Position numbers and translations under genes: made by a program
Source of the DNA: a virus
Lineage: Duplodnaviria > Heunggongvirae > Uroviricota > Caudoviricetes
Virus record (IMG/VR): IMGVR_UViG_3300013903_000020
Strand: one strand, 5' to 3'
Length of the DNA: 5,816 nucleotides
Shown here: positions 1-5,816 of the stretch, piece after piece
How the letters are laid out: each line of letters starts with the position of its first letter
Position numbering within the stretch: position 1 is the stretch's first letter
The notes under the pieces: model-generated
Database searches by the model: none
What the model was told of the DNA's origin: nothing
What the model saw: the letters and a program-made list of their open reading frames with translations, nothing else

Positions 1-180
1 CGAACCTTCCGTGAGAAATATTCCGAGTCTCCCATTTCAGCTACTGACTGGTACTATAGATTTAGCCGCGATGATGGTAAATGTTGTAATGACCTTGAAT
101 TTTTCAGTTGCACTTGCCTGAAATGCGATCGAGCAGGTGAGTGCGAGGCCCCCCAAGAGCATGGTTACTTTTTTTATTGA
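1..180 (+). CDS. 3'-terminal fragment of an unidentified gene entering from upstream of the window (Cys-rich C-terminus ...CCNDLEFFSCTCLKCDRAGECE...)
   Basis: Frame 1 is open from base 1 to a TGA at 178-180 (59 codons) with protein-like composition and several Cys pairs. There is no in-frame start inside the window, so it is absent from the ORF track. Identity unknown. Confidence 0.3.
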   Translation, partial: RTFREKYSESPISATDWYYRFSRDDGKCCNDLEFFSCTCLKCDRAGECEAPQEHGYFFY

Positions 181-260
181 GCGCATAATTTAGTACCTAT
201 AGTGAGCAAAATTAGAACAAACATAGCAACGGCTATGTTTTATAGCATAACCTATACAAA

Positions 261-544
261 ATGAAAATGATTATCATTAACAACTTTGAGGCCCAAAACA
301 GGGATTAGTTTGTTTCCTGCTGGATGAAAGGACTCTTGGGATAGCACATGCCGCACGAAGAGCAGCATTACATGATGTTTTGTCGAATGAGCTACGAATC
401 CTGATAGAAATACGAAACAAGCTAGCACATGGACAATGGATCTATCCCTTCAATAATGAAGGAAATACTGTGGACCCTGATAAATTTAAATTAATCGATA
501 AAGAAAACTTGCAGTCACTTCAATTCAAATATTCATTAGCATAG
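261..544 (+). pseudogene. Disrupted small ORF with a HEPN-like R-x4-H motif (possible abortive-infection or toxin remnant)
   Basis: ATG at 261 opens a 15-codon frame-3 ORF (MKMIIINNFEAQNRD) ending at TAG 306-308. Frame 2 is open from 290 to TAG 542-544 and encodes ...ELRILIEIRNKLAHGQWIY..., with RNKLAH at 413-430. A single-base change in the A-run near 295-298 would fuse both parts into one ORF of about 97 aa. No Shine-Dalgarno sequence upstream of 261. Confidence 0.3.
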
Positions 545-813
545 CATTTAGCTGATGCTGTACATGATTTGGTTGTAAGTCCTACGACATTCGAACGAGA
601 TTTCGAAAGCCATTTTAAAAATTCTTTTACGTCCGCTCCTCGCTCATAACAGGCATTCACTACATTTGTCTTCATTGGCTATGCAAGTCGTAATACAAGG
701 TGGGGCAAAACTGAGACACATAAGGTCTCTCACAAAGGTCTGCAAGGCCTCACATGTATTGAGATGTTAATAAAATGTAGACTTGTAATTTTGATATAAA
801 TGGTAGATAAAAC

Positions 814-826
814 CTTTCCCCAAAAT
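814..826 (+). promoter_or_regulatory. Isolated copy of the TTCCCCAAAA motif; candidate integrase arm-type site on the far (P-arm) side of the icd segment
   Basis: CTTTCCCCAAAAT at 814-826 matches the three tandem repeats at 1175-1211 and lies about 120 bp upstream of where icd homology starts. Confidence 0.3.
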
Positions 827-911
827 AAAAACGAACGTCAATGAAATCAAACGGTTGAATAAAGTTGATTTTGGCTAATAAAAAAACAATAAAATAATTT
901 TTATCATTAAA

Positions 912-924
912 TATCAATTACTTG
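912..924 (+). promoter_or_regulatory. IHF-consensus-like site (WATCAANNNNTTR) next to the putative attachment core
   Basis: TATCAATTACTTG at 912-924 fits the IHF consensus at every specified position, in an AT-rich context about 20 bp upstream of the icd-homologous segment. Confidence 0.3.
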
Positions 925-943
925 AACTTAATGTTTTTATATA

Positions 944-1108
944 CTGCTGCGCCATATGGGCTGGACTGAAGCCGCAGACCTGATTGTTAAAGGTATGGAA
1001 GGCGCAATCAACGCGAAGACCGTAACCTATGACTTCGAACGTCTGATGGAAGGCGCTAAACTGCTGAAATGTTCAGAGTTTGGTGATGCGATCATCAAGA
1101 ATATGTAA
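944..1108 (+). pseudogene. icd: icd 3'-terminal segment (last about 54 codons of isocitrate dehydrogenase), phage-associated attachment-site copy, not a full gene
   Basis: Translation [54 protein letters not shown] matches the Icd C-terminus as I recall it. The frame is closed by TAA at 929-931 and upstream sequence is AT-rich non-icd DNA, so only the 165-bp tail is present. Confidence 0.85.
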
Positions 1109-1131
1109 TCACTACATGTGTTAAATATTGA

Positions 1132-1160
1132 AACGGGCGTATAACACGCCCGTTGTTTTA
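1132..1160 (+). terminator. Rho-independent terminator downstream of the icd segment
   Basis: Stem AACGGGCG (1132-1139), loop TATAACA, stem CGCCCGTT (1147-1154), then GTTTTAT. Sits 24 bp after the icd stop codon. Confidence 0.7.
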
Positions 1161-1174
1161 TGATGATGTAAAAT

Positions 1175-1211
1175 CTTCCCCAAAACTTTCCCCAAAACCC
1201 TTCCCCAAAAC
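1175..1211 (+). repeat. Three tandem direct repeats (C)TTCCCCAAAAC; candidate integrase arm-type binding sites (P'-arm analogue)
   Basis: CTTCCCCAAAAC (1175-1186), TTTCCCCAAAAC (1187-1198) and CCTTCCCCAAAAC (1199-1211) are head-to-tail, ending 11 bp before the int stop codon at 1222-1224. A fourth copy lies at 814-826. Confidence 0.6.
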
Positions 1212-1221
1212 TGGCTATTTT

Positions 1222-2364
1222 CTATGCTGTTTTGATATCTACGATAATCCAGTCTTTACCACGATCATCATTGTATCGGTCGGTCATTTTTCTGGATTTA
1301 TGGCCTAACAACTTTTGCGTATCCAGACCCTGTTCCCGATATAACCGTTCTGACAGAGATCGCTGCTCATGAAATGTGGGCGCAGTTCCTTGCTCCCATT
1401 TTATGCCACATTTTTCCCTGGCCTTTTTAAAAGCCGTTGTCAGAGTATTCGCAGAAACCTGGTCTCCTCTGTTTGCTTGAGAGGTTGTGTGACGGTAATG
1501 GACCAGATATTTACTAACAACAGCATCCCTGCACTGAGATATAACTTCACGAAGGGTAATATTCAGAGCATCGCATTTCAGGTTAAGCGGAATAGCAAGT
1601 TTTGAACCGGTTTTTTCCTGAGTAATGTGCAACATGTCGTCCCAGATATCAGAGAATTTCAAATTGCAGATATCGCCTAAACGTTGTCCAGTGACAAGAG
1701 CAAGTAGCATCCCGCATTTTAAATAGGGCTGCCGTCTGCTTACGCTGTCAAATATTGCCTGCCATTCGGGCAGTGATAATCTTTGGCGGTTTACTCGATT
1801 TCGCGGTTGTTTTGTTGCCTGCGCTGGGTTAAATCCTGGCGGAACATGTCCTGCGTGTTGTGCTTCTTTGAAGACGTCGATTAACACCATTCTCACGACT
1901 TGCGCCATCCTGTTATGACCTTCAGCCTTTACAGCATCAATTATTTCGGCAATATCAAGTGCGGTAATATCCTTGAGGTGTTGCATTCCACAATGCTCAC
2001 GGAAAAGACGAATGGGTTTGCCTTTTTGCCGATAGGAGTTGGGTCTTAGTTCATTATGTTGCAGCCTGTCCTCCTGGATAGAAATATATTTATCAAGCCA
2101 TTCTGTCACCGTAATGTCTGAGCGCCTGCCTTTCATTCTTTCCAGACGCTCATTGACGCTTAATATTTGTCGGGTACGTTGTTCAGCAATAATGGTATTT
2201 GCTTCAGTAGCAACTTGTTTTGCTTCATTCTCATCAGTTCCTAAGCTATGAAAACGACCGGATAGTGGATGTTTGTATTGCCAATATACCTTTCCGGTTC
2301 GCTTATCTAATTTGCAATATAAATTGGGTATAGAGATTTTGTGAGATCGGGGTCTAGCAGCCAT
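1222..2364 (-). CDS. int: Tyrosine-family site-specific integrase (e14 IntE / phage-21 Int-like, icd-targeting)
   Basis: 380-aa ORF with tyrosine-recombinase hallmarks: TGQR, H-E-Q-R (HxxR), and GHKS...TDRY with the catalytic Tyr near the C-terminus. It lies beside the att-like icd segment and overlaps the upstream xis by 11 nt. Confidence 0.95.
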   Translation of the reverse strand: MAARPRSHKISIPNLYCKLDKRTGKVYWQYKHPLSGRFHSLGTDENEAKQVATEANTIIAEQRTRQILSVNERLERMKGRRSDITVTEWLDKYISIQEDRLQHNELRPNSYRQKGKPIRLFREHCGMQHLKDITALDIAEIIDAVKAEGHNRMAQVVRMVLIDVFKEAQHAGHVPPGFNPAQATKQPRNRVNRQRLSLPEWQAIFDSVSRRQPYLKCGMLLALVTGQRLGDICNLKFSDIWDDMLHITQEKTGSKLAIPLNLKCDALNITLREVISQCRDAVVSKYLVHYRHTTSQANRGDQVSANTLTTAFKKAREKCGIKWEQGTAPTFHEQRSLSERLYREQGLDTQKLLGHKSRKMTDRYNDDRGKDWIIVDIKTA

Positions 2365-2590
2365 CAGCGATTATCCGTTGGAGTTTTGGGTTTGCGTTTA
2401 TTGGGAGTTGCGGTTCTGCAAGCGTTCCTACAAAACGGGAATTTCGGTCAATCATCCAGTAGCGACCAACTTTTATAGCTGGTGGGGCCATCATTTTCCC
2501 TTGCGCGTATTTTTTCAGAACTCGCTCACTTGGTGCTAAGTCCCCAAATTCTTCTTTAGCCCAGTCCTGTAAAGTGATTAGTCGAGACAT
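2354..2590 (-). CDS. xis: Excisionase / recombination directionality factor (XisE-like)
   Basis: 78-aa ORF immediately upstream of int with an 11-nt overlap and a strong SD (GAGGAGG, 4 nt before the ATG). Small basic protein in the canonical xis position. Confidence 0.8.
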   Translation of the reverse strand: MSRLITLQDWAKEEFGDLAPSERVLKKYAQGKMMAPPAIKVGRYWMIDRNSRFVGTLAEPQLPINANPKLQRIIADGC

Positions 2591-2729
2591 TTGTCCTCCT
2601 CTTAGCTGCTGAGGGAGTTTGTGACCGATATATCTGACATGATATTAAGCTCATGGCAGGTACATCTCATGACTGGTCATAGAGATAAATTTAATGCTGA
2701 GAAATGCAGTATTGAATTTATCAATTTTT

Positions 2730-2969
2730 CTATTTCCTGCGTATGGCACGTAACTTCTTAATGTGTTCTGCCGTTTCGATCTCTTCTGCTATCCGATCTG
2801 CATCAGCTTTATTCACAGGTTCAAAGTCATGATTAAAGCGGAACATGCTGGCGATACATGTTCTGCCTTTTCGGATGTAGTGAACTTTGTTATGGGTAGA
2901 ACGCAGGATTTTGCAGGGAGTGCCGTGGTGGTCGACGTACCAGGTGTTAGGGTAAATCACTCTGAACAT
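2730..2969 (-). CDS. Hypothetical small protein (79 aa) of the early-left operon
   Basis: ATG-initiated ORF on the same strand as int/xis, overlapping the stop of the upstream gene by 23 nt. Protein-like composition but no motif I recognise; SD is weak. Confidence 0.45.
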   Translation of the reverse strand: MFRVIYPNTWYVDHHGTPCKILRSTHNKVHYIRKGRTCIASMFRFNHDFEPVNKADADRIAEEIETAEHIKKLRAIRRK

Positions 2970-3279
2970 TCTTGACCTTGTGTTGTGCGGATTGATATTC
3001 AGTGGTGATATTCACCTTTATAGCGAACACCTTTACCGGTTTATCGCCAAAGTGCGGATGTGTGATTGTCTTCACTTCATATCCGTCATACGGAACATCA
3101 ATTCTGCGACTGGAATCGTCGCGCTTCGGATATCCCTTTGTGATAATCAGGCGGTCATATTCCCGGAACATAATTCGCTTATTCCAGTAGTCATTACACA
3201 AGCGATACTCTTCCGTTTTCTCTCCGCGAATCATGGCATCGAAGTATTCACTTTTAACAGCAAGTTGCAGGTTAGCCAT
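2947..3279 (-). CDS. ASCH-domain-like protein (GxKxxExR motif)
   Basis: The ORF is open to 3345, but the Met at 3277-3279 gives MANLQ... and its ATG overlaps the TGA of the upstream TraR-like gene (TGATG). IRGEKTEEYR carries the ASCH signature G-x-K-x-x-E-x-R. Confidence 0.6.
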   Translation of the reverse strand: MANLQLAVKSEYFDAMIRGEKTEEYRLCNDYWNKRIMFREYDRLIITKGYPKRDDSSRRIDVPYDGYEVKTITHPHFGDKPVKVFAIKVNITTEYQSAQHKVKNVQSDLP

Positions 3280-3500
3280 CACTTCATCCCCCTTTGTTTG
3301 CGGATAAGCTCCAGATCTTGCTGGCAACTGGCGCAAGTCCGACAACCCTGAACGGCCAGTCGTCTTCGTTCATCTATCGGATCGCCACACTCACAACAAT
3401 GAGTGGCAGATACAGCCAGGTAGTTCAGGCGGCGCATTTTTATTGCTGTGTTGCGCTGTAATTCTTCTATTTCTGATGCTGAATCAATGATGTCTGCCAT
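3279..3500 (-). CDS. TraR/DksA-family C4 zinc-finger protein
   Basis: 73-aa ORF with two CxxC pairs (C-C-E-C ... C-R-T-C) spaced as in the DksA/TraR zinc finger. Typical small early gene of lambdoid prophages. Confidence 0.85.
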   Translation of the reverse strand: MADIIDSASEIEELQRNTAIKMRRLNYLAVSATHCCECGDPIDERRRLAVQGCRTCASCQQDLELIRKQRGMK

Positions 3501-3552
3501 CTTTCATTAATCCCTGAACTGTTGGTTAATACGCTTGAGGGTGAATGCGAAC

Positions 3553-3576
3553 AATAAAAAAGGAGCCTGTAGCTCC
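3553..3576 (-). terminator. Putative rho-independent terminator for leftward transcription
   Basis: On the minus strand: GGAGC-tacag-GCTCC hairpin (plus 3562-3576) followed by TTTTTTAT (plus 3554-3561), 22 nt downstream of the stop at 3599. Stem is only 5 bp. Confidence 0.4.
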
Positions 3577-3598
3577 CTGATGATTTTGCTTTTCATGT

Positions 3599-3880
3599 TC
3601 ACCGTTCCTTAAAGACGCCGTTTAACATGCCGATCGCTAGGCTTAAATGAGTCGGTGTGAATCCCATCAGCGTTACTGTTTCGCGGTGCTTCTTCAGTAC
3701 GCTACGGCAAATGTCATCGACGTTTTTATCCGGAAACTGCTGTCTGGCTTTTTTGATTTCAGAATTAGCCTGACGGGCAATGCTGCGAAGGGCGTTTTCT
3801 TGCTGAGGTGTCACTGAACAAGCCCCATGTCGGCAAGCATAAGCACACAGAATATGAAGCCCGCTGCCAGAAAAATGCAT
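3599..3880 (-). CDS. Small hypothetical early-left protein (93 aa from ATG 3880; 71 aa if started at GTG 3814)
   Basis: ORF in the track. The first 22 residues (MHFSGSGLHILCAYACRHGACS) look non-native and the ATG lacks an SD. A GTG at 3812-3814 overlaps the TGA of a 27-codon upstream ORF (GTGA) and gives VTPQQENALRSIARQ... Confidence 0.5.
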   Translation of the reverse strand: MHFSGSGLHILCAYACRHGACSVTPQQENALRSIARQANSEIKKARQQFPDKNVDDICRSVLKKHRETVTLMGFTPTHLSLAIGMLNGVFKER

Positions 3881-3894
3881 TCAGTGGTTGTCAT
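3811..3894 (-). CDS. Candidate 27-aa hydrophobic peptide (MTTTECIFLAAGFIFCVLMLADMGLVQ), translationally coupled between two small genes
   Basis: ATG at 3892-3894 overlaps the TGA of the 63-aa gene (ATGA) and its own TGA overlaps the GTG at 3814 (GTGA). One predicted hydrophobic helix. Below the ORF-track length threshold; may be spurious. Confidence 0.2.
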   Translation of the reverse strand: MTTTECIFLAAGFIFCVLMLADMGLVQ

Positions 3895-4082
3895 ACCTGG
3901 TCTCTCTCATCTGCTTCTGCTTTCGCCACCATCATTTCCAGCTTTTGTGAAAGGGATGTGGCTAACGTATGAAATTCTTCGTCTGTTTCTACTGGTATTG
4001 GCACAAACCTGACTCCAATTTGAGCAAGGCTATGTGCCATCTCAATACTCGTTCTTAACTCAACAGGAGATGCTTTGTGCAT
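3891..4082 (-). CDS. Small hypothetical protein (63 aa), first gene of the leftward small-gene cluster
   Basis: ATG at 4080-4082 preceded by a strong SD (GGGAGG, 4 nt spacing). Acidic C-terminus and no obvious helix-turn-helix. Confidence 0.6.
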   Translation of the reverse strand: MHKASPVELRTSIEMAHSLAQIGVRFVPIPVETDEEFHTLATSLSQKLEMMVAKAEADERDQV

Positions 4083-4196
4083 ACCGCCTCCCGTTTATTA
4101 TTTATCTTCTCAGCCAGCCGCTGTGCTTTCAGTGGATTTCTGATAACAGAAAGGCCGGGAAATACCCAGCCTCGCTTTGTAACGGAGTGGACGAAA

Positions 4197-4619
4197 GTGA
4201 TCGCGCCTAATCAGGATGTCGTTGCCGCACTCATTGTGAATGAGTATCGAGCACAGGGCGGCGTCACCATCGATTTTCCTGATGATGTCAGTCGGGCACG
4301 CCAGAAGCTGTTCCGCTTCCTCGATAACAAATTCGATTCTGAAAAATACCGAAATAACGTGCGTGAACTGACCCCGGCAATTCTGGCGGTACTACCGCTG
4401 GAATATCGCGGCCACCTGGTTGAGCAGGATAGCTTCATGGCTAGGTTGGCTGAAATGGAAAAGGAACTCAGTGAGGCAAAACAGGCTGTCATTCTCAACG
4501 CACCACGCCACCAGAAATTGAAGGAAATTAGTGAAGGTATTGTGTCGATGTTTCGTGTGGACCCGGATCTGGCTGGTCCATTGATGGCGATGGTTACTAC
4601 CATGCTGGGGGCGATATGA
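4197..4619 (+). CDS. Early regulatory protein in the cII slot (possibly CII/YdaT-like), immediately upstream of the replication initiator
   Basis: The ORF is open from GTG 4077, but that start overlaps the divergent 63-aa gene and the first 40 residues look non-native. GTG 4197 has GGAG 9 nt upstream and gives 140 aa with a coiled-coil-like segment (MARLAEMEKELSEAKQ). Family not verifiable by eye. Confidence 0.5.
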   Translation: MIAPNQDVVAALIVNEYRAQGGVTIDFPDDVSRARQKLFRFLDNKFDSEKYRNNVRELTPAILAVLPLEYRGHLVEQDSFMARLAEMEKELSEAKQAVILNAPRHQKLKEISEGIVSMFRVDPDLAGPLMAMVTTMLGAI

Positions 4620-4705
4620 CAGGTTCAGAAATGGCGAAAGCCGGTCTGCTGGAACAGAACCGACTTTCAGGTGCAAATCGTAACACACTCATTGCGGGAG
4701 GAATT

Positions 4706-5635
4706 ATGGCAAACACTGCTGAGATATTCAATTTTCCAGTGCCGGATGCGGCACAAAAGGAGCCGCGCGTGGCAGATCTCGATGATGGTTATACGCGCAT
4801 TGCAAATGAGTTGCTGGAAGCTGTGATGCTGGCCGGATTAACACAGCACCAGCTTCTGGTCTTTCTGGCTGTCATGCGCAAAACATATGGCTTTAATAAA
4901 AAACTGGATTGGGTTAGCAACGAGCAACTTTCCGAATTAACCGGGATATTGCCGCACAAGTGTTCTGCTGCAAAAAGTGTTCTGGTAAAGCGTGGGATTT
5001 TTATTCAGAGCGGGCGGAATACCGGCATTAATAATGTGGTCAGTGAATGGTCAACATTACCCGAATCAGGTAAGAAAAATAAAGTTTACCTGAAAGAGGT
5101 AAATTTACCTGAATCAGGTAAAAAAAGTTTACCCAAATCAGGTAAAGGCGTTTACCCGAATCAGGTAAACACAAAAGACAAACTAACAAAAGACAATATA
5201 AAACCTTTTTCGTCCGAGAATTCTGGCGAATCCTCTGACCAACCAGAAAACGATCTTCCTGTGGTGAAACCGGATGCTGCAATTCAGAGCGGCAGCAAGT
5301 GGGGGACAGCAGAAGACCTGACCGCCGCAGAGTGGATGTTTGACATGGTGAAGACCATCGCGCCATCAGCCAGAAAACCGAATTTTGCAGGGTGGGCTAA
5401 CGATATCCGCCTGATGCGTGAACGTGACGGACGTAACCACCGCGACATGTGCGTGCTGTTCCGCTGGGCATGCCAGGACAACTTCTGGTCCGGTAACGTG
5501 CTAAGTCCGGCCAAACTCCGCGACAAGTGGACCCAACTCGAAATCAACCGTAACAAGCAACAGGCAGGCATGATAGCCAGAAAACCAAAACTCGACCTGA
5601 CAAACACTGACTGGATTTGCGGGGTGGATTTATGA
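4706..5635 (+). CDS. O: Lambda O-like replication initiator
   Basis: From ATG 4706 (SD GGGAGG at 4696-4701) the N-terminus MANTAEIFNF...VADLDDGYTRIANELLEA...MRKTYGFNK...SEQLSELTG matches the lambda O N-terminal DNA-binding domain as I recall it. An iteron array sits in the central linker. The ORF-track start at 4616 is probably a spurious extension. Confidence 0.9.
   Translation: MANTAEIFNFPVPDAAQKEPRVADLDDGYTRIANELLEAVMLAGLTQHQLLVFLAVMRKTYGFNKKLDWVSNEQLSELTGILPHKCSAAKSVLVKRGIFIQSGRNTGINNVVSEWSTLPESGKKNKVYLKEVNLPESGKKSLPKSGKGVYPNQVNTKDKLTKDNIKPFSSENSGESSDQPENDLPVVKPDAAIQSGSKWGTAEDLTAAEWMFDMVKTIAPSARKPNFAGWANDIRLMRERDGRNHRDMCVLFRWACQDNFWSGNVLSPAKLRDKWTQLEINRNKQQAGMIARKPKLDLTNTDWICGVDL
5057..5210 (+). 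repeat. Origin of replication: five 19-bp iterons (TTTACCyGAATCAGGTAAA, each an internal TTTACC/GGTAAA inverted repeat) followed by an A+T-rich segment
   Basis: Iterons at about 5057-5073, 5085-5103, 5104-5122, 5128-5146 and 5151-5169, then an AT-rich tract at 5170-5210. They lie inside the O-like gene linker, as in ori-lambda. Confidence 0.75.
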
Positions 5636-5816
5636 AAAACATCGCCGCACAGATGGTTAACTTTGACCGTGAGCAGATGCGTCGGATCGCCAACAACATG
5701 CCGGAACAGTACGACGAAAAGCCGCAGGTACAGCAGGTAGCGCAGATCATCAACGGTGTGTTCAGCCAGTTACTGGCAACTTTCCCGGCCGGGCTGGCTA
5801 ACTGCGACCCGAGTGA
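5632..5816 (+). CDS. P: Lambda P-like replication protein (helicase loader), 5' partial, continues beyond the window
   Basis: ATG at 5632 overlaps the O stop (ATGA) with GGGGTGGA upstream. MKNIAAQMVNFDREQMRRIANNMPEQYDEKPQVQQVAQIINGVFSQLLATFPAGLAN closely matches the lambda P N-terminus from memory. Confidence 0.9.
   Translation, partial: MKNIAAQMVNFDREQMRRIANNMPEQYDEKPQVQQVAQIINGVFSQLLATFPAGLANCDPS

What the first reader, a model, noticed from the sequence alone, without database searches (positions are those of the whole stretch)
261..544. Disrupted small ORF with a HEPN-like R-x4-H motif at the phage/att boundary
The ORF is split by an apparent single-base frameshift in a short A-run. The larger part encodes ...LHDVLSNELRILIEIRNKLAHGQWIY..., in which E-x-R-N-x-x-x-H resembles the catalytic motif of HEPN RNases found in abortive-infection and toxin-antitoxin systems. 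Regions next to integrase/att are common sites for defence cargo, so this may be a decayed or phase-variable defence gene.
Basis: partly seen in the sequence, partly recalled or inferred. Interest (0 to 1): 0.55.

Follow-up and report, generated by a model that had tools for sequence, protein, structure and literature searches.

The report
Dead fragment of a HEPN-like gene
The "split small ORF" is a non-functional middle piece (window 320-651) of a 243-codon, probably HEPN-type RNase gene, left in the cargo slot beside the attachment site of a phage-21-like phage; as a dead gene fragment it is ordinary, though its intact parent family is uncharacterised.

Summary
The motif is real. Window 413-430 encodes R-N-K-L-A-H inside ...ELRILIEIRNKLAHGQW.... 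This stretch is 97% identical in DNA to codons 109-207 of an intact 243-aa gene in Serratia rubidaea, and it matches phrog_12663 (E 5e-43).

The proposed single-base frameshift in the A-run is wrong. Bases 261-319 are phage backbone, shared with phage 21, which lacks the gene. The gene is cut off at codon 109, at a CTGG junction (320-323). It also carries a TAG nonsense codon (542-544). A 160-bp deletion (junction 613-621) removes the last ~36 codons.

Related phages (4C10, 4A7) keep the 160 bp but have a different stop codon. Substitutions look neutral (11 non-synonymous to 3 synonymous). Of 5426 complete E. coli genomes, 298 carry the relic and only 2 carry an intact copy.

Verdict: an ordinary pseudogene fragment of an uncharacterised, probably solo-HEPN, defence-type gene.

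The parts
37..186 (-). 5' end of sitA (sitABCD Fe/Mn transporter, phage cargo). Homology to sitA stops at base 63.
219..240 (.). Perfect palindrome AAACATAGC-N4-GCTATGTTT in the sitA upstream region. It looks like an MntR box (from memory, not verified here).
   Evidence: (I3)
261..305 (+). Spurious 14-codon ORF (MKMIIINNFEAQNRD*) containing the A-run. It is phage backbone, not part of the HEPN-like gene.
   Evidence: Bases 63-323 are shared at 98% with phage 21, which lacks the gene. tblastn of the intact protein finds nothing upstream of base 320.
320..323 (+). CTGG microhomology at the junction between the phage backbone and codon 109 of the gene. This is the 5' truncation point.
   Evidence: (three-way junction sequences)
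320..651 (+). Pseudogene relic of a 243-codon HEPN-like gene: codons 109-207, then, after the deletion junction, the last ~35 bp of the 84 bp of 3' flank that the related phages retain.
   Evidence: 97% DNA identity to S. rubidaea L019 6328-6629 and 6781-6819. tblastn matches residues 109-211 only. phrog_12663 positions 111-208 of 246.
413..430 (+). Codons for R140-N-K-L-A-H145, the R-x4-H motif (S. rubidaea numbering).
   Evidence: R, N and H are invariant in A3.
542..544 (+). TAG nonsense codon at codon 183. It is GAG in S. rubidaea and CAG in phage 4C10 and in protein P0001.
613..621 (+). Junction of a 160-bp deletion between imperfect direct repeats TTTT(T)AAAAA(A)TT. It removes codons ~208-243, the stop codon and ~49 bp of flank.
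956..1108 (+). Phage-borne copy of the last 50 codons of icd (the att-associated duplication).
1132..1154 (+). Terminator-like hairpin after the icd fragment.
   Evidence: Annotated as a terminator in phage 21.
1174..1209 (+). Three tandem YYTTCCCCAAAA repeats, annotated as attP subsites P1-P3 in phage 21.
1222..2364 (-). Phage-21-type tyrosine integrase.
2354..2590 (-). Excisionase.

Best explanation
Window 320-651 is an inert pseudogene fragment. A phage-21-like, icd-integrating lambdoid phage has a variable cargo slot between the sitABCD operon and attP. An illegitimate recombination at a 4-bp CTGG microhomology left only the 3' part of a foreign 243-codon gene in that slot, from codon 109 onward. 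In the lineage of this window the fragment then lost its last ~36 codons by a 160-bp slippage deletion between TTTTAAAAATT repeats, and gained a TAG stop at codon 183. The upstream ATG and A-run belong to the sitA promoter side of the phage backbone and never formed part of the gene. The fragment lacks the two long N-terminal core helices and the C-terminal helices, so it cannot fold or act.

The intact ancestor (inferred) is a stand-alone, all-helical HEPN-type ribonuclease. It would use the invariant R...H pair at a dimer interface and serve as a single-gene abortive-infection or anti-phage module, kept silent until triggered, as shown for HepS of Gifsy-1.

Shown: the homology, the breakpoints, the lesions, the population pattern, motif conservation and the absence of a conserved partner gene. 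Inferred: RNase activity and a defence role.
For: - Relic and lesions: DNA alignments with S. rubidaea, phage 4C10 and phage 21. Only residues 109-211 of the intact protein are found anywhere in the window.
- Independent decay: 4C10-type alleles have TAA at codon 208. The window type has the deletion plus TAG. Some genomes keep only ~100 bp. P0001 has the deletion but Q at codon 183.
- Neutral substitution pattern: 11 non-synonymous to 3 synonymous differences.
- Population: the relic is in 298 of 5426 E. coli genomes, and the 5' half in only 2. No feature is annotated over the relic in the RefSeq genomes and three phage records listed, though three other phage records call a short hypothetical protein there.
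- Slot variability: phage 21 holds 1.5 kb of unrelated genes between the same boundaries.
- Family: 478 representative clusters of about 240-250 aa; found in 239 of 185,579 species genomes across bacteria and archaea; R146, N147 and H151 invariant; no conserved neighbour in 67 loci.
- Neighbours are often defence genes: Septu-like PtuAB, GmrSD/NsnA, Mrr, SduA_C, TIR, integron integrase.
- HepS precedent: PMC13043305.
Against: - The HEPN assignment is not backed by any curated profile. Pfam, NCBIfam and PADLOC give nothing significant.
- Foldseek against PDB and BFVD finds nothing.
- hhalign against a RiboL-PSP/MAE_28990 HEPN family gives 1.3% probability.
- No experiment exists for any family member.
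- Non-expression of the relic is inferred, not measured. A weak sigma-70-like match lies inside it at 430-457, but such matches are at chance frequency.
Confidence: 0.8

Rival explanations
1. One reading: a small (~97 aa) HEPN gene is split by a one-base frameshift in the A-run. It would be repairable or phase-variable, switching a defence gene on and off.
For: Frame 1 (261-305) and frame 3 (290-541) overlap near the A-run, so inserting one base would fuse them.
Against: Family homology begins at base 320, not 261. Bases 261-319 are present at 98% in phage 21, which lacks the gene. Intact relatives are 243-250 aa and have 108 further N-terminal codons that are absent here. The A4 tract is the same length in all three aligned sequences and is too short for slippage-based switching (general knowledge). 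The copy also carries a nonsense codon and a 160-bp deletion.
Confidence: 0.02
2. The truncated fragment is retained on purpose. A short peptide carrying the motif helix (the 54-aa ORF 380-544, or the 120-aa form P0001 in other strains) would poison dimerisation of an intact HEPN defence protein, acting as a phage-borne anti-defence decoy.
For: The fragment persists in 298 E. coli genomes and 6 phage records. Gene callers have called a 120-aa ORF on 53 contigs. HEPN active sites are composite dimer sites (PMC13043305).
Against: Different alleles carry different stop codons and deletions. The substitution pattern is neutral, 11 non-synonymous to 3 synonymous. No start codon or ribosome-binding site is conserved. 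The intact target is nearly absent from E. coli, in 2 of 5426 genomes. Persistence is explained by hitch-hiking with sitABCD and the phage.
Confidence: 0.03
3. The parent family is not a HEPN nuclease. It would be a helical protein of some other function (for example regulatory or nucleic-acid binding), whose conserved RNxxxH happens to resemble the HEPN motif.
Against: R, N and H are three of only five invariant residues over 85 sequences with ~28% mean identity. Ten or more different HEPN structures align over nearly their whole length. Independent weak motif-level hits go to Cas13b/e, AbiD, RiboL-PSP-HEPN and an Abi PHROG. The sporadic, mobile, defence-island distribution fits.
Confidence: 0.2
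4. The DNA of the relic has been co-opted as regulatory sequence, for example an upstream element of the divergent sitABCD promoter or an integration-host-factor or Int arm region of attP.
For: It lies between the sitA promoter region (palindrome at 219-240) and attP. It is AT-rich, at 38% GC.
Against: Phage 21 replaces exactly this segment with unrelated DNA yet keeps sitABCD and attP. The segment tolerates a 160-bp deletion and further truncation. There is no Rfam hit.
Confidence: 0.03

Closest known systems
HepS (STM14_3211), the solo HEPN abortive-infection anticodon nuclease of Salmonella prophage Gifsy-1 (PMC13043305)
   Same: Both are single-gene proteins of 250 aa or less with one R-x4-H motif, no conserved partner or antitoxin gene, and carriage in accessory slots of lambdoid prophages. 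The intact E. coli copies lie between the replication genes and the late-region genes (hokD, rem, ydfU, ydfT). This resembles the position reported for hepS.
HEPN toxins of HEPN-MNT (HepT/MntA) toxin-antitoxin pairs (PDB 7ae2, 5yep, 4nqf)
   Different: No adjacent MNT nucleotidyltransferase, or any other conserved neighbour, was found in 67 loci. The protein is about 110 aa longer, with extra N- and C-terminal helices. Sequence identity is only 8-13%.
Abi-type HEPN families (AbiD/AbiF Abi_2, AbiA C-terminal HEPN, RiboL-PSP-HEPN PF18735, MAE_28990 PF18737)
   Different: All hits fall below the curated thresholds. hhalign against a PF18735/PF18737 family gives 1.3%.
phrog_12663 (PHROGs v4, unknown function)
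   Same: The relic matches profile positions 111-208 of 246 with E 4.7e-43. This is the same family.
   Different: The PHROG carries no functional annotation, and the window copy is only a fragment.
Moron or cargo slot next to attP in lambdoid phages (the lambda b-region; phage 21 sit-attP interval)
   Same: The relic occupies the interval between sitA and attP. In phage 21 this interval holds 1.5 kb of unrelated small genes, with sharp shared boundaries at window 323 and 662.
   Different: Here the slot holds only a dead fragment rather than a working gene.

Membership tests
HEPN superfamily | Conserved R-x4-6-H motif (often R-N/H/D-x3-H) | tested here: met
   R146, N147 and H151 are invariant in 85 sequences with ~28% mean identity. 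The motif is present in the window at 413-430.
HEPN superfamily | All-alpha up-and-down helical-bundle HEPN fold | tested here: inconclusive
HEPN superfamily | Significant profile match to a curated HEPN family | tested here: not met
   Pfam, NCBIfam and PADLOC give only sub-threshold hits (E 0.004-0.06). hhalign against a PF18735/PF18737 alignment gives probability 1.3%. A PDB sequence-profile search finds nothing relevant.
HEPN superfamily | Metal-independent RNase activity that depends on the R and H residues | not testable with these tools
   This needs biochemistry on the intact S. rubidaea or E. coli NH-21 protein.
phrog_12663 / the ~245-aa 'RNKLAHGQW' family | Significant full-profile match | tested here: met
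   E 4.7e-43 to phrog_12663. 97% DNA identity to the intact S. rubidaea gene. Profile search finds 478 clusters.
Functional gene (intact member of that family) | Complete ORF with its own start codon, the N-terminal ~108 codons and the C-terminal ~36 codons | tested here: not met
   Only residues 109-211 are found in the window. There is a TAG at 542-544 and a 160-bp deletion.
HEPN-MNT type II/VII toxin-antitoxin | Adjacent MNT (nucleotidyltransferase) antitoxin gene | tested here: not met
   No neighbour cluster is shared by more than 3 of 67 loci. None is seen in the gene tables.
HepS-like solo HEPN abortive-infection proteins | Stand-alone gene without a partner, carried on a prophage | tested here: met
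   No conserved neighbour. The intact E. coli copies lie in a lambdoid prophage, and the relic lies in phage genomes.
HepS-like solo HEPN abortive-infection proteins | Sequence or structure homology to HepS (PDB 9OIK), trigger by a tail-tip protein, and tRNA anticodon cleavage | not tested
Phase-variable contingency gene | A long homopolymer or short-repeat tract inside the ORF, with length polymorphism between strains | tested here: not met
   The tract is A4 and lies outside the gene-derived DNA. It has the same length in the window, phage 4C10 and strain CEA601S.

The most novel reading that the evidence does not exclude
The 5'-truncated fragment is kept by phage-21-like phages as an anti-defence decoy. 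A short peptide carrying the motif helix would form dead heterodimers with an intact HEPN defence protein of the same family in the host.
Probability: 0.03. Interest if true: 0.6.

Novelty: new member of a known kind. Interest (0 to 1): 0.22.

Why it matters
The relic itself matters little. It is a dead passenger that no feature covers in the RefSeq genomes inspected, found in about 5% of complete E. coli genomes, including ST131 strains. Its main use is as a marker of cargo turnover in the sit-attP slot of icd-integrating phages.

The indirect value is that it points to an uncharacterised, widely scattered family of about 245 aa (phrog_12663). The family is absent from Pfam and PADLOC and has an invariant RNxxxH motif and a stand-alone, defence-island or prophage lifestyle. 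Intact, testable copies exist in S. rubidaea NCTC12971 and in E. coli NH-21 (WP_338850341.1). If these prove to be self-contained HEPN abortive-infection nucleases, they would add a second solo-HEPN family alongside HepS.

Tried and rejected
1. I first read the frame-2 peptide KFFYVRSSLITG (about 620-655) as a frameshifted continuation of ...KLFQVRTNLVTK.... I rejected this because DNA alignment shows that the real QVRTNL codons lie in the 160 bp deleted from the window.
2. Pfam, NCBIfam and PADLOC scans of the fragment and of eight full-length or near-full-length relatives gave no significant family.
3. PDB sequence-profile searches with A2 and A3 returned only chance hits: ATG16 and a ribosome-inactivating protein.
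4. Foldseek against PDB and BFVD found nothing with E below 0.03. The afdb50 library was unavailable.
5. hhalign of the family against one protein, and then against a 31-sequence alignment of the RiboL-PSP/MAE_28990 HEPN family, was not significant.
6. A search for a conserved partner gene in 67 loci found none.
7. I looked for HepS in the LT2 Gifsy-1 record to compare it directly, but could not identify it there.
8. Longer family members were scanned for fused domains; none was recognised.
9. An Rfam scan of the window found nothing.
10. A literature search for the MntR-box sequence found nothing in the held library.
11. Window bases 1-62 have no match in complete E. coli genomes.

Full report
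**What is in the sequence**

The + strand, frame 3, reads GPKQGLVCFLLDERTLGIAHAARRAALHDVLSNELRILIEIRNKLAHGQWIYPFNNEGNTVDPDKFKLIDKENLQSLQFKYSLA*HLADAVHDLVVSPTTFERDFESHFKNSFTSAPRS*. Frame 1 gives a 14-codon ORF, MKMIIINNFEAQNRD*, starting at 261. The mechanical ORF list shows a 54-aa ORF at 380-544. So the quoted peptide and the E-I-R-N-K-L-A-H motif (R at 413-415, H at 428-430) are really present.

**Genomic setting**

The window has the attP-type order of a phage-21-like lambdoid phage:
- the sitA 5' end (37-186, minus strand);
- the relic;
- a copy of the last 50 codons of icd (956-1108);
- a terminator (1132-1154);
- three YYTTCCCCAAAA repeats (1174-1209);
- integrase (1222-2364, minus strand) and excisionase (2354-2590, minus strand).

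This rests. Phages 4A7, 4C10, D2, 1W and 3W have the same order and contain the relic. In 293 complete E. coli chromosomes the same sitA-relic-icd' block covers at least 80% of the query. In the one locus whose annotation was inspected (strain CEA601S), the block is followed by ymgL and ycgX, which is the prophage right end.

**The frameshift idea fails**

A blastn search with the homologous gene of Serratia rubidaea NCTC12971 (found) showed the following. The E. coli relic is 96-97% identical in DNA to positions 349-761 of that query, that is, from codon 109 of a 243-codon ORF through 84 bp of 3' flank.

The three-way junction is:
- S. rubidaea ...AAAGCCCCT|CTGGATGAAAG
- window ...TTGTTTCCTG|CTGGATGAAAG
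- phage 21 ...TTGTTTCCTGCTGG|CGACGTG

The phage backbone shared with phage 21 runs up to window base 323, and gene homology starts at base 320. The junction is therefore a 4-bp CTGG microhomology. Phage 21 has 98% identity to window 63-323 and 97% to 662-4209, but holds 1.5 kb of unrelated genes (CPT_21_29 to 32) in between.

It follows that 261-319, with the ATG and the A-run, is backbone on the sitA promoter side and was never part of this gene. tblastn of the intact protein against the whole window finds residues 109-211 only. The A-run has the same length in the window, phage 4C10 and strain CEA601S.

**Further lesions**

Codon 183 is GAG in S. rubidaea, CAG in phage 4C10 and in database protein P0001, and TAG in the window (542-544).

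Relative to 4C10 and S. rubidaea, the window lacks 160 bp. The deleted segment is bounded by TTTT(T)AAAAA(A)TT repeats, with the junction at 613-621. This removes codons ~208-243 and the stop codon.

The 4C10-type allele keeps those 160 bp but has AAA changed to TAA at codon 208. Other E. coli genomes retain only ~100 bp. P0001 combines the deletion with Q at codon 183, so the deletion probably preceded the TAG mutation (inference).

Against S. rubidaea, the 4C10 allele shows 11 non-synonymous changes (one of them nonsense) and 3 synonymous changes. This is the ratio expected without selection.

**Population**

- 298 of 5426 complete E. coli genomes match the gene.
- Only two, NH-21 and 2018-11-1BCC, have the 5' half, i.e. 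an intact copy at 92% identity to S. rubidaea.
- 246 genomes match the 160-bp segment, 217 of them over at least 80% of it. By subtraction, roughly 50-80 carry the deletion allele seen here.
- No feature is annotated over the relic in the RefSeq genomes listed or in three of the six phage records; the other three phage records call a short hypothetical protein there.

**The parent family**

The fragment matches phrog_12663 (unknown function) at E 4.7e-43, over profile positions 111-208 of 246. Database relatives called at 187-209 aa are mis-started; the true ORFs are about 245 aa.

A profile search finds 478 clusters at the 50% identity level, mostly 240-250 aa. The family occurs in 239 of 185,579 species genomes. 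These are scattered over Xanthomonadales, Pseudomonas, Serratia, Pantoea, cyanobacteria, spirochaetes, Firmicutes, Actinobacteria and methanogenic archaea.

Over 85 full-length members with ~28% mean identity, only N21, W96, R146, N147 and H151 are invariant. No neighbouring gene is shared by more than 3 of 67 loci.

The neighbours are often defence genes:
- Mrr and HNH on a Kovacikia plasmid;
- SduA_C;
- TIR and kinase/NACHT proteins;
- GmrSD/NsnA-like plus a broken RiboL-PSP-HEPN gene in S. rubidaea;
- a Septu-like PtuAB pair in E. coli NH-21, where the gene lies in a Rac/Qin-like prophage between the replication genes and the late-region genes (hokD, rem, ydfU, ydfT);
- integron integrases in three loci.

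The gene is AT-rich: 39% GC against 53% for the S. rubidaea locus.

**Is it HEPN?**

Evidence for:
- the invariant R-N-x3-H motif;
- an AlphaFold model of very high confidence (pLDDT 95.6, pTM 0.90, all helical);
- independent weak motif-level hits to Cas13b/e HEPN, AbiD, RiboL-PSP-HEPN and an 'abortive infection' PHROG.

Evidence against:
- none of these passes a curated threshold;
- Pfam and PADLOC are otherwise empty;
- PDB sequence-profile searches are empty;
- Foldseek is empty;
- hhalign against a 31-sequence RiboL-PSP/MAE_28990 alignment gives 1.3%;

I rate HEPN membership at about 0.7-0.8.

**Mechanism**

For the window copy there is none. It lacks helices 1-2 (residues 13-72 of the model) and the last two to three helices, and it has no start codon of its own, so it is an inert relic.

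For the ancestor (inferred), I propose a stand-alone HEPN RNase held inactive until a phage cue, acting by abortive infection. The closest worked example is HepS of Gifsy-1. HepS is a solo HEPN protein without a partner gene, located in an accessory slot of a lambdoid prophage. It is triggered by tail-tip protein J and cleaves tRNA anticodon loops (PMC13043305). I found no evidence of homology to HepS. The motif position and the terminal beta-strands differ.

**Verdict**

The motif and the ORF are real and homologous to a real family. However, it is not a frameshifted 97-aa gene and not phase-variable.

The feature is an ordinary pseudogene fragment, so interest is low. The only forward-looking value is the pointer to an uncharacterised solo-HEPN-like family with intact, testable copies.

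Noticed in passing
window 1-62: The first 62 bases do not continue sitA, whose homology stops at base 63. They match nothing in 5426 complete E. coli genomes or in the phage collection. This is an unexplained junction that truncates sitA after about 41 codons.
   Followed up: partly
window 219-240: A perfect palindrome, AAACATAGC-N4-GCTATGTTT, lies 33 bp upstream of the sitA start. From memory it resembles the E. coli MntR operator of mntH. A literature search in the held library did not confirm this.
   Followed up: partly
window 323-662 versus L093 (phage 21) 1762-3260: The interval between sitA and attP is a swap slot with sharp boundaries. In phage 21 it holds four small genes, including CPT_21_31 (252 aa), which has no significant PADLOC hit (it was not scanned against Pfam), instead of the HEPN-like relic.
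   Followed up: partly
L019 5896-5963 (S. rubidaea): ARAGORN calls a 68-nt tRNA-like element (His, unusual anticodon ATG), followed by a hairpin, 40 bp upstream of the intact gene. The same DNA is conserved upstream of the intact E. coli NH-21 copy (L090 8866-9024), but ARAGORN does not call a tRNA there.
   Followed up: partly
L090 10542-14219 (E. coli NH-21): A Septu-like PtuA/PtuB pair (PADLOC PDC-M01A/B, E 1e-101 and 1e-85) lies next to the intact gene. Its ATPase gene is split by ISEc52.
   Followed up: partly
L014 51-1217; L029 2950-4107; L030 1982-2524: Integron-integrase-like tyrosine recombinases lie within 0.5-3.5 kb of the family gene in three unrelated genomes. This suggests the gene also travels as an integron cassette.
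   Followed up: no
P0160 (452 aa, metagenomic family member): It has a ~200-aa C-terminal extension containing LLVEGETDK, which is reminiscent of a Toprim motif. Pfam recognises no domain, so this is unverified.
   Followed up: partly
window 4210-5816: The right-hand 1.6 kb diverges from phages 4A7, 4C10 and 21; all listed phage matches end at 4209. It contains ORFs of 180 aa (4077-4619) and 339 aa (4616-5635) that I did not examine.
   Followed up: no
L003 and L004 (and many database entries): Automatic gene calls for this family start at an internal ATG and give 187-209 aa. The full ORFs are about 245 aa and have a conserved N-terminus: M-x-R-N-P-S/T-K-I/L-Y-x-x-H-V-A-N-L-R-E-L.
   Followed up: yes

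What the first reader, a model, noticed from the sequence alone, without database searches (positions are those of the whole stretch)
814..1221. attP-like arrangement: an icd 3' segment flanked by non-icd DNA on one side and int on the other
Only the last 165 bp of icd is present (944-1108); the frame is closed at 929-931 and upstream is AT-rich non-icd DNA carrying a repeat copy and an IHF-like site. A simple prophage attL would have the rest of icd upstream, and an attR would not have int downstream. The layout therefore looks like an intact attP (P arm, core, icd tail, P' arm, int), as in a free or circular phage genome, a tandem-lysogen junction, or a rearranged site.
Basis: partly seen in the sequence, partly recalled or inferred. 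Interest (0 to 1): 0.55.

Follow-up and report, generated by a model that had tools for sequence, protein, structure and literature searches.

The report
Phage 21-type attP site at icd
This is the ordinary, already described attachment site (attP) of a phage 21-like E. coli phage, which carries a spare end of the host icd gene so that integration does not break icd; the only odd points are that the element is a crippled prophage and that the contig is chimeric.

Summary
It is a known structure.

**Anatomy**
- Window 814-1221 has the layout of the phage 21 attP.
- The P arm (814-943) is 21.5% GC. It holds one exact arm-type dodecamer, YYTTCCCCAAAA (814-825), and the window's only two IHF-consensus matches (845-857, 912-924).
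- A 215-bp block homologous to the host follows (945-1159). It comprises the last 165 bp of icd (944-1108) and the icd terminator hairpin (1132-1154).
- Three tandem dodecamers come next (1174-1210), then int and xis on the minus strand.
- Free phage genomes (3W, 4A7, 1W; phage 21 from 662 on) are colinear with this region at 94-98% identity.
- Natural polymorphism places the crossover in 945-954.

**Context**
- The two sides match the two ends of a ~24-kb doubly deleted prophage. In the complete genomes and long contigs inspected it is integrated at icd (attR side 99.5%, attL side 99.9%).
- Window 1-72 is 100% identical to an Oscillospiraceae galT gene, so the contig is chimeric.
- I cannot tell whether the P-to-P' join is a real circle or tandem junction, or a mis-join across the direct repeat. 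A true tandem di-lysogen exists in E. coli FXCREC028.

Novelty: already known. Interest: low.

The parts
1..72 (+). Foreign fragment: in-frame piece of a galactose-1-phosphate uridylyltransferase (galT) gene of a gut Oscillospiraceae (Faecousia-like) bacterium. It is joined to sitA through a 7-bp microhomology, CCGCGAT (66-72). It marks the contig as chimeric and is not part of attP.
   Evidence: 100% identity over 1-72 to four human-gut metagenome contigs. The host ORF is a 499-aa GalT (PF01087 and PF02744). The best genome relatives are Faecousia/Oscillospiraceae MAGs. There is no match in E. coli genomes, plasmids or phages.
66..186 (-). 5' end of sitA (signal peptide and first residues), cut off at the chimeric junction. 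sitABCD is the cargo operon next to attP in phage 21-like genomes.
   Evidence: Alignment to sitA of CEA601S, 3W and phage 21; annotations.
187..813 (.). Phage b-region spacer between sitA and the P arm. Positions 324-661 are a variable cassette; phage 21 has a different insert there, which includes a 252-aa ORF.
   Evidence: BLAST segments; no similarity to the phage 21 252-aa protein.
814..825 (+). P-arm arm-type Int site (dodecamer CTTTCCCCAAAA), about -136 to -125 from the crossover.
   Evidence: Exact match to YYTTCCCCAAAA, the consensus annotated in the phage 21 record. Lambda P1 sits at -142 to -133.
845..857 (+). IHF-consensus site, H1-like (AATCAAACGGTTG).
   Evidence: Lambda H1 is at -125 to -113; this site is at -105 to -93.
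912..924 (+). IHF-consensus site, H2-like (TATCAATTACTTG), next to the core.
   Evidence: Lambda H2 is at -47 to -35; this site is at -38 to -26.
945..954 (.). Crossover (core overlap) interval, TGCTGCGCCA. It is the first 10 bp of identity between phage and icd.
   Evidence: In LF82, attL carries the phage allele T and attR the allele C at the position equal to window 955, so exchange lies left of 955. Identity to icd starts at 945. The e14 and 21-type sequences share this left boundary. Whole-tail haplotypes move as blocks: the attR tails of L004 and L007 equal the phage 21 tail.
944..1108 (+). Replacement 3' end of icd (54 codons plus stop). After integration it becomes the working end of icd.
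   Evidence: In the lysogen CEA601S the full-length icd ends in this phage-type allele.
1132..1154 (+). icd intrinsic terminator hairpin followed by a T run, carried by the phage inside the host-homologous block 945-1159.
   Evidence: (I11). Identical in attL, attR and attP sequences.
1174..1210 (+). P'-arm: three tandem arm-type Int sites (1174-1185, 1186-1197, 1199-1210), at +224 to +260 from the crossover.
   Evidence: annotated as subsites P1P2P3 in phage 21, OL657228. e14 has three TTATCAAAA repeats at the same place.
1222..2364 (-). int: tyrosine integrase with a lambda-type N-terminal arm-binding domain.
   Evidence: PF09003 (E 1.8e-28) and PF00589 (E 8.9e-24). The matching gene is WP_000741335.1 in lysogens.
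2354..2590 (-). xis: excisionase.
   Evidence: PF07825; annotations.

Best explanation
**What it is.** Window 814-1221 is the attP site of a phage 21-family lambdoid element, in the unrecombined P-core-P' form.

**How it works.** The first step is shown at sequence level only; the rest is inferred from the lambda and phage 21 paradigm.
- Int has an arm-binding and a catalytic domain. It should bind the YYTTCCCCAAAA dodecamers, one in the P arm and three in the P' arm, and the core at the left edge of the icd homology.
- IHF should bend the AT-rich P arm at two consensus sites.
- Strand exchange with attB inside icd falls in TGCTGCGCCA (945-954).
- The phage carries its own copy of the last 165 bp of icd plus the icd terminator, placed between the core and the P' arm. 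Integration therefore rebuilds a complete icd at attL and pushes the host's old tail to attR as a pseudogene.
- This cassette explains the spacing. The P' sites lie about 170 bp further from the core than in lambda, while the P arm keeps lambda-like spacing.

**Context.** The two arms come from the two ends of one ~24-kb defective 21-like prophage. It lacks the exo-to-cro region and the Nu1-to-tail-fibre region.

**My split for why they are joined here:**
- about 0.5 that the join is physically real (excised circle, tandem copy or packaged multimer);
- about 0.4 that it is an assembly mis-join across the direct repeat;
- the remainder is undecided.
For: **Match to known attP sites**
- Colinearity at 97.8-97.9% over 63-1300 with free phage genomes 3W, 4A7 and 1W, which read sitABCD, P arm, icd tail, int.
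- The phage 21 record annotates the icd pseudogene, the terminator and the three dodecamers.

**Site content**
- Four exact dodecamers, all in the expected places.
- Both IHF-consensus hits of the window lie in the P arm.
- Int has PF09003 and PF00589; Xis has PF07825.
- Lambda geometry measured with the same patterns gives P1 -142, H1 -125, H2 -47 and P' +54 to +84. Here the values are -136, -105, -38 and +224 to +260.

**Crossover and tail replacement**
- In lysogens the same tail ends a full-length icd at attL, and a second tail sits at attR.
- LF82 polymorphism limits the crossover to 945-954.
- e14 shows the same design with different arm repeats.

**Literature**
- PMC10111431 states that attP carries a replacement sequence of up to ~250 bp at icd.
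- PMC7192596 discusses tandem arrays at icd.
- From memory, because the paper is not held: Wang et al. 1997 (J Bacteriol 179:5705) delimited 21 attP to 366-418 bp, including the outer dodecamers and a 209-bp icd homology. The outer dodecamers here span 397 bp.

**Origin of the two arms**
- Window 63-1159 is 99.5% identical to attR of CEA601S, and 945-5816 is 99.9% identical to its attL.
Against: **Against the architecture.** Nothing in the sequence argues against it. Int and IHF binding, and recombination activity, were not and cannot be tested here.

**Gaps relative to lambda.** No P2-like or H'-like site was found by consensus search.

**Against the join being physically real.**
- The 24 longest public contigs carrying this element's O protein show it integrated at icd, as do the complete genomes inspected.
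- No sequenced phage among the listed hits carries the 4209/4210 deletion junction contiguously.
- The contig has a demonstrably foreign 72-nt end.
- The arms are separated by a 143-bp stretch that is identical between the attL and attR copies. An assembler could walk across it wrongly.
Confidence: 0.9

Rival explanations
1. Assembly artefact. The sample held an E. coli with the defective prophage normally integrated. The assembler joined the attR left flank to the attL right flank through the shared icd tail, producing a false attP-form contig.
For: - The attL and attR copies of CEA601S are identical over 945-1086 and differ at only four positions up to 1159.
- The contig is only 5.8 kb. It ends inside genes that occur in several copies in E. 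coli (sitA, also on plasmids; the lambdoid P gene).
- Its left end is a 72-nt Oscillospiraceae fragment, which shows that the assembly contains chimeric material.
- The 24 longest contigs with this O protein are in the attL form.
Against: - The galT join uses only a 7-bp microhomology. It therefore looks like a chimeric read or fragment, not a k-mer mis-join, and says little about repeat handling.
- The tail in the window is purely the attL allele, as Int-mediated excision predicts. About two thirds of random joins within the repeat would give the same result (my estimate).
- Real attP-form junctions of 21-like prophages exist, both in free phages and in a tandem lysogen.
Confidence: 0.4
2. 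Junction between two tandem copies of the prophage in a chromosome. The copies could arise by double lysogeny, or by unequal exchange between the 215-bp direct repeats.
For: - E. coli FXCREC028 (and FXCREC048 by the same match) has icd, a full 21-like prophage, an attP-form junction, a second copy, then icd' and ymgL.
- Tandem arrays at icd are discussed in PMC7192596.
- L008 shows a 21-like attR tail followed by a second integrase element.
Against: - Only two of 5,426 complete genomes surfaced with an attP-form join in the listed hits, and both carry a different, intact prophage.
- The six complete genomes holding this deletion variant matched the int side only from 945 onward; CEA601S, the one inspected, holds a single copy.
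Confidence: 0.15
3. An excised, free circular copy of the defective element, formed by Int and Xis or by RecA between the repeats. It might replicate from its O/P origin or be packaged as a multimer by a helper lambdoid phage.
For: - int and xis are intact.
- O, P and the ori iterons are present.
- The integrated relative keeps cosN, GGGCGGCGACCT, plus 64 bp beyond it.
- Excision and attP formation of a 21-type icd prophage have been measured experimentally (PMC10111431).
Against: - The deletion removes pL, N, cI, cro and pR, so the usual routes to xis, O and P expression are gone.
- At 24 kb the element is below lambda packaging size as a monomer (established knowledge).
- There is no direct evidence of circles.
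Confidence: 0.3
4. A simple prophage end (attL or attR), or host DNA that normally lies downstream of icd.
For: The icd tail and terminator (945-1159) are shared with both attL and attR.
Against: - attL has icd coding sequence left of 945, and the window does not.
- attR has ymgL/ycgX host DNA right of 1159, whereas the window has the P' dodecamers and int.
- 63-943 is phage DNA, contiguous with int in free phage genomes.
Confidence: 0.01

Closest known systems
Phage 21 attP (GenBank OL657228 and M61865; Wang et al. 1997, J Bacteriol 179:5705, cited from memory)
   Same: - Same order: sitA-side b region, AT-rich P arm, icd 3' pseudogene, icd terminator, three YYTTCCCCAAAA dodecamers, int, xis.
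- 94% identity over 662-1300, and 97.5% over 662-3800.
- The outer dodecamers span 397 bp, within the published 366-418 bp minimal attP.
   Different: - The segment 324-661 is a different cassette from the phage 21 insert, which holds a 252-aa ORF.
- There are a few synonymous differences in the tail.
- The element here has lost its immunity and recombination region.
Phages 3W, 4A7, 1W and Lambda_4C10 (free 49-kb genomes carrying sitABCD)
   Same: Closest free-phage attP. They are colinear over 63-1300 at 97.8-97.9%, including the P-arm variant of the window.
   Different: They are complete phages with exo/bet/gam and an immunity region. The window is not.
Defective 21-like prophage at icd in E. 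coli CEA601S, 19AR1724, GmF046 and others
   Same: Same element. The attL side is 99.9% identical over 945-5816, including the 4209/4210 deletion junction. The attR side is 99.5% identical over 63-1159.
   Different: There the two ends are separated by ~24 kb and flanked by icd and ymgL. In the window they are joined head to tail.
e14 attachment site in E. coli K-12 (icd / icdC)
   Same: - Same attB and same left boundary of homology, 165 bp before the icd stop.
- Same design: replacement tail, terminator, then three tandem arm repeats.
   Different: - The arm repeats are TTATCAAAA-type, not TTCCCCAAAA.
- The tail and terminator alleles differ.
- The integrase specificity differs (Wang et al. 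1997, from memory).
Lambda attP
   Same: - Arm-type sites on both arms, with three in tandem on P'.
- IHF sites in the P arm at similar distances.
- int and xis adjacent, and Int with the same arm-binding domain.
   Different: - In lambda, P1 to P'3 spans 227 bp, against 397 bp here.
- The extra ~170 bp is the icd tail and terminator between the core and P'.
- No P2-like inverted arm site or H' consensus was found here.
- Lambda's attB is intergenic, not inside a gene (established knowledge).

Membership tests
Phage 21-type attP (icd-targeting lambdoid integration module) | Adjacent tyrosine integrase with an N-terminal arm-type DNA-binding domain, plus an excisionase | tested here: met
   Int: PF09003 E 1.8e-28 and PF00589 E 8.9e-24. 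Xis: PF07825 E 6.7e-6.
Phage 21-type attP (icd-targeting lambdoid integration module) | Repeated dodecamers YYTTCCCCAAAA on both sides of the core | tested here: met
   Four exact copies, at 814-825 and 1174-1210. The consensus is taken from the phage 21 record.
Phage 21-type attP (icd-targeting lambdoid integration module) | Phage-borne copy of the last 165 bp of icd plus the terminator, starting at the crossover point | tested here: met
   Tail 944-1108 with homology to 1159. Same boundary as e14 in K-12.
Phage 21-type attP (icd-targeting lambdoid integration module) | Both arms are phage DNA (P-O-P'), as opposed to attL (B-O-P') or attR (P-O-B') | tested here: met
   Colinear with free phage genomes over 63-1300. 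Differs from attL left of 945 and from attR right of 1159.
Phage 21-type attP (icd-targeting lambdoid integration module) | IHF binding sites in the arms | tested here: inconclusive
   Two consensus matches, both in the P arm at lambda-like distances. None was found on the P' side. Binding itself was not tested.
Phage 21-type attP (icd-targeting lambdoid integration module) | Int-dependent recombination with attB in icd | not testable with these tools
   Indirect support only. Lysogens carry matching attL/attR pairs, and polymorphism places the exchange in 945-954.
Free, viable phage 21-like genome | Complete early region (exo/bet/gam, N, repressor, cro) next to the int-xis module | tested here: not met
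   A 5.4-kb deletion relative to the LF82 prophage joins DUF1317 to the middle of ydaT at 4208-4210.
Tandem-lysogen junction | attP-form junction flanked by prophage late/cargo genes on the left and a second copy on the right, within a chromosome | tested here: inconclusive
   A precedent was found in FXCREC028. The window's own left flank is cut at sitA by a foreign fragment, so its wider context cannot be read.

The most novel reading that the evidence does not exclude
The ~24-kb doubly deleted 21-like prophage may not be grounded. It keeps int, xis, O, P, ori iterons and cosN, and it carries sitABCD, iss and a porin gene. It may still excise to a circle, which would be the attP form seen here. 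It could then be amplified or packaged as a dimer-size multimer by a resident helper lambdoid phage. In that case it would behave as a cos-bearing hitch-hiker that spreads iron/manganese uptake and serum-resistance genes.
Probability: 0.1. Interest if true: 0.5.

Novelty: already known. Interest (0 to 1): 0.13.

Why it matters
As an attP site it adds nothing new. Phage 21 and e14 integration into icd, with a phage-borne replacement of the gene's 3' end, is a classic case. Tail plus int matches at 80% or more query coverage in 1,685 of 5,426 complete E. coli genomes.

The result has practical value in two ways:
- It shows how to read such windows. A gene tail with phage DNA on both sides and arm repeats on both sides is attP-form.
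- It flags that this contig is chimeric, so structural conclusions drawn from it need support from reads.

If the join were real, a heavily deleted prophage carrying sitABCD and iss would still be excising. That would bear on how these fitness genes move between strains.

Tried and rejected
**Looking for the source contig**
- Window 1-75 against E. coli genomes, and 1-66 against plasmids and phages, gave no match.
- An exact 39-mer in GTDB representatives and IMG/VR gave no match.
- A 27-mer scan of metagenomes found only Oscillospiraceae galT contigs, not the window itself.
- An exact-protein look-up of the truncated SitA ORF found nothing on record.

**Looking for other attP-form contigs**
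- A gapped exact pattern for this P arm plus P' arm in IMG/VR found nothing, probably because of SNPs.
- The look-up of the 50-aa tail ORF showed ten contexts: nine ordinary attR (host ymgL/ycgX) and one, L008, followed by a second integrase element.
- The look-up of the O protein returned only attL contexts.

**RNA**
- Rfam gave nothing significant; the best hit was tpke11 at 20.8 bits against a 43-bit cut-off.
- The sRNA svsR of the related NC-SV prophage lies in cI, which is deleted here. C0293 of e14 lies outside the homologous block.

**Other checks**
- The idea that 324-661 is a decayed copy of the phage 21 252-aa ORF found no similarity.
- The idea that 1-62 is an IS end or a diverged sitA was rejected once it proved to be an exact Clostridia galT fragment.
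- Wang et al. 1997 could not be read, so its figures are quoted from memory.

Full report
**1. What the window holds.**

The ORF list and Pfam scan show a lambdoid early-left module on the minus strand:
- int at 1222-2364 (PF09003 arm-binding and PF00589 catalytic domains);
- xis at 2354-2590 (PF07825);
- DUF4222, an ASCH-like ORF and a DksA/TraR zinc finger.

On the plus strand there is a truncated ydaT, replication gene O (PF04492) with five ori iterons at 5057-5173, and the start of P. Left of int lie the finding's region and the first ~40 codons of sitA on the minus strand.

**2. Check of the observation.**

All elements are present at or next to the stated coordinates.
- The in-frame stop is at 929-931. 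The 55-codon icd tail is 944-1108, and its first codon is CTG instead of ATG, so unbroken identity starts at 945.
- Homology to the host continues beyond the stop to 1159 and includes the icd terminator hairpin at 1132-1154.
- The upstream 814-943 is 21.5% GC.
- The dodecamer YYTTCCCCAAAA, the consensus annotated in the phage 21 GenBank record, occurs exactly four times in the window. All are on the + strand: 814-825, 1174-1185, 1186-1197 and 1199-1210.
- The IHF consensus WATCAANNNNTTR matches twice in 5.8 kb, and both matches are in the P arm: 845-857 and 912-924.

**3. What it is.**

*Free phage genomes.*
- Window 63-1300 is colinear at 97.8-97.9% with the free genomes of phages 3W, 4A7, 1W and Lambda_4C10.
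- From 662 on it is 94% identical to phage 21.
- In those genomes the order is tail fibre genes, sitDCBA, AT-rich arm, icd tail, int, xis.
- The phage 21 record annotates the tail as an icd pseudogene, then a terminator, then the three-subsite Int site.

*Lysogens.*
- In CEA601S and LF82 the same tail forms the end of a full-length icd at attL. A second tail is left at attR as a pseudogene next to ymgL.
- The window differs from attL left of 945 and from attR right of 1159. It is therefore the P-O-P' form.

**4. Where the exchange occurs.**

- In LF82 the attL tail carries the phage alleles and the attR tail other alleles. The leftmost difference is at the position equal to window 955.
- Identity with icd starts at 945, so the exchange lies in TGCTGCGCCA (945-954).
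- Several attR tails are complete copies of another phage's tail. L004 and L007 equal phage 21 across the tail, up to the start of host-specific DNA.
- That pattern is expected if each integration displaces the whole tail that a previous phage left behind.
- e14 in K-12 uses the same boundary, 165 bp before the icd stop. It has three tandem TTATCAAAA repeats where this element has its TTCCCCAAAA repeats.

**5. Mechanism.**

I located the lambda sites with the same pattern searches, taking position 332 of locus L104 (the middle of the annotated core) as the centre. The window values assume a centre near 950.

| Site | Lambda | Window |
|---|---|---|
| P1 | -142 | -136 |
| H1 | -125 | -105 |
| P2 | -111 | not found |
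| H2 | -47 | -38 |
| H' | +33 | not found |
| P'1 to P'3 | +54 to +84 | +224 to +260 |

- The P arm is lambda-like. The P' sites sit about 170 bp further out, which is the size of the icd tail and terminator placed between the core and P'.
- The outer dodecamers span 397 bp. This fits the 366-418 bp minimal attP that I recall from Wang et al. 1997; that paper could not be opened.
- The inferred steps are Int bridging of arm and core sites, IHF bending, exchange at 945-954, restoration of icd by the phage tail, and Xis-dependent reversal.
- The sequence features are shown. Protein binding and recombination are inferred.
- PMC10111431 states the general rule that attP carries a replacement of up to ~250 bp at icd. 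It also measured attP and attB formation for a 21-type icd prophage.

**6. Context of this copy.**

*The element is a deletion derivative.*
- The int side (945-5816) is 99.9% identical to the left end of a prophage found in six complete E. coli genomes at 84% query coverage.
- The P-arm side (63-1159) is 99.5% identical to the right end of the CEA601S copy of that prophage.
- Compared with the intact LF82 prophage, it lacks 5.4 kb, from exo through the repressor and cro into ydaT. The junction is at window 4208-4210.
- It also lacks 19.6 kb, from just after cosN to the tail fibre gene. cosN itself is kept.
- The 24 longest public contigs that encode its O protein show the attL context with full icd. 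No listed phage record has the deletion junction contiguously.

*The contig is chimeric.*
- Window 1-72 is 100% identical to four human-gut metagenome contigs. It lies inside a 499-aa galT gene whose relatives are Faecousia/Oscillospiraceae.
- It meets sitA at a 7-bp microhomology.
- The contig therefore very likely comes from a mixed gut sample.

**7. Is the join real?**

Three origins give the same sequence:
- an excised circle;
- a tandem copy;
- a mis-join through the 143 bp that are identical between the attL and attR tails.

The tail in the window is purely the attL allele, as Int-mediated excision predicts. About two thirds of joins at random positions in the repeat would look the same, so this is weak evidence.

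A true tandem di-lysogen of a related intact prophage is present in FXCREC028: icd, prophage, attP-form junction, prophage, icd', ymgL.

I put a physically real join at about 0.5 and a mis-join at about 0.4.

**8. Verdict.**

- The feature is a member of a well described family, so novelty is nil and interest is low.
- The residual curiosity is whether this crippled, cargo-rich prophage still excises.

Noticed in passing
window 1-72: This stretch is 100% identical to a galT gene of gut Oscillospiraceae (Faecousia-like). It is fused in frame-less fashion to E. coli phage sitA at a 7-bp microhomology, CCGCGAT. The contig is therefore chimeric, and the join looks like a chimeric read or fragment at a contig end.
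   Followed up: yes
window 4208-4210: Deletion junction. Relative to the intact LF82 prophage, 5.4 kb is missing: exo, bet, gam, kil, the repressor, cro and the 5' part of ydaT. This leaves a truncated DUF1317 ORF abutting a headless ydaT. Six complete E. coli genomes share the same junction.
   Followed up: yes
window 5057-5173: Five iterons (TTACCYRAAWSAGGTAA, spaced 19-29 bp apart) inside the O gene. This is the lambdoid replication origin.
   Followed up: partly
window 324-661: Variable cassette between sitA and the P arm. Phage 21 and LF82 carry a different ~1.5-kb insert here, with an ORF of 252-256 aa and no Pfam domain. The window and phage 3W carry an unrelated shorter segment with only small ORFs.
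   Followed up: partly
L014, L102, L103 (E. coli FXCREC028, NZ_CM135822.1, about 154,000-256,500): A true tandem di-lysogen. Two copies of a ~49-kb 21-like prophage lie head to tail at icd, with an attP-form junction between them. One copy of a large inverse-autotransporter gene is annotated as a pseudogene. FXCREC048 gives the same match.
   Followed up: partly
L008 10001-15300: The attR icd tail of a 21-like prophage is followed by DarT and Macro-domain (DarTG-like) genes and a second integrase/excisionase pair. This looks like a tandem array of two different elements at icd.
   Followed up: no
L004-L013, L101 (attR tails, positions equal to window 945-1159): The displaced icd tails at attR are mosaics of several alleles. 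Those of L004 and L007 are identical to the phage 21 tail. This fits serial replacement of the icd 3' end by successive phages.
   Followed up: partly
L003 19901-19912: The defective CEA601S prophage keeps cosN (GGGCGGCGACCT) and 64 bp beyond it. The deletion that removed Nu1 through the tail genes starts inside the presumed cosB.
   Followed up: partly
L105 500-581 (E. coli K-12 attL of e14): e14 has three tandem TTATCAAAA-type repeats at the position where 21-type elements have TTCCCCAAAA repeats. This is a clean example of swapped arm-site specificity on a shared scaffold.
   Followed up: partly

What the first reader, a model, noticed from the sequence alone, without database searches (positions are those of the whole stretch)
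1175..1211. Three tandem TTCCCCAAAAC repeats next to the int stop, with a fourth copy at 814-826
Three head-to-tail 12-13 bp repeats sit between the icd terminator and the int stop codon, and a solitary copy lies on the far side of the icd segment. This mirrors the lambda P'1-P'3 / P-arm layout, so they are candidate arm-type binding sites for the Int N-terminal domain. I do not know of this motif as a named site for icd-targeting integrases.
Basis: partly seen in the sequence, partly recalled or inferred. Interest (0 to 1): 0.5.

Follow-up and report, generated by a model that had tools for sequence, protein, structure and literature searches.

The report
Phage 21-type integrase arm-binding repeats
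The repeats are the docking ("arm-type") sites that a phage 21-like integrase uses to fold its attachment site for insertion into the host icd gene; they are real and conserved, but already annotated in phage 21, so this is an ordinary, known feature.

Summary
TTCCCCAAAAC occurs exactly three times head to tail (1176-1186, 1188-1198, 1201-1211), and a fourth copy, TTCCCCAAAAT, lies at 816-826. The 10-mer TTCCCCAAAA has 4 hits in the window against 0.04 expected.

The window is the attP-int-xis module of a phage 21-like lambdoid phage. Its Int is 99.2% identical to phage 21 Int and carries the lambda Int arm-DNA-binding domain. The repeats are identical to a feature annotated in the phage 21 genome (consensus YYTTCCCCAAAA).

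Comparative evidence supports arm-type Int sites:
- In 42 loci from many Enterobacterales genera, a triple repeat starts 72-74 nt after the phage-borne icd stop, with spacing of 11-12 then 13.
- The motif falls into four classes (CCCCAAAA, TATCAAAA, CTGCAAAA, CAGTAAAA). The class matches the Int N-terminal domain in all 41 loci with an uninterrupted Int reading frame.
- The single P-arm copy sits about 127 nt from the start of host homology, and an IHF consensus starts 27 nt after it. This holds in phage 21-type, e14-type and ompW-targeting elements.

Direct binding was not tested. Xis also co-varies with the motif class, so it is only partly excluded as the binder.

The parts
814..826 (+). 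Single P-arm arm-type site (CTTTCCCCAAAAT; core TTCCCCAAAA at 816-825).
   Evidence: It is conserved in phage 21, in the attR of lysogen 04-00955 and in L058/L244/L285. e14 and PPompW each carry their own class motif at the same distance from the start of host homology: 126-128 nt from the 8-mer start.
845..857 (+). IHF consensus site (AATCAAACGGTTG), H1-like. It starts 27 nt after the start of the P-arm motif core.
   Evidence: It is one of only two exact WATCAANNNNTTR matches in the window (expected 0.38). An IHF match with at most 1 mismatch sits at the same +27 offset in P arms of otherwise different sequence: e14, PPompW, L198, L302, L315, L319, L356 and L372.
912..924 (+). Second IHF consensus site (TATCAATTACTTG), next to the core (H2-like).
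   Evidence: Phage 21 itself has one mismatch here (TATCAGCGAGTTG), so this site is less certain.
945..960 (.). Left edge of the phage/host icd homology. This is the inferred crossover (core) region and includes the palindrome CCATATGG at 952-959.
   Evidence: The attP/attL/attR/attB alignment A1 and the E. coli genome hits, which begin at query position 346-351, that is window 945-950. The exact overlap region was not determined.
945..1161 (+). Phage-borne replacement of the icd 3' end (coding to 1108) plus the icd terminator (hairpin 1132-1154). It forms most of the long P' arm.
   Evidence: The segment is homologous to icd in 5425 of 5426 complete E. coli genomes.
1174..1186 (+). P'1 arm-type site (TCTTCCCCAAAAC).
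   Evidence: It is identical to the first subsite of the annotated phage 21 feature.
1187..1198 (+). P'2 arm-type site (TTTCCCCAAAAC).
1199..1211 (+). P'3 arm-type site (CCTTCCCCAAAAC).
1222..2364 (-). int, a lambda-family heterobivalent tyrosine integrase. Residues 1-71 (nt 2152-2364) form the arm-DNA-binding domain.
   Evidence: Pfam PF09003 (E=1.8e-28) and PF00589 (E=8.9e-24). Full-length match to lambda Int structure 1z1b, E=2e-55. 99.2% identical to phage 21 Int.
2354..2590 (-). xis, an excisionase that overlaps the int start.
   Evidence: Pfam PF07825 Exc, E=6.7e-06. The same gene is annotated as excisionase in phage 21.

Best explanation
The four copies of (Y)TTCCCCAAAA(C) are the arm-type binding sites of the attP of a phage 21-type lambdoid phage that integrates into icd. 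There are three tandem sites in the P' arm (P'1-P'3, 1174-1211) and one in the P arm (814-826).

The proposed mechanism is inferred by analogy with lambda:
- The small N-terminal domain of Int (residues 1-71) binds these sites with high affinity.
- The C-terminal domains of the same protomers bind the core at the left edge of the icd homology (about 945-960).
- IHF bound at 845-857 (and probably 912-924) bends the P arm so that each Int molecule can bridge an arm site and a core site.
- The resulting intasome carries out strand exchange with attB inside icd.
- The 217-nt phage copy of the icd 3' end and terminator lies between the core and P'1-3. This keeps icd intact after insertion and makes the P' arm unusually long (233 nt from the homology start to the first site).

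Shown here: the repeats, their significance, the Int arm-binding domain, conservation of the motif and its geometry, and co-variation of the motif with the Int N-domain. Inferred, not shown: actual binding by Int, and which sites serve integration and which serve excision.
For: 1. The repeats are statistically real: 4 exact TTCCCCAAAA against 0.04 expected.

2. Int has the lambda arm-DNA-binding domain (PF09003, residues 1-71, E=1.8e-28) and aligns over its full length to lambda Int. It therefore needs arm sites, and no other motif is repeated in both arms.

3. The layout matches lambda as read from its own sequence. In lambda, P'1-3 are direct repeats spaced 10 and 11 nt, P'3 overlaps the int stop, and P1 has the same orientation as the P' sites.

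4. Int relatives 81-84% identical in other genera (L076, L089, Kosakonia, Mangrovibacter, Trabulsiella) and 72-74% identical (Proteus, Morganella) keep the motif. Their terminator and spacer sequences are different. In 17 distinct class A sequences the motif columns are at least 90% conserved, against 40-70% in the flanks.

5. In 42 icd-linked loci the first repeat core starts 72-74 nt after the icd stop, with spacing of 11-12 then 13. The distance to the int stop varies from 0 to 77 nt. Where cargo genes separate int from the icd fragment, the repeats stay beside icd, 700-3200 nt from int. The repeats therefore belong to the att site, not to the 3' end of int.

6. There are four motif classes: CCCCAAAA, TATCAAAA (e14), CTGCAAAA and CAGTAAAA. 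Each goes with its own Int N-domain signature in all 41 loci with an uninterrupted Int reading frame. The one discordant locus, L111, is a chimeric int pseudogene whose last ~60 residues and P' arm are e14-type.

7. The motif follows the N-domain even at other target genes. ompW-targeting elements carry CTGCAAAA x3 plus one P-arm copy. L168 targets a different gene, has Int only 48% identical overall but 80% identical over residues 1-40, and carries the class A motif.

8. The P-arm geometry is fixed. The motif core starts 126-128 nt before the homology start, and an IHF consensus starts at +27. This holds in the window, e14, PPompW and six further P arms of different sequence.

9. The phage 21 GenBank record annotates the same 37 nt as att subsites.

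10. From memory, not checked: Wang et al. 1997 delimited the minimal phage 21 attP for in vitro integration (Int plus IHF) to 366-418 bp, with the outermost dodecamers at its limits. Here 814-1211 spans 398 bp.
Against: - The key paper was not retrievable.
- Xis proteins also fall into the same four classes, so co-variation alone does not tell Int N-domain apart from Xis as the binder. The decoupling evidence is limited. L168 Xis is only 39% identical to the window Xis, while class D Xis is 50% identical yet goes with a different motif.
- No IHF consensus (at most 1 mismatch) lies in the 233-nt P' arm between 960 and 1175. How P'-bound Int reaches the core is therefore unexplained.
- Only one clear P-arm site is present, against two in lambda. 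The possible inverted copy at 868-878 is at chance level.
Confidence: 0.87

Rival explanations
1. The repeats are binding sites for the excisionase (Xis), not for Int. Xis would polymerise on the tandem triple to bend the arm and direct excision.
For: Winged-helix excisionases bind short tandem direct repeats; the lambda sites X1, X1.5 and X2 are described in PMC4880445. A Xis of the Exc family is encoded next to int. Xis sequences fall into the same four classes as the motifs, so the co-variation argument applies to Xis as well.
Against: - The motif occurs in both arms at fixed distances from the core. Lambda Xis sites lie in one arm only, between an arm site and the core.
- The triple occupies the int-proximal P' position, where lambda has P'1-3.
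- Overall Xis similarity does not predict the motif. L168 Xis is 39% identical to the window Xis and goes with class A, while class D Xis is 50% identical and goes with CAGTAAAA. Int residues 1-40 do predict it: 80% identity within class A against 54-60% to the other classes.
- An Int with an arm-binding domain would otherwise have no candidate arm sites.
- From memory: the outer repeats bound the minimal attP for Xis-independent integration (Wang et al. 1997).
Confidence: 0.07
2. The repeats are a transcriptional or post-transcriptional element, either part of the icd terminator region or a sib-like 3' control element for int mRNA, and not a recombination site.
For: They lie between convergent genes, 20 nt past the icd terminator hairpin and 10 nt past the int stop. 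Their distance from the icd stop is fixed.
Against: - The host's own sequence downstream of icd lacks them (attB in alignment A1).
- They stay with the icd fragment when int is kilobases away, which rules out a role at the 3' end of int.
- A copy lies in the P arm, away from any gene end.
- The motif changes with the Int class although the neighbouring icd end and terminator position are the same.
- They are direct repeats with no dyad symmetry.
Confidence: 0.03
3. The repeats are chance or slippage products with no function.
For: Short A/C-rich tandem repeats can arise by replication slippage. One IMG/VR copy shows a variant, TTCCCAAAAAC, in the third repeat (L046).
Against: None of 200 shuffles reached the observed count. 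The motif, copy number, spacing and position are conserved across many genera while the flanks diverge.
Confidence: 0.01

Closest known systems
Phage 21 attP repeats (GenBank OL657228.1 misc_feature 27563-27599, consensus YYTTCCCCAAAA; the 'repeated dodecamers' of Wang et al. 1997, J Bacteriol 179:5705, cited from memory)
   Same: The window carries the identical 37-nt triple repeat and the same P-arm copy. The icd 3' duplication, the terminator and the int/xis genes are also shared, and Int is 99.2% identical.
   Different: The window phage is a relative, not phage 21 itself: the att region is 94.6% identical to phage 21 and 98% identical to phages 4A7 and 3W. The GenBank note calls the repeats 'the integration site attP', but the homology with icd, and hence the crossover, begins about 230 nt away.
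Lambda attP arm-type sites P1, P2, P'1-P'3, bound by the Int N-terminal domain
   Same: Both use a heterobivalent Int with a PF09003 domain. Both have three direct P' sites abutting the int stop, a same-orientation site about 130-140 nt out in the P arm, and an IHF site between that P site and the core.
   Different: The motif is unrelated (TTCCCCAAAAC against MAGTCACTAT). Spacing is 12 and 13 nt, not 10 and 11. No clear second, inverted P2-like site is present. The P' sites are 233 nt from the start of homology, against 54 nt from the core in lambda, because a gene end and terminator are embedded in the arm. No H'-like IHF consensus lies in the P' arm.
e14 attP (E. coli K-12 cryptic prophage, IntE)
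   Same: Both use the same attB in icd. The geometry matches to within 1 nt: one P-arm site and three P' sites at the same distances, with an IHF consensus at +27.
   Different: The motif is GTTATCAAAA(C). IntE is 60% identical overall, and the differences cluster in N-domain residues 7-24. In K-12, cargo genes (ymfD, ymfE, lit) lie between the P' sites and intE.
ompW-targeting lambdoid prophages (PPompW, LC567822.1)
   Same: They belong to the same Int family (51% identity). They have a triple P' repeat with spacing 11 and 13, a single P-arm copy 128 nt from the start of the duplication, and an IHF consensus at +27.
   Different: The target gene is different. The motif is CTCTGCAAAAC. The P' arm is 125 nt, not 233 nt.

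Membership tests
Arm-type Int-binding sites of lambda-family heterobivalent integrases | The cognate integrase carries an N-terminal arm-DNA-binding domain. | tested here: met
   PF09003 Arm-DNA-bind_1, residues 1-71, E=1.8e-28, 98.8 bits against a cut-off of 22. Full-length alignment to lambda Int 1z1b.
Arm-type Int-binding sites of lambda-family heterobivalent integrases | Several copies of a short motif, distinct from the core sequence, lie in both arms flanking the crossover. | tested here: met
   One copy lies 127 nt left of the start of icd homology and three copies lie 233-266 nt right of it. All are on the + strand.
Arm-type Int-binding sites of lambda-family heterobivalent integrases | Sites for DNA-bending proteins (IHF) lie between the arm sites and the core. 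| tested here: inconclusive
   Met for the P arm: the only two exact IHF consensus hits in the window are at 845-857 and 912-924, and the +27 offset is conserved in relatives. Not met for the P' arm: no hit with at most 1 mismatch between 960 and 1175.
Arm-type Int-binding sites of lambda-family heterobivalent integrases | The motif co-evolves with the Int N-terminal domain in related elements. | tested here: met
   Four motif classes match four N-domain signatures in all 41 loci with an uninterrupted Int reading frame; the one exception is a chimeric pseudogene. The match holds at other target genes. Caveat: Xis co-varies too.
Arm-type Int-binding sites of lambda-family heterobivalent integrases | The sites are bound directly by the Int N-domain and are required for recombination. 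| not testable with these tools
   This needs EMSA, footprinting or att mutagenesis. The relevant paper (PMC179457) is not held.
Phage 21-type icd-targeting att/int module | Int is near-identical to phage 21 Int, and the repeats are identical to the annotated phage 21 feature. | tested here: met
   Int is 99.2% identical. The 37-nt repeat block is identical.
Phage 21-type icd-targeting att/int module | attP carries a replacement copy of the icd 3' end and terminator. | tested here: met
   Window 945-1161 is homologous to icd in 5425 of 5426 E. coli genomes. attL and attR of lysogen 04-00955 show the expected junctions.
Excisionase (Xis/RDF) binding sites | Tandem sites confined to one arm, whose motif follows Xis rather than Int. 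| tested here: not met
   Copies lie in both arms. The motif class does not follow overall Xis similarity (L168 39% against class D 50%) but does follow Int residues 1-40. Binding itself was not tested.
Intrinsic terminator or sib-like RNA element | Dyad symmetry or a hairpin, and a position tied to a gene end. | tested here: not met
   They are direct repeats without an inverted partner. The only terminator-like hairpin is the separate one at 1132-1154. The repeats do not stay with int.

The most novel reading that the evidence does not exclude
The most novel reading still open concerns the whole Int family, not this window. The family spans Enterobacterales and targets icd, ompW and other genes. 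It forms a natural series of at least four arm-site specificities: CCCCAAAA, TATCAAAA, CTGCAAAA and CAGTAAAA. All are built on one rigid scaffold:
- a P-arm site about 127 nt from the core, with an IHF consensus at +27;
- three P' sites spaced 11-12 then 13 nt;
- a P' arm length fixed to within 1 nt for each target gene.

This would give a readable recognition code for the Int N-domain, since the class-specific residues cluster at positions 7-24. It would also explain why tandem residents at icd, such as phage 21 and e14, do not excise each other efficiently. The 233-nt P' arm without an IHF consensus would imply a different way of closing the intasome than in lambda. The phage 21/e14 pair of this picture is published; the family-wide picture may not be.
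Probability: 0.35. Interest if true: 0.45.

Novelty: already known. Interest (0 to 1): 0.2.

Why it matters
For this window, the result simply identifies the attP arm sites of a phage 21-type integration module. That helps with annotation: attP runs from about 814 to 1211, and the crossover lies near 945-960, not at the repeats as the GenBank note suggests. The comparative data go further. They show that arm-site specificity in this integrase family is modular and has diversified while the geometry stayed fixed. This could be used to engineer orthogonal integrases, and it could explain how two prophages can share one attB without cross-excision. The core claim adds nothing new to phage biology.

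Tried and rejected
- **Literature.** Wang et al. 1997 (PMC179457) and Fadeev et al. 2009 (PMC2739574) are not held. Full-text searches for the motif, 'dodecamer', and phage 21/e14/arm terms found nothing describing these sites. The SfI and HE-PICI papers mention e14 or icd but not these sites. The published experimental support is therefore cited from memory only.
- **IMG/VR loci found with Int.** Most end exactly at the int stop and were useless for the att region. Only 9 of 80 had downstream DNA.
- **Gapped pattern scans of viral contigs for P-arm geometry.** These saturated with chance hits. Only 8 loci, filtered for a true icd continuation, were usable.
- **Co-variation as proof that Int is the binder.** I rejected this as sufficient because Xis co-varies too. 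Only partial decoupling was found.
- **A second, inverted P2-like site at 868-878.** It has 3 mismatches, is at chance level and has no counterpart in e14, so I do not claim it.
- **An H'-like IHF site in the P' arm.** None was found.
- **Exact crossover position.** It cannot be fixed from the lysogen comparison because icd polymorphisms differ between strains.

Full report
**Observation.** The sequence shows TTCCCCAAAAC exactly at 1176-1186, 1188-1198 and 1201-1211 on the + strand, with spacing of 12 and 13 nt. A fourth + strand copy at 816-826 ends in T rather than C. Tandem Repeats Finder reports the array with period 12-13, 3 copies and score 58-60. The 10-mer TTCCCCAAAA has four exact hits in the window, all in this region. 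The chance expectation is 0.04, and 0 of 200 shuffles reached four. An icd 3' end occupies 956-1108. The only terminator-like hairpin in 700-1300 is at 1132-1154. The int stop lies at 1222-1224 on the - strand.

**What the window is.** The ORF at 1222-2364 (-) is a lambda-family tyrosine integrase. It has the arm-DNA-binding domain PF09003 at residues 1-71 (E=1.8e-28) and the catalytic domain PF00589. It aligns over its full length to lambda Int structures (1z1b, E=2e-55). The overlapping ORF at 2354-2590 (-) is an Exc-family excisionase. The att-int region is 98% identical to coliphages 4A7, 3W, 1W and 4C10, and 94.6% identical to phage 21. Int is 99.2% identical to phage 21 Int. Window 945-1161 is homologous to the 3' end and terminator of icd in 5425 of 5426 complete E. 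coli genomes. I aligned the window with attL and attR of lysogen 04-00955, an empty attB and phage 21 attP. This shows that phage/host homology begins at about 945, so the window is in the attP configuration. The arms are therefore defined as follows. The solitary copy is in the P arm, with its 8-mer core starting 127 nt left of the homology start. The triple is in the P' arm, 233-266 nt to the right, beyond the embedded icd end and terminator.

**Already annotated.** That stretch is identical to window 1174-1210. From memory, Wang et al. 1997 (J Bacteriol 179:5705) reported three relevant things. The minimal phage 21 attP for Int plus IHF integration in vitro is 366-418 bp. Its outer limits include the outermost 'repeated dodecamers' proposed as arm sites in S. 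J. Schneider's 1992 thesis. The large size is due to about 209 bp of icd homology. The span 814-1211 is 398 bp, which fits. I could not retrieve the paper or find text describing the sites, so this point rests on memory.

**Comparative test: e14.** The cryptic prophage e14 of E. coli K-12 uses the same attB, and its IntE is 60% identical to the window Int. It has GGTTATCAAAA / TTTTATCAAAA / GTTATCAAAAC immediately after its icd terminator, and one GGTTATCAAAAC in its P arm. I registered both elements on the shared GCGCCA of the core region. The e14 P-arm core then falls at the position equivalent to window 818, which is identical. Its first P' core falls at 1179, against 1178 in the window. 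An e14-like phage, 689R6, shows the same repeats.

**Comparative test: the wider family.** A scan of one genome per species with an Int alignment returned 80 loci from many Enterobacterales genera, with Int 48-100% identical.
- In 42 loci with an icd fragment near int, every one has tandem repeats whose first core begins 72-74 nt after the icd stop. Spacing is 11-12 then 13 nt. The distance from the last repeat to the int stop varies from 0 to 77 nt.
- Where cargo genes separate int from the icd fragment, the repeats stay next to icd, 700-3200 nt from int.
- Within class A (17 distinct sequences) the motif columns are at least 90% conserved, while spacer and flank columns are 40-70% conserved. 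The same holds for class B.
- IMG/VR relatives with Int about 83% identical (L076, L089) keep CTTCCCCAAAA three times, although their terminator and flanks are different in sequence.

**Co-variation with the Int N-domain.** Four motif classes appear:
- Class A, CCCCAAAA, goes with PNLY[CR]KLDKR[TN]GK.YWQYKH.
- Class B, TATCAAAA, goes with PNLYPL[YFL]SRK..KVYWRY[KR]H.
- Class C, CTGCAAAA, goes with PGL[SF]C[YH]TD.RT.K.YWRYKH.
- Class D, CAGTAAAA, goes with [PQ]NLFCF.DPRTKR.YWQYKH.

Motif class and N-domain signature agree in all 41 loci with an uninterrupted Int reading frame. The single discordant locus, L111, has an int with an internal stop. Its body is class A, but its last ~60 residues are 93-95% identical to class B, and its P' arm is class B. 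It is a recombinant pseudogene and not a true exception.

The pairing also holds at other targets. ompW-targeting prophages (Int about 51% identical, class C-like N-domain) carry CTCTGCAAAAC three times, spaced 11 and 13 nt, right after the phage-borne ompW stop. They also carry one CTCCTGCAAAAC in the P arm, 128 nt from the duplication start. L168 lies beside the 3' end of a different gene and has an Int only 48% identical overall. Its residues 1-40 are 80% identical to the window Int, and it has class A repeats.

**IHF sites.** The only two exact WATCAANNNNTTR matches in the 5.8-kb window are at 845-857 and 912-924. Both lie between the P-arm copy and the core (expected 0.38 in the whole window). 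The first starts 27 nt after the start of the motif core. An IHF match with at most 1 mismatch sits at the same +27 offset in e14, PPompW and six further P arms of different sequence, from classes A and B. The gap from motif to core in those loci is 120-122 nt. This fixed arm site-IHF-core module is what a lambda-type intasome requires (organisation as described in PMC4880445). Lambda's own sequence confirms the analogy. P1 lies on the + strand at about -140. P2 is inverted. P'1-3 are direct repeats spaced 10 and 11 nt, and P'3 overlaps the int stop.

**Weak points.**
- Xis proteins fall into the same classes, so co-variation alone cannot tell Xis from the Int N-domain as the binder. The decoupling is only partial. 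L168 Xis is 39% identical to the window Xis, no closer than Xis of classes B-D (36-50%), yet L168 has the class A motif. Class D Xis is the closest at 50% but goes with a different motif. Int residues 1-40 track the motif in every case.
- There is no IHF consensus (at most 1 mismatch) in the P' arm between 960 and 1175. How Int bound 233 nt away reaches the core is unexplained. The +/-1 nt constancy of that distance suggests a phasing constraint.
- Only one convincing P-arm site exists. The inverted TTAGCCAAAAT at 868-878 is at chance level.
- Binding itself was not tested.

**Rivals.** A transcriptional or 3'-UTR role is unlikely for four reasons. The host's own icd downstream region lacks the repeats. 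The repeats do not stay with int. One copy lies in the P arm. The repeats have no dyad symmetry. Chance is excluded. Xis binding keeps a small probability.

**Verdict.** The feature is already known: it is annotated in phage 21 and, to my recollection, published in 1997. Interest is low. The family-wide picture of four specificity classes on one conserved scaffold is a modest by-product that may not have been described.

Noticed in passing
window 3891-4619: A DUF1382 gene (3891-4082, - strand) directly abuts a 5'-truncated YdaT-like ORF (4077-4619, + strand; the Pfam match starts at residue 68), followed by the O replication gene. The exo/bet/gam/kil and immunity (cI/cro) genes that lie between these in prophage 04-00955 are missing, and phage hits stop at 4209. 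This looks like a deletion or mosaic junction, so the element may be defective.
   Followed up: partly
window 5057-5169: There are tandem repeats of about 19-23 nt (TTACCCGAATCAGGTAAA-like, about 4 copies) inside the O replication gene (PF04492). These are most likely lambda-type ori iterons.
   Followed up: no
L111 (Providencia alcalifaciens JAOQNJ010000001.1), int at 3501-4634: This int is a pseudogene with an internal stop. It is a chimera: class A (phage 21-type) over most of its length, but e14-type over the last ~60 residues and in the adjoining P' arm. L112 on the same contig, about 13 kb away, is a second element. This suggests recombination between tandem icd-resident elements.
   Followed up: partly
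L040, L053 and L076, about 300-420 nt downstream of the int stop: A phage 21-type P' arm and icd fragment are joined to a P arm that carries the e14-type motif (GGTTATCAAAAC). This is the hybrid junction expected when a phage 21-type and an e14-type element sit in tandem at icd.
   Followed up: no
window 960-1175 (P' arm): No IHF consensus with at most 1 mismatch lies in the 233-nt P' arm. Yet the distance from the icd stop to the first repeat is held at 72-74 nt in 42 loci whose spacer sequences differ. The bending or looping mechanism for this long arm is unexplained.
   Followed up: partly
L001 2011-2047 (OL657228.1 27563-27599): The GenBank note labels the triple repeat as 'integration site attP'. 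The homology with icd, and hence the crossover, starts about 230 nt upstream, so the annotation confuses arm sites with the recombination site.
   Followed up: yes
window 952-959 and 868-878: The palindrome CCATATGG lies at the left edge of the icd homology and is a candidate core element. A degenerate inverted motif copy, TTAGCCAAAAT (3 mismatches), lies in the P arm and might be a P2-like site, but it is at chance level and e14 has no equivalent.
   Followed up: partly
L090 (contig USAL01000018.1, labelled 'uncultured Sutterella sp.') and L092 (labelled 'Vagococcus sp.'): These records carry Int 100% and 82% identical to the window Int, with enterobacterial icd fragments. They are assigned to non-enterobacterial taxa, which probably reflects binning or contamination errors in those assemblies.
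   Followed up: no

What the first reader, a model, noticed from the sequence alone, without database searches (positions are those of the whole stretch)
2947..3500. TraR/DksA-type zinc-finger gene translationally coupled to an ASCH-type gene
The TraR-like stop overlaps the ASCH-like start (TGATG), implying co-expression. TraR/DksA-family proteins bind the RNA polymerase secondary channel, and ASCH domains are predicted RNA-binding modules, so the pair may jointly reprogram host transcription or RNA metabolism on induction. The pairing is established only by adjacency here.
Basis: partly seen in the sequence, partly recalled or inferred. Interest (0 to 1): 0.4.

Follow-up and report, generated by a model that had tools for sequence, protein, structure and literature searches.

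The report
Phage Orf73/TraR gene beside ASCH gene
Two small accessory genes of a phage-21-like prophage, a well-studied RNA-polymerase regulator (lambda Orf73/TraR) and a divergent ASCH-fold protein, do sit end to end with overlapping stop and start codons, but this pairing is one lineage's mosaic arrangement, not a conserved two-gene system.

Summary
On the minus strand, a 73-aa TraR/DksA zinc-finger gene (3279-3500) ends in TGA, and that stop shares one base with the ATG of a 110-aa gene (2947-3279). A GGGGG Shine-Dalgarno lies 7 nt upstream of the ATG.

The first protein is the phage 21 orthologue of lambda Orf73 (90% identical). Lambda Orf73 has been shown experimentally to bind RNA polymerase and shut off rRNA and ribosomal-protein promoters.

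The proposed partnership is not supported:
- In 5,426 E. coli genomes about 623 adjacent pairs exist, against 4,688 TraR and 1,851 ASCH gene copies, and about 90% of genomes carrying the pair match at 99% identity or more.
- Only 4 of 446 matching phage records hold both genes contiguously.
- Homology with lambda stops exactly after the TraR stop codon; in lambda, ea22 follows with the same kind of overlap.
- ASCH homologues overlap at least seven unrelated upstream genes.

This copy has also lost pL and the immunity region. The finding is ordinary and largely already known.

The parts
3279..3500 (-). TraR/DksA-family gene, orthologue of lambda orf73 (73 aa; stop TGA at 3281-3279)
   Evidence: ORF. 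Pfam PF01258 E=6.5e-9. PHROG 54 'DksA-like zinc-finger' E=2.6e-25. 98.6% identical to phage 21 and 90% to lambda Orf73. DxxDxA motif at D3/D6/A8, C35xxC38-17-C56xxC59 plus extra C36 and C53 as in lambda Orf73, and E44RRRL48 (direct reading, against PMC9239242 and PMC8614690).
2947..3279 (-). Divergent ASCH-fold gene (110 aa, PHROG 625); start ATG at 3279-3277
3277..3281 (-). TGATG stop/start overlap; also the mosaic boundary
   Evidence: Sequence. E. coli matches to one gene only end or begin at query 329/330, which is window 3278/3279. Alignment with lambda loses homology right after TGA.
3288..3292 (-). Shine-Dalgarno (GGGGG) for the ASCH gene, inside the TraR 3' end
   Evidence: Sequence. 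The phage 21 record annotates an RBS at the same place.
2730..2969 (-). DUF4222 gene, next gene downstream; overlaps the ASCH 3' end by 23 nt
   Evidence: Pfam PF13973 E=6.4e-19. Travels with the 110-aa ASCH form in phage-21-type loci.
3560..3578 (-). Terminator-like hairpin plus T-run upstream of the TraR gene; corresponds to the predicted t2 terminator and p1 promoter of lambda/Phi24B
   Evidence: Consensus scan. Sequence identical to lambda except one base, window 3552. Predicted t2/p1 are described in PMC4195576. Prediction only.
3599..4201 (-). Upstream genes of the same leftward operon: orf61-like (3599-3814), orf63/DUF1382 (3891-4082), orf60a/DUF1317 lacking its ATG (4055-4201)
   Evidence: Pfam and PGAP. 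Phage 21 and lambda annotation. Translation.
1222..2590 (-). Integrase (1222-2364) and excisionase (2354-2590), distal end of the same transcription unit
   Evidence: Pfam, PGAP.

Best explanation
The interval holds two neighbouring accessory genes of the exo-xis segment of the leftward early (pL) operon of a phage-21-like lambdoid prophage.

Gene 1 is the orthologue of lambda Orf73, a TraR-family protein. It inserts its N-terminal helix (DxxDxA) into the RNA polymerase secondary channel. Without ppGpp, it inhibits rRNA and ribosomal-protein promoters and so diverts host resources to the phage. This is shown for lambda Orf73 and inferred here from 90% identity and conservation of every hallmark residue.

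Gene 2 is a minimal, divergent ASCH (PUA-like beta-barrel) protein of the 'GKER' motif type. Its most likely activity is binding a nucleotide or RNA in the motif-lined cavity. It may hydrolyse N4-acetylcytidine, free or in tRNA, as reported for other ASCH proteins. This is inference only.

The one-base stop/start overlap with an internal Shine-Dalgarno probably gives coupled or re-initiated translation. That reflects the tight packing typical of this operon and a recombination boundary between exchangeable gene modules, not a dedicated two-protein system.
For: Gene context: the order exo-orf60a-orf63-orf61-orf73-X-xis-int is the same as in phage 21 and lambda, and window 665-4209 is 97.35% identical to phage 21.

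TraR: Pfam, PHROG and NCBIfam hits, 90% identity to lambda Orf73, hallmark residues present, and function shown for lambda Orf73 in PMC9239242.

Module exchange:
- About 623 adjacent pairs against 4,688 TraR and 1,851 ASCH places in E. coli.
- Break points fall exactly at 3278/3279.
- In lambda, orf73 overlaps ea22 (GTGA) in the same way.
- The upstream neighbour of ASCH homologues is DUF551 (30 loci), TraR (23, all phage-21-like), DUF4752, Lar-like, dATP/dGTP pyrophosphohydrolase, HNH and others. Nearly all overlap the ASCH start by 1 or 8 nt.
Confidence: 0.8

Rival explanations
1. One reading: TraR and ASCH form a functional two-gene module, translationally coupled so that both are made together to reprogram host transcription and RNA metabolism.
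For: There is a one-base stop/start overlap with a Shine-Dalgarno inside the upstream gene. The pair is retained intact in about 619 E. coli genomes and in phage 21. Both genes are under purifying selection. Both plausibly act on the translation apparatus, through rRNA promoters and tRNA ac4C.
Against: The pair covers only 13% of TraR and 34% of ASCH copies, and 562 of 619 are >=99% identical, so it amounts to one evolutionary event. Only 4 of 446 phage records hold both genes contiguously. No TraR-like gene lies within the flank examined (about 4 kb where available) of ASCH in 12 other enterobacterial species, Ralstonia, Klebsiella, Sinorhizobium or Jersey-like phages. The same overlap geometry occurs with many unrelated partners.
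Confidence: 0.07
2. The 110-aa protein is not an ASCH protein but another PUA-like (EVE/YTH-type) or unrelated small barrel, and the ASCH label is an annotation artefact.
Confidence: 0.1
3. In this particular element the two genes are silent passengers of a decaying prophage and have no current role.
For: The element has lost exo through the N-terminal part of the ydaT-like gene, including pL, N and the repressor region. In strain 19AR1724 it is a roughly 24-kb remnant without morphogenesis genes. A terminator-like hairpin precedes the TraR gene.
Against: The ORFs are intact and identical to those of genomes with complete relatives. A promoter just upstream of orf73 has been predicted and invoked to explain expression data in Phi24B.
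Confidence: 0.3

Closest known systems
Bacteriophage lambda Orf73 (TraR homologue of the exo-xis region)
   Same: 73 aa and 90% identical. Same position after orf61 and the t2-like hairpin. Same DxxDxA motif, six cysteines and ExxRL. Its stop codon likewise overlaps the start of the next gene (PMC9239242).
   Different: Seven substitutions (Y27H, L28Q, V30I, A49V, Q61E, R67S, M72S relative to lambda). The downstream neighbour is an ASCH gene instead of ea22.
Escherichia phage 21 genes CPT_21_38 / CPT_21_37 / CPT_21_36 (OL657228.1)
   Same: Same three genes in the same order with the same overlaps. 98.6% (TraR), 99.1% (ASCH) and 92% (DUF4222) identity.
   Different: Phage 21 is a complete phage with exo-bet-gam-kil-cIII-N upstream. 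The window's element has these deleted and joins orf60a to a truncated ydaT-like gene.
F-plasmid TraR
   Same: Same family, size and architecture. The NCBIfam TraR equivalog aligns over 1-69 of 73 residues.
   Different: Scores far below the equivalog cut-off (24 against 108 bits). Lambda Orf73 did not activate the host promoters tested, unlike TraR.
ASCH proteins YqfB (9kyf), E. faecalis 3iuw, PH0355 (2z0t), TthASCH, human EOLA1
   Same: Predicted beta-barrel with helix alpha1 between beta1 and beta2. GxKxxExR motif with Gly19/Lys21/Glu24/Arg26, numbered as in EOLA1. 'GKER' subgroup.
   Different: Only 12-21% identity. Below the Pfam threshold. Smaller core (about 92 aa) plus a 17-aa C-terminal tail specific to the phage-21 form. 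No activity tested.
lambda orf73-ea22 and HK022 DUF551-ASCH gene junctions
   Same: Overlapping stop/start with the RBS in the upstream gene's last codons.
   Different: Different partners, which shows that each gene recombines independently.

Membership tests
TraR/DksA C4 zinc-finger family (Pfam PF01258) | Profile match above the gathering score | tested here: met
   36.1 bits against 24.9, E=6.5e-9, residues 34-64.
TraR subfamily (lambda Orf73 / F TraR type) | CxxC-17-CxxC zinc finger | tested here: met
   C35-E-C-C38 ... C56-A-S-C59 with 17 residues between, plus extra C36 and C53 as in lambda Orf73 (sequence; definition).
TraR subfamily (lambda Orf73 / F TraR type) | N-terminal DxxDxA motif on a single helix, in a protein of about 73 aa (no coiled coil) | tested here: met
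   D3-I-I-D6-S-A8 in a 73-aa protein.
TraR subfamily (lambda Orf73 / F TraR type) | Globular-domain arginines / ExxRK(L) motif that contact the rim helices and beta'Si3 | tested here: met
   E44-R45-R46-R47-L48, identical to lambda Orf73.
TraR subfamily (lambda Orf73 / F TraR type) | NCBIfam TIGR02419 subfamily cut-off | tested here: not met
   55.1 bits against a cut-off of 59.7, although aligned end to end (3-64 to 1-64/64) at E=8.7e-15. A near miss.
TraR subfamily (lambda Orf73 / F TraR type) | Binds RNAP and inhibits rRNA and r-protein promoters without ppGpp | not testable with these tools
   Shown for lambda Orf73 (PMC9239242). Inferred here from 90% identity.
ASCH domain (Pfam PF04266) | Profile match above the gathering score | tested here: not met
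   14.5 bits against 21.2, E=0.06, residues 6-28 only. Of 80 family members, 9 reach E<=0.01, best 0.001.
ASCH superfamily | GxKxxExR octapeptide at the alpha1-beta2 junction | tested here: met
   G19-E-K21-T-E-E24-Y-R26. These are invariant in 30 close homologues. Across 80 sequences down to 36% identity, K21 is invariant and G19/E24/R26 are >=90% conserved. Model helix 10-17 and strand 23-27. Motif definition in PMC6803910.
ASCH superfamily | PUA-like beta-barrel fold closest to solved ASCH structures | tested here: met
ASCH superfamily | ac4C amidohydrolase, RNA-binding or RNase activity | not testable with these tools
   Literature on other members only.
Conserved TraR-ASCH gene pair (the proposed module) | Adjacency conserved across independent, diverged lineages | tested here: not met
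   About 623 pairs against 4,688 and 1,851 single-gene places in E. coli, with 562 records >=99% identical. Only 4 of 446 phage records hold both genes contiguously. Of 95 loci, 23 are phage-21-like with TraR upstream and the rest have other neighbours. No C4 TraR-like ORF near distant homologues.
Translationally coupled gene pair | Stop/start overlap with an RBS inside the upstream ORF | tested here: met
   TGATG at 3277-3281 and GGGGG at 3288-3292.
Translationally coupled gene pair | Downstream translation depends on upstream translation | not testable with these tools
   Needs reporter fusions with a premature stop in the TraR gene.

The most novel reading that the evidence does not exclude
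In phage-21-type modules the two proteins attack host translation capacity from two sides. Orf73 shuts off synthesis of rRNA and ribosomal proteins. The co-translated ASCH protein removes N4-acetylcytidine from host tRNA-Met, or scavenges free ac4C. On this reading the widespread phage ASCH family (PHROG 625, more than 1,000 clusters at 50% identity) would be a viral tRNA-demodification enzyme.
Probability: 0.07. Interest if true: 0.55.

Novelty: already known. Interest (0 to 1): 0.15.

Why it matters
It matters little as a discovery. The TraR gene is the orthologue of a protein whose mechanism was published in 2022. The gene pair, including its ribosome-binding sites, is already annotated in the phage 21 genome, and RefSeq already names both products.

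Two points are useful. First, the case shows cleanly that a stop/start overlap in a lambdoid early operon marks a module boundary and not a functional partnership: homology between phages breaks to the base at the shared A of TGATG. Second, the small phage ASCH family is large, is under purifying selection and has not been studied. Given recent claims that ASCH proteins erase ac4C from tRNA, it would be a reasonable candidate for a simple biochemical test.

Tried and rejected
- Pfam and NCBIfam on the ASCH protein gave sub-threshold or no hits.
- HMM profiles of 30 and of 80 family members against PDB sequences gave no significant ASCH hit; 3iuw reached only E=0.43.
- hhalign of the family against E. 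coli YqfB gave no signal.
- Pfam on longer 'fusion' relatives gave only one Ead/Ea22 N-terminus. The fusions look like read-through of the overlapped junction with ATG changed to GTG, so they were rejected as functional clues.
- PADLOC defence models: none for five proteins of the region.
- Rfam: no RNA family in the window.
- The sigma-70 consensus scan found no promoter on the minus strand in 2500-4700.
- I considered a TTG start at 3345 for the ASCH gene, which would overlap TraR by 66 nt. It was rejected because every homologue starts at MANLQ.
- I looked for TraR-like C4 ORFs near distant ASCH homologues (Ralstonia RSA1, Klebsiella MK54, Sinorhizobium Phosso, Jerseyvirus, 12 GTDB species). 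None was found.
- A literature search for any ASCH+TraR+prophage link found nothing relevant.
- The origin of window 1-65 was searched in E. coli genomes and viral contigs with no match.

Full report
**1. What is at 2947-3500**

All features lie on the minus strand. The ORF list gives a 73-aa ORF at 3279-3500 and an ORF at 2947-3345 that starts mechanically at a TTG. An alignment of the second protein with 29 homologues shows that the family starts at MANLQLAV, which is the ATG at 3279-3277. PGAP and the annotators of phage 21 use the same start.

Window 3277-3281 reads CATCA, which is TGATG on the coding strand. The TGA stop of the first gene and the ATG of the second therefore share one base. 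A GGGGG Shine-Dalgarno at 3288-3292 lies 7 nt upstream of the ATG, inside the last codons of the first gene.

Both genes are under purifying selection, with NG86 dN/dS of about 0.05-0.3 against diverged homologues.

**2. Where it sits**

The neighbourhood on the minus strand, read in the direction of transcription, is:
- orf60a/DUF1317
- orf63/DUF1382
- an orf61-like gene
- a terminator-like hairpin
- the TraR gene
- the ASCH gene
- DUF4222
- xis
- int

The 3' end of icd follows. This is the exo-xis segment of the leftward early operon of lambdoid phages. Window 665-4209 is colinear with Escherichia phage 21 at 97.35% identity. The phage 21 record annotates the same three genes (CPT_21_38, 37, 36) with the same overlaps and ribosome-binding sites. 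Lambda has orf61, orf73, ea22 and ea8.5 in the corresponding place.

**3. The TraR-like protein**

It matches Pfam PF01258 above threshold, PHROG 54 and TIGR02419. The TIGR02419 match runs end to end but falls just below cut-off.

It is 98.6% identical to the phage 21 protein and 90% identical to lambda Orf73. It keeps every hallmark listed for TraR and Orf73:
- DxxDxA (D3, D6, A8)
- CxxC-17-CxxC (C35, C38, C56, C59)
- the two extra cysteines peculiar to Orf73 (C36, C53)
- ExxRL (E44-L48)

These definitions come from PMC9239242 and PMC8614690.

Lambda Orf73 has been shown to bind RNA polymerase, to inhibit rRNA and ribosomal-protein promoters in vitro and in vivo, to slow host growth, and to raise phage yield about four-fold (PMC9239242). 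The mechanism for the window protein is therefore inferred with high confidence from a characterised orthologue.

**4. The ASCH-like protein**

Sequence profiles are weak:
- Pfam PF04266 gives 14.5 bits against a cut-off of 21.2 and covers only residues 6-28.
- NCBIfam gives nothing.
- HMMs built from 30 or 80 family members find no ASCH chain in the PDB at a significant E-value.
- Only 9 of 80 family members reach E<=0.01 for PF04266.

Three other lines still support a divergent ASCH.

(a) The ASCH-specific octapeptide GxKxxExR is present as G19-E-K21-T-E-E24-Y-R26. It is invariant in close homologues. Across sequences down to 36% identity, K21 stays invariant and G19, E24 and R26 are at least 90% conserved. 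The motif is defined in PMC6803910, where human EOLA1 happens to have the same numbering.

(b) An AlphaFold model built on the 80-sequence alignment is confident (pLDDT 90.8, pTM 0.78). It places the motif at the junction of helix 10-17 and strand 23-27, which is the alpha1-beta2 position described for ASCH.

The family is large, with 1,194 clusters at 50% identity at E<=1e-3. It corresponds to PHROG 625, 'unknown function'.

Function is untested. Other ASCH proteins are N4-acetylcytidine amidohydrolases (YqfB) or a single-strand RNase (ZmASCH). A 2026 preprint reports that all 19 ASCH proteins tested, including the Glu-containing 'GKER' type, remove ac4C from tRNA, with Lys and Glu of the motif essential. 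My working hypothesis is a nucleotide- or RNA-binding cavity with possible ac4C hydrolase activity. This is inference.

The last 17 residues are an extension found only in the phage-21 form. The DUF4222 gene starts within it.

**5. Is the pair a unit?**

It is not.

- E. coli genomes. In 5,426 complete genomes the TraR gene is found at 4,688 places, the ASCH gene at 1,851, and a query spanning both at 5,916 places. That implies about 623 adjacent pairs, in line with the 619 genomes that cover at least 80% of the joint query. The pair therefore accounts for 13% of TraR copies and 34% of ASCH copies. 562 records match at >=99% identity, so this is essentially one module that has spread, not repeated independent association.
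- Phage collection. 446 records match one gene or the other, and only 4 hold both contiguously.
- ASCH loci from IMG/VR, GTDB and reference phages. Among 95 loci, the ORF immediately upstream is DUF551/EaA-C in 30, TraR in 23 (all phage-21-like) and DUF4752 in 12. An unnamed family accounts for another 12, Lar-like for 5, and dATP/dGTP pyrophosphohydrolase, HNH and various singletons for the rest.
- Other species and distant phages. No locus from the other enterobacterial species, and none of the Ralstonia, Klebsiella, Sinorhizobium or Jerseyvirus homologues, has a TraR-like C4 ORF within the flank examined, about 4 kb where available.

The junction itself is a mosaic boundary. E. coli matches to only one of the genes end or begin at query 329/330, which is window 3278/3279. 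The alignment with lambda is nearly identical through the TraR gene and loses all similarity directly after TGA.

Lambda orf73 overlaps the GTG start of ea22 in the same manner. Almost all ASCH homologues overlap whatever gene precedes them by 1 or 8 nt. The overlap is therefore a property of the operon's packing and of how modules are exchanged. It is not a signature of a TraR-ASCH partnership. [quoted passage not shown]

**6. Expression in this copy**

In intact phages these genes are transcribed from pL, past a predicted terminator between orf61 and orf73. A promoter overlapping that terminator has been predicted and invoked for Phi24B (PMC4195576).

The hairpin is present here at 3560-3578. 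One base differs from lambda and phage 21 in the proposed -10 region, at window 3552.

Colinearity with phage 21 stops at window 4209. orf60a has lost its ATG, and it abuts a ydaT-like gene that lacks its N-terminus. Only 9 of 5,426 genomes share this junction. In strain 19AR1724 the element is a roughly 24-kb remnant with O, P, nin genes, Q, lysis genes, iss, a porin gene and sitABCD, but no head or tail genes. 'Reprogramming on induction' is therefore doubtful for this copy. Whether the two genes are expressed at all needs data.

**7. Verdict**

The gene identities are right, strongly for TraR and at fold and motif level for ASCH.

Both genes and their arrangement are already present and annotated in public records, and the TraR orthologue's mechanism is published. 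Interest is low. The one open thread is the biochemical activity of the phage ASCH family.

Noticed in passing
window 4201-4210 (junction), with 4055-4201 (-) and 4209-4619 (+): Deletion junction. orf60a/DUF1317 has lost its ATG (its upstream codons read LGA-ITFVHS) and abuts a ydaT-like gene lacking its N-terminus. Colinearity with phage 21 ends at 4209. The exo, bet, gam, kil, cIII, N, repressor and cro region is absent. Only 9 of 5,426 complete E. coli genomes share this junction.
   Followed up: partly
window 66-1159 versus 945-5816: The window has an attP-like configuration: sitA side, then icd 3' fragment (956-1108), then int. In strain 19AR1724 the two halves lie about 21 kb apart, as icd-int...sitA-icd'. 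The overlap 945-1159 is the icd 3' repeat. No complete E. coli genome in the collection covers window 1-1300 in one piece. The source may be an excised circle, a tandem array or a permuted provirus contig.
   Followed up: partly
window 1-65: The first 65 bases match neither sitA, any complete E. coli genome, nor IMG/VR (a 32-mer was tested). This leaves sitA (37-186, minus strand) truncated after about 41 codons. Origin unexplained.
   Followed up: partly
L101 (E. coli 19AR1724, 2802500-2825000): The prophage remnant that carries the gene pair also carries the virulence-associated cargo iss, sitABCD and an ompC-like porin gene. It retains Q and lysis genes but has no morphogenesis genes.
   Followed up: no
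window 3552 (minus strand, within 3545-3560): Single A-to-G difference from lambda and phage 21 in the T-tract of the t2-like terminator. This is also the -10 element (TTTTATTAT to TTTTATTGT) of the literature-predicted promoter p1 upstream of orf73.
   Followed up: no
loci L004, L025, L043, L048, L058, L094 (ORF ends just upstream of ASCH); proteins P0121, P0122: Unrelated upstream proteins all end in ...Q(E/G)VN(R/H)G. This shows that the last ~7 codons, which hold the ASCH ribosome-binding site, travel with the ASCH gene. Two database 'fusion' proteins read through this junction with the ASCH start changed from ATG to GTG (...NRRRRLTVANLQ).
   Followed up: partly
L097 3001-3291 and 3291-6095 (Ralstonia phage RSA1): A 53%-identical ASCH homologue in a P2-like phage lies directly upstream of the DNA primase gene and overlaps its start. 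This is a quite different context from the lambdoid exo-xis region.
   Followed up: no
window 3507-3602 (-): A 31-codon ORF lies between the orf61-like gene and the TraR gene and spans the terminator-like hairpin. The corresponding, slightly shorter ORF is annotated in phage 21 as a 'putative secreted protein', but PGAP does not annotate it. Its status is unclear.
   Followed up: no
window 2947-3003 (-), ASCH residues 93-110: A C-terminal extension of 17 residues is found only in the phage-21 form of the ASCH protein. The model predicts it as a helix with lower confidence (pLDDT 66-81). The DUF4222 gene overlaps the last 23 nt of the ASCH gene (2947-2969) within this extension.
   Followed up: no

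What the first reader, a model, noticed from the sequence alone, without database searches (positions are those of the whole stretch)
3599..4082. Chain of translationally coupled small genes including a possible 27-aa hydrophobic peptide
The 63-aa gene stop overlaps an ATG (ATGA) that opens a 27-codon ORF encoding a single hydrophobic helix, whose stop in turn overlaps a GTG (GTGA) that would start a 71-aa protein. Such coupling suggests co-expression; small hydrophobic peptides in prophage early operons are often membrane-active toxins or inhibitors. The arrangement is reminiscent of the small-gene cluster in the E. coli Qin prophage dicB operon, but I cannot confirm homology by eye.
Basis: partly seen in the sequence, partly recalled or inferred. 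Interest (0 to 1): 0.5.

Follow-up and report, generated by a model that had tools for sequence, protein, structure and literature searches.

The report
Overlooked 27-codon gene in lambda's exo-xis block
The flagged stretch is the well-known "exo-xis" block of a phage lambda/21-like prophage, and the 27-codon hydrophobic reading frame between orf63 and orf61 behaves like a real, translationally coupled small gene that the lambda reference annotation and the literature on this region leave out.

Summary
orf63 (3891-4082, minus strand) ends in an ATGA that starts a 27-codon ORF (3811-3894). That ORF ends in a GTGA that starts a 71-aa gene (3599-3814).

The locus is not the Qin dicB cluster. It is the lambda exo-xis block (96.7% identical to lambda), inside a phage-21-like prophage remnant at icd.

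- **Conservation:** across 320 related loci the peptide MTTTECIFLAAGFIFCVLMLADMGLVQ is identical in 281, and both 4-nt overlaps are kept in 317.
- **Selection:** recurrent polymorphisms are synonymous in the 27-codon frame (omega ~0.17, P=7e-4), as in orf61. The rival 93-aa extension frame from ATG 3880 looks neutral (omega ~1.3).
- **Mosaic variants:** one replaces orf63 with a Dam methylase, yet keeps ATGA and the small ORF. Another lacks the small ORF, and the 71-aa gene starts at the same ATG with its own Shine-Dalgarno.

So the small ORF is very probably coding, and it relays ribosomes to the 71-aa Orf61. The 93-aa and lambda 61-aa annotations are probably wrong. Membrane location rests on sequence alone, and toxicity is untested. 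The peptide already exists in GenBank/UniProt as "hypothetical". Interest is moderate.

The parts
4055..4201 (-). 5'-truncated orf60a homologue (DUF1317). It overlaps the orf63 start by 28 nt, and its upstream part was lost in the prophage deletion.
   Evidence: PGAP annotation of the identical locus; alignment to lambda and phage 21.
3891..4082 (-). orf63 homologue (DUF1382, 63 aa) with a strong Shine-Dalgarno GGGAGG. Its TGA stop (3893-3891) overlaps the ATG of the small ORF.
   Evidence: Pfam PF07131, E=7.7e-31; PHROG 292; anti-SD duplex -10.3 kcal/mol.
3811..3894 (-). 27-codon ORF ('s27') encoding MTTTECIFLAAGFIFCVLMLADMGLVQ. It has one hydrophobic helix-length segment and no basic residue. 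ATGA overlap upstream, GTGA overlap downstream.
   Evidence: ORF list. Peptide identical in 281/320 loci. Synonymous excess in this frame only: omega ~0.17, P=7e-4. Kept behind a Dam methylase gene with ATGA and GGGAGG. GRAVY 1.62; best 21-residue window 2.42. Deposited as a hypothetical protein.
3599..3814 (-). True orf61 homologue, 71 aa, GTG start here (ATG in lambda, phage 21 and 254/320 loci). Predicted three-helix protein of unknown function.
   Evidence: PGAP call WP_000188870. Same start with its own GAGG Shine-Dalgarno in a mosaic variant that lacks s27. omega ~0.18. AlphaFold2 pLDDT 78.5, three helices. No significant fold match.
3815..3880 (-). 22-codon in-frame extension from ATG 3880. 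Stx-phage records annotate it as part of a 93-aa Orf61. It is probably not translated as such.
   Evidence: omega ~1.0-1.5 in this frame. Weakest and mis-spaced anti-SD pairing, -3.8 kcal/mol. Absent in the L029-type variant.
3507..3602 (-). 31-codon ORF whose GTG (ATG in lambda) overlaps the orf61 stop (GTGA/ATGA). It contains a terminator-like hairpin at 3578-3560.
   Evidence: Reported as translated in lambda (orf2313, 31 aa) according to PMC8614690. Terminator t2 in PMC4195576.
3279..3500 (-). orf73 homologue (TraR/DksA zinc-finger protein), the next gene of the operon.
   Evidence: Pfam PF01258, E=6.5e-9. Lambda Orf73 function is described in PMC9239242.

Best explanation
The finding lies in the exo-xis block of the early-left (pL) operon of a lambda/phage-21-type prophage. 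The order of genes is orf60a, orf63, a 27-codon ORF (s27), the real 71-aa orf61, a 31-codon ORF and orf73.

s27 is a genuine protein-coding gene. A ribosome that terminates at the UGA of the upstream gene (orf63, or a Dam methylase in another mosaic) reinitiates on the overlapping AUG. It makes a 27-residue peptide consisting of one hydrophobic helix-length segment flanked only by acidic or polar residues. It then terminates on a UGA that overlaps the AUG/GUG of orf61. This hands ribosomes to a start that has almost no Shine-Dalgarno of its own.

Orf61 is therefore 71 aa (start at 3814), not 93 aa.

- **Shown:** the anatomy, the conservation, frame-specific purifying selection, and the shared 71-aa start in an s27-less context.
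- **Inferred:** reinitiation coupling, insertion of the peptide into the inner membrane, and a role in the early lytic programme.

In this particular prophage, pL and everything from exo to cro are deleted, so the cluster is probably silent here.
For: - **Identity of the locus:** 96.7% identical to lambda 30712-31315, and 96.7% identical to phage 21 with the same downstream gene order.
- **Conservation:** peptide identical in 281/320 loci, both overlaps kept in 317/320.
- **Polymorphism test, variants seen in at least 2 loci:**
  - s27 frame: 11 synonymous / 5 non-synonymous against 27% synonymous expected. P=7e-4, omega ~0.17.
  - orf61: omega 0.18. orf63: omega 0.48.
  - 93-aa extension frame: 3 synonymous / 8 non-synonymous, omega ~1.3, P=0.74.
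- **Antisense ORF:** it shows a signal only where its wobble positions coincide with those of s27, not under orf63.
- **Stx-phage lineage:** it differs from the window at 5 sites in s27, all synonymous there.
- **Mosaic L119 type:** homology begins exactly at the s27 ATG. The Dam stop forms ATGA with it, and a GGGAGG precedes it.
- **Mosaic L029 type:** no s27. The 71-aa gene starts at the same ATG behind GAGG.
- **Start codons:** ATG in 254 loci and GTG in 63. The A/G change is synonymous in s27.
- **RNA structure:** no stable structure, z = +1.35.
- **Hydrophobicity:** GRAVY 1.62.
Against: - There is no direct evidence of translation. A review of the lambda ribosome-profiling study lists only a 7-aa and a 31-aa extra ORF in this block, and I could not read that study itself.
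- All relatives are at least ~89% identical, and many loci are clonal. The test rests on 12-29 variant alleles.
- s27 is absent from the L029-type mosaic (17 loci here; that variant's Orf61 cluster has 344 member sequences), so it is dispensable for orf61.
- In one genome (L010) a 14-nt deletion fuses the s27 start in frame to orf61 behind a strong Shine-Dalgarno, which shows that the long frame can be used.
- The peptide has no basic residue, which is atypical for membrane proteins.
- s27 has no family in Pfam, PHROGs, NCBIfam or the PDB.
- In this window the operon has lost its promoter.
Confidence: 0.72

Rival explanations
1. The downstream gene is the 93-aa protein that starts at ATG 3880, as annotated for phi24B vb_24B_7c and Stx2 phage II. 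The 27-codon frame is then an accidental overlapping ORF.
For: - The 93-aa frame is open in every lambda-like locus, and it is the annotated form in Stx phages.
- The PHROG 303 profile spans it.
- The exact 93-aa sequence is called on at least 1000 contigs.
- L010 carries an in-frame 93-aa form behind GGAGG.
Against: - The extension frame evolves neutrally (omega 1.0-1.5), while the overlapping s27 frame is constrained.
- The common changes are A>T, V>M and G>R in the extension frame.
- ATG 3880 has no usable Shine-Dalgarno.
- The L029-type variant has the 71-aa start only.
- PGAP aa.
- Published models find residues 1-23 unreliable.
- The L010 type is absent from 5,426 complete E. coli genomes and from the phage set.
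Confidence: 0.08
2. s27 is translated, but only as a relay that carries ribosomes from orf63 to the weakly initiating orf61. The peptide itself has no function and is degraded.
For: - The orf61 start has a very weak Shine-Dalgarno behind s27 (-3.9 to -4.7 kcal/mol), but has GAGG where s27 is absent.
- The GTG start in 63 loci argues for reinitiation.
- s27 is dispensable in one mosaic lineage.
- No family or structure match exists.
Against: - A pure relay should tolerate amino-acid changes. The observed omega is ~0.12-0.17, equal to orf61.
- The peptide is identical in 88% of loci, across lineages that differ at 3-5 synonymous sites.
- The uninterrupted hydrophobic segment is kept.
Confidence: 0.15
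3. The 80-nt stretch is a non-coding spacer, a structured RNA, or is constrained by the 61-codon ORF on the opposite strand (3827-4012, +).
For: The antisense frame whose wobble positions coincide with those of s27 also shows a synonymous excess (P~0.01).
Against: - The antisense signal is weaker than that of s27.
- The antisense signal vanishes in the half that lies under orf63 (omega 0.83-1.1).
- The RNA folds less stably than shuffled controls (z +1.35).
- No Rfam match exists.
- Variants concentrate at s27 third positions.
Confidence: 0.04

Closest known systems
Phage lambda exo-xis block (orf60a, orf63, orf61, orf73), studied by the Wegrzyn, Donaldson and Gourse laboratories
   Same: It is the same locus: 96.7% nucleotide identity to lambda 30712-31315 and the same gene order. 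In lambda the s27 peptide is identical, at complement(30925..31008).
   Different: - The lambda reference and the papers I could read list no 27-codon gene.
- Lambda 'orf61' (61 aa) is a chimera created by an extra A in an A-run. The extra A is found in only 17/228 loci, which are laboratory lambda.
- Stx-phage 'orf61' is annotated as 93 aa.
E. coli K-12 Qin prophage dicB operon small genes ydfA-ydfB-ydfC
   Same: It is also a run of very small genes at the start of the early-left operon of a defective lambdoid prophage.
   Different: - No sequence similarity (best E=0.12, to YdfD).
- YdfB is acidic and soluble, not hydrophobic.
- The ydf genes do not overlap.
- No DicF RNA is present here.
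Small single-helix inner-membrane proteins of enterobacteria (for example KdpF, AcrZ, MgtS, CydX); recalled from memory, not tested
   Same: Length of 27-50 aa with one hydrophobic helix. KdpF, like s27, has no basic residue.
   Different: No sequence relationship was found. s27 is phage-borne, and its partner, if any, is unknown.
Type I toxin peptides (Hok, Ldr, Ibs, TisB, DinQ); recalled from memory
   Same: Size and hydrophobicity. Some of these are prophage-borne.
   Different: - These toxins have their own tightly repressed mRNA and an antisense RNA. s27 is an internal, translationally coupled cistron of an operon.
- No antitoxin RNA family matches.
- s27 has no basic tail.
- Toxicity is untested.

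Membership tests
Lambda exo-xis block | Nucleotide homology and gene order orf60a-orf63-orf61-orf73, upstream of xis and int | tested here: met
   96.7% identity to lambda and to phage 21 over 603 nt. Annotated neighbours agree. DUF1382, DUF1317 and TraR/DksA domains are present.
Protein-coding gene (for the 27-codon ORF) | Purifying selection in its own frame and not in overlapping frames | tested here: met
   11 synonymous / 5 non-synonymous recurrent variants against 27% synonymous expected, P=7e-4, omega ~0.17. The 93-aa extension frame gives omega ~1.3. The antisense shadow is explained.
Protein-coding gene (for the 27-codon ORF) | Start and stop codons conserved, including across different genomic contexts | tested here: met
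   317/320 loci keep both overlaps. The Dam-methylase mosaic keeps ATGA and adds GGGAGG.
Protein-coding gene (for the 27-codon ORF) | Direct evidence of translation (ribosome footprints, peptide) | not testable with these tools
   The lambda ribosome-profiling paper is not held. A review cites only 7-aa and 31-aa extra ORFs. The peptide is not found in the supplements of an EHEC Ribo-seq study.
Qin dicB-operon proteins YdfA/YdfB/YdfC | Sequence similarity to the K-12 proteins | tested here: not met
   BLASTP best E=0.12, to YdfD; weaker chance matches to YdfA, YdfC and DicB, and none to YdfB.
Qin dicB operon | DicF small RNA downstream of the small genes | tested here: not met
   No Rfam match in the window at E<=1 other than two chance hits elsewhere.
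ZapA (the PGAP name given to many orf61 homologues) | Pfam PF05164 at or above the gathering score, or a ZapA-like fold | tested here: not met
   16.2 bits against a cut-off of 23.8, E=0.014. No ZapA among the Foldseek PDB matches, all of which have E>1.
Homeodomain-like DNA binder (proposed for Orf61 in PMC8614690) | Significant structural match to homeodomains | tested here: inconclusive
   The three-helix model has pLDDT 78.5. The Pitx2 homeodomain appears at rank 5 with E=3 and TM 0.34.
Type I toxin-antitoxin peptide | Small hydrophobic peptide | tested here: met
   27 aa, GRAVY 1.62.
Type I toxin-antitoxin peptide | Cognate antisense RNA, and toxicity on expression | not testable with these tools
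   No known antitoxin RNA family matches. Toxicity needs an experiment.

The most novel reading that the evidence does not exclude
s27 is a functional inner-membrane micro-protein of lambda and Shiga-toxin phages. Part of what has been published as 'orf61' (and perhaps 'orf63') phenotypes would then be caused by loss or alteration of s27. Those phenotypes are the timing of lytic development, host survival and lysogenisation. The reason is that the published lambda delta-orf61 allele removes s27 from codon 13 onward, while lambda's own orf61 is already frameshifted.
Probability: 0.25. Interest if true: 0.6.

Novelty: new member of a known kind. Interest (0 to 1): 0.4.

Why it matters
Lambda is the best-studied temperate phage, and its exo-xis block influences induction of Shiga-toxin prophages.

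If s27 is real, three things follow:

- **Annotation:** Orf61 is 71 aa. The 93-aa (Stx-phage) and 61-aa (lambda) forms that have been modelled and discussed in the literature are annotation or strain artefacts.
- **Existing mutants:** they are confounded. Primer sequences in PMC4699033 show that lambda delta-orf61 deletes s27 from codon 13, and that phi24B delta-orf61 replaces its last three codons.
- **An unstudied product:** a conserved early membrane peptive has not been examined, in a region linked to blocking host replication and to the lysis-lysogeny decision.

For this particular window the matter is ordinary. The cluster sits in a promoter-less prophage remnant.

Tried and rejected
- **Qin dicB homology:** rejected.
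- **Known RNA family or structured RNA:** none.
- **Family membership of s27:** only chance transmembrane-segment matches in Pfam, PHROGs, NCBIfam and the PDB.
- **Homology search with the 27-aa peptide:** For the same reason no structure prediction or HMMER representative search of s27 was possible.
- **Distant relatives:**
  - The genome scan returned mostly laboratory-lambda contamination in unrelated assemblies.
  - Divergent DUF1382 genes (about 76-79% identity, in Salmonella-type elements) are followed directly by unrelated genes and have no s27. The small ORF is therefore confined to the lambda-type module in Escherichia and Shigella.
- **L010 as support for the 93-aa start:** on inspection it is better read as the s27 start plus a 14-nt deletion, and it is unique.
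- **Antisense ORF:** rejected.
- **ZapA label:** rejected.
- **Bias control:** loci fetched with a pattern inside the ORF were excluded from the main selection test.
- **Literature:** no paper in the library contains the peptide sequence. The lambda ribosome-profiling paper is not held.

Full report
**What is there**

On the minus strand the window carries a tight run of small genes:

| Element | Coordinates | Notes |
|---|---|---|
| orf60a / DUF1317 | 4055-4201 | 5'-truncated |
| orf63 / DUF1382 | 3891-4082 | 63 aa |
| 27-codon ORF ('s27') | 3811-3894 | |
| 71-aa frame | 3599-3814 | extends to 93 aa from ATG 3880 |
| 31-codon ORF | 3507-3602 | |
| TraR/DksA zinc-finger gene | 3279-3500 | |
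| ASCH, DUF4222, xis, int | further downstream | |

There is an ATGA at 3894-3891 and a GTGA at 3814-3811. A further GTGA joins the 71-aa gene to the 31-codon ORF.

**Where it comes from**

The stretch is 96.7% identical to phage lambda 30712-31315 (orf60a, orf63, orf61). It is also 96.7% identical to phage 21, and it shares phage 21's downstream gene order down to xis and int. It occurs in 3,382 of 5,426 complete E. coli genomes. This is the exo-xis block of the pL operon, which has its own literature.

It is not related to the Qin dicB operon. BLASTP against YdfA, YdfB, YdfC, DicB and YdfD gives only chance matches. YdfB is acidic and soluble. No DicF RNA is present.

**Annotation is inconsistent**

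- PGAP and the phage 21 record call the 71-aa form.
- Stx-phage records aa from the 3880-equivalent ATG.
- The lambda reference calls a 61-aa 'orf61' that starts inside orf63. The alignment shows that this is a chimera caused by one extra A in an A-run.
- Only 17 of 228 loci have the extra A. These are laboratory lambda, often as contamination of unrelated assemblies.
- None of the annotated records I opened carries the 27-codon ORF.
- The exact peptide is nevertheless deposited as a hypothetical protein from some E. coli genomes (UniProt A0A0A2SGE8), with a gene called on 981 contigs.

**Is the 27-codon frame coding?**

I collected 339 loci anchored on a conserved stretch inside orf61. Of these, 320 have a homologous small ORF.

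*Conservation.* The peptide MTTTECIFLAAGFIFCVLMLADMGLVQ is identical in 281 of the 320. The upstream ATGA and the downstream ATGA (254 loci) or GTGA (63 loci) are both intact in 317. The A/G difference that changes the orf61 start from ATG to GTG is synonymous in s27 (CAA/CAG).

*Selection test.* I counted distinct variant alleles and excluded loci that had been fetched with a pattern inside the ORF. The table gives variants seen in at least two loci.

| Frame | Synonymous / non-synonymous | Expected synonymous | omega | P |
|---|---|---|---|---|
| s27 | 11 / 5 | 27% | ~0.17 | 7e-4 |
| orf61 (71 aa) | 16 / 7 | 29% | 0.18 | 7.4e-5 |
| orf63 | 11 / 12 | 31% | 0.48 | 0.062 |
| 93-aa extension | 3 / 8 | 32% | ~1.3 | 0.74 |

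*All six frames.* Only the s27 frame and the antisense frame whose wobble positions coincide with it show an excess of synonymous changes. The antisense 61-codon ORF shows none in the half that lies under orf63, so its signal is a shadow of s27.

*Lineage comparison.* The Stx-phage lineage differs from the window at five sites in s27. All five are synonymous in s27, and the three that fall inside the extension frame change the amino acid there.

*RNA structure.* The RNA is less structured than shuffled controls (z +1.35).

**Mosaic variants give independent evidence**

- **Dam-methylase context (L119 type):** orf63 is replaced by a Dam methylase gene. Homology to the window begins exactly at the s27 ATG. 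The methylase stop again forms ATGA with it, and a strong GGGAGG precedes it.
- **s27-less context (L029 type, 17 loci here; that variant's Orf61 cluster has 344 member sequences):** a 250-aa gene replaces orf63 and s27. The 71-aa gene starts at the same ATG, now with its own GAGG. This fixes the orf61 start at 3814. It also shows that s27 is not obligatory for orf61.
- **L010 (Escherichia sp. E1V33):** it keeps the boundary sequence GGAGGCGGCATGACAA, but a 14-nt deletion fuses that start in frame to orf61. It is unique among everything searched. I read it as a mutational fusion, not as support for ATG 3880.

**Likely mechanism**

- orf63 has a strong Shine-Dalgarno (-10.3 kcal/mol).
- s27 behind orf63 has a weak one (-5.6).
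- The orf61 start behind s27 has a weaker one still (-3.9 to -4.7).
- ATG 3880 has none at a usable distance.

The simplest reading is termination-reinitiation. Ribosomes finishing orf63 restart on the overlapping AUG, translate s27, and restart again on the AUG/GUG of orf61. This is an inference from the anatomy.

The peptide has a 21-residue hydrophobic core (mean Kyte-Doolittle 2.42), two cysteines, one Glu, one Asp and no basic residue. Membrane insertion is plausible but untested. Toxicity is pure conjecture.

The 71-aa Orf61 is predicted to be a three-helix protein (pLDDT 78.5). It has no significant structural neighbour. The PGAP name 'ZapA' fails the Pfam threshold.

**State of this particular prophage**

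The truncated orf60a abuts a 5'-truncated ydaT-like gene, and the replication genes O and P follow. Everything from exo through pL, cI and cro is missing, and no promoter-like site lies upstream. The cluster is therefore probably not expressed in this host. An independent deletion with different end points exists in another strain.

**Relation to the literature**

- A review states that ribosome profiling of lambda confirmed orf60a, orf63, orf61 and orf73, and added a 7-aa and a 31-aa ORF.
- The 31-aa ORF is 3507-3602.
- The 7-aa ORF is most likely MKDGRHH at 3484-3507. This assignment is my inference.
- s27 is not mentioned there. Its footprints would have been credited to the annotated lambda orf61, which covers it in another frame.
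- The same review notes that residues 1-23 of the 93-aa phi24B Orf61 model are unreliable, which fits their not belonging to the protein.
- Primer sequences show that the published lambda delta-orf61 allele deletes s27 from codon 13 into orf61. The phi24B allele replaces s27 codons 25-27. Those phenotypes therefore cannot be assigned to Orf61 alone.

**Verdict**

- The coding status of the 27-codon ORF and the 3814 start are well supported by comparative evidence, but translation has not been shown.
- The dicB comparison is wrong.
- The toxin idea is untested.
- The thing is a modest addition to a known block: a conserved, uncharacterised small hydrophobic gene, already present in databases as 'hypothetical'. 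Its practical consequences are for annotation and for the interpretation of existing mutants.

Noticed in passing
window 4201-4209 (junction); 4209-4619 (+): The prophage is a deletion remnant. The truncated orf60a is joined to a 5'-truncated ydaT-like (cII-analogue) gene, so exo, bet, gam, kil, cIII, N, pL, cI and cro are missing. An independent deletion with other end points (into a cro-like regulator) exists in NZ_CP092452.
   Followed up: partly
window 63-1159: The DNA left of int is not intact icd. It is sitA-linked island DNA plus a 3' icd fragment (945-1107). In genomes that carry the identical prophage, this DNA lies about 20 kb away at the far end of the icd island. That suggests a tandem or secondary icd attachment arrangement in the source genome.
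   Followed up: partly
window 3739-3744 (T-run on +; A-run in orf61); L002 (lambda) about 1957-1963: The lambda reference has 7 A where 205 of 228 other loci have 6. The lambda 61-aa 'orf61' is thus a frameshift chimera that is specific to laboratory lambda.
   Followed up: yes
window 3507-3602 (-), hairpin 3578-3560; 3484-3507 (-): A 31-codon ORF is coupled by GTGA/ATGA to the orf61 stop and contains a terminator-like hairpin (the published predicted t2). A 7-codon ORF (MKDGRHH) shares one base with the 31-codon ORF's stop (TAATG) and overlaps the orf73 start. These two probably correspond to the two extra ORFs reported from lambda ribosome profiling.
   Followed up: partly
L010 1435-1500 (Escherichia sp. 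E1V33): This is a unique variant. A DGQHR-domain gene stop overlaps the s27-type ATG behind GGAGG, and a 14-nt deletion fuses that start in frame to orf61, giving a 93-aa chimera.
   Followed up: yes
window 1170-1212: Three direct copies of TTCCCCAAAAC, spaced 12-13 nt apart, lie immediately beside the integrase gene end. They may be integrase arm-type or att-site repeats.
   Followed up: no
L116 1201-1604 and L112-L115 (divergent DUF1382 loci): In Salmonella/E. coli elements on contigs of about 50-100 kb, DUF1382 genes of about 76-79% identity are followed by unrelated genes (an Ea22-like protein, or another 71-aa protein). In all but one of the seven loci (L112) the next gene follows directly, through an ATGA overlap. 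No small hydrophobic ORF is present.
   Followed up: partly
proteins P0079, P0081, P0088: Several deposited 89-aa proteins are orf63-s27 fusions caused by single-base changes near the ATGA overlap. They are probably sequencing errors or rare mutants.
   Followed up: no

What the first reader, a model, noticed from the sequence alone, without database searches (positions are those of the whole stretch)
4083..4196. Divergent control region with no recognisable CI/Cro pair; unusually compact distance from int to O
Only about 2.3 kb separates xis from the O-like gene, and none of the ORFs in between shows an obvious helix-turn-helix repressor. The leftward 63-aa gene (strong SD) and the rightward cII-slot gene diverge across 114 bp with no ORF. 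Either the immunity repressor is encoded elsewhere, one of the small proteins is a non-canonical repressor, or the element is a deletion derivative or satellite-like variant.
Basis: inference. Interest (0 to 1): 0.6.

Follow-up and report, generated by a model that had tools for sequence, protein, structure and literature searches.

The report
Deletion scar in defective lambdoid prophage
The supposed repressor-less control region is the join left by a 3.9-kb deletion that removed the repressor, Cro and recombination genes from a lambda-like prophage of E. coli, which is ordinary prophage decay, although the left end of the join is a TA dinucleotide reused by many independent deletions.

Summary
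Window 4083-4196 is not a divergent control region. On the minus strand, 4055-4207 encodes residues 11-60 of a lambda Orf60a (DUF1317) homologue that has lost its first ten codons and its start codon. At a TA (4208-4209) it is joined to codon 44 of a ydaT gene, the CII-slot regulator. An intact sibling prophage at the same icd site (L008) has 3,890 bp between these two points. That stretch holds exo, bet, gam, kil, a CI-like HTH+S24 repressor, a YdaS/Cro-like gene and the first 43 codons of ydaT. The identical join occurs in six complete E. coli genomes, one viral contig and two metagenome contigs, so it is real. The 63-aa gene is lambda Orf63, an exo-xis region protein with a solved structure, not a repressor. 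One by-product is unexpected. The same TA in orf60a is the fixed end of at least 13 different deletions, 11 rightward and 2 leftward, one of them in DLP12 of K-12. Nearly all short-overlap deletion joins in these prophages are TA-TA. I could not identify the mechanism behind this.

The parts
956..1108 (+). 3' fragment of icd (isocitrate dehydrogenase) carried at the prophage attachment site
   Evidence: The translation matches the icd C-terminus. RefSeq genomes have icd or an icd pseudogene here, next to the same int.
1222..2364 (-). lambda-type tyrosine integrase
   Evidence: Pfam Arm-DNA-bind_1 and Phage_integrase.
2354..2590 (-). excisionase
   Evidence: Pfam Exc, E 6.7e-6; PGAP 'excisionase'.
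2730..3500 (-). three small leftward genes: DUF4222 (2730-2969), ASCH-like (2947-3279), TraR/DksA zinc finger (3279-3500)
   Evidence: Pfam and PHROG hits; PGAP annotation of identical DNA. The Pfam ASCH hit is below threshold, so that name comes from PGAP.
3599..3814 (-). 71-aa hypothetical protein of the exo-xis region (phrog_303)
   Evidence: PHROG E 4.7e-36; PGAP CDS.
3891..4082 (-). orf63 homologue (DUF1382), full length
   Evidence: Pfam DUF1382 positions 1-60 of 60, E 7.7e-31. PDB 8DSB, E 7.4e-33. Same family name (DUF1382) as lambda orf63 at 31005-31196.
4055..4207 (-). orf60a (DUF1317) remnant: residues 11-60, with no start codon and a TGA immediately upstream
   Evidence: Translation; Pfam DUF1317 positions 11-60 of 60; alignment with lambda, L008 and phage Turner Orf60a.
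4151..4173 (-). terminator-like hairpin inside the orf60a remnant
   Evidence: Consensus scan. The equivalent lambda position carries a misc_recomb mark at 31266/7. I identify it with lambda tL3 from memory only.
4208..4209 (.). deletion join: a single TA shared by both parent sequences
   Evidence: Similarity to orf63-orf60a of phages ends at 4209, and similarity to ydaT begins at 4208.
4210..4619 (+). ydaT remnant (codons 44-179): part of the POU-type HTH domain is lost, the C-terminal helix region is retained
   Evidence: Alignment A1; Pfam YdaT_toxin; PHROG 'CII-like transcriptional activator', profile positions 29-168 of 168; PGAP pseudogene. Domain layout from PMC9986795.
4616..5635 (+). 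O-like replication initiator containing origin iterons (about 5057-5173)
   Evidence: Pfam Phage_rep_O, E 1.1e-33; four to five copies of TTACCYGAATCAGGTAA.
5632..5816 (+). start of the P-like replication gene (runs off the window)
   Evidence: PGAP 'replication protein P' at the matching position in identical DNA.

Best explanation
Window 4083-4196 lies inside the scar of one illegitimate-recombination deletion in a lambdoid prophage integrated at icd. The deletion joined a TA in codon 10 of the leftward gene orf60a to a TA spanning codons 43/44 of the rightward gene ydaT. It removed about 3.9 kb: the start of orf60a, exo, bet, gam, kil, the CI-like repressor, the operator/promoter region, the Cro-like gene and the first 43 codons of ydaT. 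These steps are shown. The following steps are inferred. What remains has no immunity switch, probably none of its early promoters, and a broken CII-slot regulator. The O and P replication genes therefore have no native promoter, and the element cannot run a lytic programme. It persists as a cryptic prophage. In the complete genomes that share the join it has also lost all head and tail genes and carries cargo genes (sitABCD, iss, a porin gene annotated ompC). The apparent GTG start with an upstream GGAG at 4197 is a chance product of the fusion.
For: The breakpoint is mapped to the base. Phage and prophage orf63-orf60a DNA matches the window up to 4209, and ydaT-O DNA matches from 4208. An intact sibling prophage at the same icd site (L008) matches window 662-4209 at L008 7758-11303 and window 4208-5801 at L008 15192-16785, so 3,890 bp are missing. 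The missing stretch is annotated exo, bet, gam, a cell-division inhibitor, an S24 peptidase, a transcriptional regulator and full-length ydaT. I confirmed the S24 peptidase as HTH_3 plus Peptidase_S24 and the regulator as YdaS/P22_Cro-like. The protein alignments show Orf60a residues 11-60 and YdaT residues 44-179. The identical join is present in six complete genomes at 100% identity, one IMG/VR contig and two metagenome contigs. PGAP calls ydaT a pseudogene there. There is no promoter-like site in the gap. The same prophage in strain 19AR1724 lacks morphogenesis genes. Other prophages at icd carry different deletions of the same region.
Against: There are no expression data. A fortuitous promoter, or read-through from outside, could still express the truncated YdaT from GTG 4197 (GGAG lies 9 nt upstream) together with O and P. 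The six genomes may be one clone, so conservation of the join says little about selection. I could not see the rest of the element in the window's own source genome, which is not in the collections searched.
Confidence: 0.93

Rival explanations
1. The element is a working temperate phage whose repressor is one of the small leftward proteins (Orf63, TraR/DksA-like, or the 71-aa protein) or is encoded elsewhere in the element.
For: No canonical repressor is present in the window. TraR/DksA-type proteins do act on transcription (general knowledge of that family).
Against: Homologues of most of these small genes sit at the same positions in intact phages that also carry CI and Cro: lambda for orf63 and orf60a, phage Turner for most of the interval. 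Orf63 is a characterised exo-xis protein with pro-lytic effects and an alpha/beta dimer fold. Both genes at the join are truncated, which no functional design would need. The rest of the prophage in genomes with the same join has no annotated repressor, and four un-named genes there lack HTH hits.
Confidence: 0.03
2. The fusion has acquired a function. The N-terminally truncated YdaT is translated from GTG 4197 and acts through its retained tetramerisation helix, for example as a dominant-negative partner of full-length YdaT from other prophages in the cell.
For: The open frame runs 4077-4619, and a GGAG lies 9 nt upstream of GTG 4197. YdaT tetramerises through its C-terminal helix, which is retained, and DNA binding needs both domains. 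Many E. coli genomes carry several ydaT copies (median 2 places per genome).
Against: No promoter-like site lies upstream. PGAP treats the gene as a pseudogene. Nothing shows selection on the fusion.
Confidence: 0.08
3. The join is an assembly or collapse artefact between similar prophages.
For: Lambdoid prophages share long near-identical segments, which can mislead short-read assemblers.
Against: The same join is found at 100% identity in six complete-level genomes from different sources and in independent metagenome contigs. The join lies inside unique sequence with only 2 nt of overlap.
Confidence: 0.01
4. The element is a phage satellite (PICI-like) that depends on a helper phage and never had its own immunity region.
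For: It is compact, it keeps int, xis and replication genes, and the window shows an attP-like arrangement.
Against: Gene order and sequence are 96-100% identical to ordinary lambdoid prophages on both sides of a clean deletion join. No satellite hallmark genes were seen.
Confidence: 0.02

Closest known systems
Exo-xis region of lambda and Stx phages (orf61, orf63, orf60a)
   Same: The 63-aa gene and the 114-bp 'gap' are orf63 and orf60a, in the same order and with the same 28-nt overlap as in lambda. Orf63 has a solved structure (8DSB; PMC10869804).
   Different: Here orf60a lacks its first ten codons and the upstream exo gene, so it no longer has its native start codon or its pL-driven context.
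YdaS/YdaT immunity regions of Rac and CP-933P (Cro and CII functional equivalents)
   Same: The rightward gene is a YdaT-family protein in the CII slot, directly upstream of O (PMC9986795).
   Different: Intact relatives have repressor, ydaS-like cro, then a 179-aa ydaT. Here the repressor and the cro-like gene are gone and YdaT lacks residues 1-43 of its DNA-binding domain.
Cryptic prophage DLP12 of E. coli K-12
   Same: It is also a decayed lambdoid prophage. One of its deletion joins uses the very same TA in orf60a, and a second join (exo|P) is also TA-TA.
   Different: It has a different integrase and site (argU). Its orf60a deletion runs leftward into the xis region and keeps the first ten codons of orf60a plus part of exo.
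Prophages integrated at icd
   Same: The window has the same attachment context as the icd prophages in RefSeq genomes: a phage-borne icd 3' end followed by a leftward int. From memory, e14 and phage 21 integrate in the same way; I did not test this.
   Different: I made no direct comparison with e14 or phage 21. The early region here is of the lambda/DLP12 type.
IS-adjacent deletions made during IEE-dependent IS excision
   Same: Deletions from a few nt to more than 40 kb, with one end fixed at an IS site and microhomology joins, are described for this process (PMC9943667). That resembles the fixed-end pattern seen at the orf60a TA.
   Different: No IS was found at this TA in any locus. The nearest is an IS3-family insertion 7 nt away in L064. 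Nothing I read or recall links that process to TA specificity.

Membership tests
Lambda-type immunity region (CI / operators / Cro) | Leftward CI-like repressor (HTH plus S24 or equivalent) | tested here: not met
   No such hit among the window ORFs. It is present in the stretch deleted relative to L008.
Lambda-type immunity region (CI / operators / Cro) | Rightward Cro-like small HTH gene | tested here: not met
   Absent from the window. It is present in L003 and L008 between the repressor and ydaT.
Lambda-type immunity region (CI / operators / Cro) | Divergent promoters and operators in the intergenic gap | tested here: not met
   No promoter-like site in 4083-4196. The DNA is orf60a coding sequence, 97-99.7% identical to that of phages.
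YdaT family (CII-slot regulator) | Match to the family profile | tested here: met
   Pfam YdaT_toxin, E 2.9e-30; phrog_163 'CII-like', E 3.2e-54.
YdaT family (CII-slot regulator) | Complete N-terminal POU-type HTH domain | tested here: not met
   Residues 1-43 of 179 are replaced by unrelated sequence. PDB 8BT1 aligns from query residue 28. Domain layout from PMC9986795.
DUF1317 / lambda Orf60a | Profile match over the full length, with a start codon | tested here: not met
   Only profile positions 11-60 are present. A TGA precedes them, and there is no ATG/GTG, nor any TTG before the last codons of the frame.
DUF1382 / lambda Orf63 | Full-length profile match | tested here: met
   Pfam positions 1-60 of 60; 8DSB, E 7.4e-33.
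Cryptic (defective) lambdoid prophage | Truncated genes at a join that is absent from intact relatives | tested here: met
Cryptic (defective) lambdoid prophage | Loss of morphogenesis genes | tested here: inconclusive
   Met in strain 19AR1724, which carries the identical join. It cannot be seen for the window's own source, which is not in the collections.
IS / IEE-mediated adjacent deletion | IS element at or beside the fixed end | tested here: not met
   No IS end follows GCGCCTA in any of the loci found. IS insertions nearby have 2-5-bp or longer duplications, none of them TA, at other positions.
Phage satellite (PICI-like) | Helper-exploitation or packaging-redirection genes | not tested
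   I ran no specific search. The gene content seen is ordinary lambdoid.

The most novel reading that the evidence does not exclude
The TA in codon 10 of orf60a (GCGCC-TA-CCCGG) is a hot spot of a recombination process that, as far as I know, has not been described. The process is specific for TA dinucleotides and drives the decay of lambdoid prophages in E. coli. At least 13 different deletions, 11 rightward and 2 leftward, share this exact end, one of them in DLP12 of K-12. Nearly every short-overlap deletion join in these prophages is TA-TA. This points to an enzyme that makes or uses 2-nt TA overlaps, such as a transposase-like or serine-recombinase-like activity or a nuclease plus end joining, rather than to ordinary slippage.
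Probability: 0.3. Interest if true: 0.65.

Novelty: new member of a known kind. Interest (0 to 1): 0.3.

Why it matters
For the finding itself, not much. It shows that an apparent non-canonical immunity region is a deletion scar, that this prophage copy is defective, and that the ORF calls at 4077/4197 should not be annotated as a regulator. The by-product could matter more. If decay of lambdoid prophages, including the textbook DLP12, proceeds largely through TA-TA joins with a strong hot spot in orf60a, then a specific and still unnamed activity shapes how E. coli inactivates and domesticates prophages. That activity could be looked for genetically.

Tried and rejected
IS30 hot spot: the known lambda IS30 hot spot (LHS) is at 33244-33498 in kil/cIII, not in orf60a at 31322-31323, and its sequence is unrelated.

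An IS sitting at the TA: none was found in the viral, metagenome or species-representative genome scans. This includes a scan that allowed a C after the TA. The only nearby IS is an IS3-family element 7 nt away in L064, with a GAT duplication.

TA-duplicating mobile elements in these loci: none. The insertions seen are IS3-family elements, including IS2-like and IS3-like ones by their end sequences (my reading), plus a roughly 100-bp element and a 1.36-kb insert.

Hairpin or cruciform at the hot spot: folding is no better than for shuffled sequence.

Rpn nucleases: reported to have no sequence specificity.

Lambda-bio transduction hot spot (Ikeda laboratory): the library search returned no primary paper I could check.

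A literature search for TA-specific prophage deletions found nothing relevant.

Right-fixed joins that lack the TA (pattern BCCCGG...): zero hits, so the TA is kept on whichever side is retained.

The lambda record's misc_recomb marks carry no notes, so known laboratory deletion end points could not be compared.

Full report
WHAT IS IN THE WINDOW
The window is the left arm of a lambdoid prophage at icd. It contains an icd 3' fragment (956-1108) and then a run of leftward genes. These are int (1222-2364), xis (2354-2590), DUF4222, an ASCH-like gene, a TraR/DksA gene, a 71-aa gene and a 63-aa DUF1382 gene (3891-4082). Rightward genes follow: a YdaT-family gene ending at 4619, an O-like gene (4616-5635) and the start of P.

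CHECK OF THE OBSERVATION
No helix-turn-helix repressor is detectable between xis and O. The 63-aa gene has a good Shine-Dalgarno sequence. No ORF with a start codon fills 4083-4196. The distance from xis to O is about 2.0 kb, not 2.3 kb.

WHAT THE 114-bp GAP IS
A search of 5,426 complete E. coli genomes with window 3800-4700 gave the first clue. Only nine genomes cover the whole query. More than 3,000 others match only from query base 409, which is window 4208. Phage genomes match window 3880-4209 and stop there. The window therefore changes partner at 4208/4209.

Translating the minus strand across the gap gives ...S*LGAITFVHSVTKRGWVFPGLSVIRNPLKAQRLAEKINNKREAVCTKHLLLS*. This is Pfam DUF1317 positions 11-60 of 60 (E 3.8e-28). 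It aligns residue for residue with lambda Orf60a. The gap is the body of orf60a without its first ten codons and without a start codon, which is why an ORF list does not show it. The 63-aa gene is lambda orf63. It gives a full-length DUF1382 match and hits PDB 8DSB at E 7.4e-33. It overlaps orf60a by 28 nt, exactly as in lambda.

On the other side, homology to full-length 179-aa YdaT proteins begins at Asn44. The GTG at 4197 and the longer frame from 4077 are orf60a DNA read on the opposite strand. PGAP annotates this ydaT as 'incomplete, missing N-terminus' in RefSeq genomes with identical sequence.

WHAT WAS LOST
Strain FXCREC028 (locus L008) carries an intact sibling prophage at the same site, with the same left arm. 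Window 662-4209 aligns to L008 7758-11303, and window 4208-5801 aligns to L008 15192-16785. The two alignments overlap by the dinucleotide TA, and 3,890 bp are absent from the window.

In L008 that stretch is annotated as the start of orf60a, exo, bet, gam, a cell-division inhibitor, an S24 peptidase, a transcriptional regulator and the start of ydaT. I confirmed that the S24 protein has HTH_3 plus Peptidase_S24 domains, as CI-like repressors do. I also confirmed that the small regulator hits YdaS and P22_Cro. The canonical repressor/Cro pair therefore existed and was deleted together with the region between them, which is where the early promoters sit in lambda.

The YdaT family is a CII functional equivalent with an N-terminal POU-type HTH domain and a C-terminal tetramerisation helix (PMC9986795). 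Losing residues 1-43 removes part of the DNA-binding domain.

IS THE JOIN REAL, AND WHAT IS THE ELEMENT NOW
The identical join is present at 100% identity in six complete genomes, in one IMG/VR contig and in two metagenome contigs. It is not an assembly artefact.

In strain 19AR1724 the same prophage runs from int through O, P, the nin region, Q, lysis genes and iss to tail-fibre fragments and sitABCD. It has no head or tail genes. It is a cryptic prophage that carries cargo. Other prophages at icd show different losses of the same region: bet joined to a cro-like gene in L005, and IS5 and ISKpn26 replacing the immunity region in L006. No promoter-like site lies in the gap.

My reading is that the gap does nothing. 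O and P are left without their native promoter, and the element cannot be induced. This part is inference, because I have no expression data. A minor rival is that the truncated YdaT is translated from the fortuitous GTG 4197, which has a GGAG 9 nt upstream.

RIVALS
A non-canonical repressor among the small proteins is very unlikely. orf63 and orf60a coexist with CI and Cro in lambda. Most of the small genes of the interval are also present in phage Turner, which has a CI-like repressor. Orf63 is described as a pro-lytic exo-xis protein. A repressor elsewhere in the element is not seen in the genomes that share the join. I found no support for a satellite-like origin.

AN UNEXPECTED BY-PRODUCT: THE TA HOT SPOT
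Locus L001 is a prophage at argU. It has a different deletion that starts at exactly the same base...GATCGCGCCTA|, but joins it to the interior of the cro-like gene.

I scanned IMG/VR for the 20-mer ending in that TA followed by any base except the wild-type C. The scan gave nine loci, eight of them true joins to different right partners. The ninth, L015, shares only the 20-mer, and roughly 0.1-0.2 such hits are expected by chance, by my own estimate. Metagenome contigs and a further scan added two more partners, L145 and L156.

The right partners lie in ydaT, cro, O, ren, a nin-region gene whose product resembles NinB/YbcN, ybcO, a tail-fibre gene, and four places I did not identify. Wherever the flanking genes could be read, the events are collinear deletions.

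The converse also exists. Two different left partners, one in int and one in a small xis-adjacent ORF, are joined to |TACCCGGATATT... at the same TA. One of these is the DLP12 prophage of K-12 MG1655 and is present in 386 complete genomes.

Controls support a real hot spot. Two other TA sites 25-45 nt away in orf60a gave no joins, although their flanking 20-mers are about twice as conserved. A right-fixed pattern lacking the TA gave nothing.

In every case where both intact parents are known, both carry TA at the crossover and one TA remains. This holds for eight joins at the orf60a site and five elsewhere. It also holds for joins that do not involve orf60a: exo|P in DLP12, bet|cro-like in L005, a 353-bp deletion inside O in L001, and joins in L096 and L145.

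An all-against-all comparison of about 160 loci shows two classes of pure deletions. One class has 7-15-nt repeats. The other has 2-3-nt overlaps that are almost always TA, with about 13 distinct joins and one exception (TG).

TA makes up 5.2% of dinucleotides in these sequences. G at position -2 of the TA occurs in 14 of 17 sites against 28% expected (p about 5e-6).

WHAT I TESTED AS A CAUSE
- IS30: its lambda hot spot is elsewhere.
- An IS resident at the site: none was found.
- Secondary structure at the site: none.
- Rpn nucleases: reported as non-specific.

Deletions adjacent to an IS, as made during IEE-dependent IS excision, have the right geometry. However, no IS is at the site, and nothing I found links that process to TA.

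The pattern is a fixed end, an obligatory 2-nt TA overlap, and deletions only. It fits a staggered TA cut or a TA-ending 3' end that primes at another TA. I cannot name the enzyme.

COMPARISON WITH KNOWN SYSTEMS, AND VERDICT
The region is the exo-xis region of lambda fused to a YdaS/YdaT-type early-right region that has lost its switch. It is a new example of a very well known kind of object, a decayed lambdoid prophage, and current RefSeq annotation already flags the truncated ydaT. As a candidate for a new immunity system it scores low. The recurrent TA join deserves a systematic survey, and it is the only reason the interest score is not lower.

Noticed in passing
window 4208-4209; also L001 5409-5410, L009-L014, L016, L017, L137-L146, L156: The TA in codon 10 of orf60a (GCGCC-TA-CCCGG) is the exact end of at least 11 different rightward and 2 different leftward deletions in lambdoid prophages, including DLP12 of K-12. 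Two neighbouring TA sites used as controls have none.
   Followed up: yes
L141 about 1563 (exo|P), L005/L108 (bet|cro-like), L001 about 6251 (inside O), L096, L145, L064: Deletion joins that do not involve orf60a are also TA-TA with a 2-4-nt overlap. A second class of deletions uses 7-15-nt repeats, and only one short-overlap join is not TA. G is enriched at position -2 of the TA. The mechanism is unknown.
   Followed up: partly
window 1-1221: The window joins the right end of the prophage (the sitA-proximal arm, 99.5% identical to L007 29128-28035) through the icd 3' fragment to int. This is an attP-like order. It implies either tandem prophages, as in FXCREC028 (L008), or an excised or circular copy. 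The source genome is not among the complete genomes searched.
   Followed up: partly
window 816-825, 1176-1185, 1188-1197, 1201-1210: There are four exact copies of TTCCCCAAAA, against 0.04 expected by chance. Three are in tandem between the icd fragment and int. They are possibly arm-type integrase binding sites.
   Followed up: partly
window 5057-5173: There are four to five iterons, TTACCYGAATCAGGTAA, inside the O-like gene, followed by an A-rich stretch. This is the expected lambda-type origin. The 353-bp deletion in L001 ends in one of these iterons.
   Followed up: partly
window 3811-3894 (-): An unannotated 27-codon ORF, MTTTECIFLAAGFIFCVLMLADMGLVQ, is strongly hydrophobic. It overlaps the orf63 stop codon by 4 nt and has no PHROG hit.
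   Followed up: no
window 4151-4173 (-): A terminator-like hairpin (GAGGCTGGGTATTTCCCGGCCTT plus a T-rich tail) lies inside the orf60a remnant, about 35 nt from the join on the retained side. Lambda has a misc_recomb mark at the equivalent position (31266/7). It may be tL3, but I recall that only from memory.
   Followed up: no
L007 (NZ_CP195804.1 2804085-2827748): The prophage carrying the identical join has no head or tail genes. It does carry sitABCD, iss, a porin gene annotated ompC and a Bro-N/P22AR antirepressor-like gene.
   Followed up: partly
L064, 7 nt to the right of the orf60a TA: An IS3-family element (end TGAACCGCCCCGGG; my reading is IS629/IS1203-like) is inserted with a GAT duplication in the same short stretch of orf60a. 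The same locus has two further deletions, with TAA and TG overlaps.
   Followed up: no
L005 3940-5004; L006 6317-8626: Other prophages at icd decayed differently. One gained a DGQHR-domain gene in place of orf63 and lost bet through cro. Another has IS5 and ISKpn26 where the immunity region should be.
   Followed up: no
L007 about 41310 and the matching positions in L011, L013, L023, L044, L115, L140-L142: An insert of about 100 bp is present or absent beside the truncated ylcG gene. The reference sequences overlap by 3-5 nt at the join (AAAC/GTTT), so it may be a small mobile element.
   Followed up: no

What the first reader, a model, noticed from the sequence alone, without database searches (positions are those of the whole stretch)
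5057..5210. Five palindromic iterons plus an AT-rich tract inside the O-like gene
The repeats TTTACCyGAATCAGGTAAA are each an inverted repeat (TTTACC / GGTAAA) spaced 19-28 bp apart, followed by 40 bp of A-rich DNA. They sit in the linker of the initiator gene and also encode a repetitive peptide (LPESGKK...). This is the ori-lambda design, but with five sites and a distinct sequence that would define this phage's replication specificity.
Basis: partly seen in the sequence, partly recalled or inferred. Interest (0 to 1): 0.45.

Follow-up and report, generated by a model that had tools for sequence, protein, structure and literature searches.

The report
Lambda-type phage replication origin, TTACC iterons
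This is the replication origin of a common lambda-like E. coli prophage: five palindromic binding sites for the phage's own initiator protein plus an A-rich melting tract inside the initiator gene, which is the textbook lambda layout with a different site sequence and therefore ordinary.

Summary
Five copies of a 17-19 bp palindrome (core TTACC-YGAAWCA-GGTAA) lie at 5056-5169, where none is expected by chance. A 76% A+T, A-rich tract follows at 5170-5210. Both sit in the linker of an O-type initiator gene, between its Phage_rep_O domain and a C-terminal half that is 92% identical in protein to lambda O. The start of a lambda-like P gene follows.

Lambda aligns base for base from the A-rich tract onward. 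Iterons 2-5 are spaced 19-24-23 bp, against lambda's 20-24-23. In 175 related loci, each type of O N-terminal domain has its own palindromic iteron. All 96 loci scored as TTACC-N7 have N-domains 64-100% identical to the window's.

The repeat is conserved as DNA: it is read in two reading frames, and copy-number variants change in in-frame steps of 24 or 48 nt.

It is not new in kind. The same ori occurs in 2,413 of 5,426 complete E. coli genomes and in about 15 sequenced phages such as Perceval and 4A7. Its nearest described relative is the phage P22 gene 18 ori. I found no record or paper that annotates this iteron class.

In this window the prophage has lost cI, cro and pR, so the origin is probably silent.

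The parts
4706..5635 (+). O-type replication initiator gene. The probable true start is ATG 4706 (309 aa). Phage records annotate the upstream in-frame ATG at 4616 (339 aa).
   Evidence: Pfam Phage_rep_O at E = 1e-33. 66% identity to lambda O, starting at M31 of the long ORF. GGAGG lies 7 nt upstream of ATG 4706. The lambda, GZ7 and SEN34 homologues start at the equivalent Met.
4706..5053 (+). Coding region for the N-terminal DNA-binding domain of O, which determines specificity.
   Evidence: 49% identical to the lambda O N-domain, 83% to GZ7 and 65% to P22 gp18. Residues that discriminate iteron classes cluster at positions 81-88, 91 and 95.
5056..5074 (.). Iteron 1 (ATTACCCGAATCAGGTAAG), an upstream accessory site 29 bp from iteron 2.
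   Evidence: It is absent from the four-iteron variants in Pantoea and Providencia, which keep the 19-24-23 spacing.
5085..5103 (.). Iteron 2 (TTTACCTGAAAGAGGTAAA).
5104..5122 (.). Iteron 3 (TTTACCTGAATCAGGTAAA), a perfect 19-bp palindrome.
5128..5146 (.). Iteron 4 (TTTACCCAAATCAGGTAAA).
5151..5169 (.). Iteron 5 (TTTACCCGAATCAGGTAAA), which abuts the A-rich tract.
5170..5215 (+). A-rich, strand-asymmetric tract (CACAAAAGACAAACTAACAAAAGACAATATAAAACC...), the presumed DNA unwinding element.
   Evidence: 76% A+T. 76% identical to lambda's AT-rich ori tract. CACAAAAGA follows the last iteron in 103 of 105 TTACC-class loci and in most other classes. It is among the least stable 40-mers of the gene, ranking 16 of 890.
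5216..5635 (+). Coding region for the C-terminal domain of O, lambda type and presumed to recruit P.
   Evidence: 96.2% DNA identity and 92% protein identity to lambda O. Many lambda-type and Stx phages match only from query position 541, which is window 5156, onward.
5632..5816 (+). Start of a lambda-type P gene (helicase loader), cut off by the end of the window.
   Evidence: 57 of 61 residues are identical to lambda P. It is annotated as replication protein P in the identical E. coli locus.
4208..4619 (+). 5'-truncated ydaT-like ('cII-like') gene. The deletion junction at 4207/4208 removed cro, cI, pR and the recombination genes.
   Evidence: Homology to phage Perceval starts 134 nt into its gene. 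RefSeq marks the gene as 'missing N-terminus'. The intact arrangement is visible.

Best explanation
The segment 5056-5215 is the origin of theta replication of a lambda-like (Perceval/4A7, Bievrevirus-type) prophage, and it lies inside the phage's own initiator gene.

Proposed mechanism, by homology with lambda. Dimers of the O protein's N-terminal domain bind the palindromic TTACC-N7-GGTAA iterons. Iterons 2-5 form the core four sites, with lambda-like spacing of about two helical turns. Iteron 1 is an upstream accessory site. The resulting nucleoprotein complex stresses and opens the adjacent A-rich tract. The lambda-type C-terminal domain of O recruits P bound to the host DnaB helicase to start replication.

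The iteron sequence and the N-domain form a matched specificity pair that differs from lambda's. The A-rich tract and the O C-terminus/P module are shared with lambda.

What is shown here: the anatomy, the homology, the co-variation of domain and iteron, and the DNA-level constraint. What is inferred: O binding, strand opening and P/DnaB recruitment.

In this particular window the prophage has lost cI, cro and pR. O, P and ori therefore lack their native promoter and the transcriptional activation that lambda ori requires. The origin is probably intact but silent.
For: Anatomy:
- Five palindromic repeats, against 0 expected by chance.
- They lie immediately downstream of the Phage_rep_O domain and are immediately followed by an A-rich tract.

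Homology:
- Lambda aligns base for base from CACAAAAGAC onward.
- DNA identity to lambda steps along the gene: 58% in the N-domain, 45% in the iterons, 76% in the A-rich tract and 96% in the C-terminal half.
- Centre spacing of iterons 2-5 is 19-24-23, against 20-24-23 for lambda's annotated iterons.

Co-variation:
- A sequence-agnostic palindrome detector run on 175 loci gave one dominant half-site per locus.
- All 96 loci scored as TTACC-N7 have N-domains 64-100% identical to the window's. More distant domains carry TTACC-N5 (P22 type), TTAGC, GTCAC, GTCTC, TCCCY (lambda) or TTCCC.
- The nearest-neighbour domain has the same class in 98 of 104 cases, and 0 of 2000 label permutations reached the observed within-class excess.
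- Two loci where the N-domain is fused to an unrelated C-terminus have no iterons.

DNA-level constraint:
- The same motif is read in two reading frames.
- Centre positions that were not used to select the sites are 82-100% conserved.
- The 29-19-24-23 spacing is identical in 85 loci. Copy number varies from 4 to 9. In eight of the eleven listed variant loci the array length stays in frame with an open O reading frame; the 23-nt loss in L014 truncates O, L108 (mod 3 = 0) still reads 324 aa, and L112 is in phase but reads only 64 aa.

Precedent:
- The P22 record annotates a rep_origin at the equivalent place in gene 18.
- The phage 21 record annotates gpO-binding iterons at the same position in O.
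- The literature states that O/gp18-type initiators each bind their own iterons inside their genes (PMC8022706; PMC7466680; PMC3349717).

Silent in situ:
- The deletion junction is at 4207/4208.
- No plus-strand sigma-70-like promoter was found in 3800-5300.
Against: - There is no biochemical or genetic evidence for this iteron class. No record annotates it as an origin, and no paper in the searchable library contains the sequence.
- The N-domain/iteron association could partly reflect physical linkage of adjacent DNA and not functional coupling.
- The least stable 40-mer of the gene lies in the spacer between iterons 1 and 2 (5068-5107), not in the A-rich tract itself. The exact melting site is therefore not fixed by composition.
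- The structure prediction of the N-domain failed (pLDDT 39), so placing the specificity residues on a recognition helix is only suggestive.
- Read-through transcription from an unrecognised promoter in this window cannot be excluded.
Confidence: 0.9

Rival explanations
1. The repeats exist only because the O linker is a repetitive, flexible peptide (LPESGKK...). On this view the DNA palindromes are a by-product of coding and have no cis-acting function.
For: Three of the five copies encode LP[EK]SGK[KG]. The linker is poorly conserved and of variable length across the family.
Against: Two of the five copies are read in a different frame and encode unrelated peptides (VYLKEVN, VYPNQVN), yet they keep the same DNA motif. 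The units are palindromic, which coding does not require. Spacing in bp is conserved in 85 loci. Every family member has its own palindrome at this position, followed by the same A-rich tract.
Confidence: 0.02
2. The palindromes act at the RNA level, as hairpins in the O mRNA that regulate translation, stability or ribosome pausing between the two O domains.
For: The plus-strand RNA of 5050-5215 folds much better than shuffles: -40.9 kcal/mol, z = -6.25.
Against: Five copies of one palindrome must give that z-score. The ensemble is diffuse, with an MFE frequency of 0.008 and a centroid of only -7 kcal/mol. All copies keep the same arm sequence, whereas a hairpin would only need complementarity. 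No Rfam family matches; the best hit has E = 0.44 and 16 bits against a 50-bit gathering score.
Confidence: 0.02
3. The sites are bound by O (or another protein) mainly for regulation or exclusion and not for initiation. Examples would be autoregulation of O, titration of O, or a decoy that inhibits superinfecting phages of the same replication type. In this promoterless remnant, that would be the only surviving role.
For: Ectopic lambda iterons, together with oop transcription, inhibit rep-lambda phages (PMC3349717). In the window, ori-O-P are kept intact although the immunity region is deleted, and the same deletion occurs in six complete genomes. A pO/oop-like promoter and hairpin are retained upstream.
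Against: In intact phages the element occupies the exact position and has the exact architecture of a proven origin. A single chromosomal copy is a weak decoy compared with the multicopy plasmids used in the cited work. Six near-identical genomes may be one clone, so retention is not evidence of selection.
Confidence: 0.05

Closest known systems
ori-lambda with the O/P replication module of phage lambda (also phages 21 and 434 and the Stx phages)
   Same: - The origin lies inside the initiator gene, just after the Phage_rep_O N-domain.
- It has an array of 18-19 bp palindromic iterons. The core four are spaced 19-24-23 bp, against 20-24-23 in lambda.
- The adjacent A-rich tract is homologous (76% identity).
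- The O C-terminal domain is 92% identical, and the first 61 residues of P are 57/61 identical.
- Extra upstream iterons also occur in Stx phages, which have six (PMC7466680).

   Different: - The iteron sequence is TTACC-N7-GGTAA, whereas lambda has TCCCTC-N6-GAGGGA.
- There are five sites, whereas lambda has four.
- The N-terminal domain is only 49% identical, and the differences concentrate in a putative recognition segment at residues 81-95.
- The upstream gene is ydaT-like, where lambda has cII.
This is therefore a different replication-specificity class and not rep-lambda.
Phage P22 origin within gene 18
   Same: - P22 is the nearest named, described relative of the N-domain, at 65% identity.
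- Its iterons use the same TTTACC/GGTAAA half-sites.
- They are followed by the same CACAAAAGAC tract, and the P22-pbi record annotates the region as rep_origin.
   Different: - The P22-type centre is 5 bp (TTTACC-N5-GGTAAA) and the window's is 7 bp. P22 has four rather degenerate copies.
- The gp18 C-terminus differs and pairs with a DnaB-type helicase (gp12), not with P.
Identical or near-identical ori in sequenced phages (Perceval, 4A7, Lambda_4C10, 1W, 3W, PhiR34_1, Turner) and in E. coli prophages
   Same: - The O gene is 97-99% identical and has the same five iterons.
- The integrase is 100% identical to Perceval, 4A7, 1W and 3W.
- The ori segment is found in 2,413 of 5,426 complete E. 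coli genomes, including O157:H7 strains.
   Different: Those phages keep cI, cro and the full ydaT-like gene upstream, which the window prophage has lost. None of the records inspected annotates the origin or the iterons.
Klebsiella phage GZ7 and relatives in Enterobacter, Kluyvera, Pantoea and Providencia
   Same: They have the same TTACC-N7-GGTAA iteron class and spacing pattern, with N-domains 64-89% identical.
   Different: Their O C-terminus is of another type and pairs with DnaC-like loaders. Copy number is 4, 7 or 9 in some of them.

Membership tests
Lambda-type (O-dependent) phage origin, ori-lambda layout | The initiator carries a Phage_rep_O N-terminal DNA-binding domain. | tested here: met
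   Pfam PF04492 at E = 1.1e-33, 116 bits against a 28.7-bit cut-off, covering the full profile 1-95.
Lambda-type (O-dependent) phage origin, ori-lambda layout | An array of at least four ~18-19 bp inverted-repeat iterons lies inside the initiator's own coding sequence, directly after the N-domain. | tested here: met
   Five sites at 5056-5169, against 0 expected by chance. The position is equivalent to lambda's annotated iterons.
Lambda-type (O-dependent) phage origin, ori-lambda layout | Iterons are spaced about two helical turns apart. | tested here: met
   Centres are 19, 24 and 23 bp apart for iterons 2-5, against 20, 24 and 23 in lambda. Iteron 1 lies 29 bp upstream.
Lambda-type (O-dependent) phage origin, ori-lambda layout | An A+T-rich, strand-asymmetric tract immediately flanks the last iteron. 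| tested here: met
   The tract at 5170-5210 is 76% A+T with 23 A against 8 T, and is 76% identical to lambda's tract.
Lambda-type (O-dependent) phage origin, ori-lambda layout | The O C-terminal domain is matched to a downstream helicase-loader gene (P). | tested here: met
   The C-terminal part is 92% identical to lambda O. The P start overlaps the O stop and is 57/61 identical to lambda P. P is cut off by the window end, but it is full length in the identical locus.
Lambda-type (O-dependent) phage origin, ori-lambda layout | Rightward transcription from pR passes through or near ori (transcriptional activation). | tested here: not met
   In this window cro, cI and pR are deleted at junction 4207/4208, and no plus-strand promoter-like site was found in 3800-5300. 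The feature is present in the intact relative Perceval. This concerns activity at this locus and not the identity of the element.
Lambda-type (O-dependent) phage origin, ori-lambda layout | O protein binds the iterons, and the fragment replicates in an O- and P-dependent manner. | not testable with these tools
   This needs EMSA or footprinting and a replicon assay.
rep-lambda specificity class (lambda, 21, 434, Stx phages) | The iteron consensus is ATCCCTCAAAACGAGGGA, recognised by the lambda O N-domain. | tested here: not met
   The window's iterons are TTACC-YGAAWCA-GGTAA, and its N-domain is 49% identical to lambda's.
P22 gene 18 origin class | Half-sites are TTTACC / GGTAAA. | tested here: met
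P22 gene 18 origin class | The half-sites are separated by a 5-bp centre, and the initiator is paired with a DnaB-type helicase (gp12). | tested here: not met
   The window has a 7-bp centre and a lambda-type P partner.

The most novel reading that the evidence does not exclude
The O N-domain family shows a graded series in which the same TTACC/GGTAA half-site is used with a 5-, 6- or 7-bp centre: P22 type, Ferrimonas L114, and the window type. If it holds up, origin specificity in lambdoid phages could evolve by changing dimer geometry (half-site spacing) as well as base contacts.

Separately, the intact but promoterless ori-O-P cassette kept in this cI-less remnant might act as an iteron decoy. 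It might also be an origin that superinfecting phages of the same replication type fire in trans, giving exclusion or local chromosome amplification.
Probability: 0.08. Interest if true: 0.45.

Novelty: new member of a known kind. Interest (0 to 1): 0.2.

Why it matters
The practical value is for annotation. This iteron class marks the replication origin of one of the commonest lambdoid prophage replication modules in E. coli, present in about 44% of complete genomes including O157:H7 strains. None of the records I inspected annotates it.

Knowing the iteron class allows prediction of replication-type incompatibility and cross-activation between co-resident prophages. The class table built here could be used to annotate origins automatically in O-type phages. 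It pairs each N-domain type with its half-site: TTACC-N7, TTACC-N5, TTAGC, GTCAC, GTCTC, TCCCY and TTCCC.

It does not change the understanding of how such origins work.

Tried and rejected
- Structure prediction. AlphaFold2 on the O N-terminal half as a single sequence gave pLDDT 39 and pTM 0.24. That is unusable, so no fold search was run. I ran no further search on an alignment, because the structure would not decide the question.
- Solved structures. A sequence search of the PDB found no relative.
- Rfam. No meaningful hit anywhere in the window.
- RNA reading of the repeats. It was rejected as the main explanation despite z = -6.25, because repeated palindromes force that score and the ensemble is diffuse.
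- Literature. Two exact-substring searches for the iteron sequence found nothing. The classic comparative papers on the ori regions of lambda, phi80 and 82 (late 1970s to early 1980s, recalled from memory) are not in the searchable library. I therefore cannot exclude that this or a near-identical iteron was printed there.
- Phage 21. It was checked because the prophage sits at icd, which I recall as phage 21's attachment site. Phage 21 has lambda's O and lambda's four iterons, so it is not the source of this ori.
- Arm conservation. The arm positions in the frequency matrix were used to select the sites (at most 1 mismatch), so I did not count them as evidence. Only the centre and flank positions are informative. 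The unbiased evidence for the arms comes from the sequence-agnostic detector.
- One script failed on a file path and one Pfam call on a wrong frame. Neither affects the results.

Full report
**1. The observation**

Region 5056-5169 contains five copies of a 19-bp unit:

| Copy | Sequence | Coordinates |
|---|---|---|
| 1 | ATTACCCGAATCAGGTAAG | 5056-5074 |
| 2 | TTTACCTGAAAGAGGTAAA | 5085-5103 |
| 3 | TTTACCTGAATCAGGTAAA | 5104-5122 |
| 4 | TTTACCCAAATCAGGTAAA | 5128-5146 |
| 5 | TTTACCCGAATCAGGTAAA | 5151-5169 |

A degenerate 17-mer for the unit hits these five places and nowhere else in the window. None is expected in 200 dinucleotide-preserving shuffles. Each unit is an inverted repeat, and copy 3 is a perfect palindrome. 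Centre-to-centre spacing is 29, 19, 24, 23 bp.

Directly after copy 5 comes CACAAAAGACAAACTAACAAAAGACAATATAAAACCTTTTT (5170-5210). It is 76% A+T and has 23 A against 8 T on the plus strand. All 40-mers in the O gene with predicted duplex stability weaker than -46 kcal/mol start between 5063 and 5175. The iteron and A-tract block is therefore the most easily melted part of the gene.

- The conserved core is 17 bp, not 19.
- The largest spacing is 29 bp, not 28.
- Only three of the five copies encode the LPESGKK-like peptide.

**2. The host gene and its surroundings**

The repeats lie in an ORF (4616-5635) that matches Pfam Phage_rep_O at E = 1e-33 over residues 51-145. It is 66% identical to lambda O overall. 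The identity is strongly stepped:

| Segment | Identity to lambda |
|---|---|
| N-terminal domain | 49% protein, 58% DNA |
| Iteron array | 45% DNA |
| A-rich tract | 76% DNA |
| C-terminal half | 96% DNA, 92% protein |

The next gene overlaps the O stop codon, and 57 of its first 61 residues are identical to lambda P.

The real O start is probably ATG 4706. A GGAGG lies 7 nt upstream of it, and the lambda, GZ7 and SEN34 proteins start at the equivalent Met.

Upstream lies a ydaT-like gene, which phage records call 'cII'. To the left are xis and int, next to an icd 3' fragment.

The integrase is 100% identical, and the O gene 97-99% identical, to phages Perceval, 4A7, Lambda_4C10, 1W and 3W. 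Homology with Perceval begins only at window 4208, which is 134 nt inside its ydaT-like gene. RefSeq marks that gene 'missing N-terminus' in an identical E. coli locus. Intact relatives have exo, bet, gam, kil, cI and cro in the gap. The window is therefore a Perceval-type prophage that has lost its recombination and immunity regions together with pR.

**3. Comparison with lambda and other phages**

Aligned with lambda's ori (iterons annotated at 39034-39118), the window becomes homologous base for base from CACAAAAGAC onward. The iteron block itself is replaced by a different palindrome.

The same holds for every relative fetched. Each has its own palindromic repeat at this position, followed by the same A-rich tract:

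| Phage | Iteron type | Copies |
|---|---|---|
| lambda, phage 21 | TCCCTC-N6-GAGGGA | 4 |
| PhiR12_1 | TGTCAC-N7-GTGACA | not counted |
| mEpX1 | TGTCTC-N7-GAGACA | not counted |
| SEN34, Eho49, HK446, phiES15 | TTAGC-N7-GCTAA | not counted |
| HK225 (phi80-like) | TTCCCG...CGGGAA | not counted |
| P22 gene 18 (annotated rep_origin) | TTTACC-N5-GGTAAA | 4, degenerate |
| Klebsiella phage GZ7 (N-domain 83% identical) | TTACC-N7-GGTAA | 5 |

The C-terminal part of O varies independently and matches the downstream partner: P, a DnaC-like loader or a DnaB-like helicase.

**4. Co-variation test**

I collected 160 further loci encoding O-like N-domains from viral and genome collections. I then ran a detector that counts any 5-mer followed by its reverse complement, with no prior on the sequence.

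- All 96 loci scored as TTACC-N7 have N-domains 64-100% identical to the window's. They carry three to nine copies.
- P22-type TTACC-N5 goes with domains 53-62% identical to the window's, and TTACC-N6 with a 53% domain.
- The other classes go with domains 38-61% identical.
- Among 104 distinct domains, the nearest neighbour has the same iteron class in 98 cases. Within-class identity averages 80% and between-class identity 50%. None of 2000 label permutations reached that difference.
- Two loci (L098, L101) in which a 69-74% identical N-domain is fused to an unrelated C-terminus have no iterons at all.

Because the iterons are adjacent to the domain's coding sequence, linkage alone would give some association. 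What adds weight is where the mosaic breakpoints fall. Many lambda-type phages match the window only from query position 541, inside the last iteron. The domain and the iterons therefore travel together, while the rest of the gene is exchanged.

Residues that are conserved within classes but differ between them cluster at N-domain positions 81-88, 91 and 95. This is a plausible recognition helix. The only structural model I obtained was too poor to confirm it (pLDDT 39).

**5. The repeat is constrained as DNA**

- The five copies are read in two frames. Offset 2 gives LPESGKK, LPESGKK and LPKSGKG. Offset 1 gives VYLKEVN and VYPNQVN.
- Over 225 iterons from 44 distinct arrays, the centre positions were not used for selection yet are highly conserved (G7 82%, A8 93%, A9 100%, A12 94%). 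The bases just outside the 17-mer are not conserved.
- The 29-19-24-23 spacing is identical in 85 loci.
- The four-iteron variants in Pantoea and Providencia keep exactly 19-24-23. This is the set nearest the A-rich tract, and its spacing is close to lambda's 20-24-23. Iteron 1 therefore looks like an accessory upstream site, comparable to the extra, weakly bound iterons of Stx phages (PMC7466680).
- Arrays with 4, 7 or 9 copies mostly differ from the standard one by 24 or 48 nt. In eight of the eleven listed variant loci the O frame stays open.
- A 23-nt loss in one E. coli strain (L014) truncates O, and RefSeq annotates the gene as frameshifted. L108 departs from the frame rule but stays open, and L112 is in frame but truncated.

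**6. Mechanism**

By homology with lambda, the proposed mechanism has three steps:
- O dimers bind the iterons through the N-terminal domain.
- The complex distorts the DNA and opens the adjacent A-rich tract.
- The C-terminal domain brings in P bound to DnaB.

This mechanism is established for lambda (summarised in PMC3349717 and PMC7466680). Here it is inferred and not shown.

Lambda ori also needs transcription from pR through or near the origin. In this window pR is gone, and no plus-strand promoter-like site was found between 3800 and 5300. The origin is thus probably intact but idle. That is consistent with a repressor-less prophage remnant being tolerated.

**7. Rivals**

- A pure peptide repeat is excluded by the two reading frames and the palindromic symmetry.
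- An RNA element is unlikely. The fold z-score of -6.25 follows from repeating one palindrome. The ensemble is diffuse, all copies keep the same arm sequence, and Rfam has no match.
- A regulatory or decoy role for the sites cannot be excluded for this remnant. It would come in addition to origin function in the intact phages, not replace it.

**8. Novelty**

The layout is the textbook one. The principle that each O/gp18-type initiator has its own iterons inside its gene is stated in the literature (PMC8022706).

This exact ori is present in 2,413 of 5,426 complete E. coli genomes and in about 15 sequenced phages. None of the records I inspected annotates it, and I found no paper containing the sequence. 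The older comparative ori literature is outside the searchable library.

I rate it a new (undescribed) member of a known kind, of low interest. The by-products of modest interest are the class table, the conserved spacing, and the N5/N6/N7 series on one half-site.

Noticed in passing
window 4207/4208 (context 3891-4619): A deletion junction fuses the DUF1317/DUF1382 genes of the left arm directly to codon ~45 of the ydaT-like gene. It removes exo, bet, gam, kil, cI, cro and pR. The same deletion is present at 99.9% identity in six complete E. coli genomes.
   Followed up: yes
window 1-1108: 37-186(-) is the N-terminus of SitA, from the sitABCD iron/manganese transporter island. 956-1108 is an orphan 3' fragment of icd. 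The prophage therefore sits second in a tandem array of elements at the icd attachment site. Window 1-944 does not match the six genomes that share the rest of the window.
   Followed up: partly
window 4703-4731 (-) and 4636-4668 (-): A minus-strand promoter-like site (TTGAAT-17-CATAAT with an upstream TG) has its -10 overlapping the ATG at 4706, the geometry I recall for lambda pO. Downstream of it lies a strong hairpin (-24 kcal/mol, z = -2.4) followed by a weakly U-rich tail. This is a candidate oop-like antisense RNA against the 3' end of the ydaT-like gene. There is no Rfam match.
   Followed up: partly
window 4616-4706: Phage and RefSeq records annotate O from ATG 4616 (339 aa). However, the lambda, GZ7 and SEN34 homologues start at the Met equivalent to ATG 4706, which has GGAGG 7 nt upstream. 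The extra 30 codons overlap the oop-like candidate.
   Followed up: partly
L098 and L101 (Enterobacter sichuanensis, Klebsiella grimontii), about 1230-1500: An O-like N-terminal domain 69-74% identical to the window's is fused to an unrelated C-terminus. No iterons or A-rich tract follow it. This may be a domesticated or repurposed DNA-binding domain.
   Followed up: no
L003 (Escherichia phage D2), 501-1522: The O gene is a chimera. The first ~82 residues are window-type. The rest of the N-domain, the iterons and the C-terminus are lambda-type. The gene is annotated as two CDS. This is either a recombinant with a broken O gene or an assembly artefact.
   Followed up: partly
L097/L083 (Kluyvera), L080, L018, L014: Iteron copy number varies. 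There are nine copies through triplication of the 48-bp iteron 1+2 block, seven through extra 24-bp units, and four through an in-frame 24-bp loss. A 23-bp loss frameshifts O.
   Followed up: yes
L141, L145-L152, L156, L157, L159, L160: Contigs in 'genome' assemblies of unrelated bacteria carry an O N-domain 48.7% identical to the window's, the same value as lambda. These include Pseudomonas, Neobacillus, Oceanobacillus, Leeuwenhoekiella, Ruminococcus albus, Bradyrhizobium, Paenibacillus and Chromatium. They show the same palindrome-detector signature as lambda. Several contigs are ~48.4-48.5 kb long, which most likely reflects lambda DNA contamination of those assemblies.
   Followed up: no
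L114 (Ferrimonas aestuarii), L109 (Trabulsiella guamensis): The same TTACC/GGTAA half-site occurs with a 6-bp centre in Ferrimonas (4 copies). In Trabulsiella it occurs as seven perfect 17-bp palindromes, TTTACCGAATCGGTAAA. The half-site spacing therefore differs among related initiators.
   Followed up: partly
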